From Escherichia coli (GTDB lineage Bacteria > Pseudomonadota > Gammaproteobacteria > Enterobacterales > Enterobacteriaceae), in NCBI RefSeq assembly GCF_045037415.1, contig NZ_CP173438.1: a stretch of 64,000 nt of DNA. The stretch is one strand, 5' to 3'. Below, piece by piece: positions 1 to 64,000 of this stretch. The notes beneath the pieces are model-generated. The model worked only from the letters and a program-made list of their open reading frames with translations. It did no database searches and was not told the DNA's origin. How positions within the stretch are numbered: position 1 is the first letter of the stretch; the number at the start of each line of letters is the position of its first letter. A program made the translations under genes and the position numbers.

Positions 1-1741
1 CGGGTGTCGAAAGGCCGATATTCATCGCACCGACGATAGCGCCCGTTACCATAGATCCCAGCACAAACGAACCAATAACCCGCAGCGGATCTTCAATCGC
101 CATCGGGATCGCCCCTTCGGTGATACCTGCCAATCCTAACAGCCAGGTGGATTTCCCGGTTTCAATTTCAAACTCTTTAAACAGGCGCGGTGCGAGCATC
201 GTGGAAGCGGTTACGGTAAATGCCGAAACCATTTTGACGGAGGCGAAAATGGCATACGGGCCGTAAACGCCGTTCGCCATTGCCCCCAGACAGAATGCAT
301 AAGCGGCTTTGTTCACTGGCCCACCAAGGTCAAAGGAACACATAAAACCGAGAATGGCGCCCAACAACAGTGCGTTATTTCCTGACAGACCGTTCAGCCA
401 GGCGGTAAGCGAGTTATTGATCCATGCGACAGGTTCCCCTACTACAAACAGCATCAGACTACCCGCCCCCAACGTACCGAGCACCGGGTAGAGATAGAAA
501 GTCAGGAATCCGTTGAATTTACTGCTAAGACGTAGATGATTTTTCACCCAGCGCATCAGATAACCGGCTATCAATCCGCCAACGACCGCGCCGAGAAACC
601 CGGAACCAATCATGTTGGCGGCAAGCCCTGCCGCAAAGCCTGGCGCTAACGCCGGTTTATCAGCCAGTGAATAGGCGGTATAGGCTGCGAGCACCGGTAC
701 CATCAAAATCCCGAGCATCCCGCCGCCCAGCTTGCGGTACATCCACAACCAGGAGTTTTCTTCATTAAACAAATCTTGTAGCCCGAAGATTTGCGACAGT
801 AATACCGCGACCGCCAGCACCGTGCCACCCGCGACAATCAGCGGCACGGCGAAAGAGATCCCGCTCAACAGTGCCTGCTTCAGCTCCGTTTTGACACTTT
901 TCACCGGTTGCGTATCTTGCTGTACGGTACGCGTCTCATCGCTACGCTTGAGGGTAAGCGCTTGTTGAATCAACGCTTCTGCATGGCGAATCGGCTCGGC
1001 AACAGGCACAGAAAGCGCGGGAATGCCGTTAAAACGCTCGCTCTCCTTGATAGCGACTTCCGCCGCAAAAATACAGGCGGTTGCACTATTGAGTTGCTCC
1101 GCCGTTAAACGCTCTTCAATGCCGTTAGCACCTTGCTTTTCAACGTAGATATTCACGCCGAGTTTGCGTCCGGCTTTTTCCAGATATTCCGCAGCCATGT
1201 AGGTGTGAGCAATACCCGCCGGGCAGGCCGTTACGCAGACGATAGTTGGCGCATAAGAAAAAGAGGCAGTATGTTGCGCGTCCCCCTTGTCATCCAGCGC
1301 CGAGAGCAATTCATCGGGCGTCGTTGCCGACTGAATACGCGCCCTGAGCTCATCATCCGCCAGGCGCGTGGTCAGCGCGGTAAGCAGTTTCATATGCGTA
1401 GTACCTGCTTCATTGGGAGGAATGGCCAGCAATACCACTAAATCAACCGCTTCCGGGCCATCCACGCCTTCCCACTGAAGCGGCTCGCTGAGTGTGGCGA
1501 CCGCAAACGCCGCTTCTTTTACCGCAGCAGTTTTGCCATGCGGCACGGCCAGCCCTTCACCTAAGGCGGTCGGGCCGAGGCTTTCACGGCAATACACTTC
1601 TTCCAGAAATTGCTCAGTACTGGAAATTTTCCCCAGAGCAGCAAGACGTTGAGTCAACGCGTGGATGGCCTCTTCACGGCTGGTAAAGCGCACATTCAGA
1701 CACAGCGCATCGCGGTGGGTCAGAGTCGTCAGGTTCATCAT
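1..1741 (-). CDS. mngA: PTS 2-O-alpha-mannosyl-D-glycerate transporter EIIABC, partial (3' end lies beyond window start)
   Basis: Minus-strand frame open to the window edge; reverse complement of 1..60 reads VLGSMVTGAIVGAMNIGLSTP; tandem ATG ATG at about 1736-1741 gives N-terminus MMNLTTLTHRDAL; sits next to mngR. Not in ORF track because it runs off the edge. Confidence 0.8.
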   Translation of the reverse strand, partial: MMNLTTLTHRDALCLNVRFTSREEAIHALTQRLAALGKISSTEQFLEEVYCRESLGPTALGEGLAVPHGKTAAVKEAAFAVATLSEPLQWEGVDGPEAVDLVVLLAIPPNEAGTTHMKLLTALTTRLADDELRARIQSATTPDELLSALDDKGDAQHTASFSYAPTIVCVTACPAGIAHTYMAAEYLEKAGRKLGVNIYVEKQGANGIEERLTAEQLNSATACIFAAEVAIKESERFNGIPALSVPVAEPIRHAEALIQQALTLKRSDETRTVQQDTQPVKSVKTELKQALLSGISFAVPLIVAGGTVLAVAVLLSQIFGLQDLFNEENSWLWMYRKLGGGMLGILMVPVLAAYTAYSLADKPALAPGFAAGLAANMIGSGFLGAVVGGLIAGYLMRWVKNHLRLSSKFNGFLTFYLYPVLGTLGAGSLMLFVVGEPVAWINNSLTAWLNGLSGNNALLLGAILGFMCSFDLGGPVNKAAYAFCLGAMANGVYGPYAIFASVKMVSAFTVTASTMLAPRLFKEFEIETGKSTWLLGLAGITEGAIPMAIEDPLRVIGSFVLGSMVTGAIVGAMNIGLSTP

Positions 1742-1906
1742 GGTTCTCACTTGATCATTTTTATAGTCGCGCAAGTGTGCCTGATAAAACAATACATTTA
1801 CGTGATCACTTTCACTTACAAGATACTATTTGTATTAAATTTGTATTATTTACAAGATGAATTTATCGAGCATAATGGCTAAATTCGTATTAATGAGATA
1901 CTAGAA

Positions 1907-2629
1907 ATGGGACACAAACCCTTATACCGGCAGATTGCCGATCGCATTCGTGAGCAGATTACGTGCGGCGAGCTAAAACCTGGCGATGCGTTACCCACTG
2001 AATCGGCATTACAAACAGAGTTTGGCGTCAGCCGGGTTACGGTGCGCCAGGCTTTGCGCCAGTTAGTCGAGCAGCAGATCCTCGAAAGCATCCAGGGCAG
2101 CGGGACTTACGTCAAAGAAGAGCGGGTCAATTACGATATTTTTCAGTTAACCAGTTTTGATGAAAAACTGTCGGACCGTCACGTCGAAACACATAGTGAA
2201 GTCCTGATATTTGAAGTAATTCCGGCTGACAATTTTCTTCAGCAGCAGCTGCAAATTAGCGAGCAGGATCGTGTGTGGCATGTGAAGCGCGTGCGCTATC
2301 GCAAGCAAAAGCCGGTGGCGCTGGAAGAAACCTGGATGCCGCTTGCATTATTCCCGGATCTCACCTGGCAGGTCATGGAAAATTCGAAATATCACTTTAT
2401 TGAAGAAGTGAAGAAGATGGTTATCGATCGTAGCGAACAGGAGATAATTCCCCTGATGCCCACGGAAGAGATGAGCCGTCTGCTTAATATCAGCCAGACT
2501 AAGCCGATTCTTGAAAAAGTATCGCGTGGATATTTAGTTGATGGCCAGGTGTTTGAATATAGCCGCAACGCTTTTAATACTGATGACTATAAATTTACCC
2601 TGATAGCGCAGCGAAAATCGCCGCGATAA
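1907..2629 (+). CDS. mngR: GntR-family (HutC/UTRA type) transcriptional regulator of mannosyl-glycerate utilisation
   Basis: 240 aa ORF; N-terminal winged HTH (LPTESALQTEFGVSRVTVRQAL); position between mngA and sucD. Confidence 0.9.
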   Translation: MGHKPLYRQIADRIREQITCGELKPGDALPTESALQTEFGVSRVTVRQALRQLVEQQILESIQGSGTYVKEERVNYDIFQLTSFDEKLSDRHVETHSEVLIFEVIPADNFLQQQLQISEQDRVWHVKRVRYRKQKPVALEETWMPLALFPDLTWQVMENSKYHFIEEVKKMVIDRSEQEIIPLMPTEEMSRLLNISQTKPILEKVSRGYLVDGQVFEYSRNAFNTDDYKFTLIAQRKSPR

Positions 2630-2632
2630 GCA

Positions 2633-2656
2633 TAAAAAAGGCCATCATAAGATGGC
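2633..2656 (-). terminator. Intrinsic terminator of the sdh-suc operon
   Basis: GC hairpin followed by a T-run on the minus strand directly downstream of sucD. Confidence 0.5.
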
Positions 2657-2675
2657 CAACCATGTCGAAACCGAC

Positions 2676-2720
2676 AGCCCTTCGCCCTTCCTGTAGGGGG
2701 AAGCGGCGAGGGCTATTTCT
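2676..2720 (+). terminator. Putative mngR terminator hairpin
   Basis: Long imperfect palindrome agcccttcgcc...ggcgagggct followed by a T-rich stretch. Confidence 0.45.
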
Positions 2721-2732
2721 TATTACAGATAT

Positions 2733-3602
2733 TTATTTCAGAACAGTTTTCAGTGCTTCACCGATATCAGCCAGGCTGCGAACGGTTTTCACGCCTGCGG
2801 CTTCCAGAGCAGCGAATTTCTCATCCGCAGTACCTTTACCACCGGCAATGATGGCACCCGCGTGGCCCATACGTTTGCCTTTCGGCGCAGTCACACCAGC
2901 GATGTAACCCACAACTGGCTTGGTGACGTGCTCTTTGATGTACGCAGCCGCTTCTTCTTCAGCGCTACCGCCGATCTCACCGATCATCACGATCGCTTCA
3001 GTCTGCGGATCTTTTTCGAACATTTCGAGAATATCGATAAAGTTAGAGCCAGGGATCGGGTCGCCGCCGATACCAACACAGGTCGACTGACCGAAACCGT
3101 AATCCGTGGTCTGTTTAACCGCTTCATAGGTCAGCGTACCGGAACGGGAAACGATACCCACTTTACCTGGTTTGTGAATGTGACCCGGCTGGATACCGAT
3201 TTTGCATTCCCCCGGGGTGATAACGCCTGGGCAGTTCGGGCCGATCATACGAACGCCTGCTTCATCCAGTTTCACTTTCACCGTCAGCATATCCAGCGTC
3301 GGGATGCCTTCAGTGATGGTGATAATCAGTTTGATGCCTGCATCGATAGCTTCCAGAATGGAGTCTTTGCAGAACGGTGCTGGTACGTAGATAACAGAGG
3401 CGGTAGCGCCAGTGGCAGCAACAGCTTCACGCACGGTGTTAAACACCGGCAGGCCGAGGTGGGTAGTACCGCCTTTACCTGGGGTTACGCCGCCAACCAT
3501 TTTAGTGCCGTATGCAATGGCCTGTTCAGAGTGGAAAGTCCCCTGGCTACCAGTAAAGCCCTGGCAGATAACCTTGGTGTTTTTATCAATTAAAATGGAC
3601 AT
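2733..3602 (-). CDS. sucD: succinyl-CoA synthetase alpha subunit
   Basis: 289 aa; [25 protein letters not shown]-terminus; CoA-binding and His-phosphorylation motifs; start overlaps sucC stop. Confidence 0.97.
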
Positions 3603-4768
3603 TATTTCCCCTCCACTGCGGCAACAACCTGCTGAGCTGCATCCGTCAGACCTTTTGCTGCAATAATATTCAGGCCGCTGTCAGCCAGTTTCTTCGCACC
3701 GAGTTCGGCGTTGTTACCTTCCAGACGTACCACGACCGGTACGTTAACACCCACTTCTGCTACCGCGCCGATGATACCGTCAGCGATCAGGTCGCAACGA
3801 ACGATACCGCCGAAGATGTTAACCAGAACGGCTTTCACTTTGTCGTCAGAGAGGATGATTTTGAACGCTTCGGTTACACGTTCTTTGGTTGCGCCACCGC
3901 CAACGTCCAGGAAGTTAGCCGGTTCGCCGCCGTGCAGTTTAACGATGTCCATCGTACCCATCGCCAGACCTGCGCCGTTAACCATACAACCGATGTTACC
4001 GTCCAGCGCAACGTAGTTCAGTTCCCACTGTGCAGCCTGTGCTTCACGCGGATCTTCCTGCGACTGGTCACGCATTTCACGCAGATCAGGCTGGCGGAAC
4101 AGTGCGTTGCCATCAGCGCCCAGTTTGCCGTCGAGGCAAATCAGATCGCCCTGTTTGGTAATAACCAGCGGGTTGATTTCGATAAGCGCAAGGTCGCGCT
4201 CCAGGAAAATGGTCGCCAGGCCCATGAAGATTTTGGTGAACTGCTGAACCAGTTTACCTTCCAGACCCAGTTTAAACGCCAGCTCGCGTCCCTGATACGG
4301 CATCGGGCCAGTCAGCGGATCAAGCGCAACTTTGTGGATCAGGTGCGGAGTTTCTTCCGCCACTTTTTCGATTTCCACGCCGCCTTCGGTGGAGGCCATA
4401 AAGACCACGCGACGGGAACTACGGTCAACAACGGCACCGAGATACAGCTCTTTAGCGATATCGGTCGCTGCTTCAACCAGAATCTGGTTAACCGGTTGGC
4501 CATTGGCATCTGTTTGATACGTTACCAGACGCTTGCCCAGCCAGTTTTCTGCAAAAGCACGGATGTCTTCTTTGCTGTTTACAACTTTCACACCGCCCGC
4601 TTTACCGCGGCCACCAGCGTGAACCTGACATTTCACTACCCACGGACCGGCACCGATTTTTGAAGCGGCTTCTTCTGCTTCGCGTGGAGTAGTACAGGCA
4701 TAACCCACCGGTGCTGGTAAGCCATAGCGGGCAAAAAGTTGTTTTGCCTGATATTCATGTAAGTTCAT
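3602..4768 (-). CDS. sucC: succinyl-CoA synthetase beta subunit
   Basis: 388 aa; [19 protein letters not shown]-terminus (ATP-grasp). Confidence 0.97.
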
Positions 4769-4808
4769 GTGTTCTGTCCATCCTTCAGTAATCGTTATCT
4801 TTTAAACC

Positions 4809-4839
4809 GTAGACCGACCCCCTATCCACGTCGGTCTAC
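4809..4839. repeat. Inverted repeat / stem-loop in the sucB-sucC intergenic region
   Basis: gtagaccgac ... gtcggtctac, 10-bp arms, about 11-nt loop. Confidence 0.5.
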
Positions 4840-4861
4840 AGTGCAGGTGAAGCTTAAACTA

Positions 4862-6079
4862 CTACACGTCCAGCAGCAGACGCGTCGGATCTTCCAGCAA
4901 CTCTTTGATCGTTACCAGGAAGCCCACGGATTCGCGACCATCGATCAAACGGTGATCGTAGGACAGCGCCAGGTACATCATCGGCAGGATCTCAACCTGG
5001 CCATTCACCGCCATCGGACGATCTTTGATAGCGTGCATACCCAGAATTGCGCTCTGCGGCGGGTTGATGATAGGCGTAGACATCAGGGAACCGAACACAC
5101 CACCGTTGGTGATGGTAAAGTTACCACCAGTCAGATCTTCAACCGTCAGCTTGCCGTCACGGCCTTTAACTGCCAGCTCTTTAATTTTCTTCTCGATGTC
5201 TGCCATGCCGAGGGTATCGACATCACGCAGAACCGGCGTCACCAGGCCGCGCGGCGTAGAAACCGCCATACTGACGTCGAAATAGTTGTGGTAGACCACA
5301 TCATCGCCGTCGATAGACGCATTCACTTCCGGGTAACGTTTCAGGGCTTCAACCACCGCTTTCACGTAGAAGGACATAAAGCCCAGACGGATGCCGTGGC
5401 GTTTTTCAAACGCTTCACCGTACTGCTTACGCAGATCCATAATCGGCTTCATGTTGACTTCGTTGAACGTGGTCAGCATGGCGGTGGAGTTTTTCGCTTC
5501 CAGCAGACGCTCTGCCACACGCTTACGCAGGCGAGTCATCGGCACACGTTTTTCGCTACGTGCAGCCAGGGCCGGTTGCGCCGCCGGAGCAGCCGCTGCC
5601 GGAGCAGACTCTTTCGCCGGGGCTTTCGCCAGATGTTTTTCCACATCTTCACGGGTCAGACGACCACCCACACCCGTGCCTTTAATGGCGCTGGCGTCGA
5701 GGTTATGTTCAGCCAGCAGGCGACGGATCGCCGGGCTTAACGCATCGTTGTTTTGCTCTTCCAGAGACGCCTGCTGGCGTTGCGCCGGAGTGGACGCTTT
5801 CTCTTCAGATTTGGCGCTGGTTTCTTTACCGGCGCTGTTGCCTTCACGCAGGCGACCAAGGATCTGACGAGACGTTACGGTTGTACCTTCATCTTCCAGA
5901 ACCGCATCCAGAATGCCGTCTGCTGATGCCGGTACTTCCAGTACCACTTTGTCAGTTTCGATTTCTACCAGCACTTCATCACGTACGACTACGTCGCCGG
6001 GTTTTTTATGCCAGGTTGCGACGGTGGCATCGGCTACGGATTCAGGCAGGTCAGGGACCAGAATATCTACGCTACTCAT
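4862..6079 (-). CDS. sucB: 2-oxoglutarate dehydrogenase E2, dihydrolipoyllysine succinyltransferase
   Basis: 405 aa; lipoyl domain ([13 protein letters not shown]), Ala/Pro-rich linker, catalytic domain DHRLIDG. Confidence 0.97.
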
Positions 6080-6093
6080 TGTGTATCCTTTAT

Positions 6094-8895
6094 TTATTCG
6101 ACGTTCAGCGCGTCATTAACCAGATCTTGTTGCTGTTTCTGGTGAACGGACATATACCCTACCGCCGGAGAGGCGGAGGCCGGGCGGCCTGCATAACGCA
6201 GAGAAGCCCCAAACGGAATCACTTCACGGAAATGATGCTGGCTGCAGTACCATGCGCCCTGGTTGAGCGGCTCTTCCTGGCACCAGACAAAATCCTTGAC
6301 GTGAGCAAACTGCTGCAACACTTCCTGCATCGCTTTATGCGGGAACGGGTAGAGTTGCTCGATACGCACAATGGCGACATCGTGTTGATTGTTCTTACGA
6401 CGTTGTTCCAGCAGATCGTAATAAACCTTACCAGAACACATCACTACGCGCTTCACGCCCTTCGGATCAAGCTCGTCGATTTCACTGATGGCTGGCAGGA
6501 AGGTGCCGTTCGCCAGTTCTTCGAGGCTGGAAACCGCCAGCGGATGACGCAGCAGGGATTTCGGCGACATCACGACCAGTGGACGACGCATCCCGCGCAA
6601 CGCCTGACGACGCAGCATGTGGTAAACCTGTGCCGGGGTAGAAGGTACGCAAACCTGCATGTTTTGCTCAGCGCAAAGTTGCAGATAACGTTCCAGACGC
6701 GCGGAGGAGTGCTCCGGCCCCTGCCCTTCGTAACCGTGCGGCAGCAACATCACCAGGCCACACATCCGGCCCCATTTCTGTTCGCCAGAGGAGATGAACT
6801 GGTCGATAACCACCTGTGCACCGTTGGCGAAGTCACCGAACTGTGCTTCCCAGATGGTCAGGGTGCGTGGTTCTGCGGTGGCATAACCGTATTCAAACGC
6901 CAGTACGGCTTCTTCAGACAGTACAGAGTCCCAGACGCGGAACGCGCCCTGGCCGTTATGGATATGTTGCAGCGGCGTGTAAGTGGAACCGTTAGACTGG
7001 TTGTGGATCACCGCGTGGCGGTGGAAGAAGGTACCGCGACCGGAGTCTTCACCCGACAGGCGAACCGGAATGCCTTCGTCAACCAACGTGGCGTAAGCGA
7101 GGTTTTCCGCGCCGCCCCAGTCGAACAGTTTCTCACCGGCTGCCATCGCCTGGCGATCGCCATAAATTTTGGCAACGCGAGACTGCATTTCAACCGCTTC
7201 CGGCACCGTGCTGATGCGTTTAGCCAGTTCCTGCAGGCGCTTCATCTCAACTTTGTTCGGGTACTCTTCGTCCCATTCGTGGTTGAGGTACGGCGACCAG
7301 GTGAAAGAGTGCATGTTCATCGGACGCCACTCTGCTACAACGCAATCGCCAGCATCCAGCGCATCGCGGTACAGGTTAACCATCTCGGTGGCATCTTCCA
7401 GCGTCGCGACTTTTTCCTGCTCCAGCTTGTCAGCGTAGATTTTGCGCGGCGTCGGATGTTTTTTGATTTTCTGATACATCAGCGGCTGGGTTGCGCTCGG
7501 CTCGTCGGCTTCGTTGTGGCCGTGACGGCGGTAGCATACCAGGTCGATGAAGACATCACGTTTAAAGGTGTTACGGAAATCGAGCGCCAGACGGGTCACA
7601 AAGGCAACGGCTTCCGGATCATCCGCATTAACGTGGAAAATCGGTGCCTGAACCATCTTACCGATATCAGTACAGTACGGCGTCGAACGGGCATCCAGCG
7701 GGTTAGAGGTGGTGAAGCCAACCTGGTTGTTGATAACGATACGTACCGTACCGCCAACTTCATAACCACGCGCTTTCGACATGTTCAGGGTTTCCTGAAC
7801 TACGCCCTGCCCGGTCACTGCGGCGTCACCATGAATGGTGATTGGCAGCACTTTGTTGCTGCTCGGCTCATCAAGTCTGTCCAGACGGGCACGAACAGAA
7901 CCGATAACGACCGGGCTTACAATCTCAAGGTGAGACGGGTTAAACGCCAGCGCCAGGTGCACCAGGCCGCCATCGGTCTGGAAGTCAGACGAGAAGCCCA
8001 TGTGGTATTTCACGTCGCCCGTGCCGAGGTGTTCTTTATGTTTACCGGCAAACTCGTCGAACAAGTCTTGCGGTTTTTTACCCAGCACGTTCACCAGCAC
8101 GTTCAGACGACCACGGTGCGCCATCCCGAGAACCACTTCGCGGGTGCCGCTGTTGCCAGCGTGGCGGATCATCTCTTTAAGCATCGGGATTAACGCGTCA
8201 CCGCCTTCCAGCGAGAAGCGTTTTGCGCCAGGGAATTTTGCGCCAAGGTAACGTTCAAGGCCTTCAGCGGCGGTCAGTTCGCTTAAGAAGCGTTTTTTCT
8301 CTTCGCTATTGAAAGTCGCGCGACCAGACTCGATACGCTGTTGGATCCAGCGTTTTTCTTCGGTGCTGGTAATGTGCATATACTCGGCACCAATCGGGCC
8401 ACAGTAGGTTTGCTTGAGGGCTTCCAGCAGCTCGCCGAGTTTCATGGTTTCTTTGCCGCTGGCAAATGAACCGACGTTGAAGGTCTCCTGGAAGTCTGCT
8501 TCGGTCAGATCGTGGAAAGACGGATCCAGATCGGCCACTTTATCTTGCTGCCACAGTCCCAGCGGATCGAGATTCGCATGCTGGTGACCACGGAAGCGGT
8601 ATGCGTTAATGAGCTGCAGGACTTTAACCTGCTTCACATTGGTGTCAGGGTCGGAGATCGTTGAAGAGTAACGTGAAGCGTCTTTCGCCAGGCGGCGGAA
8701 ATATTCACGCGTTTGAGAGTGGAATTGATCCGGTTTGACTCCCGTACCAGGTAACTGCTGGAACGTCGAACGCCAGTTAGCGTCAACCGAGTCAGGATCG
8801 GTTAAGAAGTCTTCATAGAGCTGTTCTATCCAGCTCTGGTTTGCGCCAGAGAGGTAAGAAGAGTCCAACCAGGCTTTCAAAGCGCTGTTCTGCAT
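6094..8895 (-). CDS. sucA: 2-oxoglutarate dehydrogenase E1 component
   Basis: 933 aa; [32 protein letters not shown]-terminus. Confidence 0.97.
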
Positions 8896-9068
8896 CGTGA
8901 TCCCTTAAGCATCTTTTTTATGCTTACTTCGCCGTGGATACTACCACGCACATTTCATATCTGATGTGCGTGCCGGGGTTCACTTGTTGCGGACTTGTCG
9001 TGTTTTCTGCGTCCGCTAAGGAACCTTTAAAAACTGTCTTAGTGTCAGGGGCAGTTTTTAAAGATTTC

Positions 9069-9258
9069 CTGCATTTCTTTTGTAGGCCGGATAAGGCATT
9101 CACGCCGCATCCGGCGCTGTTTGCCTGATGCGACGCTTGCGCGTCTTATCAGGCCTACGGTTTCTGCATTTCTTTTGTAGGCCGGATAAGGCGTTCACGC
9201 CGCATCCGGCACTGGTTGCCTGATGCGACGCTTGTGCGTCTTATCAGGCCTACGGTTT
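9069..9258. repeat. Tandem duplication of a roughly 95-bp REP/BIME unit
   Basis: Two near-identical copies of ctgcatttcttttgtaggccggataaggc-ttcacgccgcatccggc...gcctgatgcgacgctt-gcgcgtcttatcaggcctacggttt, abutting the sdhB stop codon. Confidence 0.75.
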
Positions 9259-9973
9259 ACGCATTACGTTGCAACAACATCGACTTGATATGGCCGATGG
9301 CGCGCGTCGGGTTCAGCCCCTTCGGACATACACTGACGCAGTTCATGATGCTGTGACAGCGGAATACACTGAATGCATCGCTCAAACCGTCGAGGCGGCT
9401 GTCAGTCTCGGTATCACGGCTATCGATCAGGAAACGATATGCCGCTAACAAGCCTGCCGGACCGATAAACTTATCGGGATTCCACCAGAAAGACGGACAA
9501 GAGGTTGAACAACATGCGCAGAGAATACATTCATACAACCCGTCGAGTTTTTCGCGCTGCTCTGGCATCTGTAAATGCTCGCGAGCTGGCGGATTTTGTC
9601 CATTATTCAACAGGTAAGGCTTAATTTTCTCATATTGCGCATAGAATTGTCCCATGTCTACCACCAAATCGCGGATCACCGGTAAACCTGGCAGCGGACG
9701 AATCACAATCTTCTTGCCCGGCTGGTTGAGTGCCGAAATCGGGGTAATACAGGCCAGACCATTCTTACCGTTCATGTTCAGACCGTCGGAACCGCACACA
9801 CCTTCACGGCAGGAGCGGCGGAACGACAGGCTGGGATCTTTCTCTTTCAGCTGAATAAGCGCATCCAGCAGCATCATGTCGCGACCTTCTTCCGCTTCCA
9901 GGGTGTAATCCTGCATACGCGGAGCATCATCAACATCCGGGTTATAGCGATAAATTGAAAACTCGAGTCTCAT
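9257..9973 (-). CDS. sdhB: succinate dehydrogenase iron-sulfur subunit
   Basis: 238 aa; Cys clusters for 2Fe-2S, 4Fe-4S and 3Fe-4S. Confidence 0.97.
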   Translation of the reverse strand: MRLEFSIYRYNPDVDDAPRMQDYTLEAEEGRDMMLLDALIQLKEKDPSLSFRRSCREGVCGSDGLNMNGKNGLACITPISALNQPGKKIVIRPLPGLPVIRDLVVDMGQFYAQYEKIKPYLLNNGQNPPAREHLQMPEQREKLDGLYECILCACCSTSCPSFWWNPDKFIGPAGLLAAYRFLIDSRDTETDSRLDGLSDAFSVFRCHSIMNCVSVCPKGLNPTRAIGHIKSMLLQRNA

Positions 9974-9988
9974 TTTCCTGTCTCCGCA

Positions 9989-11755
9989 TTAGTAAGTACG
10001 AATCTTCGGCGGGAATGCCGGGCGCAGTTTCGGTTCCATGTTGACGCTTCGGCGCGTCATGGATTCCGACTCTGGCAGATACAGGGAGTGGCACAGCCAG
10101 TTTTCATCATCACGATCCGGGAAGTCGAAGCGGCTATGCGCGCCACGGCTTTCGGTACGGAAGTTGGCAGAAACAGCCGTTGCATACGCCGTTTCCATCA
10201 GGTTATCCAGTTCCAGGCACTCAACGCGCTGGGTGTTGAACTCGCTGGAAGTGTCATCCAGACGGGCATTTTTCAGACGCTCGCGGATAACTTTCAACTG
10301 CTCAAGCCCTTTCGCCATCGCATCACCTTCACGGAAGACCGAGAAGTTATGCTGCATACATTCTTGCAGTGCTTTACGGATCGCCACCGGATCTTCACCG
10401 TTACGGTTATTGTTCCAGCGGTTCAGGCGATCCAGAGACGCTTCTACATCAGACTCGCTGGCATCGCGCAGTGCGCCCTGCTCGGCGATAGACTCTTGCA
10501 GATGCAGACCTGCCGCACGACCAAATACCACCAGGTCCAGCAGCGAGTTGCCGCCCAGACGGTTAGCGCCGTGTACCGATACACAAGCGATTTCACCAAC
10601 GGCAAACAGCCCCGGAACAACCACATCTTCGCCTTTCTCATTCACCGTCAGCGCCTGACCGGTCACTTTGGTCGGAATACCGCCCATCATGTAGTGACAG
10701 GTTGGGATAACCGGAATCGGCTCTTTCACCGGATCGACGTGAGCGAAGGTACGGGAGAGTTCCAGAATACCCGGCAGACGGGATTCGAGAACTTCTTTCC
10801 CCAGATGGTCAAGTTTCAGTTTTGCGTGTGGCCCCCACGGACCATCACAGCCGCGACCTTCACGGATTTCGATCATGATGGAACGCGCCACCACGTCACG
10901 GCCCGCCAGGTCTTTGGCGTTCGGCGCATAACGCTCCATAAAGCGTTCGCCATGTTTGTTCAGCAGATAACCGCCTTCACCACGGCACCCTTCGGTGACC
11001 AGTACGCCCGCACCGGCAATACCGGTCGGGTGGAACTGCCACATTTCCATATCCTGCACCGGTACGCCTGCACGGATAGCCATGCCGACACCGTCGCCAG
11101 TGTTAATGTGGGCGTTGGTGGTGGACTGATAAATACGCCCTGCCCCGCCAGTCGCCAGCACTGTCGCGCGAGCTTTAAAGTAAACCACTTCACCAGTTTC
11201 GATGCACAGTGCGGTACAACCGACCACTGCGCCATCCTGGTTTTTCACCAGATCCAGCGCATACCACTCGGAGAAAATGGTGGTGTGGTTTTTCAGGTTC
11301 TGCTGATAAAGCGTGTGCAACAGTGCGTGACCGGTACGGTCAGCTGCCGCCGCAGTACGTGCCGCCTGCTCGCCGCCGAAGTTTTTCGACTGACCGCCAA
11401 ACGGACGTTGATAGATACGACCATCATCAAGACGCGAGAACGGCAGGCCCATATGTTCCAGTTCCAGAATCGCTTCCGGCCCGGTTTTACACATATATTC
11501 AATCGCGTCCTGGTCACCGATATAGTCCGACCCTTTTACGGTGTCGTACATATGCCATTCCCAGTTATCTTCATGGGTATTACCCAGCGCAACGGTAATA
11601 CCACCTTGCGCAGAAACGGTATGGGAACGGGTCGGGAAGACCTTAGAGAGCAGCGCACAGGTCTGGCCACTCTGGGAAATTTGCAGCGCCGCGCGCATAC
11701 CTGCGCCGCCAGCACCAATCACAACTGCATCAAATTCTCTGACTGGCAATTTCAT
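9989..11755 (-). CDS. sdhA: succinate dehydrogenase flavoprotein subunit
   Basis: ORF-track frame 9989..11767; start placed at internal Met ([22 protein letters not shown]) where it overlaps the sdhD stop. Confidence 0.95.
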
Positions 11756-12102
11756 CACACACCCCACACCACAACGAATCCATAAATCACGTAAACCACC
11801 AGTGCAACGACAATCACCAGTTGCAGCATCAGGCGCAAGGCCAGCGGTTTAACGTAGTCGGTCAACACCTGCCACATGCCGATCCAGGCATGGATCAAGA
11901 TAGAAAACAGCGCCAGCAGGGTGAACACTTTGGTGAACGCAGAGGCGAAGAAACCAATCCAGACTTCATATGTCAGCTCGCCACTGGTAGCGAAAAAACC
12001 GACCATATAAATGATGTAGAGCGTCAGGACGATAGCGGTAGCACGAACGAGGATGAAATCATGTACGCCATTGCGTCCTAATGCGGAGGCGTTGCTTACC
12101 AT
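11755..12102 (-). CDS. sdhD: succinate dehydrogenase membrane anchor subunit
   Basis: 115 aa hydrophobic protein in the sdhCDAB operon. Confidence 0.95.
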
Positions 12103-12485
12103 ACGAGGACTCCTGCGAGAAGTGAAAGCACGACAGTAATAACAAAGGAGATTTTGGCGGAGCGTTTACCCGCTTCGAATGTTTCTTCCAGATAGCCAAA
12201 ATCCATCATCATGTGGCGAATACCTACGACGACGTGATATGCCAGAGCGGTAAGGATGCCCCACATGATAAATTTGACGAAGAAGCTGCCCATAATCGCG
12301 GAAGCTTGCTCGAAACCTTCAGGGGAAGAGAGGCTGGTACCCAGAAGCCACAGCAGGATGCCCACTGCAACAAAGGTGATCACACCGGAAACGCGATGGA
12401 GAATGGACGCTATCGCCGTGACGGGGAACCGGATGGTCTGTAGGTCCAGATTAACAGGTCTTTGTTTTTTCACATTTCTTATCAT
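12096..12485 (-). CDS. sdhC: succinate dehydrogenase cytochrome b556 subunit
   Basis: ORF-track frame 12096..12500; start placed at [15 protein letters not shown]. Confidence 0.9.
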
Positions 12486-12500
12486 GAATAACGCCCACAT

Positions 12501-13193
12501 GCTGTTCTTATTATTCCCTGGGGACTACGGGCACAGAGGTTAACTTTCTGTTACCAGGAGACGTCGGGATTTCCTTCCTCCGGTCTGCTTGCGGGTCAGA
12601 CAGCGTCCTTTCTATAACTGCGCGTCATGCAAAACACTGCTTCCAGATGCGAAAACGACACGTTACAACGCTGGGTGGCTCGGGATTGCAGGGTGTTCCG
12701 GAGACCTGGCGGCAGTATAGGCTGTTCACAAAATCATTACAATTAACCTACATATAGTTTGTCGGGTTTTATCCCGAACAGTGATCTGCGTCACGATAAC
12801 AACATTTATTTAATTTTTAATCATCTAATTTGACAATCATTCAACAAAGTTGTTACAAACATTACTAGGAAAAGCATATAATGCGTAAAAGTTATGAAGT
12901 CGGTATTTCACCTAAGATTAACTTATGTAACAGTGTGGAAGTATTGACCAATTCATTCGGGACAGTTATTAGTGGTAGACAAGTTTAATAATTCGGATTG
13001 CTAAGTACTTGATTCGCCATTTATTCGTCATCAATAGATCCTTTACCTGCAAGCGCCCAGAGCTCTGTACCCAGGTTTTCCCCTCTTTCACAGAGCGGCG
13101 AGCCAAATAACAAACGGGTAAAGCCAGGTTGATGTGCGAAGGCAAATTTAAGTTCCGGCAGTCTTACGCAATAAGGCGCTAAGGAGACCTTAA
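12501..13193. promoter_or_regulatory. Divergent sdhC / gltA promoter-regulatory region
   Basis: About 690-bp AT-rich non-coding spacer between divergent sdhC and gltA; individual binding sites not mapped here. Confidence 0.7.
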
Positions 13194-14477
13194 ATGGCTG
13201 ATACAAAAGCAAAACTCACCCTCAACGGGGACACAGCTGTTGAACTGGATGTGCTGAAAGGCACGCTGGGTCAAGATGTTATTGATATCCGTACTCTCGG
13301 TTCAAAAGGTGTGTTCACCTTTGACCCAGGCTTCACTTCAACCGCATCCTGCGAATCTAAAATTACTTTTATTGATGGTGATGAAGGTATTTTGCTGCAC
13401 CGCGGTTTCCCGATCGATCAGCTGGCGACCGATTCTAACTACCTGGAAGTTTGTTACATCCTGCTGAATGGTGAAAAACCGACTCAGGAACAGTATGACG
13501 AATTTAAAACTACGGTGACCCGTCATACCATGATCCACGAGCAGATTACCCGTCTGTTCCATGCTTTCCGTCGCGACTCGCATCCAATGGCAGTCATGTG
13601 TGGTATTACCGGCGCGCTGGCAGCGTTCTATCACGACTCGCTGGATGTTAACAATCCTCGTCATCGTGAAATTGCCGCGTTCCGCCTGCTGTCAAAAATG
13701 CCGACCATGGCCGCGATGTGTTACAAGTATTCCATTGGTCAGCCATTTGTTTACCCGCGCAACGATCTCTCCTACGCCGGTAACTTCCTGAATATGATGT
13801 TCTCCACACCGTGCGAACCGTATGAAGTTAATCCGATTCTGGAACGTGCTATGGACCGTATTCTGATCCTGCACGCTGACCATGAACAGAACGCCTCCAC
13901 CTCCACCGTGCGTACCGCTGGCTCTTCGGGTGCGAACCCGTTTGCCTGTATCGCAGCAGGTATTGCTTCACTGTGGGGACCTGCGCACGGTGGTGCTAAC
14001 GAAGCGGCGCTGAAAATGCTGGAAGAAATCAGCTCCGTTAAACACATTCCGGAATTTGTTCGTCGTGCGAAAGACAAAAATGATTCTTTCCGCCTGATGG
14101 GCTTCGGTCATCGCGTGTACAAAAACTACGACCCGCGCGCCACCGTAATGCGTGAAACCTGCCATGAAGTGCTGAAAGAGCTGGGCACCAAAGATGACCT
14201 GCTGGAAGTGGCTATGGAGCTGGAAAACATCGCGCTGAACGACCCGTACTTTATCGAGAAAAAACTGTACCCGAACGTCGATTTCTACTCTGGTATCATC
14301 CTGAAAGCGATGGGTATTCCGTCTTCTATGTTCACCGTGATCTTCGCTATGGCACGTACGGTTGGCTGGATCGCCCACTGGAGCGAAATGCACAGTGACG
14401 GTATGAAGATTGCCCGTCCGCGTCAGCTGTATACCGGCTACGCGCAGCGTGATTTTAAGTCGGATATTAAGAAGTAA
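13194..14477 (+). CDS. gltA: citrate synthase
   Basis: 427 aa; [22 protein letters not shown]-terminus; GFGHRVY active-site motif. Confidence 0.97.
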
Positions 14478-14492
14478 AAATGACACCGACAA

Positions 14493-14521
14493 AACCCTGC
14501 GTGGACACGCAGGGTTTTTAA
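14493..14521. terminator. Bidirectional intrinsic terminator between gltA and the TRAP operon
   Basis: aaaa-ccctgcgtg-gac-acgcaggg-tttttt: perfect hairpin flanked by A-run and T-run. Confidence 0.75.
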
Positions 14522-14523
14522 TT

Positions 14524-15834
14524 CTACACCAGCAGCAAAGATATTGCCGGAATATAGGTAATGACCAACAGAAGTAAAATAAGACTGATCAGTAATGGCA
14601 CCGCTTCACGCATAAATTGCCCGACAGAAACCTGTACGGTATTACATACCAGCAGCATCACCGTTCCGACAGGTGGTGATAACGTTCCTAACGATAAGTT
14701 GAGGATCATAATGATGCCAAAATGCACCGGATCAATGCCAAAATGAGCCACCACGGGTTTAAGTAATGGGACTAATATCAGCAGAATGGCACTACCTTCA
14801 AGGAACATGCCAAGCACCAGCAGCAATAGATTGATAATCAATAAAAAGACGTATTTATTATCGGTCAGAGAAGTTACAAACTCCGCAACCGTGATACCTG
14901 CCCGCTCAAGGGAAAATATCCAGCCCAGCGCGGCACTCGCCATAATGATTAACATGACCGATGCCGTGGAACGCGCCGTCTCAGAGAGTGCTGTAAATAC
15001 ATGGCTGATTTTCAGTTCGCGATAAATTACAAAACCAATAAACATTACCAATAATACTGCTACCGCTCCGGCTTCCGTTGGCGTAAAGATATTTGCCCGA
15101 ATACCACCGATAACCGCAACAATTAAGAACAGTGCTGGCCAGGCCTGCACCAGCGCCACTGACACTTCTTTCGGTTTTGGCCAGTGTTCGCTGGAAGGTT
15201 TTAAACCGCGACGAATAGCCACCAACCATACGGTAACGATCAACATGGCGGAGCACAGCAGACCTGGCAGGATCCCGGCCATAAACATGGAGCCGATGGA
15301 GACATCCGCCACCAGTCCGTAAAGGATCAGTGCAATACCCGGTGGAATAATTGGTGTAATCAGCGAACCACTTGCCGTTATCGCCGCCGCAAAGCCACGG
15401 GAATAACCTTTCTGTTCCATTTCCGGCACCATCATGCGCGATAACATTGCGGCATCCGCCAGATTTGAGGCACTGACACCGCCCATCATGGTACTGACCA
15501 GAATATTAGCCCCACCCAGGCCACCGCGCATTCTGCCAATCAACACGTTGGCAATTTGCAAAATACGCGCGGCAATACCGGTATAGCTCATTAACGTGCC
15601 TAATAAGATAAAAAACGGAATAGCTAACAGCGAAGGGGTTTGCGTCGTGGCAATCAAACGCTGAATTGCCACCATTAACGGCACATTTGAATAGCAAAGG
15701 AAGTAGGTCAGAATGCCGCAAAACATCGCCAGCCATACCGGCATATTGATAAATAAACAGACGAACATAAGCGGAATGATCATCAGCCAGTTATCCAGCC
15801 AGCTTCCCGCCAGTAATTCACTCAATGCTGTCAT
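14524..15834 (-). CDS. TRAP transporter large permease subunit (DctM family)
   Basis: 436 aa polytopic membrane protein; stop/start overlap with the upstream small permease. Confidence 0.85.
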   Translation of the reverse strand: MTALSELLAGSWLDNWLMIIPLMFVCLFINMPVWLAMFCGILTYFLCYSNVPLMVAIQRLIATTQTPSLLAIPFFILLGTLMSYTGIAARILQIANVLIGRMRGGLGGANILVSTMMGGVSASNLADAAMLSRMMVPEMEQKGYSRGFAAAITASGSLITPIIPPGIALILYGLVADVSIGSMFMAGILPGLLCSAMLIVTVWLVAIRRGLKPSSEHWPKPKEVSVALVQAWPALFLIVAVIGGIRANIFTPTEAGAVAVLLVMFIGFVIYRELKISHVFTALSETARSTASVMLIIMASAALGWIFSLERAGITVAEFVTSLTDNKYVFLLIINLLLLVLGMFLEGSAILLILVPLLKPVVAHFGIDPVHFGIIMILNLSLGTLSPPVGTVMLLVCNTVQVSVGQFMREAVPLLISLILLLLVITYIPAISLLLV

Positions 15835-16295
15835 TATTCACCTTCTTTGCGTGGCGTTTTCTTGATCAGTTGTAAGGCAGTAAAACAGGCGACACCGATA
15901 GCGCCAACCGTGACGGCAATATCGATCCAAAACCAGGATATTTTTAATATTTGCGTGGTTTTAAAGGCTGTCCCGGCAGCTAATTTCCATGCTGACCAGG
16001 CCATGACCACCAGCAAAATAATAGACATCAGAGAGACTAAAAACGCTAATATACGTTGCCCGCGTGAAGTAAGTGCATCGGCTAAAAATGGAATCGATAA
16101 ATGGGTATTATCTCGTTCAGCAACAACCGCACCAAACATGACTACCCAAATCATTAATAAACCGGAAACCTCTTCTGTCCACTGTAATGGCATATGAAAA
16201 CAGTAACGCATTATTACCGCAGCAATGGTCATGATTACCAATATAAAGAGCGTTAATACCGCAGCAACTTCAATCATTTTCCCTAAAAGACGCAT
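15834..16295 (-). CDS. TRAP transporter small permease subunit (DctQ family)
   Basis: ORF-track frame 15834..16331; start placed at ATG 16295 (MRLLGKMIEVAAVL, GAGG Shine-Dalgarno); alternative upstream start at 16331. Confidence 0.7.
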   Translation of the reverse strand: MRLLGKMIEVAAVLTLFILVIMTIAAVIMRYCFHMPLQWTEEVSGLLMIWVVMFGAVVAERDNTHLSIPFLADALTSRGQRILAFLVSLMSIILLVVMAWSAWKLAAGTAFKTTQILKISWFWIDIAVTVGAIGVACFTALQLIKKTPRKEGE

Positions 16296-16354
16296 AAACA
16301 CCTCTGCTCTTAACGGTCGGTGCCGAAACACCGACCAGTCCTTATGCCATGAAG

Positions 16355-17323
16355 TTATTTCAGCTGTTGCTGAATAGTGTCATACAAACCAGGGGTCCAT
16401 TCCGGGAATTGTTGATAGACTTTTAAGGCTTTTTCTTTGAAAGGGGCGACGTCAGGATAGATGATTTCCACGCCCTGCTCCTGCATGGTTTTCAACATTG
16501 TCGCATCCTGCTCAGTGGTAATTTTCTGGCTATATAAACCAGCTTCATACGCTGTCTGGTGAATAATATCTAACTGCGCAGGTGTCAGGGTACTGAAAAA
16601 CGCTTCGCCACCCAACCATAATGATGTATTGGTCAGATAGTTCACCATTGACAGATATTTCGCCTGCTCATGCAGCTTTTGCCCATAGAGAACAGAAACC
16701 GGGTTTTCCACACCATCGATCATCCCCTGAGTCAGCGCCGGATAAACATCTCCCAGCGGCATTGGTGTTGGGGTTGCGCCCATCGCTTCGATAGCTTTAA
16801 TCTGCATGACGTTATTCGGCACGCGGATCTTCATCCCTTTCAAGTCTTCAGGTGTACGAATCGGTTTTTTAGCAATGATCTGCCTGGTACCGTACAGATA
16901 GTTGCTCATGACAATATGCACACCTTTTTCCCGTAGTTTCTGTTCTTTTTGTTTAAACCAGTCACTGGCATAAATCGCAAACAGTTTCTGCGGATCTTCG
17001 GTTAAATAAGGCCCAAACAATATTCCCAAGTCTGCATCGTAGTCAGTTAAAAATCCTACATCACTGATGGTGATAATATTCATCCCCATCAACGCTTGTT
17101 CAGTAATATCTTGTTTAGAACCTAACTGTGAACTTGGGTAAAGTTCGAAAACAATATCTCCATTGCTTTTTTTCTTCACAAGTTCTGCCCAGTGCTTCAC
17201 TACTGTATCCGCTGGCTCGCCGGGGTTACTTTCATAGGCGATTTTGATAGTTACCGGTGCGGCATTCAGCATCGGACTAAATAAAGCTAAAAGAAATAAA
17301 AGTGGTGTCAGTAATTTTTTCAT
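16355..17323 (-). CDS. TRAP transporter substrate-binding protein (DctP family)
   Basis: 322 aa; signal peptide MKKLLTPLLFLLALFSPMLNAAPV; periplasmic binding-protein fold. Confidence 0.85.
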   Translation of the reverse strand: MKKLLTPLLFLLALFSPMLNAAPVTIKIAYESNPGEPADTVVKHWAELVKKKSNGDIVFELYPSSQLGSKQDITEQALMGMNIITISDVGFLTDYDADLGILFGPYLTEDPQKLFAIYASDWFKQKEQKLREKGVHIVMSNYLYGTRQIIAKKPIRTPEDLKGMKIRVPNNVMQIKAIEAMGATPTPMPLGDVYPALTQGMIDGVENPVSVLYGQKLHEQAKYLSMVNYLTNTSLWLGGEAFFSTLTPAQLDIIHQTAYEAGLYSQKITTEQDATMLKTMQEQGVEIIYPDVAPFKEKALKVYQQFPEWTPGLYDTIQQQLK

Positions 17324-17350
17324 TATTATTACCTGTAAGAGCTTTATCGA

Positions 17351-18547
17351 TTAACGGGGATCTGCCCGACAGACTGCACTTTTGCTGTAATCAAATGCTT
17401 TATACGTTAAAACAAACTCCTGATGTTCCAGTCGTTCTGCGGCACAATATTGACCGTTGGCGACATGTTCAATCACCTGCATAATATCGTCTGCAATATC
17501 GTCGAGCGTTGCGCCTTCGCTAATTACACGACCGGCATTAACGTCCATATCGTCAGATAAATGCTCCCACGTCTGCGGGTTATTACACACTTTAATAATA
17601 GGAGCGATCACTGAACCAATAACTGAACCGCGACCTGTGGTAAATAACACCATATGACAGCCAGAGGCGATAAGTTCCAGTGCTTCTGAGGAATCGTTAA
17701 TATTCGGATACCCAAAACGAGGTTCACCATCAGGCACCACGTCCATCAACCAAAGCCCAGGAAAGGGCGTTTGTTGCGTCGGCAAAATAACGCCAGCAAT
17801 CAGCGCATCGCCCGACTTGGTATAAGCCCCAAGGGATTTTTCTTCCTGAGTGGTTAAGCCGCCTTCAGCATTACCGTTAGAAAAACTCCCCAGCCCCATC
17901 AAACTGTAATAACGTTCGGCTTTTGTCATTGCCACTTCGATGGCATCACGTGCCTGCGAACTAGCCGCGCGCGACATCATATGCTGCTCACAACCAAGCA
18001 ACTCACCGCTTTCTTCAAAAATACAGGTAGCCCCTTTCTCCAGCAGTTGGTCAAAGGCACGTCCTACTGCCGGGTTACCCGTGATACCACTGGTGCCATC
18101 GGAGCCACCGCAGATAGTACCAACCACCAGGTCGCTCCAGTTCAGGATACAACGCGGTGTATCCGCAAGCTGTTCCAGCATTTCAGCGACCAACTGCTTA
18201 CCCAGAGTAATGGTGTTGGTCGTGCCTTTATTTTCCTGAATGACCAGCGTATGGCACGGTCGCCCACTTTCTCGTACTTCTTGCTCCAGCCGACGGCGAT
18301 CGAAATTCTCGCACCCCAGCGAAATAATCAGTACACCACCTACGTTGCTATGAGTCGCCAGATTTTTCACCAGCCGATAGCCATAATCGCTGGGATAACA
18401 ACCTGAAAAACCAAAATACTGCACGTCGTGACAAGGAAATCCTTCGGCAATCTTTTTAGCGACATGGCTGGCACACTCCACCATAAAGATTACCTGCACA
18501 GTATTACGAATACCTGGTCGACCATTTTGCCGTACATAACCTTCCAT
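17351..18547 (-). CDS. UxaA-family sugar-acid dehydratase, large subunit
   Basis: 398 aa resembling the C-terminal domain of altronate/galactarate dehydratases; 1-nt stop/start overlap with the SAF-domain partner. Confidence 0.8.
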   Translation of the reverse strand: MEGYVRQNGRPGIRNTVQVIFMVECASHVAKKIAEGFPCHDVQYFGFSGCYPSDYGYRLVKNLATHSNVGGVLIISLGCENFDRRRLEQEVRESGRPCHTLVIQENKGTTNTITLGKQLVAEMLEQLADTPRCILNWSDLVVGTICGGSDGTSGITGNPAVGRAFDQLLEKGATCIFEESGELLGCEQHMMSRAASSQARDAIEVAMTKAERYYSLMGLGSFSNGNAEGGLTTQEEKSLGAYTKSGDALIAGVILPTQQTPFPGLWLMDVVPDGEPRFGYPNINDSSEALELIASGCHMVLFTTGRGSVIGSVIAPIIKVCNNPQTWEHLSDDMDVNAGRVISEGATLDDIADDIMQVIEHVANGQYCAAERLEHQEFVLTYKAFDYSKSAVCRADPR

Positions 18548-18855
18548 TATGCTTTTTCCTCTGACTGATAGCCGGCATCATCATGATGAAAAATGGCGAT
18601 GGCATTGCTGGCAAGATTATGGGAATGCACATGTTCACCCATGGCAATATCGCGAGTGGCGTGTCCGATAATGGCGCCGTATTTCAGAATCGAATCACCA
18701 TTGTTCAGCGCTTCGCAGGCCAGTTTGTGCCCCAGGGTAACGGAACTACAGGCCACCATTTCCCCCTCATCCCACCAGACAATATCGCCACTGGCGATGT
18801 CATTCAGCGCGACTACACAGTTATCTTTGGCATGTAGCTTTAACGCACGTTTGCG
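18547..18855 (-). CDS. UxaA-family dehydratase small subunit (SAF domain)
   Basis: ORF-track frame extends to 18963 and would overlap the SDR gene; start placed at internal Met (MRKRALKLHAKDNCVVAL). Confidence 0.65.
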   Translation of the reverse strand, partial: RKRALKLHAKDNCVVALNDIASGDIVWWDEGEMVACSSVTLGHKLACEALNNGDSILKYGAIIGHATRDIAMGEHVHSHNLASNAIAIFHHDDAGYQSEEKA

Positions 18856-18872
18856 CATAATTCCTCCGTACA

Positions 18873-19628
18873 TCAGAAGCCGATCAATGCGCCGCCATCC
18901 ACCACCAGCACCTGACCACTGACAAACGCCGCTGCGTCTGAAGCCAGATAAACCGCAGCCCAACCGATATCCTCCGGCTTGCCGAATTTTTTCATCGGGG
19001 TACGACCCAGGATTTTGTTACGGCGTTCGTCATCACCTTCAATGGCCTTACGCAACATTGGTGTATCGATCCAGCCTGGCGCAATACCATTGACGCGAAT
19101 CCCATGAACGGCAAGCTCCGTGGTCATACCGCGAATCATGCCGAGATAGGCTGACTTCGCTGCGCTGTAGCCAGTAACCAGAGGCTGCCCAAGAAATGAG
19201 GTCATCGATGCAGTAAAAAGCACACAGCCTTTACCGCGTTGTTTCATATGCGGCACCAGCGCTTTGGTTAACGCAAATGCGCCGACTACGTGAACGTCGA
19301 GTACTGACTCAAAATCACTGACGCTCATCTCTTCAATCGGTTTTTTGCAGTGATTGCCTGCGTTATTGACCAGGATATCGATAGCCCCGTGTTCGCTAAT
19401 AAGCACATCAACTTTTTCCTGCGCGGCTGCGGTATCCCCGACATCCATTTGTATCCAACTGGCCTGCGACCCCAATGTTCCGGCGGTCGCTTGCGCCAGC
19501 TCGCCGTTCAGGTCAGCAATAATGACCTTCGCCCCGCTGACTATCATGCATTTCGCCATTGCCAGCCCCAGCCCACTGGCTGCACCGGTGATCAACGCGG
19601 TTTTGTTATGTAAAGAAAAAGCATTCAT
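18873..19628 (-). CDS. SDR-family NAD(P)-dependent oxidoreductase
   Basis: 251 aa; TGAASGLGLA Rossmann motif, YSAAK catalytic motif. Confidence 0.85.
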   Translation of the reverse strand: MNAFSLHNKTALITGAASGLGLAMAKCMIVSGAKVIIADLNGELAQATAGTLGSQASWIQMDVGDTAAAQEKVDVLISEHGAIDILVNNAGNHCKKPIEEMSVSDFESVLDVHVVGAFALTKALVPHMKQRGKGCVLFTASMTSFLGQPLVTGYSAAKSAYLGMIRGMTTELAVHGIRVNGIAPGWIDTPMLRKAIEGDDERRNKILGRTPMKKFGKPEDIGWAAVYLASDAAAFVSGQVLVVDGGALIGF

Positions 19629-19639
19629 GGTGTCGCTCC

Positions 19640-20653
19640 TTAAAGGTCAATGAGGATTTTGGTATACGCGCCGGGATCACTTGCCCAGTCGCTAAAAGCG
19701 TGATCAGCCTGTTCCAGCGGGTAGTGAGCACTCACCAGATTGCTGACCGGATAACGCCCGGACTCCATCAATGCCAGCACGGCACGAAAATCCGCCACGG
19801 TGGCATTGCGCGAACCACGGATATCCAGTTCTTTCATCAGGAACTGCGCACTCTGATAACTCACTGGCTGTTTGGCGTAACCGACATAAACCACACGACC
19901 GCTAAACGCCACCAACCCTGTAGCCTGTTCAATGGTTTGTTGATTACCCACCGCTTCAATCACCACTTCCGGGCCGCGACCGTCATTTAACAGCACCAGT
20001 TCTGCCGCCACGTCACATTGCTGCGAATTAAGAAAACGTTGCGCACCGCATTCCAGGGCAATGTTCCGCTTGCGATCATCAATATCGATAGCAATTACGC
20101 GCGCCCCCATGGCGGATGCCGCGGCGATAGCGCCAAGGCCAATTACCCCACAACCGATAACTGCGACCCATTCACCCACATTAATTTGCGCACGTCTGGC
20201 CGCATGTAGTCCCACGGCCAGCGGTTCTACCAGCGCTAACTCATCAACACTTAAGGCATTACAGACAATGACTTTATGTGCAGGCATCGTCAGTTGTTGC
20301 GCCATCCCCCCCTGACGTTGCACACCAAGAGTTTGGTTGTTTTTACAGGCGTTAGGACGACCGCTCAGACAGGAGCTGCACACGCCACACTCAGTGCAAG
20401 GCAGAACGACCACCCGGTCACCTGGCTTGATCGCCCCTGCCATATCGCCAGTTGCCAGCACCGTGCCGCCAATTTCATGCCCCGGAATACAGGGATAATT
20501 AACCAGCGGATTTAGTCCCCGCCAGGTATTGAGGTCAGAACCACACAGTCCGACACGCTCAACATTGATTAGCACTTCTCCTTTACCGCAGACAGGTTCG
20601 GGGATATCAACAAATCGCGCCTGACTTCCCTGCTCAATGGTTAATGCCTTCAT
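19640..20653 (-). CDS. Zn-dependent medium-chain alcohol/polyol dehydrogenase
   Basis: 337 aa; catalytic zinc motif (GHEIGG), structural-zinc Cys cluster (CTECGVCSSC), GCGVIGLG NAD motif. Confidence 0.85.
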   Translation of the reverse strand: MKALTIEQGSQARFVDIPEPVCGKGEVLINVERVGLCGSDLNTWRGLNPLVNYPCIPGHEIGGTVLATGDMAGAIKPGDRVVVLPCTECGVCSSCLSGRPNACKNNQTLGVQRQGGMAQQLTMPAHKVIVCNALSVDELALVEPLAVGLHAARRAQINVGEWVAVIGCGVIGLGAIAAASAMGARVIAIDIDDRKRNIALECGAQRFLNSQQCDVAAELVLLNDGRGPEVVIEAVGNQQTIEQATGLVAFSGRVVYVGYAKQPVSYQSAQFLMKELDIRGSRNATVADFRAVLALMESGRYPVSNLVSAHYPLEQADHAFSDWASDPGAYTKILIDL

Positions 20654-20665
20654 TCATTGCTCTCC

Positions 20666-21352
20666 TTACATTACGCCGAAGGTTTCAAAGGCCTGTACCG
20701 TGCTCATGCCATCACTGATGGCTTTGCGCACTTCACTTTCAGTTGCCACTTTTTCCAGGGCCTGGGTAATAACTTCTTTCTCAACAACCTGGGGAATAAT
20801 CAGTAATCCGTCACGATCACCAAACACGATATCGCCCGGATTCACTCGCACGCCGTGAAATTCAATAGGTACGCCGAAGTCGATGACCTTGCCGCGCGGA
20901 CCTTGATCCTGTGCGTAAGTGCCATGACAAAAAGTGGGAAATTTCAATTCAAGAATTTCAGCAGAGTCACGGGCGTAACCATCGAGTACCGCACCTGCTG
21001 CTTTCAGATGCATGGCACGGGTAGACATCAACCCGCCCCACAAGGCATAGCGCAGAGAGCTGCCCGTAGTGATGTAAACATCGTTCTCTTTGAGGGCATC
21101 CAGCGCTTCAAACATGATGCCAAACGGTTTTTCGCCAATCGCCGTCTTACCCGACGTCGATTTGGTTTCGTAAACGTCCGACTCCAGCACCGGCATTGCC
21201 CGGCCTGCCACCACCGTATTCACATCCAGCGGCTTGATTGCCGGAGAAACAAACTGGTGCATATAGCCCAGCGTGTCGAGAATATCGCCAACCACGGCGG
21301 TAAATAGCCGGGTTTTCATCAAAGCAAAAAGTTCGTTATCACTCTTCCACAT
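20666..21352 (-). CDS. RraA-family protein (putative 4-hydroxy-2-oxoacid aldolase / oxaloacetate decarboxylase-like)
   Basis: ORF-track frame 20666..21409; start placed at MWKSDNELFALMK; first gene of the catabolic operon. Confidence 0.7.
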   Translation of the reverse strand: MWKSDNELFALMKTRLFTAVVGDILDTLGYMHQFVSPAIKPLDVNTVVAGRAMPVLESDVYETKSTSGKTAIGEKPFGIMFEALDALKENDVYITTGSSLRYALWGGLMSTRAMHLKAAGAVLDGYARDSAEILELKFPTFCHGTYAQDQGPRGKVIDFGVPIEFHGVRVNPGDIVFGDRDGLLIIPQVVEKEVITQALEKVATESEVRKAISDGMSTVQAFETFGVM

Positions 21353-21409
21353 TATTTTCGTCCTGTAAGCCTGTTTAACAGGTTTACAGGGTAAGGAGAA
21401 AAAGCGCAC

Positions 21410-21615
21410 AATACTGCGAAGGGCGTCACGAAAAAGTTGTGTATTTACTATTTCTTCGCCACTCTTTCACACAATATGTCTTTGATTCGCACTGCATGGC
21501 GGGCGCACAGGCGCAGTAGTCTATTGATAATCAAGGGTTCTGGAGGAAAATATGAAGGATACAGTCCCGGTATTCTGGATTTCACCGACCAGGAAAAAGT
21601 ACAACAGGAGTAAAA
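21410..21615. promoter_or_regulatory. Divergent promoter region between the island-A catabolic operon and its GntR regulator
   Basis: 206-bp spacer between divergently oriented genes; contains a 23-codon uORF with a strong Shine-Dalgarno sequence. Confidence 0.45.
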
Positions 21616-22329
21616 ATGAGTGAGAGTGCGTTATTGACCAGCGTAACGTTATCGTCACAGGTCAAAAATCATATTCTTAATCTGATCGCCGAACAAAAAT
21701 TGACACCGGGGATGCCAGTTCCCAGTGAAGTTCAGCTGATTCAGAAATTGGGTGTCAGTCGGGGTATTGTGCGTGAGGCCTATCGTTCACTTGCCGCCCT
21801 GGGGATTCTGGAAACGCACAGCGGTAAAGTGCCACGAATCAAAAAATTTGATGATGAAGTGCTGCGCGTGGTGTTTGGATTTGCCCTGGCGACCGAACAA
21901 GTGACAACAGAGCAAATTCTTCAAGTACGCCGCTGGCTGGAGTTGGGCGTTGTGGAAGCTGCTGCCCGTAATGGCGAAGAGGAAGATTTTGCTAACCTAC
22001 GGGCTGAAATGGCAAAAATCCGCGAACAGTTCAATGATGTTGAAAGCTTTATCACCCATGATATCCGCTTCCATCAGTTACTTGCCGTTGCCTCAAAAAA
22101 TCCGCTTTTTATGATGTTATTGCAGGCATTACATCAGCAGTTGCGGCAATCCATCCAGGAGGGTTTAAACGCCCAAAGCGATCAGAAAGAGTATGGCAAT
22201 CACATCATCACACTACACCAGAAAATCTGCGATGCTGTGTGTGCCAGGGATGTCGAAACGGCGACTCAAGCCATGAAATCACACTTCGACAGCCCGGTCA
22301 GTGCACTGATCAATAATTCCTCGTCATAA
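21616..22329 (+). CDS. GntR/FadR-family transcriptional regulator
   Basis: 237 aa; N-terminal HTH (SEVQLIQKLGVSRGIVREAYRSL) and helical C-terminal effector domain; AGGAG Shine-Dalgarno. Confidence 0.85.
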   Translation: MSESALLTSVTLSSQVKNHILNLIAEQKLTPGMPVPSEVQLIQKLGVSRGIVREAYRSLAALGILETHSGKVPRIKKFDDEVLRVVFGFALATEQVTTEQILQVRRWLELGVVEAAARNGEEEDFANLRAEMAKIREQFNDVESFITHDIRFHQLLAVASKNPLFMMLLQALHQQLRQSIQEGLNAQSDQKEYGNHIITLHQKICDAVCARDVETATQAMKSHFDSPVSALINNSSS

Positions 22330-22508
22330 GACTTATCTCAGTTCAATCGTTTACTCTTCCCTCTTTTACAAACGAGAGGGAGACAACGGTACTTAATACG
22401 CCCTTTAGCCAAAATCTGTCTTTTTCTTGATTACCGCTATTTTTTCGTTGAGGCGCATTCTTTATGCTGTATCGATACACCAAAGGTAAGTTAAACAGGG
22501 AGTGACGG

Positions 22509-23555
22509 ATGCCAGTGCTACAGTGGGGAATGTTATGTGTTCTGTCACTTCTCCTTTCTATTGGCTTCCTCGCTTTACATCTCCCGGCGGCACTCCTGCT
22601 TGGCCCGATGATCGCGGGGATCATCTTCAGTATGCACGGAGTCACTCTGCAACTTCCCCGCTCCGCTTTTCTCGCTGCCCAAGCCATTCTTGGCTGCATG
22701 ATTGCACAAAACCTCACTGGTTCGATTCTCACCACGCTGGCCGTCAACTGGCCGATCGTGCTTGCGATTTTACTGGTGACGCTGCTTTCCAGCGCCATCG
22801 TGGGTTGGTTATTGGTGCGCTATAGCTCACTGCCTGGGAATACCGGGGCCTGGGGTTCTTCTCCTGGCGGCGCGGCGGCAATGGTCGCAATGGCGCAAGA
22901 TTACGGCGCAGATATTCGCCTGGTGGCGTTTATGCAATATCTGCGAGTGCTGTTCGTCGCAGGAGCCGCTGTTCTGGTCACCCGCATGATGCTGGGCGAT
23001 AACGCTGAAGCGGTTAACCAGCAGATCGTCTGGTTCCCGCCAGTGAGCATTAATCTCCTGCTTACGATTTTGCTCGCGGTCGTTGCCGGTACGGCGGGAT
23101 GCTTGCTACGTCTTCCTTCCGGCACGATGCTCATCCCGATGCTGGCGGGCGCAGTGCTCCAGTCTGGTCAGCTCATCACGATTGAACTCCCGGAATGGCT
23201 GCTGGCGATGGCATATATGGCAATTGGCTGGCGGATTGGTCTTGGTTTCGATAAGCAAATATTACTGCGGGCATTGCGCCCGCTACCGCAAATCCTGCTG
23301 TCGATTTTTGCTCTGCTGGCTATTTGTGCGGGCATGGCGTGGGGGCTGACCCGGTTTATGCATATTGATTTTATGACCGCCTACCTCGCCACCAGCCCCG
23401 GCGGGCTTGATACCGTGGCGGTCATCGCCGCAGGGAGCAATGCCGATATGGCGCTCATCATTGCGATGCAAACCCTGCGCCTGTTCAGTATTTTGCTGAC
23501 GGGGCCTGCCATCGCACGGTTTATTTCAACCTATGCGCCGAAGCGTTCGGCCTAG
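22509..23555 (+). CDS. abrB: AbrB-family inner membrane protein
   Basis: 348 aa polytopic membrane protein; 4-bp convergent overlap with nei. Confidence 0.85.
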
Positions 23556-24343
23556 TGCTGGCAGCCTGGGCACCAGTAAAACGGGCGCGATGACAGCGTG
23601 GTTTTCTCAATGATGCCGCCACAGCGTTCGCAAGGTTCGCCATCACGATGAAAAACCTTAAAGCGAAACAGCGCCCCATGATATTTGTTTTCATCCACCT
23701 GCCCCCGCGTAGCGTAAGAAAGTCGCGGAATATCCAGTAACGCGTGTGCGAGTGCATCCAGTTGCGGCGCATTGAGATCTTTCGCTTTATGATTTCCGGT
23801 CAACCCAACCTGCCAGAGGATCTCCACCCGCAAATAATTGCCAAGTCCTGCCAGAAACGCCTGATCGAGCAGTAATCCAGCAAACTGACGGTTACGAAAG
23901 CGCGGCGACAATAATCGTTCCTTTACCACCTCCGGCGTCAGATTCGGATCCAGCACATCGGGACCAACGCGTTGTAAAAACGGATGCGTGGTCAGTTGTT
24001 CCGGAGTCAACATCTCAATATCCGAGGCGCTATAAAGCAGAATGGTTTTGTCAGCCGTTTGCAGTTTTACCCGCAATACTCGCGTGGTCTGCGGCTCTTC
24101 GCCGGTATCAACCACGCGCCAGACGCCGTAAAGCTGATTATGGCTGTAGAGCGTTAAGTCGTTGGAAAAATGAGTTAACAACGCCTTACCACGCGTTTCC
24201 ACATGGGTAACGTGTTGACCGATAAGTCGTGATTGATAAGATTTTAACTGCGGGAAGGCAAACCAGACATCAGTTAGTGGTTTGCCTTTGATCGCCGCCT
24301 CCAGGTTATCCGCTGCACGGCGGATCTCCGGGCCTTCAGGCAT
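23552..24343 (-). CDS. nei: endonuclease VIII (DNA glycosylase / AP lyase)
   Basis: 263 aa; [21 protein letters not shown]-terminus; C-terminal zinc finger CERCGG...CPGCQ. Confidence 0.95.
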
Positions 24344-24378
24344 GGTGATATCCTTTTTTCATTCTTTATTAAGCGGGG

Positions 24379-25113
24379 TTATGCTGCGACAACAATCCCC
24401 TTTTCAGCAAATGTAGCTCGTAATCGGCGGGCGAACGCCAGTGCGTGCTCGCCATCGCCATGTAGGCAGACCGTTTGCGCCGTGACCATTGCCCATTCGC
24501 CGGTGATACTTTTGACTCTGCCGTGTTGCACCATCTCCAACGTTTGCGCCAGCGCCTGTTCTTCGTTTTCAATCAACGCGCCTGGCTGGCTTCGCGGCAC
24601 CAGCGAACCGTCTGCCTGATAACCACGATCGGCAAACACTTCCTCGCGCGTTACCAGGCCATATCGTTCGCCTGCACGAATCAGCTCGCTTCCTGCCAGC
24701 CCGACGAGAATCAATGCCGGATCGCAAGCGTATACCGCTCTGGCGATAGCGTCTGCCAGTTGTGCCTCTTTCGCCGCCTGGTTGTATAACATGCCGTGCG
24801 GTTTGACATGACACATTACGCCGCCTTGCGCACGGGTAATCGCTGCCAGCGCGCCAATTTGATACAGCGTCTGGGCGAAAATGGTTTCTGGCGGCAGCTG
24901 CATGGCGCTGCGACCAAAATTTTCCCTGTCGGGAAAACTCGGGTGAGCGCCAATCGCGACACCATTTTTTATTGCTTCACGCACGCAAGCCTGCATGGTT
25001 TGCGCATCTCCTGCATGAAATCCACAGGCAATATTGGCAGAGGAAACCAGCGTTAATAGCTCTGCGTCGCTGGCGCAGCCTTCGCCCAGATCGGCGTTCA
25101 GGTCAATTTTCAT
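24379..25113 (-). CDS. pxpA: 5-oxoprolinase subunit A (LamB/YcsF family)
   Basis: 244 aa; [13 protein letters not shown]-terminus. Confidence 0.9.
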
Positions 25114-26035
25114 TGTGCAGCCGCCACGCTAATTGTTCGAAATAACGTTGCTGATCTTGCCGCGCTTTCAGTGCCTCTTCCAGTGAACACTGGACAAAAT
25201 GAATCGGCTGACCGAGCGGAATTTGCGCCAGATGGTACATATCAGCCTCAATGATACAGGCAATACGCGGGTAACCACCGGTGGTCTGTGCGTCGTTCAT
25301 CAATACAATCGGCTGGCCGTTATGCGGCACCTGCACCACGCCCGGCAACAAACCGTGAGATAACAGTTCGCGATCGGTGGTGCGTTTTAAAATTTGCCCC
25401 TGTAAGCGATAGCCCATGCGGTTACTTTGCGGGCTAAGCTGCCAGGGCGAACGCCAGAATGCATCCTGCGAGGCGCGATCGAACTCATGATATTCCGGCC
25501 CCGGCAAGGCGCGAATGCGGTTGCCCCAGAGCAGCTGTTTAACGCCCTGCGCTTCCATAAAATCACGCTTCGCTTTGCCAATCGGGAGTCGGTCACCATC
25601 CCTCAGTAAACGGCCTTCCAGCCCGCCAATCCCCACTTTGAGATCGGTGCTGCATGATCCCATTACCGGCGGAACATCAATACCACCCGCGACCGCCAGA
25701 TAACTGCGCATCCCGTGCTGCGGGCGTTTAAGCGTTAAACGCTGGCCTGCTTTCATCGGCAATCGCCAGCCGGTCCAGACGGCATTATCATCCAGCCGCG
25801 CTTCGCAACCGGCACCCGTCAGAGCAAACCACCCATCAGTTTCGAACTCAACCGTTAACTGACCGAGCGTGATCTCCAGCGCGGGGGCATTGGCGTCATT
25901 ACCCACCAGCAGGTTAGCAATGCGTAACGCAGGCATATCCAGTGCGCCACAGTGGCTGATACCAGACTGACGAAAGCCGTGACGGCCGCCATCCTGCACG
26001 GTGGTGTACATGCCCGCACGAATAATCTTCAGCAT
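25103..26035 (-). CDS. pxpC: 5-oxoprolinase subunit C
   Basis: 310 aa; overlaps pxpA and pxpB in an operon arrangement. Confidence 0.9.
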
Positions 26036-26685
26036 ACTCCCTCCTTCTGCGGTACAAAGCGCACGCTGTCTCCCGGACGTAATAAGATGGGTTCGTCACA
26101 CGCCGGATCAAACAGGCTGAGTGAGGTATGACCAATCAACTGCCAGCCACCCGGCGTTGCCAGCGGATAAACACCGGTCTGCGGCCCGCCGATCCCGACA
26201 GAACCTGCCGGAACGTGCAAGCGCGGTTCAGCGCGCCGTGGCGTGTGTAGTTGTTCCGGCAAACTCCCGAGATACGGGAAGCCCGGTTGAAAACCTAAAA
26301 ACCAGACCACGTATTCCACGGAGGAGTGCAATTCAACAACCTGTTTTTCGCTCAATCCACAATGCGCCGCGACCACCGCCAAATCCGGTCCGGCTGCGCC
26401 ACCGTAAACTACCGGAATTTCAATAAAGCGAGACTCCGGCTCCAGCGCCTCACTCTCCTCCCACCAGCGTTGCAAACGCTCTATGGCATCCAGCGCCAGC
26501 GACTCAGGATTACGCAAAATCACTGTGATATTGTTCATGCCAGGAATGGCTTCAACCACATTCGGCATATCCACCAGACGCTGTGCCAGTCGCCAGATCC
26601 GTTTCTGGCTAGCCAGCGTCACCGGCGGTTCCAGTTCCAGTACTACCGCCGTTTCACCTATCAGATAACAACGCGCTCGTTGCAC
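26029..26685 (-). CDS. pxpB: 5-oxoprolinase subunit B
   Basis: 218 aa; operon with pxpC and pxpA. Confidence 0.9.
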
Positions 26686-26707
26686 TTTCGATCCCTCTGA
26701 TTATTCG

Positions 26708-27451
26708 TTATGCAGGATTAGGAATATCAATAAAGGTCACATCAAGATCGGTATTTTCATTCAGCCACTCGCTCAATGCGCGAATACCACCGCGTTCAGT
26801 GGCATGGTGACCCGCAGCATAAAAATGCAATCCCTGCTCGCGGGCTGAATGAATGGTCTGTTCAGAAACTTCGCCAGTAATAAAAGCATCCACGCCAAAA
26901 CGCGCGGCGCTATCGATAAAACTTTGCCCACCCCCCGTGCACCAGGCGACGCGCTGGACCACCTCAGGTCCGGTATCGCCACACCATAACGGCTTACGTC
27001 CCAGACGCGCTTCAATCCAGGAGGCCAGTTCCAGTCCCGGCACAGGCATGGTCAGTTCGCCCCACGGCACCAACGGCTCAATTTCGCCCATGACCGTGAT
27101 CCCCAGTAACGCCGCCAGCTGTGCGTTATTACCCAGCTCCGGATGCGCGTCCAGGGGCAGATGCCAGCCATACAGGTTGATATCATTCGCCAGCAACGTT
27201 TTTAAACGGTTACGCTTCATTCCGCGAATGACCGGAGATTCACCTTTCCAGAAGTAGCCATGATGCACAATGACCGCATCCGCGCCCAGACGCACTGCCT
27301 CATCGAGCAAAGCCTGGCTGGCAGTTACACCGGTAACAATTTTTTGCACCATCTCTTTGCCTTCCACCTGCAAACCATTCGGCGCGTAATCACTAATCGC
27401 CGCGCTGTTCAGTTTTTCGTTAATCAGTTGTTCCAGTTCGGTGTTTTTCAT
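26708..27451 (-). CDS. ybgI: Nif3-family metal-binding protein (GTP cyclohydrolase 1 type 2 homologue)
   Basis: 247 aa; conserved position upstream of pxpB. Confidence 0.9.
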   Translation of the reverse strand: MKNTELEQLINEKLNSAAISDYAPNGLQVEGKEMVQKIVTGVTASQALLDEAVRLGADAVIVHHGYFWKGESPVIRGMKRNRLKTLLANDINLYGWHLPLDAHPELGNNAQLAALLGITVMGEIEPLVPWGELTMPVPGLELASWIEARLGRKPLWCGDTGPEVVQRVAWCTGGGQSFIDSAARFGVDAFITGEVSEQTIHSAREQGLHFYAAGHHATERGGIRALSEWLNENTDLDVTFIDIPNPA

Positions 27452-27538
27452 CTTCGCGCCTTCCGTATTCTGATAGCTACACCGTTAACATAGCGTTACC
27501 TCGCCTGTTCGTCGATAGCCAATCTTTTGACATATTAA

Positions 27539-29203
<1,665 letters not shown>

Positions 29204-29217
29204 TAAGCCAGCACCAT

Positions 29218-29250
29218 GCCTGATAAAACGCTCGCTGCGTTTTATCAGGC
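29218..29250 (+). terminator. Hairpin at the dtpD 3' end (overlaps phr stop)
   Basis: gcctgataaaacgc-tcgct-gcgttttatcaggc inverted repeat. Confidence 0.45.
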
Positions 29251-30663
29251 TCCTTTCCTCGCTTCTTCGTACGCTGCCAGCGTTCGCAGCCTTGCCTCTT
29301 TGTGATCGACTATCGGTTGCGGATAATCCAACGTCACACCTGTTTTCTCTGCCCACTTCCACGGCTCATGCACCGCTTTCCCCGGTACATCGCGCAGCTC
29401 CGGTAGCCACTGGCGGATAAATTCGCCTTCGCGGTCAAATTTCTCGCCCTGAGTTGTCGGGTTGAAAATACGAAAATACGGCGCTGCATCAGTACCCGTA
29501 GAAGCGGCCCACTGCCAGCCACCGTTATTAGCTGCCAAATCACCATCAATCAGCTGCGACATGAAATATCGCTCGCCTTCGCGCCAGTCGATCAACAAAT
29601 CTTTCACCAGAAAACTGGCTGTAATCATCCGTAGCCGGTTATGCATCCAGCCAGTGCTGTTAAGCTGACGCATGGCAGCATCGACAATCGGGTATCCCGT
29701 TTTGCCTTCCTGCCAGGCCTTTAAATGGGCGGGATTACTTTGCCACTGTACACGATCCGTCCAGGCAATAAACGGACGATGTTTACACAGCGAAGGATAA
29801 TACGTCATCAAATGGCGGTAGAACTCGCGCCAGATCAGCTCACTAAGCCAGACACTACCGGCTCCACCGTCCAGCGCCTGCGGCTGTTCCGCCAACAAGC
29901 GATGCAAACACTGGCGAGGCGATAACCCGCCCGTTGCCAGGCTGGCGGACAAACGACTGGTGCCTTCTACTGCCGGAAAATCTCGTTGTTGCTCATACTC
30001 TCCGGCACCGTTCTGGCAAAACTGGCGTAATTGCGCAATCGCCGCTTTTTCTTCCACCGGGAAATGCGCAGTATCGAAAGACTGACGAGGATAATTCAGC
30101 GTAATGGATGGCGCGGGATCTATCGCTCCACTACTACGTACTTTTGGCGCAGCGACGCACTCCGGCATCCCTTCCCGCAGCCGTTTCAGCCAGGCATTCT
30201 TAAAAGGCGTAAAGACTTTGTACATCTCATGATTGCCAGTCATCACCGCCCCCGGCGGCAGGATCACGCTGTCATCAAATCCTTCACACACCACGTTACG
30301 CAGCGCTCTTTCAACTTCCACATCCCGCGCCCGCTCATTTACCTCATACTGATAGTTATAAAAAAGATGAGTAACGCGGTTTTCCGCGCACACCTGTTTA
30401 ACTATTTCGACGCTGGCGGCAAAGTCATCCACTTCACGGAACAATAAAGGAATACCTTTTTCCGCCAGCGCGTTTTGCAGCGCATTAAGTTGTGTATTGA
30501 TAAGTTCAGCCTGACGCGGCGACACATTATGCGCCGCCCACTGGCGTGGGGTAGCGATATACAACGCCAGCACGCGTGCAGACGAATTGCGGCAGGCGGC
30601 AGCCAGTGCGAGATTATCGTGCAGACGTAAATCCTGGCGAAACCAGACCAGATGGGTAGTCAT
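29245..30663 (-). CDS. phr: deoxyribodipyrimidine photolyase
   Basis: 472 aa; MTTHLVWFRQDLRLHDNLAL N-terminus; FAD-binding C-terminal domain. Confidence 0.93.
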   Translation of the reverse strand: MTTHLVWFRQDLRLHDNLALAAACRNSSARVLALYIATPRQWAAHNVSPRQAELINTQLNALQNALAEKGIPLLFREVDDFAASVEIVKQVCAENRVTHLFYNYQYEVNERARDVEVERALRNVVCEGFDDSVILPPGAVMTGNHEMYKVFTPFKNAWLKRLREGMPECVAAPKVRSSGAIDPAPSITLNYPRQSFDTAHFPVEEKAAIAQLRQFCQNGAGEYEQQRDFPAVEGTSRLSASLATGGLSPRQCLHRLLAEQPQALDGGAGSVWLSELIWREFYRHLMTYYPSLCKHRPFIAWTDRVQWQSNPAHLKAWQEGKTGYPIVDAAMRQLNSTGWMHNRLRMITASFLVKDLLIDWREGERYFMSQLIDGDLAANNGGWQWAASTGTDAAPYFRIFNPTTQGEKFDREGEFIRQWLPELRDVPGKAVHEPWKWAEKTGVTLDYPQPIVDHKEARLRTLAAYEEARKGA

Positions 30664-31169
30664 AAAACTCCTGCATGGCGCAAGTTAATCACACGCGGCC
30701 AAAGTTCGAAATAACGCTGCCCTGAAAGCCAGGCGTCAGGATAAAGCGCCATATAGTGTTTGATACGCATCAGCGGCGCAAGAAGCGATTGCTCGCCACG
30801 GCGATAACTGTCGATAAGCGCCGCCAGCTGCTGGCGTTCTGTGGAATCAATATGTGGGCGAAAATATCCCTGAACGTGCATCAAAACGTTAGTATGATCA
30901 CGCCGGTTGGCAGGGTGAGAAAGCAAAACAATCACGCGTTGGCGGTACTGGTTGTAATAGTCATCCAGACTTTGCCACCGGTGAATATCAGCCACAAACG
31001 GGCCAAGTTTGCGGTACTCCGGCTGAGAATGCGCCAGAAAGACGAGTTTATAGCGGCTGTGATAATCGAGAAGCGCCCCGCGCGTTAGTCCTCGATCTTT
31101 GAGATTGTGTAACTCATGCAAAGCAAAAATGCGGATAAGGGTGCTGTCATCAAAAAGTTGTTGATTCAT
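30660..31169 (-). CDS. ybgA: DUF1722-family protein co-transcribed with photolyase
   Basis: 169 aa; 4-bp overlap with phr start. Confidence 0.85.
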   Translation of the reverse strand: MNQQLFDDSTLIRIFALHELHNLKDRGLTRGALLDYHSRYKLVFLAHSQPEYRKLGPFVADIHRWQSLDDYYNQYRQRVIVLLSHPANRRDHTNVLMHVQGYFRPHIDSTERQQLAALIDSYRRGEQSLLAPLMRIKHYMALYPDAWLSGQRYFELWPRVINLRHAGVL

Positions 31170-31210
31170 TACTGCTCCTGAACGGTTTACAGGAGTAAGT
31201 GTAGACGCCG

Positions 31211-31250
31211 AAAAAAGAAAACCGCCAGCGTTTCCACCGGCGGTTTTCTT
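31211..31250. terminator. Bidirectional terminator between ybfA and ybgA
   Basis: aaaaaagaaaaccgcc...ggcggttttcttt hairpin flanked by A-run and T-run. Confidence 0.5.
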
Positions 31251-31269
31251 TAAACGTCATGTTTGGCAA

Positions 31270-31476
31270 TCAGTAAAAATCACCGGTTGCCTTTTCGGCC
31301 TGATCCATCCACACCGGTTTATCGCTGGTTTTCGACCAGACGCGGTGCAGGTAGCTATAAAAGCGGGCGCGGTCTTTCCAGAAAAGCATGAAAGGCAGCG
31401 CCAGAACGCCCGCTGCAACCGCACAAGTACGGCGTAAAAAGATAAGCCATGCAGGATATTCTTTGTAGAGTTCCAT
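31270..31476 (-). CDS. ybfA: small DUF2517-family protein
   Basis: 68 aa; [17 protein letters not shown]-terminus. Confidence 0.8.
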
Positions 31477-31687
31477 ACTTTTCTCCCCCTTTTGTATCTA
31501 CCCGGTGAATAGCACCGGAAAAATGAATTCGTTTATCTGATGAAAATAGTACCGCTGTTTGTGTAATTTTACTACTCATCCGACCACTTATTTTTGCTTA
31601 TTGATGGTTTATTTATATTCACCGTGTAATTAAGTTACATAAAAGTTAAATTAATACTAAACATTAGTTAAATCATTGCTTTTGCCA

Positions 31688-31708
31688 TTTTTATACTTTT
31701 TTTACACC
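31688..31708 (+). promoter_or_regulatory. KdpE response-regulator binding site of the kdpFABC promoter
   Basis: tttttatactttttttacacc about 80 bp upstream of kdpF, matching the known T-rich KdpE operator. Confidence 0.6.
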
Positions 31709-31788
31709 ACGCCCGCAGATTTTTGCGAAATCTTTGCAGCCAGAACTCTACCCTTCCGGTATCACTTTTAGGCCACTGGAGGTGCACT

Positions 31789-31878
31789 GTGAGTGCAGGC
31801 GTGATAACCGGCGTGTTGCTGGTGTTTTTATTACTGGGTTATCTGGTTTATGCCCTGATCAATGCGGAGGCATTCTGA
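31789..31878 (+). CDS. kdpF: K+-transporting ATPase small subunit F (29 aa)
   Basis: GTG-initiated ORF reading [29 protein letters not shown]; stop overlaps kdpA ATG (TGATG); below ORF-track size cutoff. Confidence 0.8.
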
Positions 31879-33551
31879 TGGCTGCGCAAGGGTTCTTACT
31901 GATTGCCACGTTTTTACTGGTATTAATGGTGCTGGCGCGTCCCTTAGGTAGCGGGCTGGCGCGGCTGATTAATGATATTCCTCTTCCTGGTACGACGGGC
32001 GTTGAACGCGTACTCTTTAGCGCGCTTGGCGTCTCTGACCGCGAGATGAACTGGAAGCAGTATCTCTCAGCCATTCTTGGCCTGAATATACTGGGGCTGG
32101 CGGTGCTGTTTTTTATGTTGCTCGGTCAGCACTATCTGCCGCTTAATCCACAGCAGTTGCCAGGGCTGTCGTGGGATCTGGCGCTCAATACCGCCGTCAG
32201 CTTTGTCACCAATACCAACTGGCAATCTTATAGCGGTGAAACCACGTTGAGCTATTTCAGCCAGATGGCGGGCTTAACGGTACAAAACTTTCTTTCTGCC
32301 GCCAGCGGGATTGCGGTGATTTTTGCCCTCATTCGTGCATTTACCCGCCAGAGCATGAGCACACTCGGGAATGCCTGGGTCGATCTGCTACGCATCACGT
32401 TATGGGTGCTAGTCCCTGTGGCGTTGTTGATCGCACTGTTTTTTATTCAACAAGGTGCGCTGCAAAACTTTCTGCCCTATCAGGCGGTGAATACCGTTGA
32501 AGGAGCACAACAGCTGTTACCCATGGGGCCAGTAGCTTCTCAGGAAGCGATCAAAATGCTCGGAACTAACGGCGGTGGCTTTTTTAATGCCAACTCGTCG
32601 CATCCGTTTGAAAACCCAACCGCACTGACCAACTTCGTGCAAATGCTGGCGATTTTCTTGATCCCAACAGCGCTGTGCTTTGCCTTTGGTGAAGTGGCGG
32701 GCGATCGTCGCCAGGGGCGCATGTTGCTGTGGGCGATGTCGGTGATTTTTGTCATCTGCGTAGGCGTAGTGATGTGGGCAGAAGTTCAGGGTAATCCTCA
32801 TCTGCTGGCGCTCGGCGCGGACAGCAGCATCAATATGGAAGGTAAAGAGAGCCGTTTCGGCGTGCTGGTCAGTAGCCTGTTTGCGGTCGTGACTACGGCG
32901 GCTTCCTGCGGCGCGGTGATTGCGATGCATGATTCGTTTACCGCTCTTGGTGGCATGGTGCCGATGTGGTTGATGCAAATTGGTGAAGTGGTATTCGGCG
33001 GCGTCGGTTCCGGCCTTTACGGCATGATGCTGTTTGTCCTGCTGGCGGTGTTTATTGCCGGGCTGATGATTGGTCGTACACCGGAATATCTGGGTAAAAA
33101 AATCGACGTACGCGAGATGAAACTGACTGCACTGGCGATTCTGGTCACCCCGACGCTGGTGCTGATGGGCGCGGCGCTGGCAATGATGACCGACGCCGGA
33201 CGTAGCGCCATGCTCAACCCTGGCCCGCATGGTTTTAGCGAAGTGCTGTACGCCGTGTCATCCGCCGCTAACAACAACGGCAGCGCCTTTGCCGGATTAA
33301 GCGCCAACTCTCCATTCTGGAACTGTTTACTGGCGTTGTGCATGTTTGTCGGGCGCTTCGGGGTGATTATCCCGGTGATGGCAATTGCCGGTTCGCTGGT
33401 GAGTAAAAAGAGCCAACCCGCCAGCTCCGGCACATTGCCAACGCACGGCCCGCTGTTTGTTGGCCTGTTAATCGGCACCGTGTTGCTGGTTGGCGCACTG
33501 ACCTTTATCCCTGCCCTGGCGCTTGGTCCGGTGGCGGAATATCTCTCCTGA
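31878..33551 (+). CDS. kdpA: K+-transporting ATPase subunit A
   Basis: ORF-track frame 31734..33551; start placed at [14 protein letters not shown] overlapping the kdpF stop. Confidence 0.95.
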
Positions 33552-33573
33552 TGATATTGAGTGAGCACTGAAT

Positions 33574-35622
33574 ATGAGTCGTAAACAACTGGCGCTATTC
33601 GAACCAACACTTGTCGTTCAGGCGCTGAAAGAAGCGGTGAAAAAATTAAACCCGCAGGCGCAATGGCGCAATCCGGTGATGTTTATCGTCTGGATCGGCA
33701 GTCTGCTGACCACCTGTATTAGCATCGCGATGGCAAGCGGTGTGATGCCTGGTAATGCGCTGTTTAGCGCGGCAATTAGCGGCTGGCTGTGGGTCACCGT
33801 ACTGTTCGCTAATTTCGCCGAGGCGTTGGCAGAAGGCCGCAGTAAAGCGCAGGCCAACAGTCTGAAAGGGGTGAAAAAAACCGCTTTTGCTCGCAAGCTG
33901 CGCGAACCGAAATATGGCGCTGTGGCAGACAAAGTTCCTGCCGATCAACTGCGTAAAGGCGATATCGTACTGGTAGAAGCTGGCGATATTATCCCCTGCG
34001 ATGGTGAAGTCATTGAAGGCGGCGCATCGGTCGATGAAAGCGCCATCACCGGGGAATCGGCTCCGGTGATCCGTGAATCCGGCGGTGATTTTGCCTCCGT
34101 CACTGGCGGCACGCGTATTCTTTCTGACTGGCTGGTGATTGAGTGCAGCGTTAACCCCGGCGAGACATTTCTGGATCGGATGATCGCGATGGTGGAAGGT
34201 GCGCAGCGACGTAAAACGCCGAACGAGATTGCCCTGACCATTCTCCTGATTGCCCTGACTATCGTCTTTTTACTGGCAACCGCCACGCTGTGGCCGTTTT
34301 CCGCGTGGGGCGGTAATGCAGTCAGCGTAACGGTACTGGTGGCACTGCTGGTCTGTCTGATCCCAACCACTATTGGCGGCCTGTTGTCAGCGATTGGCGT
34401 CGCCGGGATGAGTCGGATGCTGGGCGCGAATGTTATTGCCACCAGCGGGCGTGCAGTTGAAGCGGCGGGCGACGTGGACGTCCTGCTGCTGGATAAAACC
34501 GGCACCATCACACTCGGTAACCGTCAGGCGTCGGAGTTTATCCCTGCGCAGGGCGTGGATGAAAAAACGCTGGCTGACGCCGCACAACTGGCTTCGCTGG
34601 CTGATGAAACGCCGGAAGGCCGCAGTATTGTGATCCTCGCCAAGCAGCGTTTTAACCTGCGCGAGCGCGATGTGCAGTCGCTCCATGCCACCTTTGTACC
34701 GTTTACTGCGCAAAGCCGGATGAGCGGGATCAACATCGACAACCGCATGATCCGTAAAGGTTCTGTCGATGCCATTCGCCGCCATGTTGAGGCTAACGGC
34801 GGTCACTTCCCTGCCGATGTTGATCAAAAAGTCGATCAAGTTGCGCGTCAGGGAGCCACGCCGCTGGTGGTGGTGGAAGGTTCTCGTGTGCTGGGCGTTA
34901 TTGCGCTGAAAGATATCGTCAAAGGCGGTATTAAAGAGCGCTTCGCCCAGCTGCGTAAAATGGGCATTAAAACGGTGATGATTACCGGCGATAACCGTCT
35001 GACTGCCGCCGCGATTGCCGCGGAAGCGGGCGTCGATGATTTTCTCGCCGAAGCAACACCGGAGGCCAAGCTGGCGTTGATTCGTCAGTATCAGGCAGAA
35101 GGCCGTTTAGTGGCGATGACCGGCGATGGCACCAACGATGCTCCGGCGCTGGCGCAGGCGGATGTCGCGGTGGCGATGAACTCCGGCACCCAGGCGGCGA
35201 AAGAAGCAGGCAATATGGTGGATCTCGACTCCAACCCGACCAAGTTGATCGAGGTGGTGCACATTGGCAAACAGATGCTGATGACCCGTGGCTCGTTGAC
35301 CACCTTCAGCATTGCCAACGATGTGGCGAAATACTTCGCCATTATTCCAGCGGCGTTCGCGGCAACGTATCCGCAGTTAAATGCGCTGAACATCATGCGC
35401 CTGCATTCGCCCGACTCCGCCATTCTCAGTGCGGTCATTTTCAACGCCTTGATTATCGTCTTTTTGATTCCCCTGGCGTTAAAAGGCGTGAGTTATAAAC
35501 CGCTTACCGCTTCTGCCATGTTGCGCCGTAACTTATGGATTTACGGTCTGGGTGGGCTGCTGGTGCCGTTTATTGGTATCAAAGTCATTGATTTACTGCT
35601 AACCGTTTGCGGTCTGGTGTGA
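33574..35622 (+). CDS. kdpB: K+-transporting ATPase subunit B (P-type ATPase)
   Basis: 682 aa; DKTGTIT phosphorylation motif, [10 protein letters not shown] motif. Confidence 0.97.
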
Positions 35623-35630
35623 GGTTTACC

Positions 35631-36203
35631 ATGAGTGGATTACGTCCGGCATTATCGACATTTCTCTTTCTGTTATTGATTACTGGCGGCGTTTACCCGC
35701 TGCTGACCACCGCACTGGGGCAATGGTGGTTTCCCTGGCAGGCCAACGGTTCATTGATTCGTGAAGGTGATACGGTGCGCGGTTCGGCATTAATCGGGCA
35801 AAATTTTACCGGCAACGGCTATTTTCATGGTCGCCCGTCGGCAACAGCAGAAATGCCCTATAATCCACAGGCTTCTGGCGGGAGCAATCTGGCAGTCAGT
35901 AACCCGGTGCTGGATAAACAGATAGCCGCACGCGTTGCCGCATTACGGGCCGCTAACCCGGACGCCAGCACGAGCGTTCCGGTTGAACTGGTGACAGCGT
36001 CAGCAAGCGGGCTGGACAATAATATTACCCCGCAAGCGGCGGCCTGGCAGATCCCACGCGTGGCGAAAGCGCGTAATCTCAGCGTTGAACAGCTCACGCA
36101 ACTGATCGCAAAATACAGCCAACAACCGCTGGTGAACTATATCGGCCAGCCGGTCGTCAACGTTGTAGAACTCAATCTGGCGCTGGATAAGCTTGATGAA
36201 TAA
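35631..36203 (+). CDS. kdpC: K+-transporting ATPase subunit C
   Basis: ORF-track frame from 35607; start placed at [11 protein letters not shown]. Confidence 0.93.
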
Positions 36204-38880
36204 CGAACCCTTACGTCCCGACCCCGATCGTCTGCTGGAACAAACTGCCGCGCCGCATCGGGGGAAGCTGAAAGTTTTCTTCGGTGCCTGCGCAGGCGTC
36301 GGAAAGACCTGGGCGATGCTGGCAGAAGCCCAGCGACTGCGGGCGCAAGGGCTGGATATTGTGGTTGGCGTGGTAGAAACCCACGGGCGGAAAGATACCG
36401 CCGCAATGCTGGAAGGTCTGGCTGTTCTGCCGCTGAAACGCCAGGCGTACCGTGGGCGGCATATCAGCGAGTTTGATCTCGATGCCGCCCTCGCCCGCCG
36501 TCCGGCACTGATCTTAATGGACGAACTGGCGCACAGTAATGCGCCAGGTTCTCGTCATCCTAAACGCTGGCAGGACATCGAAGAGCTGCTGGAAGCAGGC
36601 ATTGATGTTTTCACTACCGTCAACGTTCAGCATCTGGAAAGCCTGAACGATGTGGTCAGTGGCGTAACCGGAATTCAGGTTCGGGAAACCGTGCCCGATC
36701 CTTTTTTCGATGCCGCCGACGACGTAGTACTGGTGGACTTGCCCCCGGACGATCTGCGCCAACGACTGAAAGAAGGCAAAGTCTATATTGCCGGGCAGGC
36801 AGAACGCGCCATTGAGCATTTTTTCCGCAAAGGCAATCTGATCGCCCTGCGCGAGCTGGCGCTACGCCGTACTGCCGATCGCGTAGATGAGCAAATGCGC
36901 GCGTGGCGGGGGCATCCTGGCGAAGAGAAAGTCTGGCACACGCGCGACGCGATCCTTTTATGCATCGGGCATAACACCGGCAGTGAGAAACTGGTCCGCG
37001 CGGCGGCGCGGCTGGCGTCGCGCCTGGGCAGTGTCTGGCACGCGGTGTATGTTGAAACCCCTGCCCTGCATCGCTTACCGGAGAAAAAACGTCGGGCAAT
37101 TCTCAGCGCCTTACGTCTGGCGCAGGAGTTGGGCGCGGAGACGGCAACACTTTCTGATCCAGCGGAAGAAAAAGCAGTAGTGCGTTATGCCCGTGAACAT
37201 AATCTCGGCAAGATTATTCTCGGTCGCCCGGCCTCGCGCCGCTGGTGGCGTCGGGAAACGTTTGCTGACCGGCTGGCGCGCATCGCCCCCGATCTCGATC
37301 AGGTACTGGTCGCGCTTGATGAACCACCCGCCCGCACGATTAATAACGCGCCGGATAGCCGCTCTTTTAAAGACAAGTGGCGGGTACAGATTCAGGGATG
37401 CGTGGTTGCCGCCGCGTTATGCGCCGTTATCACCTTAATTGCCATGCAGTGGCTGATGGCGTTTGATGCCGCCAACCTGGTGATGCTGTATCTGCTTGGC
37501 GTGGTTGTGGTGGCACTATTTTACGGACGCTGGCCTTCGGTGGTTGCGACCGTCATTAATGTGGTGAGTTTCGATCTCTTTTTTATCGCCCCACGCGGCA
37601 CGCTCGCCGTCTCTGATGTGCAATATCTGCTGACCTTCGCGGTGATGTTAACCGTCGGGCTGGTGATCGGGAACCTTACTGCTGGCGTGCGTTATCAGGC
37701 GCGGGTAGCCCGTTACCGCGAACAACGCACACGGCACTTATATGAAATGTCCAAAGCTCTGGCTGTGGGCCGTAGTTCGCAGGATATCGCCGCCACCAGC
37801 GAACAGTTTATTGCCTCCACGTTTCATGCCCGTAGCCAGGTGTTGCTGCCTGATGACAACGGTAAATTGCAGCCTTTAACACATCCGCAAGGAATGACGC
37901 CGTGGGACGATGCCATCGCGCAGTGGAGTTTTGATAAAGGCCTGCCTGCGGGCGCGGGCACCGACACGTTACCCGGTGTACCGTACCAGATTTTGCCGCT
38001 AAAAAGCGGCGAGAAAACCTACGGACTGGTGGTGGTGGAACCGGGGAATCTGCGCCAGTTGATGATCCCGGAACAGCAGCGCCTGCTGGAGACGTTTACG
38101 CTGTTAGTCGCCAATGCCCTTGAGCGACTGACACTGACCGCCAGCGAAGAACAGGCGCGGATGGCAAGCGAACGTGAACAGATCCGCAACGCCCTGCTGG
38201 CGGCGCTTTCGCATGATTTACGCACGCCGCTTACGGTGCTGTTCGGTCAGGCAGAAATCTTAACGCTCGATCTGGCAAGCGAAGGATCGCCCCACGCCCG
38301 CCAGGCCAGCGAGATTCGTCAGCATGTGCTGAACACCACCCGACTGGTGAATAATCTACTGGATATGGCGCGAATTCAGTCCGGCGGCTTTAATTTGAAG
38401 AAAGAGTGGTTAACGCTGGAAGAAGTGGTCGGCAGCGCGCTGCAAATGCTGGAACCGGGTTTATCGTCGCCCATCAATCTTTCTCTGCCAGAGCCGCTGA
38501 CCTTAATCCACGTTGACGGGCCACTCTTTGAACGGGTGCTGATTAACCTGCTGGAGAACGCGGTGAAATATGCGGGGGCGCAGGCCGAAATTGGTATCAA
38601 TGCCCACATCGAGGGCGAAAATCTACAACTGGATGTCTGGGATAACGGCCCCGGTCTTCCACCAGGCCAGGAGCAGACGATATTTGATAAGTTTGCTCGC
38701 GGGAATAAAGAGTCGGCGGTACCGGGTGTAGGGCTTGGGTTGGCAATTTGTCGGGCGATAGTGGATGTACACGGCGGCACCATTACCGCATTCAACCGAC
38801 CGGAAGGTGGTGCCTGTTTTCGTGTTACACTTCCCCAGCAAACAGCCCCTGAACTTGAAGAATTTCATGAGGATATGTGA
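36196..38880 (+). CDS. kdpD: sensor histidine kinase KdpD
   Basis: About 894 aa; N-terminal KdpD and Usp domains, membrane segments, C-terminal HisKA/HATPase ([10 protein letters not shown]). Confidence 0.95.
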
Positions 38881-39554
38881 CAAACGTTCTGATTGTTGAA
38901 GATGAACAGGCTATTCGTCGCTTTCTGCGCACGGCGCTGGAGGGCGATGGGATGCGCGTCTTTGAGGCCGAAACGCTGCAACGCGGCTTGCTGGAAGCGG
39001 CTACCCGTAAGCCAGATTTGATTATTCTCGATCTCGGCCTGCCCGATGGTGATGGGATTGAGTTTATCCGCGACCTGCGCCAGTGGAGCGCGGTGCCGGT
39101 GATTGTGCTTTCCGCACGTAGCGAAGAGAGCGACAAAATCGCCGCGCTGGATGCCGGAGCGGATGATTATCTGAGTAAGCCGTTTGGCATTGGCGAATTG
39201 CAGGCCCGTCTGCGCGTCGCTTTACGTCGCCACTCCGCCACCGCCGCGCCCGATCCGCTGGTGAAATTTTCCGATGTTACCGTCGATTTAGCCGCCCGCG
39301 TTATCCATCGGGGCGAGGAAGAGGTGCATCTCACCCCGATTGAGTTCCGCCTGCTGGCAGTGTTGCTCAACAACGCCGGAAAAGTGCTCACCCAGCGCCA
39401 GTTACTCAATCAGGTGTGGGGACCAAACGCGGTCGAACACAGCCACTATTTGCGTATTTATATGGGGCATCTGCGACAAAAACTGGAGCAAGATCCCGCC
39501 CGCCCCCGCCATTTTATTACTGAAACCGGTATTGGGTATCGGTTTATGCCATGA
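38877..39554 (+). CDS. kdpE: response regulator KdpE (OmpR family)
   Basis: 225 aa; receiver domain (LIILDLGLPDGDG) and winged-helix domain; overlaps kdpD stop. Confidence 0.95.
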   Translation: MTNVLIVEDEQAIRRFLRTALEGDGMRVFEAETLQRGLLEAATRKPDLIILDLGLPDGDGIEFIRDLRQWSAVPVIVLSARSEESDKIAALDAGADDYLSKPFGIGELQARLRVALRRHSATAAPDPLVKFSDVTVDLAARVIHRGEEEVHLTPIEFRLLAVLLNNAGKVLTQRQLLNQVWGPNAVEHSHYLRIYMGHLRQKLEQDPARPRHFITETGIGYRFMP

Positions 39555-39598
39555 ATTATTATTCAATAAATACGCTTAAATAATTATTAATTTATTAT

Positions 39599-39640
39599 TA
39601 AACCTGCCCCGAAAATTATTATTTGGCAGGTTTAATTTCT
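39599..39640 (+). terminator. Intrinsic terminator downstream of kdpE
   Basis: aacctgcc...ggcaggtt hairpin followed by a T-rich tract. Confidence 0.55.
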
Positions 39641-39828
39641 TAATGAAAATACAACCCACAAAATTGCAACATTTAAACAACAAAACAGCATCTAATATGG
39701 CGCTATTCATCATTAATGATTTATTATTTGGGATATGATCGTTTTTTGTTGATCTTCTTCACAGATTATAGCCATTTCATGGATAGAATAACCCTACCTT
39801 CAACTGACACAGAAAAAGGTAAAGGTAA

Positions 39829-39933
39829 ATGGAAAATAATAACCGCTTAATGCCTCATATAAGGCGGACAACCCATATCATGAAGTTTGCCCATCGTAAT
39901 AGTTTTGACTTTCATTTTTTTAATGCCCGCTAG
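39829..39933 (+). CDS. speFL: speF leader / ornithine-sensing ribosome arrest peptide (34 aa)
   Basis: ORF MENNNRLMPHIRRTTHIMKFAHRNSFDFHFFNAR* about 300 bp upstream of speF; matches the known SpeFL leader including the C-terminal HFFNAR-type arrest region; below ORF-track cutoff. Confidence 0.8.
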   Translation: MENNNRLMPHIRRTTHIMKFAHRNSFDFHFFNAR

Positions 39934-40242
39934 TCTTCTGACTAAAGGGCACCCCAGCGTACAGGTCTCCCTGACTTTAAGCATTACAGGTTAATACCTG
40001 TATCCCTCGGTGCTCATATACTGCTAACCCTTTTAAACTCTAAATAATTCGAGTCGCAGCACATGCAACTTGAAGTATGACGAGTATAGCCAGTTACCGG
40101 GCTGGTCTGGGTTATTGCATCTGCAAAAAGCAAACTACTGATTTATTTATCAGCGGTGGGGTTTTGCTTTTTTCCGGCGTGATCAATTTCTCCTTTGAGA
40201 AATTGAGGACCTGCTATTACCTGAAATAAAGAGATGAACAAA

Positions 40243-42441
40243 ATGTCAGAATTAAAAATTGCCGTTAGCCGTTCTTGCCCGGATTGTTTTTCCACTCATC
40301 GTGAATGCGTGAATATTGACAAAAGTAATTATATTGACGTTGCCGCCATTATTTTATCAGTCAATGATGTTGAACATGGAAAACTCGATGAAATAGACGC
40401 TACTGGCTATGGCATTCCTGTTTTTATTGCAACGGAAAATGAAGAACGTGTACCAGCAGAATATCTGCCACGTATTTCTGGTGTCTTCGAGCATTGCGAA
40501 TCACGGAAAGAGTTTTATGGACGTCAGTTAGAAACCGCTGCCAGCCATTATGAAACGCAACTGCGCCCGCCCTTCTTCCGCGCACTGGTCGATTATGTCA
40601 ATCAGGGCAATAGCGCTTTTGACTGCCCGGGTCATCAGGGAGGTGAGTTTTTCCGTCGCCATCCGGCAGGCAATCAGTTCGTGGAATATTTTGGCGAAAT
40701 GCTCTTCCGCTCCGACTTGTGTAATGCCGACGTTGCAATGGGCGATCTACTGATTCATGAAGGTGCGCCATGCATTGCACAGCAACATGCGGCTAAAGTG
40801 TTTAATGCCGATAAAACGTACTTTGTTTTAAACGGCACATCCTCCTCCAACAAAGTGGTTTTAAACGCCCTGCTGACACCGGGTGATCTGGTGCTGTTTG
40901 ACCGTAATAACCATAAGTCTAACCACCACGGAGCGTTGCTACAGGCTGGTGCAACACCGGTTTATCTGGAAACAGCACGTAACCCGTATGGTTTTATCGG
41001 TGGCATTGATGCGCACTGCTTCGAAGAAAGTTATCTGCGTGAACTGATTACAGAAGTTGCACCGCAACGGGCAAAAGAGGCGCGTCCGTTCCGCCTCGCT
41101 GTGATTCAGTTAGGCACCTACGACGGTACTATTTATAACGCCCGCCAGGTGGTGGATAAAATCGGCCATCTGTGTGACTACATCCTGTTTGACTCCGCAT
41201 GGGTCGGCTATGAACAGTTTATTCCGATGATGGCGGACTGTTCGCCGCTGCTACTGGAGCTTAATGAGAACGATCCGGGTATTCTGGTTACGCAATCTGT
41301 GCATAAACAACAGGCTGGTTTTTCTCAGACTTCACAAATTCATAAAAAAGACAGCCATATCAAAGGGCAACAGCGTTATGTACCGCACAAACGCATGAAC
41401 AACGCCTTTATGATGCACGCCTCCACCAGCCCGTTCTATCCGCTGTTTGCCGCACTGGATATCAACGCCAAAATGCATGAAGGTGTCAGCGGTCGTAATA
41501 TGTGGATGGATTGTGTGGTTAACGGTATTAATGCCCGCAAATTGATCCTCGATAACTGCCAGCACATTCGCCCGTTCGTTCCTGAACTGGTGGATGGTAA
41601 ACCCTGGCAGTCGTATGAAACAGCGCAAATTGCGGTTGATCTGCGCTTCTTTAAATTTGTACCCGGTGAGCACTGGCATTCTTTTGAAGGCTACGCAGAG
41701 AACCAATACTTTGTCGATCCGTGCAAACTGTTGCTGACAACTCCAGGTATTGATGCACGTAACGGCGAATATGAAGCGTTCGGTGTACCCGCAACGATTC
41801 TTGCTAACTTCCTGCGCGAAAATGGCGTAGTGCCGGAAAAATGCGATCTTAACTCCATCCTCTTCCTGCTGACTCCGGCAGAAGATATGGCCAAACTGCA
41901 GCAACTTGTTGCCCTGCTGGTACGCTTCGAAAAACTACTGGAAGCTGATGCGCCTCTGGCGGAAGTACTGCCTTCCATCTACAAACAGCATGAAGAGCGC
42001 TACGCCGGTTATACCCTGCGTCAGTTGTGCCAGGAAATGCATGATTTGTATGCCCGTCACAACGTGAAACAACTGCAAAAAGAGATGTTCCGTAAGGAAC
42101 ACTTCCCTCGCGTCAGCATGAATCCGCAAGAAGCCAACTACGCCTACTTACGCGGTGAAGTGGAGCTGGTTCGTCTGCCGGATGCAGAAGGCCGTATCGC
42201 TGCCGAAGGTGCGCTTCCTTATCCTCCGGGTGTGCTGTGTGTTGTTCCTGGTGAAATCTGGGGTGGTGCTGTTCTGCGTTACTTCAGCGCTCTGGAAGAA
42301 GGCATCAACCTGCTGCCAGGTTTTGCACCGGAGCTGCAGGGTGTCTATATCGAAGAACATGATGGTCGTAAGCAAGTTTGGTGCTATGTCATCAAGCCTC
42401 GTGATGCGCAAAGCGCCCTGTTGAAAGGGGAAAAATTATGA
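40243..42441 (+). CDS. speF: inducible ornithine decarboxylase
   Basis: Large PLP-dependent decarboxylase; ORF-track start 40234 (MNKMSELKIAV...) with an alternative ATG at 40243 that has better Shine-Dalgarno spacing; overlaps potE start. Confidence 0.93.
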   Translation: MSELKIAVSRSCPDCFSTHRECVNIDKSNYIDVAAIILSVNDVEHGKLDEIDATGYGIPVFIATENEERVPAEYLPRISGVFEHCESRKEFYGRQLETAASHYETQLRPPFFRALVDYVNQGNSAFDCPGHQGGEFFRRHPAGNQFVEYFGEMLFRSDLCNADVAMGDLLIHEGAPCIAQQHAAKVFNADKTYFVLNGTSSSNKVVLNALLTPGDLVLFDRNNHKSNHHGALLQAGATPVYLETARNPYGFIGGIDAHCFEESYLRELITEVAPQRAKEARPFRLAVIQLGTYDGTIYNARQVVDKIGHLCDYILFDSAWVGYEQFIPMMADCSPLLLELNENDPGILVTQSVHKQQAGFSQTSQIHKKDSHIKGQQRYVPHKRMNNAFMMHASTSPFYPLFAALDINAKMHEGVSGRNMWMDCVVNGINARKLILDNCQHIRPFVPELVDGKPWQSYETAQIAVDLRFFKFVPGEHWHSFEGYAENQYFVDPCKLLLTTPGIDARNGEYEAFGVPATILANFLRENGVVPEKCDLNSILFLLTPAEDMAKLQQLVALLVRFEKLLEADAPLAEVLPSIYKQHEERYAGYTLRQLCQEMHDLYARHNVKQLQKEMFRKEHFPRVSMNPQEANYAYLRGEVELVRLPDAEGRIAAEGALPYPPGVLCVVPGEIWGGAVLRYFSALEEGINLLPGFAPELQGVYIEEHDGRKQVWCYVIKPRDAQSALLKGEKL

Positions 42442-43757
42442 GTCAGGCGAAATCGAACAAAATGGGTGTCGTTCAGTTAACCATACTGACGATGGTCAAC
42501 ATGATGGGCTCCGGTATCATCATGCTGCCGACAAAGCTTGCCGAAGTCGGGACAATCTCAATTATCTCCTGGCTGGTGACAGCCGTAGGCTCAATGGCAC
42601 TGGCATGGGCATTCGCAAAATGCGGTATGTTCAGCCGTAAATCAGGAGGTATGGGCGGTTATGCCGAGTATGCTTTCGGTAAATCCGGTAACTTTATGGC
42701 GAACTATACCTACGGCGTCTCGCTGCTGATTGCTAACGTCGCGATTGCTATTTCGGCGGTTGGTTACGGCACCGAACTGCTCGGCGCGAGTTTGTCGCCA
42801 GTGCAGATTGGTCTTGCGACCATCGGGGTGCTGTGGATTTGTACCGTGGCTAACTTTGGTGGTGCGCGCATTACCGGGCAAATCAGTAGCATTACCGTGT
42901 GGGGGGTCATTATTCCGGTGGTAGGCCTGTGCATTATCGGCTGGTTCTGGTTTAGCCCGACGCTTTACGTTGATTCCTGGAATCCGCATCATGCACCCTT
43001 CTTCAGTGCGGTAGGTTCTTCCATCGCTATGACGCTGTGGGCTTTTCTTGGTCTGGAGTCTGCGTGTGCGAATACTGATGTAGTGGAAAACCCGGAACGT
43101 AATGTGCCAATCGCGGTACTCGGCGGTACGTTAGGTGCGGCGGTGATTTATATCGTCTCCACCAACGTGATTGCCGGGATTGTGCCAAATATGGAGCTGG
43201 CAAATTCAACGGCACCATTTGGTCTGGCCTTCGCGCAGATGTTCACGCCGGAAGTGGGTAAAGTCATTATGGCGCTGATGGTGATGTCCTGCTGCGGTTC
43301 GCTGCTTGGCTGGCAGTTCACCATTGCCCAGGTGTTTAAATCTTCATCTGATGAAGGCTACTTCCCTAAAATTTTCTCCCGTGTAACCAAAGTGGATGCA
43401 CCGGTGCAGGGAATGTTGACCATTGTGATTATCCAGAGCGGGTTGGCGCTGATGACGATTAGCCCGTCGCTAAACAGTCAGTTCAACGTGCTGGTTAACC
43501 TGGCCGTGGTGACTAATATCATTCCGTATATTCTGTCAATGGCGGCATTAGTCATTATTCAGAAGGTCGCTAATGTGCCCCCCTCAAAAGCGAAAGTTGC
43601 AAACTTTGTTGCTTTTGTTGGCGCGATGTACAGCTTTTATGCGCTGTACTCATCCGGGGAAGAAGCCATGCTATACGGTTCCATCGTGACCTTCCTCGGT
43701 TGGACACTGTATGGTCTGGTCTCACCACGCTTTGAACTGAAAAATAAACACGGTTAA
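42438..43757 (+). CDS. potE: putrescine-ornithine antiporter (APC family)
   Basis: 439 aa; MSQAKSNKMGVVQLTILTMVNMMGSGIIMLP N-terminus. Confidence 0.95.
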   Translation: MSQAKSNKMGVVQLTILTMVNMMGSGIIMLPTKLAEVGTISIISWLVTAVGSMALAWAFAKCGMFSRKSGGMGGYAEYAFGKSGNFMANYTYGVSLLIANVAIAISAVGYGTELLGASLSPVQIGLATIGVLWICTVANFGGARITGQISSITVWGVIIPVVGLCIIGWFWFSPTLYVDSWNPHHAPFFSAVGSSIAMTLWAFLGLESACANTDVVENPERNVPIAVLGGTLGAAVIYIVSTNVIAGIVPNMELANSTAPFGLAFAQMFTPEVGKVIMALMVMSCCGSLLGWQFTIAQVFKSSSDEGYFPKIFSRVTKVDAPVQGMLTIVIIQSGLALMTISPSLNSQFNVLVNLAVVTNIIPYILSMAALVIIQKVANVPPSKAKVANFVAFVGAMYSFYALYSSGEEAMLYGSIVTFLGWTLYGLVSPRFELKNKHG

Positions 43758-43766
43758 TTAAGCAAA

Positions 43767-43802
43767 GCAAAAAAGGGCGATCTTCCGACCGCCCTTTTTC
43801 TT
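43767..43802. terminator. Bidirectional terminator between potE and pgm
   Basis: aaaaagggcg...cgccctttttc hairpin with flanking A-run and T-run. Confidence 0.6.
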
Positions 43803-43813
43803 ATTTGATATGT

Positions 43814-45454
43814 TTACGCGTTTTTCAGAACTTCGCTAACAATTTCAACCGCTTCTTTCTCAATCTGCTTGCGATGTTCTTCACCAAGGAAGCTTTCGCA
43901 GTAGATCTTATATGCGTCTTCCGTGCCTGACGGACGCGCGGCGAACCAGCCGTTGTCAGTCATCACTTTCAGACCGCCGATAGAAGCGCCATTACCCGGT
44001 GCCGCCGTCAGACGCGCGGTGATCGGGTCACCTGCCAGGGTGCTGGCGCTCACCATTTCCGGAGACAGCTTAGACAACGCCGCTTTTTGTGCGGAAGTCG
44101 CTGCTGCCTGCAAACGGTTATAGCTCGGCGCACCAAAGCGTTTTGCCAGTTCGTTATAGTGTTCCTGCGGGTTCTTACCGGTGACAGCGGTGATTTCCGC
44201 CGCCAGCAGACACATAATGATGCCGTCTTTATCGGTGGACCACGGCGTGCCGTCGAAACGCAGGAAGGAAGCCCCTGCGCTCTCTTCGCCGCCAAAGCCG
44301 AAGCTGCCGTCGAACAGACCATCAACAAACCATTTGAAACCTACCGGGACTTCTACCAGCTTACGGCCCAAGTCATTGACCACACGGTCGATCATCGCAG
44401 ATGAAACCAGCGTTTTACCGACAGCAACATCTTTGCCCCACTGCGGACGATGCTGGAACAGGTAATTGATCGCCACCGCCAGGTAGTGGTTCGGATTCAT
44501 CAAACCTGCCGGAGTGACGATACCGTGACGGTCATAATCCGGGTCGTTAGCAAACGCCAGATCGAACTTATCACGCAGTGCCAGCAGGCCCGCCATCGCA
44601 CACTCGGAGGAGCAGTCCATACGGATCGCGCCGTCTTTATCAAGGTGCATAAAGCGGAAGGTTTGATCGACCTGATCGTTAACAATAGTCAGGTTGAGGT
44701 TGTAATACTCGCCAATACGCTTCCAGTATTCGATACCGGAACCGCCCAGCGGATCAACGCCAAGCGTCAGGCCCGCTTTCTGAATCGCCGCCATATCAAC
44801 GATATCGGCCAGCCCTTCCACAAACGGCTGCACCAGATCCTGCTCTTTCACATGACCGGATGCCATCGCTTCGTCGAGGGAGATACGCTTCACGCCTTTC
44901 AGGCCATCAGCCAGCAGTGCGTTTGCTCTGTCTTCCACCACTTTAGTGACGTTGGTATCAGCCGGGCCACCATTTGGCGGATTGTACTTGATACCACCAT
45001 CTTCCGGCGGGTTATGGGACGGTGTAATCACGATACCGTCTGCCAGCGGGCCACCTTTTTTATTGTGAACCAGAATGGCATTGGAAATGGCAGGTGTCGG
45101 AGTGAAGCCATTGTTTTCCTGCACAATGACATCAACGCCGTTCGCTGCCAGCACTTCCAGTACGGAAATGAACGCAGGCTCGGACAGGGCGTGAGTATCT
45201 TTACCCACATAGCAAGGGCCAGTGATGCCGTTTTTCGCACGTTCTTCAGCAATTGCCTGAGCGATCGCCAGAATGTGCGGCTCGTTAAAGCTGTGGCGCG
45301 CTGCACTGCCACGGTGACCGGAAGTACCGAATTTCACCGCGTGCTCCGCATTCCCTGCTTCTGGTTTCAGTACATAATATTGCGCCGTCAGTTGGGCGAC
45401 GTTAATCAAATCACTCTGTTGTGCAGGTTGGCCTGCACGATTGTGGATTGCCAT
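43814..45454 (-). CDS. pgm: phosphoglucomutase
   Basis: ORF-track frame to 45505; start placed at [16 protein letters not shown]; active-site TSGHRG and phosphosugar-binding motifs. Confidence 0.95.
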
Positions 45455-45479
45455 TGCTTTGTCCTTTGTCTGCAACGTT

Positions 45480-46025
45480 TTAGATAGTTCCGCAAACCTT
45501 CTCAATCAATTCCGCCGGGAATTGCATCGACTGCATGATGTGTTCGATCATGCTGCATTTACGGCCGGTGTTGGTGTTGGTGATCACCCAATACGGCGTA
45601 CCAGGCACATGTTTCGGCTTGGTCTGATTACCATTTTTCAGCAGCGTTTGTTCATCTGCCGCAAAGTAAACGCGTGTACGACCGTGCAACGATTCCGTTG
45701 CTTCGGCAAACGCCTGGGCGTCAAGAGAATATAGTGTAGACAACAGCAGCATAAAGCGATTGACCGCTCGCTTTTGCTCTGCGTATTCGTCCGAAAGCAG
45801 AAGTTCACGCATTGCGCGAACCTTGTCTTTAATCGTTTTGACCGGCTTCGCTTCGACGATAGCAGGTGACGCAACGCGAACCTCTTTCGTCACCGGAGCA
45901 GCAGGCTGTGATGCGGCGGTAAATTTCAACATACGCCGTAAAATGTCGGATGCGCTCTCGCCGATATGCTTAGTGTGGCTGGCAATATAGCTGTAGAGTT
46001 CATCATCAACTTCAATCGTTTTCAT
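45480..46025 (-). CDS. seqA: replication initiation negative regulator SeqA
   Basis: ORF-track frame to 46160; start placed at [22 protein letters not shown]. Confidence 0.93.
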
Positions 46026-46209
46026 CTTAATCCAGTGCAGTGTCTTAGCTGAATACAAGTCGCCAGGAGTATATGAATAAATCCCGGCAGCGGATAGCGT
46101 CAAGCCTGGCTTGCAGAAAAACTCGGAATAAACCTTATTTGTTGCAGCCCTGTGGCACAATGGTCAACATAATACCCTAACCCGACAACGCGAAAAAAAG
46201 AACTTTGCC

Positions 46210-46974
46210 ATGAAATTGAATATCCGCGCGCAAACTGCACAAAACCAGCACAATAATTCTCCCATCGTTCTTGTCCATGGTCTGTTTGGCAGCCTCGACA
46301 ACCTTGGCGTACTGGCTCGCGATCTGGTAAACGATCACAATATCATCCAGGTTGATATGCGTAACCACGGTCTTTCACCGAGAGATCCGGTAATGAATTA
46401 CCCGGCGATGGCGCAGGATCTTGTTGATACCCTGGATGCACAGCAGATCGACAAAGCAACATTTATCGGTCACTCCATGGGCGGTAAAGCGGTAATGGCT
46501 CTTACTGCACTAGCCCCTGATCGCATTGACAAGCTGGTGGCGATTGATATTGCGCCGGTCGATTATCACGTTCGCCGTCATGATGAGATTTTCGCGGCCA
46601 TCAACGCAGTCAGTGAATCAGACGCACAAACACGCCAGCAAGCAGCGGCAATAATGCGCCAGCATCTTAATGAAGAAGGGGTGATTCAGTTTCTGTTGAA
46701 ATCTTTTGTTGACGGGGAGTGGCGCTTTAACGTGCCAGTATTGTGGGATCAGTATCCGCATATTGTGGGTTGGGAGAAAATCCCGGCATGGGATCATCCT
46801 ACCCTGTTTATCCCTGGCGGCAATTCTCCGTATGTTAGCGAGCAGTACCGTGATGATTTACTGGCACAATTTCCACAGGCTCGGGCGCATGTGATTGCAG
46901 GCGCGGGTCACTGGGTCCATGCTGAAAAACCGGATGCGGTATTACGCGCTATCCGTCGCTATCTCAATGATTAA
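46210..46974 (+). CDS. ybfF: alpha/beta-hydrolase-fold esterase
   Basis: 254 aa; GHSMGG nucleophile-elbow motif. Confidence 0.9.
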   Translation: MKLNIRAQTAQNQHNNSPIVLVHGLFGSLDNLGVLARDLVNDHNIIQVDMRNHGLSPRDPVMNYPAMAQDLVDTLDAQQIDKATFIGHSMGGKAVMALTALAPDRIDKLVAIDIAPVDYHVRRHDEIFAAINAVSESDAQTRQQAAAIMRQHLNEEGVIQFLLKSFVDGEWRFNVPVLWDQYPHIVGWEKIPAWDHPTLFIPGGNSPYVSEQYRDDLLAQFPQARAHVIAGAGHWVHAEKPDAVLRAIRRYLND

Positions 46975-47113
46975 CGCAACTGATTAAAAACCCAGCGTCC
47001 GCGTCGCTTTCCGCGCGTGGACGTTGGCGTGACTCATCGCGCTGATGTATTATGGCGCGCTATCCATCCGGGCAGAGGCCTGGCTGATTGTTTCCCCCGA
47101 AGTCACCAAGATC

Positions 47114-47407
47114 ATGGCCAAAGAACAAACGGACCGTACGACATTAGATCTGTTCGCGCACGAGCGTCGACCGGGACGACCGAAAACTAATCCGCTTTCG
47201 CGCGATGAACAGCTGCGTATTAATAAACGCAACCAACTAAAACGCGACAAAGTACGTGGCCTTAAGCGTGTCGAACTGAAGCTGAACGCGGAAGCTGTCG
47301 AGGCGCTGAACGAGCTGGCGGAATCGCGTAATATGAGCCGTAGCGAACTGATCGAAGAGATGTTAATGCAGCAACTGGCGGCGCTGCGTAGTCAGGGCAT
47401 CGTTTAA
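47114..47407 (+). CDS. ybfE: CopG/ribbon-helix-helix family protein
   Basis: ORF-track frame from 47045; start placed at [14 protein letters not shown]. Confidence 0.8.
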
Positions 47408-47546
47408 ATTTCCACTTTCATGTAGCACAGTGTGCAGTCCTGCTCGTTTGCTGATTCCGCAAGACTGCCTGTTCTGCTATGATTGCCTTTATCCGTGGGC
47501 AATTTTCCACCCCCATTTCAATAAGTTTCAAGAGGTTATTTCACTC

Positions 47547-48077
47547 ATGGCTATCACTGGCATCTTTTTCGGCAGCGACACCGGTAATACCGAAAATATC
47601 GCAAAAATGATTCAAAAACAGCTTGGTAAAGACGTTGCCGATGTCCATGACATTGCAAAAAGCAGCAAAGAAGATCTGGAAGCATATGACATTCTGCTGC
47701 TGGGCATCCCAACCTGGTATTACGGCGAAGCGCAGTGTGACTGGGATGACTTCTTCCCGACTCTCGAAGAGATTGATTTTAATGGTAAACTGGTTGCGCT
47801 GTTTGGTTGTGGCGACCAGGAAGATTACGCAGAATACTTCTGCGATGCATTGGGCACCATCCGCGACATCATTGAACCGCGCGGCGCAACTATCGTTGGT
47901 CACTGGCCAACCGCGGGCTACCACTTCGAAGCGTCAAAAGGTCTGGCTGATGATGACCACTTTGTCGGTCTGGCTATCGACGAAGATCGTCAGCCGGAAC
48001 TGACCGCTGAACGTGTAGAAAAATGGGTTAAACAAATTTCTGAAGAGCTGCATCTCGACGAAATTCTCAATGCCTGA
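47547..48077 (+). CDS. fldA: flavodoxin 1
   Basis: ORF-track frame from 47430; start placed at [20 protein letters not shown] (FMN-binding loop). Confidence 0.95.
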
Positions 48078-48282
48078 TGTGATGCGGCGTAGACTCATGT
48101 CTACGCCGTATTAATAGATAATGCCAATCAAAATAATTGCTACAAATTTGTAACTTTTGCTGTTGTACCTGTACAATGTCCCGGTGTTCAAGTGGCCTTG
48201 CCGTTGTAAATGTAAGCTGTGCCACGTTTTTATTAACAATATTTGCCAGGGACTTGTAGTTTTCATTTAGGCGTGGCAATTC

Positions 48283-48301
48283 TATAATGATACGCATTAT
48301 C
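48283..48301 (+). promoter_or_regulatory. Fur box in the uof-fur promoter
   Basis: tataatgatacgcattatc matches the Fur consensus GATAATGATAATCATTATC at about 16 of 19 positions; overlaps the uof start. Confidence 0.65.
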
Positions 48302-48373
48302 TCAAGAGCAAATTCTGTCACTTCTTCTAATGAAGTGAACCGCTTAGTAACAGGACAGATTCCGCATGACTGA
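48287..48373 (+). CDS. uof: fur leader peptide (28 aa)
   Basis: ORF MIRIISRANSVTSSNEVNRLVTGQIPHD* ending just inside the fur start; below ORF-track cutoff. Confidence 0.7.
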   Translation: MIRIISRANSVTSSNEVNRLVTGQIPHD

Positions 48374-48812
48374 TAACAATACCGCCCTAAAGAAAGCTGG
48401 CCTGAAAGTAACGCTTCCTCGTTTAAAAATCCTGGAAGTTCTTCAGGAGCCGGACAACCATCACGTCAGTGCGGAAGATTTATACAAACGTCTGATCGAT
48501 ATGGGTGAAGAAATTGGTCTGGCTACGGTATATCGCGTACTGAACCAGTTTGACGACGCTGGTATCGTCACCCGCCACAATTTTGAAGGCGGTAAATCCG
48601 TATTTGAACTGACACAGCAACATCACCACGATCACCTGATCTGCCTCGACTGCGGTAAGGTTATCGAATTTAGTGATGATTCCATCGAAGCGCGTCAGCG
48701 TGAAATCGCCGCAAAACATGGCATTCGCCTGACTAACCACAGTCTCTATCTTTACGGTCACTGTGCCGAAGGCGATTGCCGCGAAGATGAGCACGCGCAC
48801 GAAGGCAAATAA
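48366..48812 (+). CDS. fur: ferric uptake regulator
   Basis: 148 aa; MTDNNTALKKAGLKVTLPRLKILEVL N-terminus; HHHDH and CxxC metal sites. Confidence 0.97.
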   Translation: MTDNNTALKKAGLKVTLPRLKILEVLQEPDNHHVSAEDLYKRLIDMGEEIGLATVYRVLNQFDDAGIVTRHNFEGGKSVFELTQQHHHDHLICLDCGKVIEFSDDSIEARQREIAAKHGIRLTNHSLYLYGHCAEGDCREDEHAHEGK

Positions 48813-48826
48813 GCCAGCCTGAACGA

Positions 48827-48856
48827 GAAAAGCCAACCTGCAGGTTGGCTTTTTTA
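48827..48856 (+). terminator. Intrinsic terminator downstream of fur
   Basis: aaaagccaacctg-caggttggctttttt: perfect hairpin followed by a T-run. Confidence 0.75.
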
Positions 48857-48895
48857 TACAAGGGAAATAAGAAAAGCGAGAGTTACAGCTCTCAC

Positions 48896-49222
48896 TTATT
48901 TGTTATTACTGCGAATTTCCTGCCAGACCTTATCACAATCGGCTTTCACCGCCTGATCATTTCCGGTTTGCGTTGCCTGAATGCACTGCTGATAATCCAG
49001 TACGCGGACACTTTCCTGCTCGGCAAACTGCTGATGTTGTTTCTCTTTCTTCAGCACGTTTAACACGCTCTGGCAGGCTTCAATTTTTTCCGGCGAACCT
49101 TGCGCGGTGTTGATACAGGCGCTGTAAGCCTCTTTCAGACGACTGTCTTCCTGTGGCGCGGTTGATTGCGCACAAGCCACCAGCCCCGATGCCATCATGG
49201 CGATGAGAATCAGTTTTTTCAT
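48896..49222 (-). CDS. chiQ: small lipoprotein co-transcribed with the chitoporin
   Basis: 108 aa; lipobox MKKLILIAMMASGLVAC. Confidence 0.85.
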   Translation of the reverse strand: MKKLILIAMMASGLVACAQSTAPQEDSRLKEAYSACINTAQGSPEKIEACQSVLNVLKKEKQHQQFAEQESVRVLDYQQCIQATQTGNDQAVKADCDKVWQEIRSNNK

Positions 49223-49271
49223 AGCAAATTCCTCAAACGTGCGGCAGGCACAAAACCTGCCGCATCGGGCA

Positions 49272-50678
49272 TCAGAAGATGGTGAATGGTGCGATTACCA
49301 TAAATTTCACGTCACGCTCATCCTGGAAGATGTTGCCATAACCACCGCCCCAGCTTGGGATGTCGGAGTGGTTGTCGTATTCGGTGAAGTGCAGTTTGAA
49401 CATCGTGCCTTTGGCGCGGCCGTCCTGAATGGTGTAGACCGCATCCAGGCTGTAGGCAGACTCTTCAATAGTCCGGTTTTTGTCGTAGTACGCATCCGGA
49501 TTGCTCTGCCAGGTAGCGGGTTTAGCATCCCATGCGTAAACGTAGGAGGCGCCGATGGCAAAACCTGGAAGATTCCAGTTTTTCAGGTCATACATCGCGC
49601 CGAAGAAGACCGCTTTTTCGCCGTTGGCGTTGAAGTCAGAACGGTTATCCCACCAGATATCCAGGCGACCGTTCGAGGAAGCGTAGGTTGGTGTCATACG
49701 TTGCAGGAAGTATCCCTGCTGACCGTCGGCTTTAACCCAGGTGCCTTCCAGACGCAAATCCACTACGTCAGCCGCCCGGTAACCAAAGGTCAACGCCTGC
49801 AGCCAGGCGGTGCCGTCATAAAGATCGTTGGCGCTGCGATCGTCAACTTTATCGCGCGTGCCATAGAACTGGTAGCTGGTGGTTAACGGGCTACCGGCGA
49901 TATCAAATTTGTAGCTGGCTTTGGCAAAATATTGATCGATATACCCTTCGGCCTGACCAAACGCCGCTTCCAGTACGAAGTTATTTTTGAAGTCGTACTT
50001 CGCCCCAAGGGAGTGTAGATAATCAACTTTGGTGGTTTTATCGTTCTGATAAAACTCATCCATTTCCAGATGCCACGGTGCTTTGTATTCGTTGGTCCAC
50101 ATGTAGGAGAAACTCAACGCACCAGCATCGCCGTAATCAAAATTCGCCCCGGCCTCCGCCCCCTGATAAGTACCCGGCATAAAGCTCCAGTGTGGCGCTA
50201 ACAGCGTCTGACCGGTTGGCTGAATATAACCTGCCCTCGCCCAAACCGGACCGTATTTAAATTTGGCCGCTGCTTTATACAGGCTTATACCGCTTTTATC
50301 GCCGGACCAGTCTTCGTCATAGGCTTTATTACTTTTTGAAAACGCGATTTCGTTCGGGTGAGAGCTGTCGCCGTTTTCCGCCATTTCAATCGCCGTAAAC
50401 GCGGCAATATCAAGGCCGAACATATCAGCAGCATAACCAGACTGAAAATCGAGGTTGGCGTTCCAGGTGGAGTGAGAAAGGTTGGTTTTGTATTTATCGC
50501 CGTCGGTAACATCTTTACGGTCGCGTTCACGCTGCCAGTAATAGATACCGCCGGTTAAGGTTGAATCGTCGATGAATCCTTCGGCGCGAGCCTCCGGAAT
50601 TGCCATAAAGCCCGACATAGCTGTAACACCGGCGATAGCCAGCGCCAGCGTACTACGTTTGCCACTAAACGCACGCAT
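49272..50678 (-). CDS. chiP: chitooligosaccharide-specific outer-membrane porin (OprD family)
   Basis: 468 aa; signal peptide; C-terminal aromatic residue typical of beta-barrels. Confidence 0.9.
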
Positions 50679-51030
50679 GGGTTAATCCTCTTTGACGTAT
50701 AAATTGCTGCACCAAAGGTGAACAGCGAAAAAAATAAAAATTAAAAAAGTAGCGTTGAGAAAAGTCTCGCTGACTACAGGAACAGACTATTTTTCGCGAC
50801 GCGAATTATCAATCTCTTTCTGTAACCAGAATGTAAGAACATGAGCAACCGCACATATTTTGATGATTTTTGTTACAAGGCTTAAGTTTGCAGTTGAAAG
50901 GCTTGCAGAAGAATAAAAACGTGAAATTCCAGCAAGATGAAAGCGGTTACATTTTATTTAATTATGTTTTGTGATTTTAAATTTATTTTATGGATAAATT
51001 GCGAAGCGGAATTAATTCGCGAAGAAAAGC

Positions 51031-51058
51031 AGAAAAAAACGCCGCAGAGCGCGGCGTT
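51031..51058 (-). terminator. Intrinsic terminator downstream of glnS
   Basis: aacgccgc-agag-gcggcgtt hairpin with a U-run on the minus strand. Confidence 0.6.
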
Positions 51059-51080
51059 TGGGATAATTTGCATATTTCTT

Positions 51081-51110
51081 GCCGGATGCGGCGTAAACGC
51101 TCTATCCGAC
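51081..51110. repeat. REP-like palindromic element
   Basis: gccggatgcggcgtaaacgctctatccgac resembles the REP consensus. Confidence 0.4.
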
Positions 51111-51119
51111 AACGTAAAC

Positions 51120-52784
51120 TTACTCGCCTACTTTCGCCCAGGTATCACGCAGCCCAACGGTGCGGTTAAATACCGGTTTTTCCGCCGTAGAATGGCGGCT
51201 GTCGAGGCAGAAGTAACCTTCACGCTCAAACTGGAATGCTTTACCCGCAACCGCATCTTTCAGCGACGGTTCAGCAAAGCCCTGTTTGATCACCAGCGAT
51301 TCCGGGTTAATCACCGACAGGAAATCATCCGCAGCACCAGGGTTCGGCACGCTGAACAGACGGTCATACAAACGGATTTCAACCGGCAGCGCATGTGCCG
51401 CGCTCACCCAGTGAATAACACCTTTGACTTTACGACCATCTGCCGGATCTTTGCTTAAGGTGTCGGCGTCATAAGTACAGAAGATGGTGGTGATATTGCC
51501 TTCGGCATCTTTCTCCACGCGTTCTGCCTTAATGACGTAAGCATTACGCAGACGCACTTCTTTACCCAGCACCAGACGTTTGTACTGCTTGTTAGCTTCT
51601 TCGCGGAAATCGGCGCGATCGATCCAAATCTCACCGCTAAATGGCACCTGACGGCTGCCCATTTCCGGTTTATTCGGATGGTTCGGCATGGTAACCATTT
51701 CGCCTTCGCCCTGGTAGTTTTCGATAACCAGTTTCACCGGATCGATAACCGCCATTGCGCGCGGCGCATTTTCGTTGAGATCTTCACGGATGCAGGATTC
51801 CAGTGACGCCATCTCAATGGTGTTGTCCTGCTTGGTCACACCAATGCGTTTGCAGAACTCACGAATAGAAGCCGCAGTGTAACCACGACGACGCAGACCA
51901 GAAATGGTCGGCATACGCGGGTCATCCCAGCCTTCAACGTGCTTGTCGGTCACCAGCAGGTTCAGCTTACGCTTGGACATCACAGTGTATTCCAGATTCA
52001 GGCGCGAGAATTCGTACTGGCGCGGGTGAACAGGAATGGTGATGTTGTCCAGTACCCAGTCGTACAGACGACGGTTGTCCTGGAACTCAAGCGTACACAG
52101 AGAGTGCGTAATACCTTCCAGCGCATCGCTGATGCAGTGGGTGAAGTCGTACATCGGGTAGATGCACCACTTGTTGCCAGTCTGGTGGTGTTCAGCAAAC
52201 TTAATGCGGTACAGCACCGGATCGCGCATCACGATAAACGGCGAAGCCATGTCGATTTTCGCACGCAGGCAGGCTTTACCTTCTTCAAAACCGCCGGTAC
52301 GCATTTTCTCGAACAGCGCCAGGTTCTCTTCAACGCTGCGATCGCGGTACGGGCTGTTTTTACCCGGCTGCGTCAAGGTGCCGCGGTATTCGCGGATCTG
52401 TTCCGGCGTCAGTTCATCAACGTACGCCAGGCCTTTATTGATCAGTTCGATCGCATAGGCGTGGAGCTGATCAAAATAATCGGAGGAGTAACGGACGTTA
52501 CCAGACCAGTGAAAACCTAACCACTCTACGTCGTTTTTGATCGAATCGACATACTCGATATCTTCTTTTACCGGGTTAGTGTCGTCGAAACGCAGGTTGC
52601 ACTGGCCTTTATAGTCCTGGGCGATCCCGAAGTTCAGGCAGATAGATTTCGCATGGCCAATATGCAGATAGCCATTCGGCTCCGGCGGGAAACGGGTGTG
52701 TACTGTGGTGTGCTTACCACTGGCCAGATCTTCATCGATGATCTGACGGATAAAGTTAGTCGGGCGGGCTTCTGCCTCACTCAT
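51120..52784 (-). CDS. glnS: glutaminyl-tRNA synthetase
   Basis: 554 aa; class I HIGH motif ([14 protein letters not shown]) and MSK motif. Confidence 0.97.
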
Positions 52785-53003
52785 CGTGGATTCCTCAAAG
52801 CGTAAACAACGTATAACGGCGTATGATCTTATAAGCGGGACAGGCTGACAACTGTTAGTTAGCGAAAAAATGGTTTTGCGTAAGATATTGGGGCGTTTTC
52901 TGCGCTACTGCCAGCAGATCCTCGCGCTGGAAACGTAAGGCCAAACGTCGCCAGCCTGACGCATTTATTAAATTTCCGGATGAGCTGGCCGCAGAGTCGT
53001 AGA

Positions 53004-53765
53004 TTAGTCGGCTATGATTAAACGCGTCGACAAGGACGCAAGCGTTCTACGCGTCTGCCCATCAAGCTGACTATCCGTAATAATCTCTGTCAGTTCATTA
53101 AGATGCGCGATATTAAACAGCGACCATGAACCGTATTTTGAGCTGTCAGCCAGGAGAATTTTGCGCGAAGCATGCGCGATAAGATCGCGTTTTAGTGCGG
53201 CTTTCTCTTCCGTGGGTGCTGTAATACCCTTTTCAAGATCCCAGCTGTTACAGCTTAAAAATGCCACGTCCGGCCAGGTATTTTGCAGCAATTTACGACC
53301 ATGTTCGCCAATGCAGGACTGGCTGGAGTCGTCAATACGTCCGCCGATAATCGTCACTTCAATTTGCTTGAATTCAGCCAAAAAAAGCGCGATATGCAGG
53401 TCGCTTGTGATCACGCGAAGCGGTAAATGTGTAATCTGCCGCGCAAGTTCAATCATTGTCGTACCGGCATCAAGGACGACGGAATCCCCCGCTTTGACCA
53501 TTGACGCCGCTGCGCTGGCGATGGCATGTTTTTCCGCCAGGCTGCGCTGCATTTTCTCATGGGTAGTCGGTTGGGTAGGAATAAACCGGTTGAGAGTCAC
53601 ACCGCCGTGTGTACGGCTGATAACACCCTGCTCATCGAGTTTTATCAGGTCTCGACGAATCGTAGCCGGCGACGCATTGGTTACCGCCACCAGCTCATCT
53701 ACGGTGACCAGATTATGGCTTTTCAGGTAATCCATGATCTGCTCTAACCGGTTATATCCCTTCAT
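53004..53765 (-). CDS. DeoR-family transcriptional regulator
   Basis: 253 aa; N-terminal HTH ([17 protein letters not shown]) and C-terminal sugar-phosphate sensor domain. Confidence 0.85.
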
Positions 53766-53766
53766 T

Positions 53767-54753
53767 TTATTCTCGCGAAATCTGCATTGCTAACTGGATG
53801 GAAACTGCCATGCTCTCAGACTTGGCTTTTCCTGTCCAGGCAATATCAAACGCGGTGCCGTGGTCGGCAGAAGTGCGAATAAATGGCAACCCGGCGGTGA
53901 TATTCACCCCATCATAAAATCCAAGCAGTTTTAAAGGGATATGCCCCTGATCGTGGTACATAGCCACTACCATATCGAATAGCCCTTCATGGCATTGCAT
54001 AAACACGGTATCTGGCGGGCACGGGCCAGTAACATCAATATCTTCGGCCTGCATTGCTTCAATCGCAGGCGCGATAATCTCGATTTCCTCAGTGCCGAAT
54101 AAACCATGTTCCCCTGCATGTGGATTTACACCCGCCACGGCAATACGCGGACGCTCAATACCAACACGTTTCAGGAAGTGGTTCGCAACTCGAATAACCG
54201 TTTTGACCCTTTCACCATTCAAAGTATCCAGGAATTTACGCAGTGAGATGTGAGTCGAAATATGGATAACCTTGAGCTTCTCGGTATAGAGCACCATCGC
54301 GTACTCTTTGCTGCCGGTAAGATGGGCCAGCAATTCCGTATGCCCCGGATAGTTATGCCCGCCAAGATGCAGCGCTTCTTTATTCAGCGGCGCAGTGGCT
54401 ATGGCTTTCACCTCGCCTGATAAGGCCAGAGCCGTTGCACGTTTGATACAGCGATACGCTAAATCGCCTGCCACAGCCTGTACCACTCCGGGTGTCAGCG
54501 CATCGGGGTTAGCCAGCGGCTCATCCATCACGTTAATCACGCCGGGAGCAAAATGGGCGTCGCACACCTTTTGAATGACGCGTAACTCTGCCTGCGGCGT
54601 GATATTCATCGCCATAATACGTCGCAGCGTGCGCACACAGCCCACCACCACCACCGGGGCACCAGCAAGCCCGGCTTCGCTCAGGGATTTAATAATGATC
54701 TCCGGGCCAATACCCGCCGGATCGCCCATCGTTACCGCAATAATATTATTCAC
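53767..54753 (-). CDS. PdxA-family NAD-dependent dehydrogenase (PdxA2-like, 4-phospho-hydroxy-acid oxidative decarboxylase type)
   Basis: 328 aa; [21 protein letters not shown]-terminus typical of PdxA; 8-nt overlap with the upstream kinase. Confidence 0.85.
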
Positions 54754-55984
54754 TACGCTTCTCCTCGATAAAATTCAGAACCTGATGCAACGTGGTCTCA
54801 TCGCCAAACCCACCGGCTTTCGTCATCACCGAACGGGACCAGACGCCGCCCAGAAAGTGACCGTATGGAACGCATTGCGCCACCTTCCCCGTAATACGAA
54901 ATCCGGTCGCGCCTAACGCACTGGCTGTTGCCATTGCGACATCACCACCAGAGAGATAAAGCGCATCGGGCATTGCGCAAAGCAGAACTTGCCGGGTAAG
55001 TTCGCCAAGAAACCGGCAAATTTTTTCCCCAAGTGCAGCGCGACTCATCTGCCAACGCTGGCAAAGGGTGTCGATCTGATGCCTTGCTACAGAATCGTTA
55101 CAGGTGTGGACAATACAGTGGTCGCCTTTCTGCAAGGCCTGCACAATACGCGCGTCATAGTCACTGGCATTGCCTGCCAGAATGTGTTCAACATCGACGT
55201 ATATCTGTGTGATACGTGGGTGTGAATGAAGTGTGGCGATCTGCCGTTGAGCGATTTCGCTCATTGAACCAATAATGGCCAGCACGGTGGGTGGCGGCAT
55301 AATCGCGGAGCGCCGGGCAACGGCATCACAAATACCAGCGGAGCCGACCAGCAGCAGCGGTTGTTTAGCCTGCATCACAGCGGCAGCGATGCGATCCAGG
55401 TCGCTGTCCGTCTGCGCATCTATCACGCCAATCCACGGTTGCTCATAAGACAAATGGCTGAGCTGAGAAACCGTAACGGGCTGGCATGGAATGGCCGTCT
55501 GCAACCGGATGATGTCCGCAATTCGGGCGCTCAATACCGGGGTTTTCGGATCGCTAGCAAACTCGGTTTCCGTTATCCGCACACCGTTTACCCAACACTC
55601 ACCGGCCACTGTGGTCCTTCCCGCCTGAGGAAATGCGGGGGCAACCACTGCGCCCGTTATACCGCATGCCTTCATCAGGGCTTCAATTTCTGCGCCGATA
55701 TTGCCTCGCAGCGTGGAATCTATCTTTTTAATCACGAGCGGCGGGTTATTCGCCAGAGGGAGATGACTCATCAGCGAGGTTATTTTCATCGCCGCCAGCT
55801 TAGGATCCATCGCCCGACTGTCGCTGTTAATCACCCATACGCTGGCATCACCGCGATAAGGCATTTCAAAGGCCACATCAACTGTATGCCCCACCTGCGC
55901 CAGGCTTACCCCCGCGTCGTTGGCTCCCGTGAAATCATCGGCAACGATGAGAATGCTCGGCTTAGTGATTCCCTTTTCCATCAT
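54746..55984 (-). CDS. DUF1537-family four-carbon acid-sugar kinase
   Basis: ORF-track frame to 56023 (TTG); start placed at tandem Met MMEKGITKPSILIVADDFTGANDAG, typical of the family. Confidence 0.8.
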   Translation of the reverse strand: MMEKGITKPSILIVADDFTGANDAGVSLAQVGHTVDVAFEMPYRGDASVWVINSDSRAMDPKLAAMKITSLMSHLPLANNPPLVIKKIDSTLRGNIGAEIEALMKACGITGAVVAPAFPQAGRTTVAGECWVNGVRITETEFASDPKTPVLSARIADIIRLQTAIPCQPVTVSQLSHLSYEQPWIGVIDAQTDSDLDRIAAAVMQAKQPLLLVGSAGICDAVARRSAIMPPPTVLAIIGSMSEIAQRQIATLHSHPRITQIYVDVEHILAGNASDYDARIVQALQKGDHCIVHTCNDSVARHQIDTLCQRWQMSRAALGEKICRFLGELTRQVLLCAMPDALYLSGGDVAMATASALGATGFRITGKVAQCVPYGHFLGGVWSRSVMTKAGGFGDETTLHQVLNFIEEKRSE

Positions 55985-56019
55985 CACTCCAGGTTGTTTT
56001 ATGATAACAATGATTATAT

Positions 56020-56033
56020 TCAATCATGATTGA
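56020..56033. promoter_or_regulatory. Perfect 14-bp palindrome TCAATCA|TGATTGA, candidate operator
   Basis: Located about 35 bp upstream of the kinase start in the divergent intergenic region. Confidence 0.4.
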
Positions 56034-56116
56034 TTAAATGTGAGCAAGCTCAAGTTATTAATCACTCGAATAAATTATAAAATTAGACCATGTTACGTAG
56101 GCTACGGCATTTTGAA

Positions 56117-56132
56117 TGATTGAATTCAATCA
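56117..56132. promoter_or_regulatory. Perfect 16-bp palindrome TGATTGAA|TTCAATCA, candidate operator
   Basis: Same half-site as 56020..56033 in opposite arrangement; about 20 bp upstream of the Fe-ADH start. Confidence 0.4.
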
Positions 56133-56150
56133 CCAGAAGAGAGGTTATTT

Positions 56151-57308
56151 GTGGTAATTATCAATAGCACGATACTGAGCGGCGCAGGCGCTATCCCTTC
56201 CCTGACGTCGCTCTTACCCGACATCAGAAAAATGCTGCTGGTCACTGACCGTAATATTGCGCAGCTCGACGGTGTGCAGCAGATTCGCGCCTTACTGGAA
56301 AAGCACTGCCCGCAGGTTAACGTTATCGATAATGTGCCCGCAGAGCCCACGCATCATGATGTGCGCCAGCTAATGGATGCCCTTGGCGATGCCTCTTTTG
56401 ATGTGGTGGTCGGGATCGGCGGTGGCAGCGTGTTGGATGTGGCGAAGCTGCTATCGGTGCTTTGCCATCCACAATCACCGGGGCTGGATGCGCTGCTTGC
56501 GGGTGAAAAACCGACTCAGCGGGTGCAATCATGGTTGATTCCTACAACCGCCGGAACCGGCTCAGAAGCCACGCCGAATGCGATTCTGGCAATCCCTGAG
56601 CAAAGCACGAAGGTGGGTATTATTTCCCAGGTGCTGTTACCAGACTATGTGGCGCTTTTCCCGGAACTGACCACCAGTATGCCCGCGCATATTGCGGCGT
56701 CCACGGGCATTGATGCTCTTTGCCACTTACTGGAGTGTTTTACCGCGACCGTGGCAAATCCGGTCAGCGATAACGCGGCGCTGACTGGGTTAAGTAAACT
56801 TTTCCGGCACATTCAACCCGCCGTGAACGATCCTCAGGATCTGCGCGCAAAACTGGAAATGCTGTGGGCGTCTTACTATGGCGGCGTAGCGATAACCCAT
56901 GCGGGCACGCATCTCGTTCATGCGCTCTCCTACCCGTTAGGTGGCAAATATCATCTGCCGCATGGCGTCGCGAATGCCATCTTGCTGGCGCCGTGCATGG
57001 CGTTTGTTCGCCCCTGGGCGGTCGAGAAATTTGCCCAGGTCTGGGATTGCATTCCCGATGCGGAAACCGCCCTGAGCGCGGAAGAAAAATCTCATGCCCT
57101 GGTGACCTGGTTACAGGCATTAGTCAATCAACTCAAGCTACCCAACAATCTCGCGGATCTCGGCGTACCGCCAGAGGATATTGCCTCTCTGAGCGAGGCG
57201 GCACTGAACGTGAAGCGCCTTATGAACAATGTGCCGTGCCAGCTTGATCTACAGGACGTACAGGCCATTTACCAAACACTGTTTCCGCAACATCAATTTA
57301 AGGAATAA
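56151..57308 (+). CDS. iron-containing (group III) alcohol dehydrogenase
   Basis: 385 aa; GTG start with GAGAGG Shine-Dalgarno; GGGSVLD and metal-binding His motifs. Confidence 0.85.
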   Translation: MVIINSTILSGAGAIPSLTSLLPDIRKMLLVTDRNIAQLDGVQQIRALLEKHCPQVNVIDNVPAEPTHHDVRQLMDALGDASFDVVVGIGGGSVLDVAKLLSVLCHPQSPGLDALLAGEKPTQRVQSWLIPTTAGTGSEATPNAILAIPEQSTKVGIISQVLLPDYVALFPELTTSMPAHIAASTGIDALCHLLECFTATVANPVSDNAALTGLSKLFRHIQPAVNDPQDLRAKLEMLWASYYGGVAITHAGTHLVHALSYPLGGKYHLPHGVANAILLAPCMAFVRPWAVEKFAQVWDCIPDAETALSAEEKSHALVTWLQALVNQLKLPNNLADLGVPPEDIASLSEAALNVKRLMNNVPCQLDLQDVQAIYQTLFPQHQFKE

Positions 57309-57311
57309 ATC

Positions 57312-58199
57312 ATGCCGAAAACCATTGAAGGTGTATTAACCGCTATCGTCACCCCGTTTACCGCGACCGGCAGTCTGAATATCCCGGCGTTAAAAGTGCA
57401 GGTGAATCGTCAACTGGAAGCGGGTAACGCGATTTTTTGCGGCGGCACCAACGGCGAGTTTTTTGTGTTGAATGAACAGGAGAAGCTCAGCGTTACGCAA
57501 ACCTGCGTGGATGAAGTGGCTGGTCGTGCGCCAGTCGTGGCACACATTGGCGAGATCTCTACGCGCGAAACGATTCGTCTGGGTCAGCAGATTGAAAAAC
57601 TTGGCGTAGATGCCGTGTCGGTCATTGCCCCTTACTTCGTACCGCTGAAACAGGAAGAGTTGATTGCGCATTACAGCGCAATTGCCGACACACTGAGCAT
57701 TCCGATGTTTCTCTATAACATCCCGGCCCGCACTGGCAATACGATCCAGCCAGAAACCGCGCGTGCTCTGGCGTCGCACCCCAATATCATTGGGATTAAA
57801 GACAGCGACGGAAGCGACGAAAGCCTGAAGGGTTTTCTCGATGCGGTGCGCGACATTGACGGCTTTAATGTGCTCAACGGCCCGGATTCGCTGATCCATA
57901 AAGGGTTTGTCGAGGGATGTTCAGCCTGTATCTCTGGGCTCGCCAACGTCGCGCCGCGAGAAATCAATGCCATCTGGTCTCGCTTCCATGCCGGTGATAT
58001 TGAAGGGTCTTATGAAGCACAGGAGAGTGTAACGGGCCTGCGTACCGATCTTTATAAAGTAGCATTCTCCCCGGCTGCGGTGAAAAAAGCGTTGCAGCTT
58101 ATGGGGCATGATGTTGGTGATAGCCGCTACGCGGTTAATTTCACGCCTGAACAGATCAGCGAGATTCAACAAATTATTCGTCATTATAACATTAATTAA
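57312..58199 (+). CDS. DapA/NanA-family class I aldolase (pyruvate-lyase type)
   Basis: 295 aa; GTNGEF motif, Schiff-base lysine in IIGIKDS, Tyr in LYNIP. Confidence 0.85.
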   Translation: MPKTIEGVLTAIVTPFTATGSLNIPALKVQVNRQLEAGNAIFCGGTNGEFFVLNEQEKLSVTQTCVDEVAGRAPVVAHIGEISTRETIRLGQQIEKLGVDAVSVIAPYFVPLKQEELIAHYSAIADTLSIPMFLYNIPARTGNTIQPETARALASHPNIIGIKDSDGSDESLKGFLDAVRDIDGFNVLNGPDSLIHKGFVEGCSACISGLANVAPREINAIWSRFHAGDIEGSYEAQESVTGLRTDLYKVAFSPAAVKKALQLMGHDVGDSRYAVNFTPEQISEIQQIIRHYNIN

Positions 58200-58258
58200 A
58201 TTAACTCTATTATCCAGCCCGCTATAAAGTTTAGATAAAGAGAATAAAGGATTACCCC

Positions 58259-59017
58259 ATGTTTTTGTGGTTTATGCAGCCAGATATCTGGCTCACTTTA
58301 ATTACCCTCACCTTTCTGGAAATTATTCTTGGGGTGGATAATATTATTTTTCTTTCACTGGTGGTGGCAAAACTTCCGTTATCACAACAAAATATGGCGC
58401 GTAAACTGGGTTTAAGCTGCGCGATGATTATGCGGATATTATTGCTGATATCCATTGCGTGGCTTTCACATATTACCCAGCCGCTTTTTACCGTGCTGAC
58501 GCTGGAGATTTCGTTCCGCACGTTGATTCTGCTCGGGGGCGGGCTGTTCCTGATTTATAAAGCGATACAGGAGATACGCGAAGAGCTGTCGCCCGCGCAG
58601 GAAGACGAACATGGCAGCGGATCGCGGCAACTGTCGTTGTGCGGTGCCATTGTACAGATAATGCTGCTCGATATCGTGTTTAGCCTGGATTCGGTGATCA
58701 CCGCCGTCGGCCTTTCTCAGCATATATTTATCATGATTGCCGCCGTAATGATTGCCGTCGGTGTCATGATGTTTGCGGCGAAAACAATTGGTGATTTCGT
58801 TAACGCCACGCCGTCAATAAAAATACTGGCGTTAACCTTTTTATTGTTTGTCGGTGTATTGCTGGTTGCCGATAGTCTCAACATTCATATTGCCAAAGAG
58901 TATCTCTACTTCGCGATATTTTTCTCATTAAGTGTTGAGACACTCAATATTATCCGTGAAAGAAAAAATAAAAAAGTTTCGACATTGATCGAAACGCATG
59001 AATCGCACTCGCATTAA
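58259..59017 (+). CDS. TerC-family integral membrane protein (YgdQ-like)
   Basis: 252 aa; LGVDNIIFLSLVVAKLP and QIMLLDIVFSLDSVITAVGL motifs. Confidence 0.8.
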   Translation: MFLWFMQPDIWLTLITLTFLEIILGVDNIIFLSLVVAKLPLSQQNMARKLGLSCAMIMRILLLISIAWLSHITQPLFTVLTLEISFRTLILLGGGLFLIYKAIQEIREELSPAQEDEHGSGSRQLSLCGAIVQIMLLDIVFSLDSVITAVGLSQHIFIMIAAVMIAVGVMMFAAKTIGDFVNATPSIKILALTFLLFVGVLLVADSLNIHIAKEYLYFAIFFSLSVETLNIIRERKNKKVSTLIETHESHSH

Positions 59018-59052
59018 TAAATCTATTACCAACTTTAAGATGGAGTCTAACT

Positions 59053-60222
59053 ATGTCTGTAGCCCTTATTCGTGACGGCGTCATCCGTCCATCCGAAAAC
59101 GATTCGCATGTGCTTACCGCCATGCTGCCCTCGTCCTGCCCGCAAAACCACGCGGCGAATATTCTGCCTTTGCCGGATGGCGCGTTAATGTGCGTCTGGT
59201 TTGCGGGAACGCAGGAAGGTATTGCCGATATTTCTGTCTGGGGATCGCGATTGCCCGCTGGCGGAATGCAGTGGAGCGATGCGGCCAAACTTTCCCACGA
59301 TGACACGCGTTCAGAGCAAAACCCGGTGCTGTTTCTCGCGCCGGATAACGTGCTGTGGCTCCTATGGACCGCACAAATATCCGGTAATCAGGACACCGCC
59401 ATCGTCCGCTACCGTAAGTCAGACGACCTCGGACAAACCTGGGGCGAGATTGCCACCCTGCTTGATAAACCCGGTACGTTCATTCGACAGCCAATCACGG
59501 TGCTTGATAACGGCAACTGGCTGCTGCCCGTCTTTTATTGCCGTACCCAACCCGGCGAAAAATGGGTCGGCAATGATGATATCAGCGCAGTGAAAATTTC
59601 CGCTGACGGTGGTCACTCCTGGCGCGATGTCGAGGTGCCGCAAAGTCTCGGCTGTGTTCATATGAATATCACAATGTTGCACGACGGTACGTTGGTTGCT
59701 CTCTTTCGCAGCCGTTGGGCAGACAACATCTATATCAGCCATTCAGTGGACAACGGCGAGAGTTGGTCGGTGCCGCAAGCAACCGAATTGCCCAACAACA
59801 ATTCGTCTATTCAGGTAACGACGCTTGCCAGCGGCGAACTGGCGCTGGTGTACAACGCGATGAGTGCGGCAGGCGCAGTAGAACGTCGCGCGTCGCTTTA
59901 TGACGAAATCGACGATGGCGACGACAGCCGCAAAGAACCGACAGCCGTCGGACGCTCCGCTTTCTGGGGTGCCCCACGCGCGCCGATGACGGTAGCGATT
60001 TCTGCCGATGGTGGGAAAAGCTGGTCGTGGCGGCGCAATCTCGATGAAGGCGACGGCTACTGCATGACCAACAATTCCCTGGAAAAGCTAAATCGTGAGT
60101 TCTCCTACCCCAGCATCAAACAAAGCCCGGACGGTACGCTACATATCGCTTACACCTGGTGGCGTCAGGCCATCAAGTACGTACGCATCTCCCCCGAGTG
60201 GGTTAAGGGGCAGGCATCATGA
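59053..60222 (+). CDS. BNR/Asp-box repeat protein, sialidase-like beta-propeller, no signal peptide
   Basis: 389 aa; four Asp-boxes (SDDLGQTW, SADGGHSW, SVDNGESW, SADGGKSW); N-terminus not hydrophobic. Confidence 0.8.
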   Translation: MSVALIRDGVIRPSENDSHVLTAMLPSSCPQNHAANILPLPDGALMCVWFAGTQEGIADISVWGSRLPAGGMQWSDAAKLSHDDTRSEQNPVLFLAPDNVLWLLWTAQISGNQDTAIVRYRKSDDLGQTWGEIATLLDKPGTFIRQPITVLDNGNWLLPVFYCRTQPGEKWVGNDDISAVKISADGGHSWRDVEVPQSLGCVHMNITMLHDGTLVALFRSRWADNIYISHSVDNGESWSVPQATELPNNNSSIQVTTLASGELALVYNAMSAAGAVERRASLYDEIDDGDDSRKEPTAVGRSAFWGAPRAPMTVAISADGGKSWSWRRNLDEGDGYCMTNNSLEKLNREFSYPSIKQSPDGTLHIAYTWWRQAIKYVRISPEWVKGQAS

Positions 60223-60689
60223 TTATCGGTAATCTCAACCATTTGTCGCTGGCGGGGCTTCCTGCCTGGGTGAGAAATATTCTGCTGCGCCCGGAGTGTT
60301 CGTTATCGGCGTTATCCACCAGAGAGGACGGTCGCTGGCAACCTGAAGGATGTCGGTGGTTCTGCTCGCTGGGAACTTCAGACACGCAACCCGCCGAACT
60401 TCGCCATACGGAGTATCACCATCTATGGGCCGATATACAGGTGGTGATTACTGGTTGTGAGGGCATTAATGCGGGAACGCGGCCCATCGCTCGCGAAAAC
60501 GATGAAGAACGTAAGCCCGATCTGTTTATCGCCCCATCCCCTGAAAACAGTGTCGCCATCACCCTACACGCCGGTGATTTCGCCGTCTTTATGCCTGAGG
60601 AACCTCACCAGGCACTGTGCGCAATTGGCACGGCTACTTCAATACGCAAAGCGGTCTTTAAAGTACCGCGCGACATGCTGGAAGCCTAA
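60219..60689 (+). CDS. YhcH/YjgK/YiaL-family (DUF386) protein
   Basis: 156 aa; ATGA start/stop overlap with the BNR gene. Confidence 0.75.
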   Translation: MIIGNLNHLSLAGLPAWVRNILLRPECSLSALSTREDGRWQPEGCRWFCSLGTSDTQPAELRHTEYHHLWADIQVVITGCEGINAGTRPIARENDEERKPDLFIAPSPENSVAITLHAGDFAVFMPEEPHQALCAIGTATSIRKAVFKVPRDMLEA

Positions 60690-60702
60690 AAGGAGAGAAA
60701 AA

Positions 60703-61983
60703 ATGACAATGGAAATGATCCTGGCATTAGGAATACTGGTCCTGATGATCGTGCTGATCATGTCGGACAAAATGCCTTTTGGCGCACCGCCACTGCTTGC
60801 GTGTTTATTGCTGGTTGTATCGGGACTTTCGACCGTTCAACAGGCTTTTGCCGGATTCGTCAATCCAAGCGTGGTGATGATTGCAGGGTTTATGGTGGTC
60901 ATGGCGGCGCTACAAAAAACCCGGCTTATCAGCAACGTTAAATCTGCGATGATAAGCCTGGTCAATAAAGGCAGTTACCGCAGCTATGGGCTGTTATTAG
61001 TCATTGTTATGCTGGGTGCCAGTCTTGCCGGCACCGGAGCGACCGGTTATTACGTGCTAATTCTGTCGCTGGTATCCACCATTCCGTACAGTAAAAAGCT
61101 ACCAACATCGAAATTAATGATGCCCCTGGGATTTGCCACCAACCACCCGCTTCTTCCTATCAATCTCGCGCTTCTCTTTGGCGTTACGGCGACCGTACTC
61201 GAAACCGCGGGGTTTCATCAGGCGATTTCGATGGGGCGCTTTGCGCTGGTGAATCTCATCATGTCAGCGGCTTTCCTCGCATGGAGTCTTATTGCCTACC
61301 GTTTTCTTCCGGATCATCCCATTGCGGATGCTTCCGAGGATGCGCTGGCGGCACGCGAGGAAACGTTTAACGCCCTTCCTGCCTGGAAAGAATATTGCAC
61401 TATTGCCGCATTCGCTGTCAGCGTTATCGGCATGATGCTAATGAACATTCTGGGAAATATCGCCTTCGTTATTCCGGGTCTTGCGGGTGCGTTTGTTCTG
61501 ATGATCGATGTACTGGACTTCAAAGAAGTTCGCGATCATATGGGGGCTCCGGTCATTTTAATGATGGCGGGGGTGATCGGTGTAGCTGATGCACTGGCGG
61601 GCACCGGCTTTACGGCGATGGTTGGCGATGCCGTTGCAGGTGTGCTCGGTTCTGGCGTCTCACCGTTTGTATTTATTGTCGCCTTTGCTTTGCTTACCAG
61701 TACCTGCGCCACCTTCACGGGTTCGAATATGGGGTCAGTATATATTTTTGCCCCCATCGCCATTGCCGCCTGTACTAGCCTTGGGCTTAACCCGACCGCT
61801 GCCGCGATTGCGGTGGTGATTTCTGGCTGGAATGGCGGCTATATGCCTATTGACGGAATGCCAGCCATGATCCTCGGAATGGGGAAATACAAACTTCCCG
61901 AATTCTGGGTGTTCTCTGTACCAATGTATCTCATCCGCATTCTGGCGCTTTGTGCAGGCGCTGTTTTTATCTTCCCAATGTAA
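60703..61983 (+). CDS. polytopic permease, ion-transporter superfamily (DASS/CitMHS-like), substrate unknown
   Basis: ORF-track frame from 60457 overlaps upstream genes; start placed at ATG 60703 (MTMEMILALGILVL) after AAGGAGAG Shine-Dalgarno. Confidence 0.75.
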   Translation: MTMEMILALGILVLMIVLIMSDKMPFGAPPLLACLLLVVSGLSTVQQAFAGFVNPSVVMIAGFMVVMAALQKTRLISNVKSAMISLVNKGSYRSYGLLLVIVMLGASLAGTGATGYYVLILSLVSTIPYSKKLPTSKLMMPLGFATNHPLLPINLALLFGVTATVLETAGFHQAISMGRFALVNLIMSAAFLAWSLIAYRFLPDHPIADASEDALAAREETFNALPAWKEYCTIAAFAVSVIGMMLMNILGNIAFVIPGLAGAFVLMIDVLDFKEVRDHMGAPVILMMAGVIGVADALAGTGFTAMVGDAVAGVLGSGVSPFVFIVAFALLTSTCATFTGSNMGSVYIFAPIAIAACTSLGLNPTAAAIAVVISGWNGGYMPIDGMPAMILGMGKYKLPEFWVFSVPMYLIRILALCAGAVFIFPM

Positions 61984-61991
61984 TCTCAGAC

Positions 61992-62027
61992 AAAAAAAGC
62001 GGCAGAGAAGATCCCTGCCGCTTTTTA
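61992..62027 (+). terminator. Intrinsic terminator of the island-B plus-strand operon
   Basis: aaaaaaagcggcag-agaagatcc-ctgccgcttttt hairpin with a T-run. Confidence 0.65.
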
Positions 62028-62032
62028 TTGTT

Positions 62033-62057
62033 GGATGCGACGCTGCCGCGTCGCATC
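62033..62057. repeat. REP-like palindrome between the island-B operon and nagE
   Basis: ggatgcgacgc-tgc-cgcgtcgcatc. Confidence 0.4.
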
Positions 62058-62071
62058 AGACATAAAGCAGA

Positions 62072-64000
62072 TTACTTTTTGATTTCATACAGCGGTGTTT
62101 GACCCGCCACAACATGGCCCTGAGCTTTAATGATAAGGCCGCTGAAATCATCGATATTGCTGCAAACCACCGGGCTAATCATCGAACGGGCGTTAGCGTT
62201 CAGGTAATCCAGATCCATTTCCAGAATCGGTTGCCCTGCGCTTACCTGCGCGCCCTCTTCCACCAGACGTTTAAAGCCTTTACCTTCCAGCGCTACGGTG
62301 TCGATACCCATATGGACGACGATCTCCGCGCCTTTTTCGGTTTCCAGACAGAACGCGTGGTTGGTGTTGAAGATTTTCACGATTGTTCCTGCGGCTGGTG
62401 ATACGACGATTTTATCTGTCGGTTTCACCGCCACACCGTCACCCACCGCTTTGCTGGCGAATGCTTCGTCAGGAATCTGATCCAGTGCCACAACATCCCC
62501 GGTAATCGGCGATACCAGCTCCGCGATAGATACCGCGTTTGGTACAGCCTGCGGTTTTGCTACAGGAGCGGCAGTTGCCGGAGTTGCTTCAGCTGACGCA
62601 GCGGCTACCGGACCACGGGCAACGACTTTCTTCATCGCATCGCCGATGGATTCTGCTTTCGCGCCAACAATCACCTGAATAGTCTGTTTGTTCAGTTTTA
62701 CTACCCCAGAAGCACCCAGACGTTTACACATCGCATCGTTGACGCGAGCTGAGTCAACCACGGTAAGGCGCAGACGAGTAATACAGGCGTCAATGGCTTT
62801 CAGGTTGTCAGTACCGCCAACCGCAGCAATATAGTTGGTTGCCAGTTGATTGAGACCTTCTTCAGTATTGCTGTTAGCCTCTTCAGTAACGATCTCGTCT
62901 TCTTTATCTTCACGACCCGGCGTTTTCAGGTTGAACATGCGGATAACCAAACTGAACACCACGAAGTAGATAGCGAAGAAGACAACCCCCATCACCAGCA
63001 GCATCCAGACGTTCTGGCTGGCGGCCGGCAGGTTATACATCAACGCGTAGTCGATAGCCCCCGCAGAGAAAGAGAAGCCGGCATGGATACCCAGCAACGT
63101 TGCCACAAACAGGCTGATACCGGTCAGCAGTGCGTGCAGGAGGTACAGCAGCGGTGCAAGGAACATGAACAGGAATTCCAGCGGCTCAGTCACACCGGTC
63201 AGGAACGCAGTAACAGCAACAGAAAGCAGCATCCCGCCAACCATCGGACGACGCTCTTTCGGTGCTGCGAAGTACATCGCCAGCGCCGCACCCGGCAGGC
63301 CGAACATCATAATCGGGAAGAAGCCGGACATGAACATCCCCGCGGTGCCGTCACCGGCATAGAAGCGGTTGATATCACCGTGGAAAACCGTTCCCGCCGC
63401 GTTGGTGAATTCACCAATCTGGAACCAGGCGATGGTGTTCAGCACCTGATGCAGACCGGTTGGGATCAGCAGACGGTTGATGAAACCAAAGATACCGGAA
63501 CCCAGCGCGCCCGCAGAAACGATCCACTCGCCGCCTGCATGGATAGCGTGCTGTACCGGTGGCCAGACGTAACCAAAAATGGCCGCCAGCACCAGACAGA
63601 AGAAGCCGGTGGCTATCGGCACAAAGCGTTTGCCGCCGAAGAAGCTCAGGAAGTCCGGCAGTTTAATATCGGACCAACGGTTATAGGCTGCGCCACCAAC
63701 CAGACCGGTAATGATACCCGCCAGTACACCCATGTTAATTTCTGGGTTGATGGTCACCATCGCTTTGGTTAACACAAAGTAACCTACCGCACCCGCCAGT
63801 GCCGCCGCACCTGCGCTGTCTTTCGACCAGCTGGATGCCACGCCGATGGCGAATATTAATGCGAGGTTATCAAAAATCGCACCGCCCGCCTGGGCAATAA
63901 ACGCAACGTTAAGTAAATCTGGCTGACCGAATCGCAGCAACAGCGCCGCCACCGGCAGCACCGCGATAGGGAGCTGTAACGCCCTACCGAGTCGCTGGAA
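62072..64000 (-). CDS. nagE: PTS N-acetylglucosamine-specific EIICBA, partial (5' end beyond window end)
   Basis: ORF-track protein begins within the N-terminal region (LPVAALLLRFGQPDLLNVAF...); frame stays open to the window edge. Confidence 0.95.
   Translation of the reverse strand, partial: FQRLGRALQLPIAVLPVAALLLRFGQPDLLNVAFIAQAGGAIFDNLALIFAIGVASSWSKDSAGAAALAGAVGYFVLTKAMVTINPEINMGVLAGIITGLVGGAAYNRWSDIKLPDFLSFFGGKRFVPIATGFFCLVLAAIFGYVWPPVQHAIHAGGEWIVSAGALGSGIFGFINRLLIPTGLHQVLNTIAWFQIGEFTNAAGTVFHGDINRFYAGDGTAGMFMSGFFPIMMFGLPGAALAMYFAAPKERRPMVGGMLLSVAVTAFLTGVTEPLEFLFMFLAPLLYLLHALLTGISLFVATLLGIHAGFSFSAGAIDYALMYNLPAASQNVWMLLVMGVVFFAIYFVVFSLVIRMFNLKTPGREDKEDEIVTEEANSNTEEGLNQLATNYIAAVGGTDNLKAIDACITRLRLTVVDSARVNDAMCKRLGASGVVKLNKQTIQVIVGAKAESIGDAMKKVVARGPVAAASAEATPATAAPVAKPQAVPNAVSIAELVSPITGDVVALDQIPDEAFASKAVGDGVAVKPTDKIVVSPAAGTIVKIFNTNHAFCLETEKGAEIVVHMGIDTVALEGKGFKRLVEEGAQVSAGQPILEMDLDYLNANARSMISPVVCSNIDDFSGLIIKAQGHVVAGQTPLYEIKK

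Follow-up and report, generated by a model that had tools for sequence, protein, structure and literature searches.

We have found that the spacer between the two divergent operons of an accessory Escherichia coli island carries a pair of 16-bp inverted repeats, O1 and O2, that have kept their positions in about 45 species. We put at about 75% the probability that these repeats are the operator pair of the DeoR-family protein encoded by the island, acting as a repressor, and that they operate together with one shared CRP site in a divergent control region. Viewed in this light, the regulator/operator system adds a new and uncharacterised example to a familiar class. All coordinates refer to the 64,000-nucleotide stretch of DNA that was analysed, which we call the window.

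The island is inserted in the E. coli chromosome between glnS (51120-52784) and nagE (from 62072). It is found in 1,047 of 5,426 complete E. coli genomes, each time as a single copy and each time on the chromosome. A comparative genomics study of 2026 includes it as 'GR 6 nagE..glnS' in ExPEC and AIEC strains, with no function assigned (PMC12928451), and beyond this 'GR 6' listing a literature search returned no paper on the regulation or function of the cluster. In the RefSeq annotation the leftward operon has the order dtnK-pdxA2-deoR and diverges from an operon that starts with an iron-containing alcohol dehydrogenase gene (Fe-ADH) and continues with genes for a DHDPS-family aldolase, TerC, a BNR/sialidase-family protein, a YhcH/NanQ-like protein and an SLC13/DASS permease. 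The PdxA2-like enzyme and DtnK both score above their NCBIfam equivalog cutoffs (679 vs 583 bits; 531 vs 450 bits). RefSeq annotates no second regulator gene inside the island. The spacer between the operons measures 169 bp (55982-56150), because the RefSeq dtnK ATG is at 55981, and not 127 bp as first stated; the shorter figure apparently came from a mechanical TTG ORF start at 56023. The ATG at 55981, which is preceded by GGAG, is the start conserved in other species. The features discussed below are collected in Table 1.

Table 1. Genes of the island and observed or predicted sites in its divergent control region, in window coordinates.
Feature	Position	Strand	Basis or remark
DeoR/GlpR-family regulator gene, 253 aa	53004-53765	-	RefSeq; last gene of the dtnK operon
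pdxA2-like D-threonate-4-phosphate dehydrogenase	53767-54753	-	RefSeq and NCBIfam equivalog
dtnK, D-threonate kinase	54746-55981	-	RefSeq and NCBIfam equivalog; ATG at 55981
O1, 16-bp imperfect inverted repeat TGATTATATTCAATCA	56011-56026		14/16 matches to O2; proposed primary operator
Predicted -10 of dtnK-pdxA2-deoR, TATAAT	56013-56018	-	Inside O1; predicted TSS ~56005-56006
Third half-site, TGATTAA	56031-56037	+	Within the invariant TTGATTA(A) at 56030-56037; columns at least 95% conserved
CRP-like site AAATGTGAGCAAGCTCAAGTTA	56036-56057, centre 56046.5		16/22 to the CRP consensus
Predicted -10 of Fe-ADH, TATAAA (56076-81) or TAAAAT (56078-83)	56076-56083	+	Predicted TSS ~56088-56090
O2, perfect 16-bp palindrome TGATTGAATTCAATCA	56117-56132		Predicted 5' UTR of the Fe-ADH operon; 106 bp from O1
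Iron-containing alcohol dehydrogenase (Fe-ADH)	56151-57308	+	RefSeq; GTG start
Rightward operon	56151-61983	+	RefSeq annotation; NCBIfam; Pfam in the Aeromonas copy

The original prediction described two perfect palindromes in the spacer. Both are present: the 14-mer TCAATCATGATTGA (TCAATCA|TGATTGA) at 56020-56033, and the 16-mer TGATTGAATTCAATCA (TGATTGAA|TTCAATCA), which is O2. They had been placed 20-35 bp upstream of the respective start codons; this describes O2, which lies 19-34 bp before the Fe-ADH GTG at 56151, and does not describe the 14-mer, which lies 39-52 bp before the dtnK ATG. The accompanying statement that such a pair is unlikely by chance is borne out by dinucleotide-preserving shuffles of the 31%-GC spacer, 62 of 200,000 of which (~3e-4) held two or more palindromes of at least 14 bp, a shared half-site not being demanded; at least one such palindrome arose in 2.3% of the shuffles. 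In the entire 64-kb window there are just five perfect palindromes of 14 bp or longer, two of them in the island spacer. Elsewhere, fur and chiQ, which are convergent, are separated by a 26-bp perfect palindrome, AAAAGCCAACCTGCAGGTTGGCTTTT, at 48828-48853 that has the look of an intrinsic terminator working in both directions. Two further perfect 16-bp palindromes, at 58278-58293 (AGCCAGATATCTGGCT, where the TerC gene begins) and at 63402-63417 (TTGGTGAATTCACCAA, inside nagE), are unrelated in sequence to the operator motif.

The 14-mer is nevertheless not the functional unit that it had been taken for. Its half-sites and those of O2 have opposite geometry (everted with no spacing in the 14-mer, inverted around two base pairs in O2), and so one dimer would be unable to read both palindromes in the same way. 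Moreover, its centre, 56027-29, varies both between species (TGA, CAA, CAT, CGT, TAA and others in the intergenic alignment) and among E. coli strains, in which it is TGA, CAA (UPEC 536, clone D i14) or CGA (GPT24-02) with O1 intact throughout. On account of this variation we rejected the 14-mer as a genuine operator. Its left arm doubles as the right arm of O1, the only part that the two have in common, and its right arm is made up of the variable trinucleotide and the start of a separate conserved block, TTGATTA. Judged by this alignment, the 14-mer is a strain- or lineage-level coincidence, an artefact of the junction between two conserved elements.

The unit that footprinting identifies as conserved is a 16-bp inverted repeat, TGATTGA-N2-TCAATCA, with the core TGATT-N6-AATCA. 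O1 is the only other close match to the 16-mer in the window (two mismatches), against a chance expectation of 0.38 matches per window with three or fewer mismatches. A search with the regulator protein yielded 53 loci from other species, and the footprint alignment comprised 47 distinct intergenic sequences from ~47 species. The divergent arrangement is kept in about 45 Enterobacterales species and in Vibrio litoralis. A search for the motif upstream of homologous clusters, which had been suggested as a check, located it at both of these places in the spacers of about 45 Enterobacterales species. Within the alignment the near-invariant blocks are O1, TTGATTA, the CRP-like site and a -10 block; O2 is kept in position, and the sequence between these elements is variable. 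O1 itself shows no change in 44 of 46 orthologous loci (conservation of 95% or more in its columns), is invariant in divergent E. coli strains and is identical in Aeromonas. The notion that the palindromes are functionless chance products of AT-rich DNA can draw on the 31% GC content of the spacer, on the commonness of short AT-rich palindromes, on the 2.3% of shuffles with at least one of them and on the lack of conservation of the 14-mer. Set against the rarity of two palindromes in the shuffles (3e-4), and against 16-mers whose sequence and placement have been kept by about 45 species while their neighbours vary, we consider it extremely improbable. On this comparative evidence chance is refuted for O1 and O2 and holds only for the 'perfection' of the 14-mer.

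A position weight matrix (PWM) of the motif, which had taken in the TGAGCG variant of O2, gave 92 hits scoring 14 bits or more within 8.1 kb of intergenic sequence vs 72 in the other 668 kb of the loci, and nearly all of the latter fall at two fixed coding positions. In the window these motif-like 16-mers are at 55248-55263 in dtnK (TGAGCGATTTCGCTCA) and at 53365-53380 in the regulator gene (TGCTTGAATTCAGCCA), and they occur in the same places in many species. The segment coding for the helix-turn-helix (HTH) in other species also holds a motif-like 16-mer, where synonymous positions vary freely, and the variants of the dtnK site differ at what by eye appear to be third-codon positions. Since these positions vary, coding constraint is the likeliest explanation, and a role of the two sites as weak auxiliary operators is the less likely one.

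O2 is less constrained than O1. Its consensus over about 45 species is TGA(TT/GC)(G/A)A(A/T)(A/T)T(C/T)AATCA, and it is perfectly palindromic only in E. coli, Pseudocitrobacter and Mangrovibacter. The half closest to the Fe-ADH gene is the best conserved and the distal half is poorly conserved (TGAGCG in Enterobacter). In one Klebsiella species O2 has decayed; the Klebsiella form TGATTAAATTTAATCA carries symmetric double substitutions that preserve the dyad. The location of O2 in the predicted 5' UTR near the Shine-Dalgarno sequence, and a perfect palindrome that would allow a 6-bp hairpin, could suggest that O2 (and possibly the other palindrome) works in RNA, as a hairpin affecting stability or translation. 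This is scarcely credible: folding of the predicted UTR does not exceed that of its shuffled versions (z = -0.02), about 20 of the 46 loci have asymmetric O2 variants (TGAGCGAAATCAATCA) in which three stem pairs are broken, O1 is imperfect, and in Actinobacillus the motif is found also at positions that are not transcribed. We rejected the hairpin on the folding score and the stem-breaking variants.

In 45 of the 46 Enterobacterales loci O1 and O2 lie 103-106 bp apart, even though the segment that separates them has indels. This corresponds to ~10 helical turns, a gap within the reach of an oligomeric repressor. The distance is shorter in the other groups, with 92 bp in Vibrio, 93 bp in Aeromonas (~8.8 turns) and 18 bp in Actinobacillus, implying that strict helical phasing or looping is not universal. 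Next to O1, the additional half-site TGATTAA forms a direct repeat of the left half of O1, 20 bp away, and abuts the CRP-like site. The TTGATTA block to which it belongs is also present in Vibrio and Aeromonas, and in Actinobacillus a full second 16-mer is found there.

The original prediction did not include an invariant CRP-like site that lies halfway between the predicted promoters. It has the top score in the whole 64-kb window, its element TGTGAGCAAGnTCAA is invariant across species, and its counterpart in Actinobacillus is TGTGACGAAGATCACG. On the dtnK side, the two departures of O1 from a perfect palindrome are the positions that create a perfect TATAAT on the minus strand. The TSS predicted from this hexamer places the CRP centre at -40.5 to -41.5 and gives a leader of ~25 nt with GGAG. 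On the Fe-ADH side, the block ATAAATTATAAA(A/T)TT at 56070-84 is conserved and, where it diverges, a plus-strand hexamer persists (CCTATAAATT in Erwinia/Pantoea, TAGAAT in Superficieibacter, TAAAAT in Aeromonas). The candidate -10 hexamers on the two sides lie 28.5 and 29.5 bp from the CRP centre, distances in keeping with -40.5 to -41.5, and this centre falls at -41.5 to -43.5 relative to the predicted Fe-ADH TSS. A simple sigma-70 scan of 55900-56250 found no -35/-10 pair, and so the predicted promoters are placed by -10 hexamers and CRP geometry; class II CRP-dependent promoters would account for the empty scan. A dual constraint on O1, as operator and as -10 element, would explain why it is far more constrained than O2, and its near-invariance could be owed as much to the -10 element as to repressor binding.

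These positions bear on the original prediction that a bound repressor would occlude both promoters. This remains plausible for dtnK, whose predicted -10 lies inside O1. It does not fit the other side: O2 is at ~+28 to +45, downstream of the predicted Fe-ADH promoter, and would thus act as a roadblock or in a loop and not by occlusion.

The regulator has the two domains of its family in both the identical protein and its orthologues (Pfam), an N-terminal HTH_DeoR (PF08220) and a C-terminal DeoRC sugar-phosphate sensor (PF00455). It aligns over its full length to NCBIfam models of the family and matches the DeoR C-terminal domain structure 7l6l in the PDB with E = 6e-9. It falls below every NCBIfam equivalog cutoff with which it was compared (AgaR, GlpR, YgbI, SrlR, UlaR, FucR, YciT and DeoR): the best model is AgaR (172 bits, cutoff 260), with YgbI at 168 (cutoff 400) and DeoR at 83 (cutoff 244), and it scores 168 bits (cutoff 300) with the haloarchaeal GlpR model NF041397 and 99 bits (cutoff 331) with the enterobacterial DeoR/GlpR-family model PRK10906. 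The 16-residue HTH segment is essentially invariant in all orthologues; the conserved residues TIRRDL within it are family-wide and not specific.

The best 120 relatives of the regulator all have at least 74% identity, and hence it is the loci of Vibrio, Aeromonas and Actinobacillus that supply the evidence from further afield. The motif accompanies the regulator gene into all three genera, and thus across four orders, with regulator identities of 68% in Vibrio, 79% in Aeromonas and 66% in Actinobacillus porcinus; Vibrio and Aeromonas have the same synteny. In Aeromonas enteropelogenes O1 is unchanged, the TGATTAA half-site, the CRP-like site and a TAAAAT hexamer are all present, and O2 is degenerate. 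In this species the whole island (locus L060, 7249-12792), with its identical O1, adjoins genes of mobile-element type (CbeA antitoxin, RadC and many small ORFs), a context that suggests that the regulator-operator-operon module spreads horizontally as a single unit. In A. porcinus the regulator is part of a different operon, with pdxA, KdgT-like transporters and a DUF1537 kinase and without aldolase, ADH or sialidase genes; upstream are tandem 16-mers, TGATTAAAAATAATCA-TT-TGATTATAAAAAATCA, followed by the CRP site and a -10. The makeup of this operon indicates that the DUF1537 kinase and PdxA are the constant companions of regulator and motif, which in turn points to a phospho-tetronate as the signal. 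A short ORF preceding pdxA in the A. porcinus locus (L053, 2143-2390) encodes the N-terminal ~80 residues of a DUF1537 kinase (MELLIIADDFTGANDTG...); a full-length DUF1537 kinase gene lies further down the same operon, and the short ORF may be a gene remnant.

The proposal that the neighbouring DeoR-family protein is the binder is favoured by the conservation of the motif, by its co-occurrence with the regulator gene and by the classical DeoR operator architecture of the sites, which make this protein the probable ligand of O1 and O2. An alternative is that the 16-mers are bound by another, global or unlinked, factor and that the DeoR-family protein binds elsewhere. Protein and sites are connected here by inference, the conserved TIRRDL residues are common to the whole family, and the AT-rich motif vaguely resembles iron-box half-sites. 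Nevertheless, we judge another factor unlikely, given that motif and regulator gene are found together in four orders, even in the differently composed Actinobacillus operon, that the island has no other regulator gene, and that the layout of the sites is that of the operator defined by experiment for the family's namesake. The Fur match is unexceptional and falls in non-conserved columns: the best candidate Fur box, at 56000-56021, matches GATAATGATAATCATTATC at 13 of 19 positions, 33 sites in the window score equally, and we rejected it. The fur gene lies ~7 kb from this AT-rich stretch upstream of O1, a proximity that appears coincidental.

The DeoR-family protein might also bind these sites as an activator or dual regulator, in the manner of FucR. 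FucR is a DeoR-family activator, and most characterised members of the family are repressors. The existence of activators in the family, the 101 bits that the island regulator scores with the FucR model and the tandem sites of Actinobacillus, which lie upstream of the CRP site and promoter in an activation-compatible position, are consistent with such a role. The positions in the Enterobacterales are instead of repressor type, O1 holding the predicted dtnK -10 and O2 lying downstream of the predicted Fe-ADH TSS, and the characterised repressors include the best scorers AgaR, GlpR, YgbI and SrlR. We therefore regard activation as improbable and retain repression through O1 and O2 as the preferred reading.

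In the mechanism that we infer from the sequence, which extends to the identity of the binder, repression as opposed to activation, the promoter and TSS positions, the role of CRP, looping and the effector, the 169-bp spacer would be the shared control region of the dtnK-pdxA2-deoR and Fe-ADH operons. The island DeoR-family protein would be a repressor that recognises the 16-bp inverted repeat TGATTGA-N2-TCAATCA. Bound to O1 it would exclude RNA polymerase from the dtnK -10 and, as the regulator gene is the last of the dtnK operon, the operon would be autoregulated. O2, in the early transcribed region of the rightward operon, would be either a roadblock or the second anchor of a ~105 bp loop, which could form if an oligomeric repressor bridged O1 and O2 and would enclose the CRP site together with the rightward promoter. 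The single CRP site, ~41 bp from both predicted starts, could activate both promoters as class II promoters, and repressor at the extra TGATTAA half-site that abuts it may interfere with CRP. Sugar-phosphate effectors are typical of the DeoR family, and a phosphorylated intermediate of the pathway, for example 4-phospho-D-threonate, is the probable inducer.

The island gene set comprises a permease, a NanQ-like protein, a cytoplasmic BNR/sialidase-like protein, a NanA-like aldolase, the Fe-ADH, D-threonate kinase and D-threonate-4-phosphate dehydrogenase. Such a set suggests a route by which an ulosonic or 2-keto-3-deoxy sugar acid would be converted to D-threonate and then to DHAP. The rare acidic sugar 3-deoxy-D-lyxo-heptulosaric acid (DHA) is a constituent of the pectin rhamnogalacturonan-II. 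We raise as a speculative possibility, which we would not favour at present, that the operators and regulator form the switch, within a compact control region, of an undescribed catabolic pathway that ends in D-threonate and for which DHA is a candidate substrate. In this scheme the NanQ-like protein would open the DHA ring and the DHDPS-family aldolase would yield pyruvate and a four-carbon aldehyde-acid. Reduction of the latter to D-threonate would fall to the Fe-ADH, which has semialdehyde reductases among its closest models; DtnK would phosphorylate the D-threonate, and the PdxA2-like enzyme would convert the product to DHAP and CO2. The inducer in this scheme, 4-phospho-D-threonate, would free O1 and O2 of the repressor. 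By stereochemistry worked out by hand, the D-lyxo configuration of DHA would give a D-threo product. A literature search for bacterial DHA catabolism found none. If the scheme is true, the design would be unusually compact: two divergent class II promoters would share a single CRP dimer, all within a repression loop of 10 turns.

The transport genes differ between lineages. TerC (58259-59017) is found in E. coli, Pseudocitrobacter, Klebsiella and Kluyvera, and the SLC13/DASS permease (60703-61983) at least in E. coli. The Enterobacter soli locus (L005), the single other locus inspected, has an SSS-family sodium/solute symporter (1092-2504) flanked by the genes for the sialidase-like protein and the aldolase; in most other Enterobacterales there is a similarly sized gap in the same place. 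It appears that one transporter module of the island has been exchanged for another. A dicarboxylate substrate, as suggested by the SLC13 permease, is weakened as a candidate by the SSS-family symporter that most other species, to go by the size of this gap, carry.

The mechanism proposed here is a conventional DeoR-type repressor/operator arrangement, and the value of the analysis lies not in a new principle but in annotation and in a handle on an orphan pathway. The island is carried by about a fifth of complete E. coli genomes, among them ExPEC and AIEC model strains, and by many plant- and gut-associated Enterobacterales. The operator motif, the candidate repressor and the predicted CRP-dependent divergent promoters provide handles on this orphan catabolic island: they could be used in a reporter screen for the inducing nutrient and in a PWM hunt for further members of the regulon, and the site positions are testable predictions.

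Several well-studied systems resemble the island control region in part. At the divergent glpTQ-glpACB promoters of E. coli, GlpR acts through several operators in a short intergenic region with CRP sites, and its inducer is glycerol-3-phosphate. The island shares with this system a DeoR-family regulator and, by prediction, several operators in a short divergent region, CRP and a phosphorylated inducer. It differs in having a single, central CRP site and in its operator sequence, GlpR having another consensus. In the GalR OE-OI loop of the gal operon, operators roughly 10-11 turns apart bracket CRP-dependent promoters, and one of them is downstream of the start. The operator spacing is comparable to that of the island, where CRP-dependent promoters are likewise predicted between the operators and one operator is downstream of the predicted start. 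GalR is, in contrast, a LacI-family protein and needs HU, and looping in the island is a suggestion drawn from the spacing.

YgbI of E. coli K-12 is like the island regulator a DeoR-type protein encoded beside a cluster for a four-carbon acid-sugar kinase of the DUF1537 family (ygbJK, a tetronate kinase cluster), and the two share 32.5% identity (PMC12928451). The YgbI model is among the best-scoring for the island protein, at 168 bits, but this is far below its cutoff of 400, and the partner enzymes are OtnK and its associates in one case and DtnK/PdxA2 in the other.

A close architectural parallel can be drawn with the family's namesake. E. coli DeoR has the same domain composition (HTH_DeoR and DeoRC) and, as is proposed for the island regulator, acts through several operators around promoters, one of which overlaps a -10, with CRP acting too. 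The deo control region of K-12 carries TGTTAGAATTCTAACA and TGTTAGAATACTAACA, which we located in the K-12 sequence 599 bp apart; these are quoted, in hyphenated form, as DeoR palindromes, with repression by looping and deoxyribose-5-phosphate as the inducer (PMC5326754). The deo operators, named O1, O2 and OE in that system (TGTTAGAA-TTCTAACA), are, like the O2 of the island, 16-bp dyads with an AATT/AATA centre, and 12 of the 16 positions are common to both (TG.T.GAATTC.A.CA). O1 and O2 fit this layout of a 16-bp inverted repeat with 7-bp arms and a 2-bp centre (O2 perfectly, O1 at 14/16). The recognition sequence of deoO is nonetheless not matched by the island sites, the half-sites TGTTAGA and TGATTGA differing at two of seven positions in each arm, and the island regulator is no DeoR orthologue (83 bits vs a cutoff of 244). 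The island operators are also far closer together, at ~105 bp vs 599 bp, and their predicted targets belong to sugar-acid catabolism, whereas those of deo belong to nucleoside catabolism.

What the first reader, a model, noticed from the sequence alone, without database searches (positions are those of the whole stretch)
58259..59017. TerC/YgdQ-like membrane protein embedded inside a sugar-acid catabolic operon
TerC-family proteins are usually linked to metal (Mn) export or tellurite resistance and are often stand-alone or riboswitch-controlled. Here one sits between a lyase and a BNR-propeller gene with short intergenic gaps, suggesting co-expression with catabolic enzymes. It could act as a metabolite exporter or metal supplier for the pathway, or it is a mosaic insertion. 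The gene also looks more AT-rich than its neighbours by eye.
Basis: partly seen in the sequence, partly recalled or inferred. Interest (0 to 1): 0.35.

Follow-up and report, generated by a model that had tools for sequence, protein, structure and literature searches.

The report
Metal-exporter gene recruited into sugar-acid operon
A TerC-family membrane protein sits inside an E. coli sugar-acid breakdown operon, and comparison with other bacteria suggests it pumps out a divalent metal (calcium or manganese) linked to uptake of the acidic sugar, which would give this poorly understood protein family a concrete job.

Summary
Window 58259-59017 (+) is an intact 252-aa TerC-family gene (Pfam 157 bits). 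It lies 59 nt after a DapA-like lyase gene and 35 nt before a sialidase-fold gene. At 44% GC it is the GC minimum of a 9.1-kb island between glnS and nagE, carried by 19% of complete E. coli genomes.

It is a diverged paralogue of YgdQ, about 62% identical. It has no riboswitch and is under purifying selection.

The cluster occurs in two forms. The common form has a Na+/solute symporter (SSF) and a short-chain dehydrogenase (SDR). The form seen here has TerC in the SSF slot and a DASS-like anion permease in the SDR slot.

None of 61 SSF-type loci carries a TerC. In clusters with anion-type transporters (DASS, TTT, TAXI-TRAP), unrelated TerC genes appear in at least six lineages and at different positions. 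Two TerC-less DASS clusters instead carry a Ca2+/Na+ antiporter or a Ca2+-type P-ATPase.

Best reading: an accessory Ca2+/Mn2+ exporter tied to uptake of a chelating di- or tricarboxylic sugar acid. Caveats: ten DASS loci lack any exporter, and TerC is a pseudogene in the UTI89-type E. coli lineage. The substrate is inferred, not shown.

The parts
52861..61988 (.). 9,128-bp island that replaces 43 bp of the K-12 nagE-glnS spacer
   Evidence: blastn against MG1655: homology runs from window 64000 to 61989 and from 52860 to 51377. The island is present in 1046 of 5426 complete E. coli genomes.
53004..53765 (-). DeoR/GlpR-family regulator gene
   Evidence: Pfam HTH_DeoR and DeoRC; RefSeq annotation.
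53767..54753 (-). pdxA2-type D-threonate 4-phosphate dehydrogenase gene
   Evidence: NCBIfam NF002891, 679 bits against a cut-off of 583.
54746..55981 (-). dtnK, D-threonate kinase (DUF1537 family)
   Evidence: NCBIfam NF047819, 531 bits against a cut-off of 450. The RefSeq start corresponds to window 55981.
55982..56150 (.). Divergent intergenic (promoter/operator) region between dtnK and the Fe-ADH gene
   Evidence: Gene layout only. No promoter was mapped.
56151..57308 (+). Iron-containing alcohol dehydrogenase gene, first gene of the rightward operon
   Evidence: Pfam Fe-ADH and ADH_Fe_C.
57312..58199 (+). DapA/NanA-like class I aldolase (DHDPS family) gene
   Evidence: Pfam DHDPS, 204 bits. 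It is below every NCBIfam equivalog cut-off, so its specificity is unknown.
58200..58258 (+). 59-nt AT-rich spacer with an AAGGA ribosome-binding site; no riboswitch
   Evidence: Sequence. Rfam E-value scan found no yybP-ykoY or other element.
58259..59017 (+). TerC-family gene: a YgdQ-like paralogue, 252 aa, 7 predicted transmembrane helices
   Evidence: Pfam TerC, 157 bits. 62% identical to YgdQ. AF2 model with 7 helices, pLDDT 76.6. The Alx-critical residues D92, D216 and D222 are conserved as D27, D138 and D144.
59053..60222 (+). Sialidase-fold (BNR_2) six-bladed propeller gene; the N-terminus does not look like a signal peptide (read by eye, no predictor run)
   Evidence: Pfam BNR_2, 221 bits. 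AF2 pLDDT 93. Foldseek TM 0.72 to GH33 sialidases at about 15% identity.
60219..60689 (+). YhcH/NanQ-like (DUF386) gene, overlapping the BNR stop by 4 nt
   Evidence: Pfam DUF386; TIGR00022 95 bits against a cut-off of 45.5.
60703..61983 (+). DASS-like ('SLC13 family') anion permease gene, last gene of the island
   Evidence: Pfam CitMHS 86 bits and Na_sulph_symp 48 bits. RefSeq start. 74-78% identical to permeases in Firmicute versions of the cluster.

Best explanation
The gene encodes a seven-helix TerC-family divalent-cation exporter. It belongs to a diverged paralogue clade of the uncharacterised E. coli protein YgdQ. It has been recruited as an accessory to the transport step of a horizontally mobile catabolic cluster.

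The cluster takes up an acidic ulosonic-type sugar and processes it with a sialidase-fold enzyme and a YhcH-type anomerase. A DapA-like aldolase then cleaves it. The C4 fragment passes through D-threonate (Fe-ADH, DtnK, PdxA2) to DHAP.

In the common version, uptake is by a Na+/solute symporter (SSF) together with a short-chain dehydrogenase (SDR). In the version present here, uptake is by a DASS-like anion permease, and TerC occupies the former symporter slot.

I propose that the substrate of the anion-permease version is a di- or tricarboxylic sugar acid that reaches the permease as a Ca2+ or Mn2+ chelate. TerC is co-expressed to expel, and so recycle, the co-imported cation.

Shown here: the family assignment, conservation of the acidic residues needed for Mn2+ export in Alx, purifying selection, the cassette-like swap, the restriction of TerC to non-SSF versions, and the replacement of TerC by Ca2+ exporters in two clusters.

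Inferred: co-transcription, which ion is moved, that the metal enters with the substrate, and the identity of the substrate. My candidate is 3-deoxy-D-lyxo-heptulosaric acid (Dha) or a Dha-containing pectic fragment. Aldol cleavage and reduction of Dha would give exactly D-threonate.
For: 1. Family and residues. Pfam TerC scores 157 bits. The AF2 model has 7 TM helices. Alx D92, N93, D216 and D222 are invariant in every cluster-associated TerC, and Alx E86 aligns with E21. Those residues are required for Mn2+ export by Alx (PMC10197570).

2. Conservation. The gene is full length (252-253 aa) in 7 species. dN/dS is about 0.06-0.16, like its neighbours.

3. Same slot in six other genera. These are Klebsiella oxytoca-group species, Kluyvera, C. 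rodentium, Salmonella salamae and Metakosakonia, at a different chromosomal site from E. coli. In C. rodentium TerC is kept although yhcH, dtnK and pdxA2 are gone.

4. Cassette swap. K. oxytoca and K. aerogenes loci lose homology only at SSF<->TerC and SDR<->DASS.

5. Specificity. TerC is in 0 of 61 SSF-type loci, 38 of 51 DASS-type loci, 1 of 3 TTT-type loci and 1 of 1 TAXI-TRAP-type locus.

6. Independent recruitments at different positions:
- Aeromonas: DASS-TerC(YgdQ-type, 81% to YgdQ)-KdgM porin, all compositionally foreign to the host.
- L135: YhcH-TerC-BNR-DASS.
- L136 and L125: DASS-TerC.
- Propionivibrio soli: FeADH-TerC, with TctABC as the transporter.
- Formivibrio: TAXI-TRAP-TerC.
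The last five TerCs are only 22-26% identical to the E. coli one.

7. Non-orthologous replacement. L141 has a Ca2+/Na+ antiporter inside the operon (TIGR00367, 217 bits against a cut-off of 180). L139 and L150 have a P2A ATPase directly after DASS, whose best matches are PMR1- and SERCA-type Ca2+ pumps. Neither gene occurs in any SSF-type locus.

8. Precedent. Citrate binding and uptake by TTT systems is enhanced by Ca2+, Mn2+ and Fe2+ (PMC5812351). [quoted passage not shown] TerC proteins export Mn2+ (PMC10550928).
Against: - Ten DASS-type loci have no cation exporter within the sequence held. They include Paenibacillus, Anaeromicropila and Bacillus salacetis. Two of three TTT-type loci also lack TerC. 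The exporter is therefore not obligatory.
- In about 12% of island-positive E. coli genomes (7 of 60 sampled, including UTI89, MS8345 and APEC 16-1068), TerC carries a 1-bp frameshift at codon 93 while its neighbours are intact. BEN2908 has an IS1 insertion in it.
- DASS transporters are not known to carry metal complexes (my knowledge). This permease misses the curated DASS cut-off (55 bits against 199), and no CitMHS-family model appeared among its NCBIfam hits.
- No TerC protein has been shown to move Ca2+.
- The loci are phylogenetically related, so the raw counts overstate independence.
- Co-transcription is unproven. Other hosts have 112-283-nt spacers with hairpins before TerC.
- The substrate is unknown.
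Confidence: 0.45

Rival explanations
1. Outward metal supplier or chaperone, like B. subtilis MeeF and MeeY. TerC exports Mn2+ or another cation to metalate something outside the cytoplasm that the anion-transporter version needs. Candidates are the permease itself, a binding protein, or the substrate, so that it is recognised as a metal complex. On this reading TerC does not serve to detoxify imported metal.
For: MeeF and MeeY metalate membrane and secreted enzymes and associate with the Sec translocon (PMC10550928). MeeY is needed for surfactin export through the SwrC pump, and the proposed mechanism is metalation of the cargo (PMC12096827). In five of seven lineages TerC lies next to or near the transporter gene. 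Binding-protein systems (TTT, TAXI-TRAP) are among the partners.
Against: The E. coli cluster encodes no evident secreted or periplasmic protein (by eye). A high-capacity Ca2+/Na+ antiporter or a Ca2+ pump replacing TerC fits bulk efflux better than chaperone-like delivery. This rival overlaps with the best explanation, since a metal cycle would need both steps.
Confidence: 0.2
2. Neutral hitch-hiker. TerC arrived with the recombination event that removed the symporter gene, and it plays no part in the pathway.
For: The gene has lower GC and the lowest GC3 of the cluster in every host examined. Cassette-like replacement is evident. It is frameshifted in the UTI89 lineage, interrupted by IS1 in BEN2908, and carries rare in-frame TM deletions in E. 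coli. It is absent from 13 DASS-type loci.
Against: dN/dS is about 0.06-0.16 and the gene is full length across 7 species. It is retained in the degraded C. rodentium cluster. At least six independent recruitments of unrelated TerC genes at different positions occur only in non-SSF versions. Adjacency by chance is unlikely, because my knowledge is that a genome carries only a few TerC genes.
Confidence: 0.12
3. Organic-solute transporter. TerC either imports the substrate, as a functional replacement for the lost symporter, or exports a toxic pathway intermediate, acting as a LysE-superfamily style safety valve.
For: TerC sits exactly in the slot of the SSF transporter gene. The TerC family belongs to the LysE superfamily of small-molecule exporters (PMC10550928). 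One cluster TerC (L136) gives a weak Pfam LysE hit of 25.8 bits.
Against: No TerC protein is known to move an organic solute (my knowledge). The intramembrane Asp and Asn residues typical of cation sites are conserved. The genes that replace TerC in TerC-less clusters are dedicated Ca2+ transporters, not organic-solute carriers. A permease is always present alongside TerC.
Confidence: 0.08
4. General ion or pH homeostasis. TerC offsets cytoplasmic alkalinisation or Na+ load caused by importing and decarboxylating a polyanion, by analogy with alkali-induced Alx. No metal-substrate complex is involved.
For: Alx activity and expression rise at alkaline pH (PMC10197570). PdxA2 is an oxidative decarboxylase, by family name. 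DASS carriers usually co-transport several Na+ ions (my knowledge).
Against: SSF-type clusters carry the same decarboxylation step and also use Na+, yet never have TerC. A Ca2+/Na+ antiporter would add to a Na+ load rather than relieve it.
Confidence: 0.05

Closest known systems
YgdQ, an uncharacterised TerC-family inner-membrane protein of E. coli K-12
   Same: About 62% identical over the whole core, with the same length class and the same motifs (EIxLGxDNIIF and LLDIxFSLDSVITAVG). No riboswitch.
   Different: The island protein belongs to a separate clade: about 75% identity within the clade, about 61% to YgdQ proteins, which are about 84% alike among themselves. There are 13 clade-discriminating columns and a variable 15-aa C-terminal tail. 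It is operon-embedded and horizontally mobile.
Alx (E. coli) and MeeF/MeeY (B. subtilis), the TerC-family Mn2+ exporters and exoenzyme-metalating proteins
   Same: Same Pfam family. Alx D92, N93, D216 and D222 are conserved, and Alx E86 aligns with E21. MeeF and MeeY have seven TM helices like this model (PMC10550928); Alx is predicted to have nine (PMC10197570).
   Different: Only 19-22% identical to Alx. Alx E213 is not conserved. It scores below the curated cut-offs of the YkoY and YjbE subfamilies (85 against 138 bits; 67 against 135 bits). There is no yybP-ykoY riboswitch. Control is presumably by a DeoR-type sugar regulator rather than by metal.
TerC of the terZABCDE tellurite-resistance operon
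   Same: Same Pfam family.
   Different: No ter genes are nearby, and the context is a catabolic cluster.
Metal-carboxylate uptake systems: CitM/CitH metal-citrate symporters and TctCBA/BctCBA tripartite tricarboxylate transporters
   Same: They provide the proposed logic: a chelating polycarboxylate is taken up together with, or dependent on, a divalent cation (PMC5812351; abstract of bioRxiv 10.64898/2026.07.27.740893). TctABC is the transporter in one TerC-bearing version of the cluster.
   Different: To my knowledge those systems are not described as having a dedicated co-encoded cation exporter. The E. coli permease is DASS-like, and no CitMHS-family model appeared among its NCBIfam hits.
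Sialic-acid (nan) catabolic clusters: sialidase, NanQ/YhcH anomerase, NanA lyase and SSF- or TRAP-type uptake
   Same: The enzyme families and logic are the same: a GH33-fold propeller, a YhcH-family protein and a DapA/NanA-family aldolase. YhcH is a metal-dependent anomerase that feeds the aldolase (PMC8141875).
   Different: All three proteins score below the Neu5Ac-specific equivalog cut-offs. The downstream genes make D-threonate and then DHAP rather than ManNAc products. The propeller appears to be cytoplasmic.
D-threonate pathway DtnK/PdxA2 (DUF1537 kinase pathway)
   Same: dtnK and pdxA2 pass the curated equivalog cut-offs.
   Different: Here the pair is joined to an upstream module that would generate D-threonate from a larger acid sugar. 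The BEN2908 paper read the pair as PLP-related and did not mention TerC (PMC12928451).

Membership tests
TerC family (Pfam PF03741) | Profile match above the curated gathering score over the whole domain | tested here: met
   157.3 bits against 27.8; profile positions 1-177 of 178.
TerC family (Pfam PF03741) | Seven transmembrane helices | tested here: met
   AF2 model (pLDDT 76.6) has helices at 8-37, 41-71, 86-110, 127-152, 156-183, 185-206 and 213-251. The family is described as having 7 TM helices in PMC10550928.
TerC-family cation exporters (Alx-like) | Intramembrane acidic residues required for Mn2+ export in Alx: E86, D92, E213, D216, D222 | tested here: met
   D92, D216 and D222 correspond to D27, D138 and D144 and are invariant in all 17 aligned TerCs. 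E86 corresponds to E21. E213 is not conserved (Met). The residue list comes from PMC10197570.
TerC-family cation exporters (Alx-like) | Demonstrated divalent-cation efflux | not testable with these tools
   Needs transport or metal-content assays.
Riboswitch-linked TerC subfamilies (YkoY TIGR03716, YjbE TIGR03717, Alx) | Subfamily profile above its cut-off and a yybP-ykoY leader | tested here: not met
   85.4 bits against 138.5, and 67.4 against 134.8. No Rfam hit in window 52500-62500 or in loci L002 and L005 at E<=1.
YgdQ orthologue group | Clusters with the core-genome YgdQ proteins | tested here: not met
   The island clade is about 61% identical to YgdQ proteins, which are about 84% identical to each other. 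13 columns discriminate the two clades. It is therefore a paralogue, not an orthologue.
ter operon TerC (tellurite resistance) | Genomic association with terZ, terA, terB, terD and terE | tested here: not met
   No such genes in the island or its flanks.
DASS / SLC13 permeases (for the partner transporter) | Curated DASS profile above its cut-off | tested here: inconclusive
   TIGR00785 scores 55.5 bits against 198.6, which is not met. Pfam CitMHS (85.9 bits) and Na_sulph_symp (48.1 bits) are above their gathering scores. It is safe to call it a DASS-like member of the ion-transporter superfamily only.
D-threonate catabolic pair DtnK/PdxA2 | Equivalog profiles above their cut-offs | tested here: met
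   NF047819 531.1 bits against 450; NF002891 679.2 bits against 583.
GH33 sialidases (for the BNR neighbour) | Six-bladed propeller fold with an Arg triad and a Tyr/Glu nucleophile pair | tested here: inconclusive
   The fold is met: TM 0.72, probability 1.0, to the M. viridifaciens sialidase and others at about 15% identity. Several Arg residues are invariant (R145, R219, R221, R309, R371) and Tyr352 is nearly invariant. I did not map these onto the catalytic positions.

The most novel reading that the evidence does not exclude
A catabolic operon carries its own interchangeable divalent-cation extrusion module (TerC, a CaCA antiporter or a P2A ATPase) because its nutrient is taken up as a Ca2+ or Mn2+ chelate. 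That nutrient would be a plant-cell-wall di- or tricarboxylic ulosonic sugar such as Dha from rhamnogalacturonan II, or a Dha-GalA fragment. If so, this would give the first physiological role for the YgdQ branch of the TerC family, possibly as a Ca2+ exporter. It would be an example of substrate-coupled metal cycling. It would also define an undescribed route: Dha -> pyruvate + D-threuronate -> D-threonate -> DHAP.
Probability: 0.25. Interest if true: 0.75.

Novelty: new variant of a known kind. Interest (0 to 1): 0.55.

Why it matters
TerC proteins are found across bacteria, yet experiments tie them only to Mn2+ efflux, metalation of exported enzymes, and tellurite resistance. The YgdQ branch has no assigned role.

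The pattern found here is a specific and testable functional context. Unrelated TerC genes have been drawn repeatedly into one pathway. This happens only when that pathway uses an anion-type transporter, and in two clusters a dedicated Ca2+ exporter stands in TerC's place.

The pattern also suggests that a nutrient of gut and plant-associated bacteria enters as a metal chelate, and that cells budget for the metal. The island is carried by about one in five complete E. coli genomes, including ExPEC model strains such as UTI89 and BEN2908, so the substrate may matter for colonisation.

If the Dha reading is right, the cluster supplies the missing catabolic route for a rhamnogalacturonan-II sugar.

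Tried and rejected
- Riboswitch control. Rfam E-value scans of the island and of the Kluyvera and K. oxytoca loci found no yybP-ykoY element or any other credible element.
- Remnants of the replaced SSF or SDR genes in TerC/DASS-type loci. tblastn at relaxed thresholds gave only noise.
- Solved structures. Sequence searches of the PDB found no relative of TerC, the permease or the propeller. Foldseek of the TerC model against the PDB found nothing with E<0.3.
- Literature. No paper links TerC to this cluster, to DUF1537 or D-threonate, or to YgdQ function. Nothing was found on Dha catabolism. The one paper describing the island (BEN2908, 'GR 6') omits TerC, because that strain's copy is split by IS1.
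- 'Foreign composition' as a simple explanation in E. coli. It holds only partly. Most of the GC deficit lies at codon positions 1 and 2, although GC3 is lowest in every host.
- Whether the Aeromonas YgdQ-type TerC is simply a native neighbour. Rejected on composition: TerC and KdgM are 0.39 GC, against 0.57-0.63 for the native flank. Its donor could not be identified.
- A first attempt to scan genomes with a 17-sequence alignment failed for lack of conserved stretches. It was redone with 8 sequences.
- NCBIfam scans of the SSF and SDR proteins gave no specific function.
Full report
**What is at the coordinates**

Window 58259-59017 (+) is a 252-codon ORF with an ATG start and a TAA stop. An AAGGA ribosome-binding site lies 7-8 nt upstream. 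It matches Pfam TerC over the whole domain, 157 bits against a cut-off of 27.8. It scores below the curated cut-offs of the riboswitch-linked YkoY and YjbE subfamilies. RefSeq calls it 'TerC family protein'.

It lies 59 nt after a DapA/NanA-family aldolase gene (57312-58199) and 35 nt before a BNR_2 sialidase-family gene (59053-60222). A YhcH-family gene follows, overlapping the BNR stop by 4 nt, then a DASS-like permease gene 13 nt further on. An iron-type alcohol dehydrogenase gene heads the operon.

Three genes are transcribed divergently: dtnK, a pdxA2-type gene and a DeoR-family regulator. The first two pass curated equivalog cut-offs for D-threonate kinase and D-threonate-4-phosphate dehydrogenase. 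No riboswitch or other Rfam element lies in the region. Promoter-like and terminator-like sites do not exceed the shuffle expectation.

**Origin of the locus**

The window is E. coli. Genes deoR through the permease form a 9,128-bp island (52861-61988) that replaces 43 bp of the K-12 nagE-glnS spacer. The island is present in 1046 of 5426 complete E. coli genomes, almost always at 99% identity or more. The BEN2908 genome paper describes it as 'GR 6' (PMC12928451). That paper lists eight ORFs and never mentions TerC.

**Composition**

TerC is 44.3% GC against 50-56% for every neighbour. It is the GC minimum of the island and falls in the lowest 5.7% of equal-sized windows in the 64 kb. In E. 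coli the deficit is mostly at codon positions 1 and 2. GC3 is 0.53 against 0.54-0.63 for the neighbours.

In other hosts TerC also has the lowest GC3 of its cluster. K. oxytoca shows 0.53 against 0.64-0.74, and C. rodentium shows 0.47 against 0.62-0.67.

**What kind of TerC**

The closest relatives outside the island are YgdQ orthologues, at about 62% identity. The island proteins form their own clade. They are about 75% identical among themselves and about 61% identical to YgdQ proteins. YgdQ proteins are about 84% identical to one another. Thirteen alignment columns discriminate the two clades.

An AF2 model (pLDDT 76.6) has seven transmembrane helices. No solved structure resembles it, either by sequence or by fold.

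I aligned it with E. coli Alx. The residues D92, D216 and D222, which the Alx study found necessary for Mn2+ export (PMC10197570), correspond to D27, D138 and D144. They are invariant in every TerC discussed here. Alx E86 aligns with E21. Alx E213 is not conserved.

**Conservation**

The same clade sits in the same slot in several other hosts: Kluyvera, Klebsiella oxytoca-group species, Citrobacter rodentium, Salmonella enterica subsp. salamae and Metakosakonia. There the cluster lies beside marRAB rather than between glnS and nagE.

In seven of these species (E. coli, three Kluyvera, two K. oxytoca-group and C. rodentium) the gene is full length, and pairwise dN/dS is about 0.06-0.16, like the neighbouring genes. 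dS is saturated, so these values are rough. C. rodentium keeps TerC although yhcH, dtnK and pdxA2 are gone.

**Two versions of the cluster**

I collected 80 loci encoding orthologues of the propeller from species-representative genomes and classified them by tblastn.

The dominant arrangement is FeADH-DHDPS-SSF-BNR-YhcH-SDR. It occurs across Enterobacterales, many of them plant-associated, such as Pantoea, Erwinia, Pectobacterium, Dickeya and Kosakonia. It also occurs in Bacillus, Paenibacillus, Bradyrhizobium and Methylobacterium.

The E. coli type has TerC where the Na+/solute symporter gene sits, and the DASS-like permease where the short-chain dehydrogenase gene sits. K. oxytoca (TerC/DASS) and K. 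aerogenes (SSF/SDR) carry their clusters at the same chromosomal site. DNA homology between them breaks only at those two genes. No remnants of the replaced genes remain. 'Mosaic insertion' is thus correct as history.

**The decisive comparative pattern**

I also collected 75 metagenomic loci through the permease. I then searched every ORF in all loci with a TerC profile. The raw, non-dereplicated counts are as follows.

| Transporter type | Loci | With TerC |
|---|---|---|
| SSF | 61 | 0 |
| DASS | 51 | 38 |
| TTT | 3 | 1 |
| TAXI-TRAP | 1 | 1 |

Most of the 38 DASS-type loci with TerC belong to the single enterobacterial lineage. The others are independent, and each places TerC differently:

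- **Aeromonas enteropelogenes** has ...YhcH-DASS-TerC-KdgM porin. This TerC is 81% identical to YgdQ but only 58% to the island clade. TerC and KdgM are compositionally foreign to the host: GC 0.39, against 0.57-0.63 for the native flank.
- **Metagenomic locus L135** has YhcH-TerC-BNR-DASS.
- **L136 and L125/L126** have DASS-TerC.
- **Propionivibrio soli** has ...BNR-FeADH-TerC, with a TctABC tricarboxylate transporter.
- **A Formivibrio MAG** has DHDPS-TAXI binding protein-DctQM-TerC.

The last five TerCs belong to a different, YjbE/YkoY-like branch. They are 22-26% identical to the E. coli protein and 33-47% identical to one another. All are solid Pfam TerC matches of 125-163 bits.

Recruitment of different local TerC paralogues, at different positions, only when the transporter is of an anion or carboxylate type, is hard to explain without a function.

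**Replacement by other cation exporters**

I looked at the unassigned genes in the 13 DASS-type loci that lack TerC.

- In L141 a Ca2+/Na+ antiporter gene lies inside the operon, between the propeller and yhcH genes. It scores 217 bits on TIGR00367, above the cut-off of 180.
- In L139 and L150 a 910-aa P2A-type ATPase gene directly follows the permease gene. Its best matches are PMR1-type and SERCA-type Ca2+ pumps (678 and 669 bits), slightly below the equivalog cut-offs.

Neither gene occurs in any SSF-type locus. TerC (Mn2+, possibly other cations), CaCA (Ca2+) and P2A pumps (Ca2+/Mn2+) share one activity: divalent-cation extrusion. A Ca2+/Na+ antiporter brings Na+ in, so it argues against a Na+-disposal reading.

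**Mechanism proposed**

The permease here, TctA and DctM all serve di- and tricarboxylates, and such substrates chelate metals. Citrate binding and uptake by TTT systems is enhanced by Ca2+, Mn2+ and Fe2+ (PMC5812351). A 2026 preprint abstract states that BctC binds Zn2+- and Ni2+-citrate (bioRxiv 10.64898/2026.07.27.740893).

I therefore propose that the anion-transporter version of the pathway imports a chelating acid sugar together with a divalent cation. The co-encoded exporter returns that cation to the outside.

A related alternative follows the model of MeeY and the SwrC pump (PMC12096827). In it the exporter supplies metal outside the cell so that the complex can form. A full metal cycle would include both steps.

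**What the pathway probably degrades (inference)**

The propeller model (pLDDT 93) has the GH33 sialidase fold, with TM 0.72 at about 15% identity. YhcH proteins are metal-dependent anomerases that hand open-chain sialic acid to the NanA aldolase (PMC8141875). The aldolase here is NanA/DapA-like but below every specific cut-off. The end of the pathway is D-threonate -> 4-phospho-D-threonate -> DHAP.

From carbohydrate stereochemistry (my own derivation, not a tool result), one candidate fits. Aldol cleavage of 3-deoxy-D-lyxo-heptulosaric acid (Dha, a rhamnogalacturonan-II sugar) gives pyruvate and D-threuronate. Reducing the aldehyde of D-threuronate gives D-threonate.

This would assign a role to the aldolase, Fe-ADH, DtnK and PdxA2. 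It would also explain the carboxylate transporters, the KdgM oligogalacturonate-type porin in Aeromonas, the BD-FAE esterases that follow the permease in Firmicute loci, and the plant-associated host range. I found no paper on such a pathway. What the SSF and SDR version takes up remains unexplained.

**Evidence against, and limits**

- Ten DASS-type loci and two of three TTT-type loci show no exporter in the sequence held. The module is therefore helpful rather than essential, or housekeeping exporters suffice in those hosts.
- Within E. coli, 7 of 60 evenly sampled island-positive genomes (about 12%) carry a 1-bp deletion at nt 277 of TerC. These include UTI89, MS8345 and APEC 16-1068. The deletion frameshifts the gene at codon 93, and RefSeq marks it 'frameshifted'. 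Flanking genes are intact.
- BEN2908 has an IS1 element in the gene. Rare alleles have in-frame deletions in a transmembrane helix.
- A 7-bp deletion in an A-rich run changes only the C-terminal tail.
- Counts of loci are not independent events.
- Co-transcription, the transported ion and the substrate are all inferred.

**Verdict**

The gene is a new paralogue branch of a known family in a new and recurrent functional context. No paper in the searchable library describes that context.

Noticed in passing
window 58259-59017; loci L092 (UTI89) and L093 (FDAARGOS_1260): E. coli carries several TerC alleles. A 1-bp deletion in a G-run at nt 277 frameshifts the gene at codon 93; this is the UTI89 type, seen in about 7 of 60 sampled genomes. 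A 7-bp deletion at nt 705-711 in an A-rich run gives a 240-aa protein with a changed tail. BEN2908 has an IS1 insertion. Rare alleles have in-frame deletions of 5, 10 or 17 aa inside the protein, some of which appear to lie between short direct repeats.
   Followed up: partly
window 60703-61983; loci L070, L090, L091, L125, L135, L136: The DASS-like permease is 74-78% identical between Enterobacteriaceae and Firmicutes (Paenibacillus, Anaeromicropila, Bacillus salacetis, Clostridium). In L135, L136 and L125 its GC3 is well above that of its neighbours; in L135 the BNR and DASS genes are 0.6 against about 0.17-0.21. This looks like recent cross-phylum transfer of the permease gene, with the propeller gene too in L135.
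   Followed up: partly
loci L006-L088 (SSF-type): The short-chain dehydrogenase gene tracks the SSF symporter gene: 51 of 61 SSF-type loci have it and 0 of 51 DASS-type loci do. In several Pantoea and Bradyrhizobium genomes the trio SSF-BNR-SDR stands alone, without the aldolase, Fe-ADH, DtnK or PdxA2 genes. What the dehydrogenase does, and what the SSF version takes up, is unexplained.
   Followed up: no
locus L094 11235-11939 (Aeromonas enteropelogenes): A KdgM-family (oligogalacturonate-type) porin gene follows the YgdQ-type TerC gene at the end of the transferred block. Both genes are 0.39 GC, lower than the rest of the block (0.46-0.51) and than the host flank (0.57-0.63).
   Followed up: partly
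loci L125, L130, L131, L135, L137, L148, L169: In Firmicute-type loci a BD-FAE-family esterase gene (about 325 aa) regularly follows the permease gene, or the permease-TerC pair. This hints that the natural substrate is O-acylated.
   Followed up: no
window 60457-61983 and 54746-56023: The mechanical ORF calls over-extend two genes. The permease ORF starts at a GTG at 60457 (508 aa, as annotated in APEC O1), but RefSeq and the orthologues use the ATG at 60703 (426 aa). The dtnK ORF starts at a TTG at 56023, whereas RefSeq uses the ATG at 55981.
   Followed up: yes
loci L089 (C. rodentium), L174 (Salmonella salamae), L175 (Metakosakonia): Several hosts carry partly decayed versions of the TerC/DASS cluster. 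C. rodentium lacks yhcH, dtnK, pdxA2 and deoR. In S. salamae no propeller gene is called. In Metakosakonia the Fe-ADH gene is split. TerC is intact in all three.
   Followed up: no
loci L002 7719-8000 and L005 7889-8000: The spacer between the aldolase gene and TerC is 283 nt in Kluyvera and 112 nt in K. oxytoca, against 59 nt in E. coli. Both longer spacers contain GC-rich hairpins; the K. oxytoca one is followed by a T-rich run. TerC may therefore have its own attenuator or promoter in those hosts.
   Followed up: no
loci L090, L091, L070, L135, L136, L141: The Firmicute-type clusters are controlled by a PrpR_N/sigma-54-type activator rather than the DeoR-type regulator of the proteobacterial clusters.
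   Followed up: no

Follow-up and report, generated by a model that had tools for sequence, protein, structure and literature searches.

A cytoplasmic sialidase-fold protein in an Escherichia coli accessory island, its linkage to D-threonate genes and a possible role in Dha breakdown

Genes of the island

The window, a stretch of 64,000 nucleotides of E. coli DNA (contig NZ_CP173438.1), is an accessory island between glnS and nagE. Positions 59053..60222 of its plus strand encode a 389-amino-acid cytoplasmic BNR_2/sialidase-fold protein (the BNR protein), recognized by Pfam, its Asp-boxes and its N-terminus. Pfam BNR_2 covers residues 43-365 (E=3.5e-65), and the four canonical Asp-boxes (S-x-D-x-G-x-(S/T)-W) counted in an earlier note on this DNA were located at residues 123, 183, 231, and 317. 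The protein has the six-bladed beta-propeller with Asp-box repeats that characterizes the GH33 fold. The open reading frame begins with ATG, with GGAG 7 nt upstream. An N-terminal extension is impossible because this ATG is the first start downstream of an in-frame stop and the preceding TerC gene ends at 59017. At the N-terminus (MSVALIRDGVIRPSENDSH...) a hydrophobic h-region is lacking, and the 11-residue Kyte-Doolittle means are below 0 from residue 5. These data confirm the earlier claim that the protein lacks a signal peptide and is cytoplasmic.

The stop codon of the BNR gene overlaps the start of the following YhcH-family gene in an ATGA at 60219-60222, just as the earlier note had described. 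This gene (60219..60689, plus strand) encodes a 156-amino-acid YhcH/YjgK/YiaL-family protein, a predicted anomerase or ring-opener. RefSeq carries the identical two CDSs in E. coli under the names "sialidase family protein" and "YhcH/YjgK/YiaL family protein". The YhcH protein scored 94.9 bits against the subfamily model TIGR00022 (cutoff 45.5), and it is 32.7% identical to NanQ (PMC12928451). Its score against the NanQ equivalog NF040884 was 90.6 bits, below the cutoff of 160, and by this measure it is a paralogue of the Neu5Ac anomerase NanQ and not NanQ itself. The earlier note held that neither partner has a well-defined activity; for YhcH this is out of date, as NCBIfam now contains an "N-acetylneuraminate anomerase" equivalog. 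Immediately downstream, 60703..61983 (plus strand) encodes an SLC13/DASS-family anion permease of 426 amino acids, a predicted di-carboxylate importer.

Upstream of the BNR gene lies a TerC-family integral membrane protein gene (58259..59017, plus strand), whose position inside the operon is confined to E. coli, Klebsiella spallanzanii, and Kluyvera. It is preceded by the gene for a DHDPS/NanA-family class-I aldolase of 295 amino acids (57312..58199, plus strand), predicted to convert Dha to pyruvate and D-threuronate. The lyase had been described as NanA-like and adjacent to the BNR gene; it is not adjacent, because the TerC-family gene intervenes, and it scores closer to DapA than to NanA. 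It falls below every equivalog cutoff (DapA, 188.9 vs 206 bits; NanA, 142 vs 281 and 108.6 vs 382 bits), and by these scores it belongs to the DHDPS/NanA superfamily and is neither DapA nor NanA. It retains the catalytic tyrosine (Y135), the DHDPS-type arginine (R140), and the Schiff-base lysine (K163), with the motifs YNIPARTG, GIKD, and GGTNGE. In DHDPS, R138 binds the carboxylate of aspartate semialdehyde, a C4 aldehyde-acid. The second-best NCBIfam match of the island aldolase is a DapA-type aldolase of 2,4-dihydroxyhept-2-ene-1,7-dioate, a C7 diacid. The next gene (56151..57308, plus strand) encodes an iron-containing alcohol dehydrogenase (Fe-ADH) of 385 amino acids, predicted to be a D-threuronate reductase (D-threonate 4-dehydrogenase); its third-best match is 4-hydroxybutyrate dehydrogenase, which reduces a C4 aldehyde-acid.

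A divergent operon on the minus strand, missed in the earlier note together with the Fe-ADH, encodes two enzymes of D-threonate catabolism that co-occur with the BNR gene across phyla. The first is the D-threonate kinase DtnK (DUF1537; 54746..55981 with the RefSeq start), whose mechanical open reading frame runs to 56023 with a TTG start. The second is a decarboxylating D-threonate 4-phosphate dehydrogenase of the PdxA2 type (53767..54753). Both pass the cutoffs of their NCBIfam equivalogs (NF047819 and NF002891), with 531.1 bits vs 450 for DtnK and 679.2 bits vs 583 for PdxA2. A DeoR/GlpR-family regulator of the island is encoded at 53004..53765, also on the minus strand. Rfam gave no RNA element in 52700-62200, the promoter and terminator scan did not rise above shuffled sequences, and the PHROGs comparison yielded no useful match.

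Active-site residues compared with GH33 and GH143

Catalytic residues were mapped at the level of sequence and profile alignment. A PDB search with the single protein sequence reached an E of about 0.09 only, and a profile was needed for usable matches. Conservation was assessed in 83 orthologues and in 43 diverse homologues, down to 31% identity. The residues conserved in the BNR family are H33, E55, D59, N90, R145, H203, R219, R221, N248, N250, R309, E349, Y352, P353, and R371. The earlier note had proposed checking the arginine triad and the Tyr/Glu pair of GH33 sialidases. Two of the arginines and the tyrosine were recovered as R219, R309, and Y352, whereas by alignment the first arginine is His33, the glutamate is His203, and the acid/base aspartate is Glu55.

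At the alignment level, Arg1 of the triad, from the (F/Y)RIP motif, corresponds to His33 (motif NHA[AS]). This placement was obtained when the profile alignments with 4fj6 and with NanI were extended without gaps, and His33 is also in register with 'RIPALTVTPDGDLL', which we take to be the sequence of the M. viridifaciens sialidase. His33 is conserved in 42 of the 43 diverse homologues and in all 83 orthologues. For Arg2, R219 is aligned with R557 of NanB, and for Arg3, R309 is aligned with the arginine before the last Asp-box in 4fj6, 6mnj, 4bbw, and the 1eur-derived 4j9t. The nucleophile is represented by Y352 (motif E-x-S-Y-P-S), which is aligned with the tyrosine of 'EVGYTT' in the P. acnes sialidase 7lbu and is conserved in 38/43 diverse homologues and 82/83 orthologues. 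The position of the Tyr-activating glutamate is taken by His203, aligned with E541 of NanB and the glutamate of 'TEAQ' in 4fj6; it is His in 23 and Gln in 20 of the diverse homologues and His in every orthologue. About 24 residues past Arg1, at the acid/base aspartate, the invariant Glu55 is aligned with the aspartate of 4fj6 and lies one residue off in NanI, and in these alignments it is a conservative replacement. Together, R219, R309, Y352, and E55 are kept in 82-83 of the 83 orthologues and in 38-43 of the 43 diverse homologues. Three further arginines that are invariant in the family, R145, R221, and R371, would accommodate a second carboxylate. With Arg1 replaced by His33 and the Tyr-activating glutamate by His or Gln, it is doubtful that the BNR protein uses a classical retaining sialidase mechanism.

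Judged from its sequence, the BNR protein is a real, intracellular, sialidase-fold, enzyme-like protein with altered catalytic residues. It may further be catalytically competent, as an atypical member of the sialidase (GH33-like) superfamily of six-bladed propellers, a proposal that belongs to the Dha pathway described below and is equally tentative, with doubt slightly ahead of confidence. It is only 16-19% identical to GH33 exo-alpha-sialidases such as M. viridifaciens NedA (1EUR/1EUT) and human cytosolic Neu2 (1SNT). It differs from them in having His33 for the RIP arginine, His203 (His/Gln) for the glutamate, Glu55 for the aspartate and extra invariant arginines and asparagines, and in a genomic context of D-threonate rather than sialic-acid metabolism. 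The GH143 Dha hydrolase BT1020 (5MQS) of Bacteroides thetaiotaomicron is a five-bladed propeller within a 1081-amino-acid bimodular periplasmic enzyme of an RG-II PUL. In contrast, the E. coli protein is stand-alone, six-bladed and cytoplasmic; it is not a five-bladed propeller homologous to the N-terminal domain of BT1020 and is far more like GH33 than GH143.

Gene linkage, transporters and carriers

Related loci were searched with an alignment of 14 closer sequences, and 81 BNR loci were compared by counting neighbours within 9 kb of the BNR gene. These loci come from Enterobacterales, Vibrio, Pasteurellaceae, Burkholderiaceae, Rhodocyclaceae, Bacillus, Paenibacillus, Negativicutes, Azospirillum, and Acetobacteraceae. 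PdxA-like genes were found at 59 loci, Fe-ADH genes at 57, DHDPS-like genes at 56, and DUF1537 kinase genes at 51; all four types occurred together at 44 loci and at least three at 57. The BNR-YhcH coupling first seen in the window recurs in other taxa (36/81 loci), including Megasphaera and Lucifera. The kinases of distant BNR clusters have the DtnK model, not OtnK, as their best match, and YNIPxRTG is found in 42 of 58 cluster aldolases. An equivalent gene set is present on S. meliloti pSymB and, at 41-49% identity, in two metagenome loci (L086 and L088), and fungal loci combine BNR with DHDPS and in some cases PdxA. In AFDB, a 711-amino-acid protein annotated as PdxA (A0A1I1JV56) and a 648-amino-acid protein with an HpcH/HpaI-aldolase domain (A0A257H979) each match the BNR model over about 383 columns, and from these matches they look like natural BNR-PdxA and BNR-aldolase fusions. 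Of all the genes in the cluster, the BNR gene is the most constant. As part of the same Dha-pathway reading, and held with the same not quite even confidence, its product could be the signature "upper-pathway" enzyme of a conserved, uncharacterised catabolic module.

Several features of these loci count against the Dha model or are left unaccounted for by it. Some alpha-proteobacterial clusters contain another DapA subtype (YHIPQMS). An SDR gene, absent in E. coli, lies beside BNR in 59 of the 81 loci, and the model gives it no role. At 19 loci, none of the four lower-pathway genes occurs within 9 kb of BNR; most of these (Bradyrhizobium and some Pantoea) have BNR with an SSS transporter and SDR only, and the rest are short contigs. 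No pectin or RG-II glycosidase adjoins any BNR cluster examined.

This island has SLC13 as its transporter, while other clusters have an SSS symporter, a TRAP system or an ABC system. SLC13, TRAP, and ACS-MFS, all cluster transporters, are organic-anion carriers. The best PDB match of the TRAP solute-binding proteins is the sialic-acid binder SiaP, the SSS transporter is not SiaT-like, and the solute-binding protein of the S. meliloti cluster is DppA-like. The SLC13, DctP-TRAP, and SSS types suggest a monosaccharide-sized anion as the substrate, so a glycosidase step would not obviously be needed, which sits uneasily with the constancy of the BNR gene.

Carriers are overwhelmingly plant-associated (Pectobacterium, Dickeya, Erwinia, Pantoea, Kosakonia, Bradyrhizobium, Azospirillum, and Paraburkholderia). 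Plasmid-borne BNR genes were counted in Rhizobium (128), Sinorhizobium (78), Pantoea (27), Ralstonia (21), and Agrobacterium (17). Carriers among fungi and algae include Aspergillus section Nigri, Colletotrichum, Cercospora, Gaeumannomyces, and Cymbomonas, a prasinophyte alga. About a fifth of complete E. coli genomes (1048 of 5426) carry the island. A 2026 genome comparison (PMC12928451), which classed the island as uncharacterised, reported it complete in each of its six ExPEC/APEC strains and in AIEC LF82. The pathway considered below would give the island a candidate function.

A candidate Dha pathway and its alternatives

The analysis showed the protein's fold, its residue pattern and cytoplasmic location, the cross-phylum linkage, and the family assignments of DtnK and PdxA2. 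It can be proposed that the cluster degrades Dha, a pectin sugar acid with seven carbons, yielding pyruvate, DHAP, and CO2, with the BNR enzyme upstream. This proposal is tentative, its probability falling a little short of one half. In step 1, the anion transporter would import a seven-carbon 2-keto-3-deoxy dicarboxylic sugar acid. In step 2, the propeller enzyme would act at the carboxylate-bearing anomeric carbon to give one anomer of free Dha, either by hydrolysis of a small Dha ketoside or by conversion of a dehydro or anomeric form, after which the YhcH paralogue would speed anomerisation and ring opening, as NanQ does on Neu5Ac. The DHDPS-type aldolase would then cleave open-chain Dha to pyruvate and D-threuronate (2,3-dihydroxy-4-oxobutanoate; step 3), the Fe-ADH would reduce D-threuronate to D-threonate (step 4), and DtnK and PdxA2 would convert D-threonate to DHAP and CO2 (step 5). 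In a Fischer-projection derivation, C3-C4 cleavage of D-lyxo Dha followed by reduction gives D-threonate specifically. The substrate, steps 2-4, and the chemistry of the propeller are what we infer in this scheme.

The earlier suggestion that an imported sialic-acid-like or anhydro-ulosonic compound is processed here survives in part. A cytoplasmic enzyme-like protein, most plausibly acting on an imported ulosonic (2-keto-3-deoxy) acid upstream of a class-I pyruvate aldolase, is retained, while the sialic-acid link is not supported, given the altered Arg1 and Glu and the D-threonate context. Other candidate substrates were also considered and rejected. The aldolase products of Kdo, KDN, and Neu5Ac (arabinose, mannose, and ManNAc) have no route to D-threonate, D-apiose was dropped with an OiaK model score of only 27 bits, and chelidonate and DKI/unsaturated uronates give no tetronate by carbon count or hydroxyl pattern.

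The proposed route resembles the E. coli NanA/NanQ (YhcH)/NanM/NanY system, in which an ulosonic acid or its locked form is imported, one anomer is delivered, a YhcH-family anomerase opens it, and a class-I DHDPS/NanA aldolase removes pyruvate. Unlike that system, the island components are each paralogues below the equivalog cutoff, and the proposed aldehyde product is an acid (D-threuronate) that leads to D-threonate, not ManNAc. The D-glucarate/galactarate pathway (GarL, GarR, and GarK) is similar and one carbon shorter, running from a 2-keto-3-deoxy-aldarate through pyruvate and an aldehyde-acid to a hydroxy-acid and its phosphorylation; it differs in using a class-II aldolase, a beta-hydroxyacid dehydrogenase, and glycerate kinase, and it has no propeller enzyme. 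The DtnK and PdxA2 pathway, reportedly described by Zhang and colleagues in PNAS in 2016, is said to begin with free D-threonate of unexplained natural origin. Here, the two enzymes appear instead as the tail of a longer route that would make D-threonate internally.

Taken jointly, the island could encode the first route for the catabolism of Dha, a seven-carbon ulosonic diacid specific to RG-II, through pyruvate and D-threuronate, then D-threonate, to DHAP and CO2, and the propeller could found a new sialidase-like family with His/Glu/His for Arg/Asp/Glu and with cytoplasmic activity on Dha. This full combination is possible, although the doubts about it outweigh the confidence. If it is true, the natural origin of D-threonate is explained, and B2/ExPEC E. 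coli, rhizobia, soft-rot bacteria, and pectinolytic fungi have a common route to a pectin-derived niche nutrient freed by primary RG-II degraders. The cluster defines a family of sialidase-like enzymes that is widespread and unstudied and whose catalytic set is changed. The literature search found no paper on Dha catabolism and no functional study of the sialidase-like gene or its D-threonate-linked cluster. According to a 2026 preprint (bioRxiv 10.64898/2026.03.13.711244), primary degraders secrete RG-II sugars, which are then cross-fed, and the pathways that other microbes would use for these products "have not been confirmed". What becomes of Dha and Kdo, both rare RG-II sugars, once Bacteroides or Flavobacteria have released them, and where D-threonate comes from in nature, are two questions to which the cluster offers one testable answer.

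The alternative that survives best keeps the same pathway with a propeller that is not a glycosidase. The BNR protein would act on the free monosaccharide, either as an inverting hemiketal "hydrolase", making it an anomerase comparable in function to NanM, a propeller mutarotase, or as a hydratase that takes the ulosonic acid in a 2,3-dehydro or anhydro form. NanC and IT-sialidases, which interconvert Neu5Ac2en and 2,7-anhydro-Neu5Ac, are a model for the hydratase variant. This version is unlikely overall, while still deserving serious weight. It agrees with transporters of the monosaccharide or small-anion type (SLC13, SiaP-like DctP-TRAP, and SSS), with the absence of a second glycosidase or aglycone pathway in the clusters examined, and with the frequent SDR neighbour, reminiscent of redox-assisted NanY/NanOx chemistry. 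It also agrees with the loss of the Tyr-activating glutamate (His or Gln), a loss that makes the M. viridifaciens sialidase inverting. However, an anomerase would partly duplicate the role of YhcH, and we know of no natural dehydro or anhydro form of Dha. In addition, the ABC transporters of the S. meliloti cluster and the P0121 locus are of the DppA/Opp type, which usually carries larger ligands.

The propeller has also been considered as a sugar-lactonase. A 3-deoxy-heptulosonate would yield pyruvate and D-threose, an SDR would oxidise the threose to D-threono-1,4-lactone, and BNR would hydrolyse this lactone to D-threonate. This route is improbable; the clusters of E. coli, Klebsiella spallanzanii, and S. 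meliloti have no SDR, and the Fe-ADH would be left without a role. The sialidase-type Arg/Arg/Tyr set and the extra arginines indicate that the reaction centre bears a carboxylate, whereas a tetronolactone has none, and SLC13 and the DHDPS-type R140 indicate a dicarboxylate.

An intracellular exo-sialidase or anhydro-sialic-acid hydrolase that acts on Neu5Ac, KDN or 2,7-anhydro-Neu5Ac in concert with YhcH and a NanA-like lyase is very improbable. The GH33 fold with its Asp-boxes, the adjacent YhcH paralogue, and the RefSeq name would fit such an enzyme, but Arg1 and the catalytic Glu are replaced, and the lyase is far under both NanA cutoffs and nearer DapA. In addition, the island has no nanK, nanE or nanT, the conserved partners are D-threonate enzymes unable to take ManNAc or mannose, the carriers are plant and soil organisms, and Lonepinella has a separate nan-like cluster besides its BNR cluster.

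Compared with the Dha pathway, a non-catalytic binding propeller, or a gene placed by chance beside unrelated neighbours, merits hardly any belief: the island is indeed a mosaic, with DtnK 52-57% and PdxA2 about 80% identical to other enterobacterial clusters, but the residues at catalytic positions are invariant in the 83 orthologues and about 43 distant homologues, and the linkage holds across phyla, in fungal loci and in the apparent PdxA and aldolase fusions.

The BNR protein and its catalytic positions

The BNR gene (59053-60222, plus strand) encodes a 389-aa propeller of the sialidase fold. Its ORF opens at the first start codon past an in-frame stop, with a GGAG Shine-Dalgarno sequence, 36 nt 3' of the end of a TerC-family gene (59017). 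Pfam BNR_2 covers residues 43-365 (E=3.5e-65), and the four canonical Asp-boxes described in the earlier note lie at positions 123 (SDDLGQTW), 183 (SADGGHSW), 231 (SVDNGESW) and 317 (SADGGKSW). The same note had held that the protein lacks a signal peptide, which was borne out: in the whole 389-aa ORF read from the first start, the N-terminus shows no evident Sec, Tat or lipoprotein signal, and no alternative start could supply one, because the N-terminus is polar and without a hydrophobic core. The BNR stop indeed overlaps the start (ATGA) of a 156-aa YhcH/YjgK/YiaL-family gene (60219-60689, plus strand). The "adjacent NanA-like lyase" had to be revised, since the TerC-family gene intervenes and the lyase scores nearer to DapA than to NanA.

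Catalytic positions were mapped by sequence and profile alignment. A phmmer alignment to NanB placed R219 on R557 (Arg2 of the GH33 arginine triad) and paired H203 with E541, the activating Glu of the nucleophile Tyr; the latter equivalence was repeated by the family profile against the GH33 structure 4fj6. In this profile alignment the acid/base Asp also falls opposite the invariant E55, and Arg3 opposite R309, directly before the last Asp-box. In sub-profile alignments, Y352 (C-terminal) matched the nucleophile Tyr of the P. acnes sialidase, and E55 (N-terminal) fell at or beside NanI D291. Extending these ungapped alignments four residues upstream put the invariant H33 (motif N-H-A-[AS]) on the Arg of (F/Y)RIP, and the same equivalence is given by the M. 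viridifaciens sialidase when its R-IPALTVTPDGDLL is set in register with H33-AANILPLPDGALM. The arginine triad and Tyr/Glu pair to which the earlier note had pointed thus appear to be retained in part: Arg2, Arg3 and the Tyr are kept, with a Glu carboxylate at the acid/base position, whereas Arg1 is probably replaced by His33 and the Tyr-activating Glu by His203. The protein shares the sialidase-superfamily fold with GH33 but lacks two of its catalytic residues, and it is not a member of GH143.

The mapped residues are kept in 82 or 83 of 83 orthologues from related loci. Among 43 homologues, down to 31% identity, H33 is found in 42, E55 in 43, R219 in 42, R309 in 41 and Y352 in 38, while at position 203 there are 23 sequences with His and 20 with Gln. 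Family-specific conserved residues are N90, R145 (33/43), R221, N248, N250, P353 and R371.

Gene company across taxa

Genomic context is the key evidence. RefSeq annotates nine genes in the glnS-nagE island: on the minus strand, a DeoR regulator, a D-threonate 4-phosphate dehydrogenase (PdxA2) and a D-threonate kinase (DtnK, DUF1537); on the plus strand, an Fe-alcohol dehydrogenase (Fe-ADH), a dihydrodipicolinate-synthase (DHDPS)-family protein, TerC, a "sialidase family protein" (BNR), YhcH and an SLC13 permease. Eighty loci with relatives, one genome per species, were collected and searched with the nine island proteins, and counts were made over 81 loci. Within 9 kb of the BNR gene, a PdxA-like gene occurs in 59, Fe-ADH in 57, a DHDPS-family gene in 56 and the DUF1537 kinase in 51; all four partners occur together in 44 loci, and 57 have three or more. 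Nineteen loci have none of the four, several of these being short contigs. The loci belong to Enterobacterales, Vibrio, Lonepinella, Burkholderia, Paraburkholderia, Rhodocyclaceae, Bacillus, Paenibacillus, Megasphaera, Lucifera, Azospirillum, Roseomonas and Methylobacterium. Even metagenomic homologues of only 41-49% identity retain the gene set in a single operon (kinase, Fe-ADH, PdxA, DHDPS, SDR, BNR, DctPQM in L086; similar in L088), and S. meliloti pSymB has the order DHDPS, ABC transporter, BNR, PdxA, Fe-ADH, GntR, kinase. The aldolase/ADH/D-threonate module is quite probably the functional company of the BNR gene.

The coupling of BNR to YhcH is recurrent (36/81 loci, Negativicutes among them) but not universal. 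An SSS symporter gene lies immediately upstream of BNR in 59/81 loci, its stop often overlapping the BNR start, and a short SDR gene is present in 59/81; both are steadier partners than YhcH. E. coli, K. spallanzanii and Kluyvera carry TerC and SLC13 in place of the SSS and SDR genes. In Lonepinella koalarum, a separate nan-like cluster (L046 14678-21033), which holds a NanA-like gene and a BNR gene of 27% identity, lies a few kb from the BNR/D-threonate cluster, so the two systems coexist and are distinct. Erwinia and Lucifera clusters (L022 6073-8448; L053 4671-7009) contain an extra D-2-hydroxyacid dehydrogenase and a D-galactonate-transporter-like ACS-family MFS protein, a pair through which a related acid sugar may enter by a second way.

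In fungi, BNR adjoins DHDPS-family, aldo-keto-reductase and cytochrome-b5/FMN-dehydrogenase genes (L085 8001-13380; Gaeumannomyces tritici, L089 450-18684), and L085 has a PdxA-like gene, unusual for fungi. MFS genes and a fungal transcription factor are found there as well, and the arrangement has the look of a metabolic gene cluster shared across kingdoms. A Foldseek search of AFDB50 returned a 711-aa Devosia protein annotated PdxA (A0A1I1JV56) and a 648-aa protein annotated HpcH/HpaI aldolase (A0A257H979), each of which aligns with the BNR model at 45-57% identity across roughly 383 columns. Together with a 724-aa protein (A0A9P1JZ79), they are apparent natural (Rosetta-stone) fusions of BNR with PdxA, HpcH/HpaI aldolase and a third module, a reading taken solely from their lengths, TM-scores and annotations. 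The prasinophyte alga Cymbomonas tetramitiformis encodes a 715-aa multi-exon BNR homologue (L084 8001-16842, P0183); prasinophyte scales are rich in the 2-keto sugar acids Kdo and Dha.

Predicted pathway and the propeller step

The E. coli kinase passes the NCBIfam D-threonate kinase equivalog (531 bits, cutoff 450) and the dehydrogenase that of D-threonate 4-phosphate dehydrogenase (679 bits, cutoff 583). For kinases of distant clusters, too, the 3-oxo-tetronate kinase model is a far poorer match than the DtnK model. On these assignments, the pathway must pass through a four-carbon acid sugar. The only route by which a class-I pyruvate aldolase and an ADH could lead to D-threonate would start from a seven-carbon 2-keto-3-deoxy-aldaric acid, which the aldolase would split into pyruvate and 2,3-dihydroxy-4-oxobutanoate; the ADH would then reduce the aldehyde to D-threonate. 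For Dha, the seven-carbon ulosonic diacid of pectin RG-II, the net conversion would be redox-neutral, to pyruvate, DHAP and CO2. In Fischer projections, cleavage and reduction turn C5(L) and C6(R) of D-lyxo Dha into C3(R) and C2(L), respectively, giving D-threonate; this is the isomer assigned to the kinase and fits the Dha scheme.

Independent details fit it as well. The aldolase carries DHDPS-type Y135, R140 and K163, and YNIPxRTG is present in 42 of 58 cluster aldolases; in DHDPS, R138 is a ligand of the carboxylate of a C4 aldehyde-acid. Its second-best family match is the DapA-type aldolase for the C7 diacid 2,4-dihydroxyhept-2-ene-1,7-dioate, and the third-best match of Fe-ADH is 4-hydroxybutyrate dehydrogenase, which reduces the C4 aldehyde-acid succinate semialdehyde. 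The island transporter matches DASS/SLC13 anion carriers, and for the L086 and L088 DctP proteins the best PDB match is SiaP, which binds sialic acid. The scheme is a one-carbon-longer analogue of the glucarate pathway (GarL/GarR/GarK). The island resembles the nan system and the glucarate pathway in logic, but its gene combination and predicted substrate are undescribed; the neighbours of BNR are paralogues of NanQ, DapA/NanA and FucO/4HbD, whereas DtnK and PdxA2 meet equivalog models.

Overall, a pathway for a Dha-type ulosonic diacid, with an atypical cytoplasmic sialidase-like protein as its first enzyme, is proposed tentatively, at slightly less than an even chance. Dha as substrate and the exact BNR reaction are held with lower confidence than module membership, and the BNR step is the weakest part of the scheme. 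Two Arg, the Tyr, the acidic residue and extra arginines would suit chemistry at the carboxylate-bearing anomeric carbon of a dicarboxylic ulosonic acid, and a downstream YhcH anomerase would be sensible if the BNR enzyme yields a single defined anomer in the cytoplasm. A role on Dha after import, or on a small conjugate of it, is favoured on these grounds. The enzyme might hydrolyse a small Dha ketoside, with which the rhizobial DppA-type ABC systems, compatible with larger ligands, agree. Alternatively, its substrate might be the free sugar, which it would anomerise with inversion or, in a dehydro form, hydrate; transporters of the small-anion type and loss of the Tyr-activating Glu would suggest this reading. 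The annotated clusters contain no aglycone-handling or pectin enzymes, and the frequent SDR partner is not explained by the Dha scheme. A true sialidase is much less likely, the Arg1 and Glu substitutions arguing against a textbook retaining enzyme. Also much less likely are a lactonase acting within a tetrose route and a protein without catalytic function, the conservation at catalytic positions arguing for an enzyme rather than a binding module. The earlier note's observation is real, and its interpretation, processing of an imported sialic-acid-like or anhydro-ulosonic compound, is partly supported. If the Dha assignment is true, the pathway would be new and the BNR proteins would probably form a new glycoside-hydrolase-like family. 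The literature searched yielded no paper on how Dha is catabolised.

Carriers and the island in E. coli

Plant association is conspicuous among carriers, which include Pectobacterium, Dickeya, Erwinia, Pantoea, Kosakonia, Klebsiella (oxytoca group), Bradyrhizobium, Azospirillum and Paraburkholderia, and among fungi Aspergillus section Nigri, Colletotrichum, Cercospora and Gaeumannomyces. Plasmid or chromid carriage was found in Rhizobium (128), Sinorhizobium (78), Pantoea (27), Ralstonia (21) and Agrobacterium (17). A recent preprint shows cross-feeding on RG-II: its rare sugars, secreted by primary degraders, feed other microbes from gut, soil and endophytic habitats, and the pathways for several of these sugars are called unconfirmed (bioRxiv 10.64898/2026.03.13.711244).

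In E. coli, the island is carried by 1048 of 5426 genomes, invariably on the chromosome in the glnS-nagE interval, and many complete genomes match the window at 100% identity over the 9-kb segment 53000-62000. The flanks (49272-52784 and 62072-63961) hold the core genes chiP, glnS and nagE, the nagE ORF in the window ORF list beginning at an internal GTG. No mobility genes were seen in that list, and the island is cleanly inserted between glnS and nagE. A 2026 comparative genomics study named it "GR 6 (nagE..glnS)", complete in APEC O1, IMT5155, RS218, IHE3034, 78-Pyelo, CFT073 and AIEC LF82, placed every ORF under "uncharacterized features" and mentioned a similar sialidase/DapA/ADH cluster in Sinorhizobium meliloti (PMC12928451).

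DtnK (54746-55981) is only 52-57% identical to kinases of other enterobacterial clusters, against about 80-86% for PdxA2, DeoR and BNR in related loci, and by this comparison the island is a mosaic. The mechanical DtnK ORF reaches 42 nt upstream of the RefSeq start (TTG at 56023). The SLC13 permease (60703-61983) is 77% identical to that adjoining BNR in Paenibacillus ginsengihumi (L051 11337-12623) and the remaining cluster proteins only 30-63%, which suggests that the transporter gene alone recently moved across phyla. The TerC-family membrane protein (58259-59017) has no obvious role within a sugar-acid catabolic operon, and Rfam found no riboswitch upstream of its gene (52700-62200). In-operon TerC is limited to E. 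coli, Klebsiella spallanzanii and Kluyvera (L003, L011, L040).
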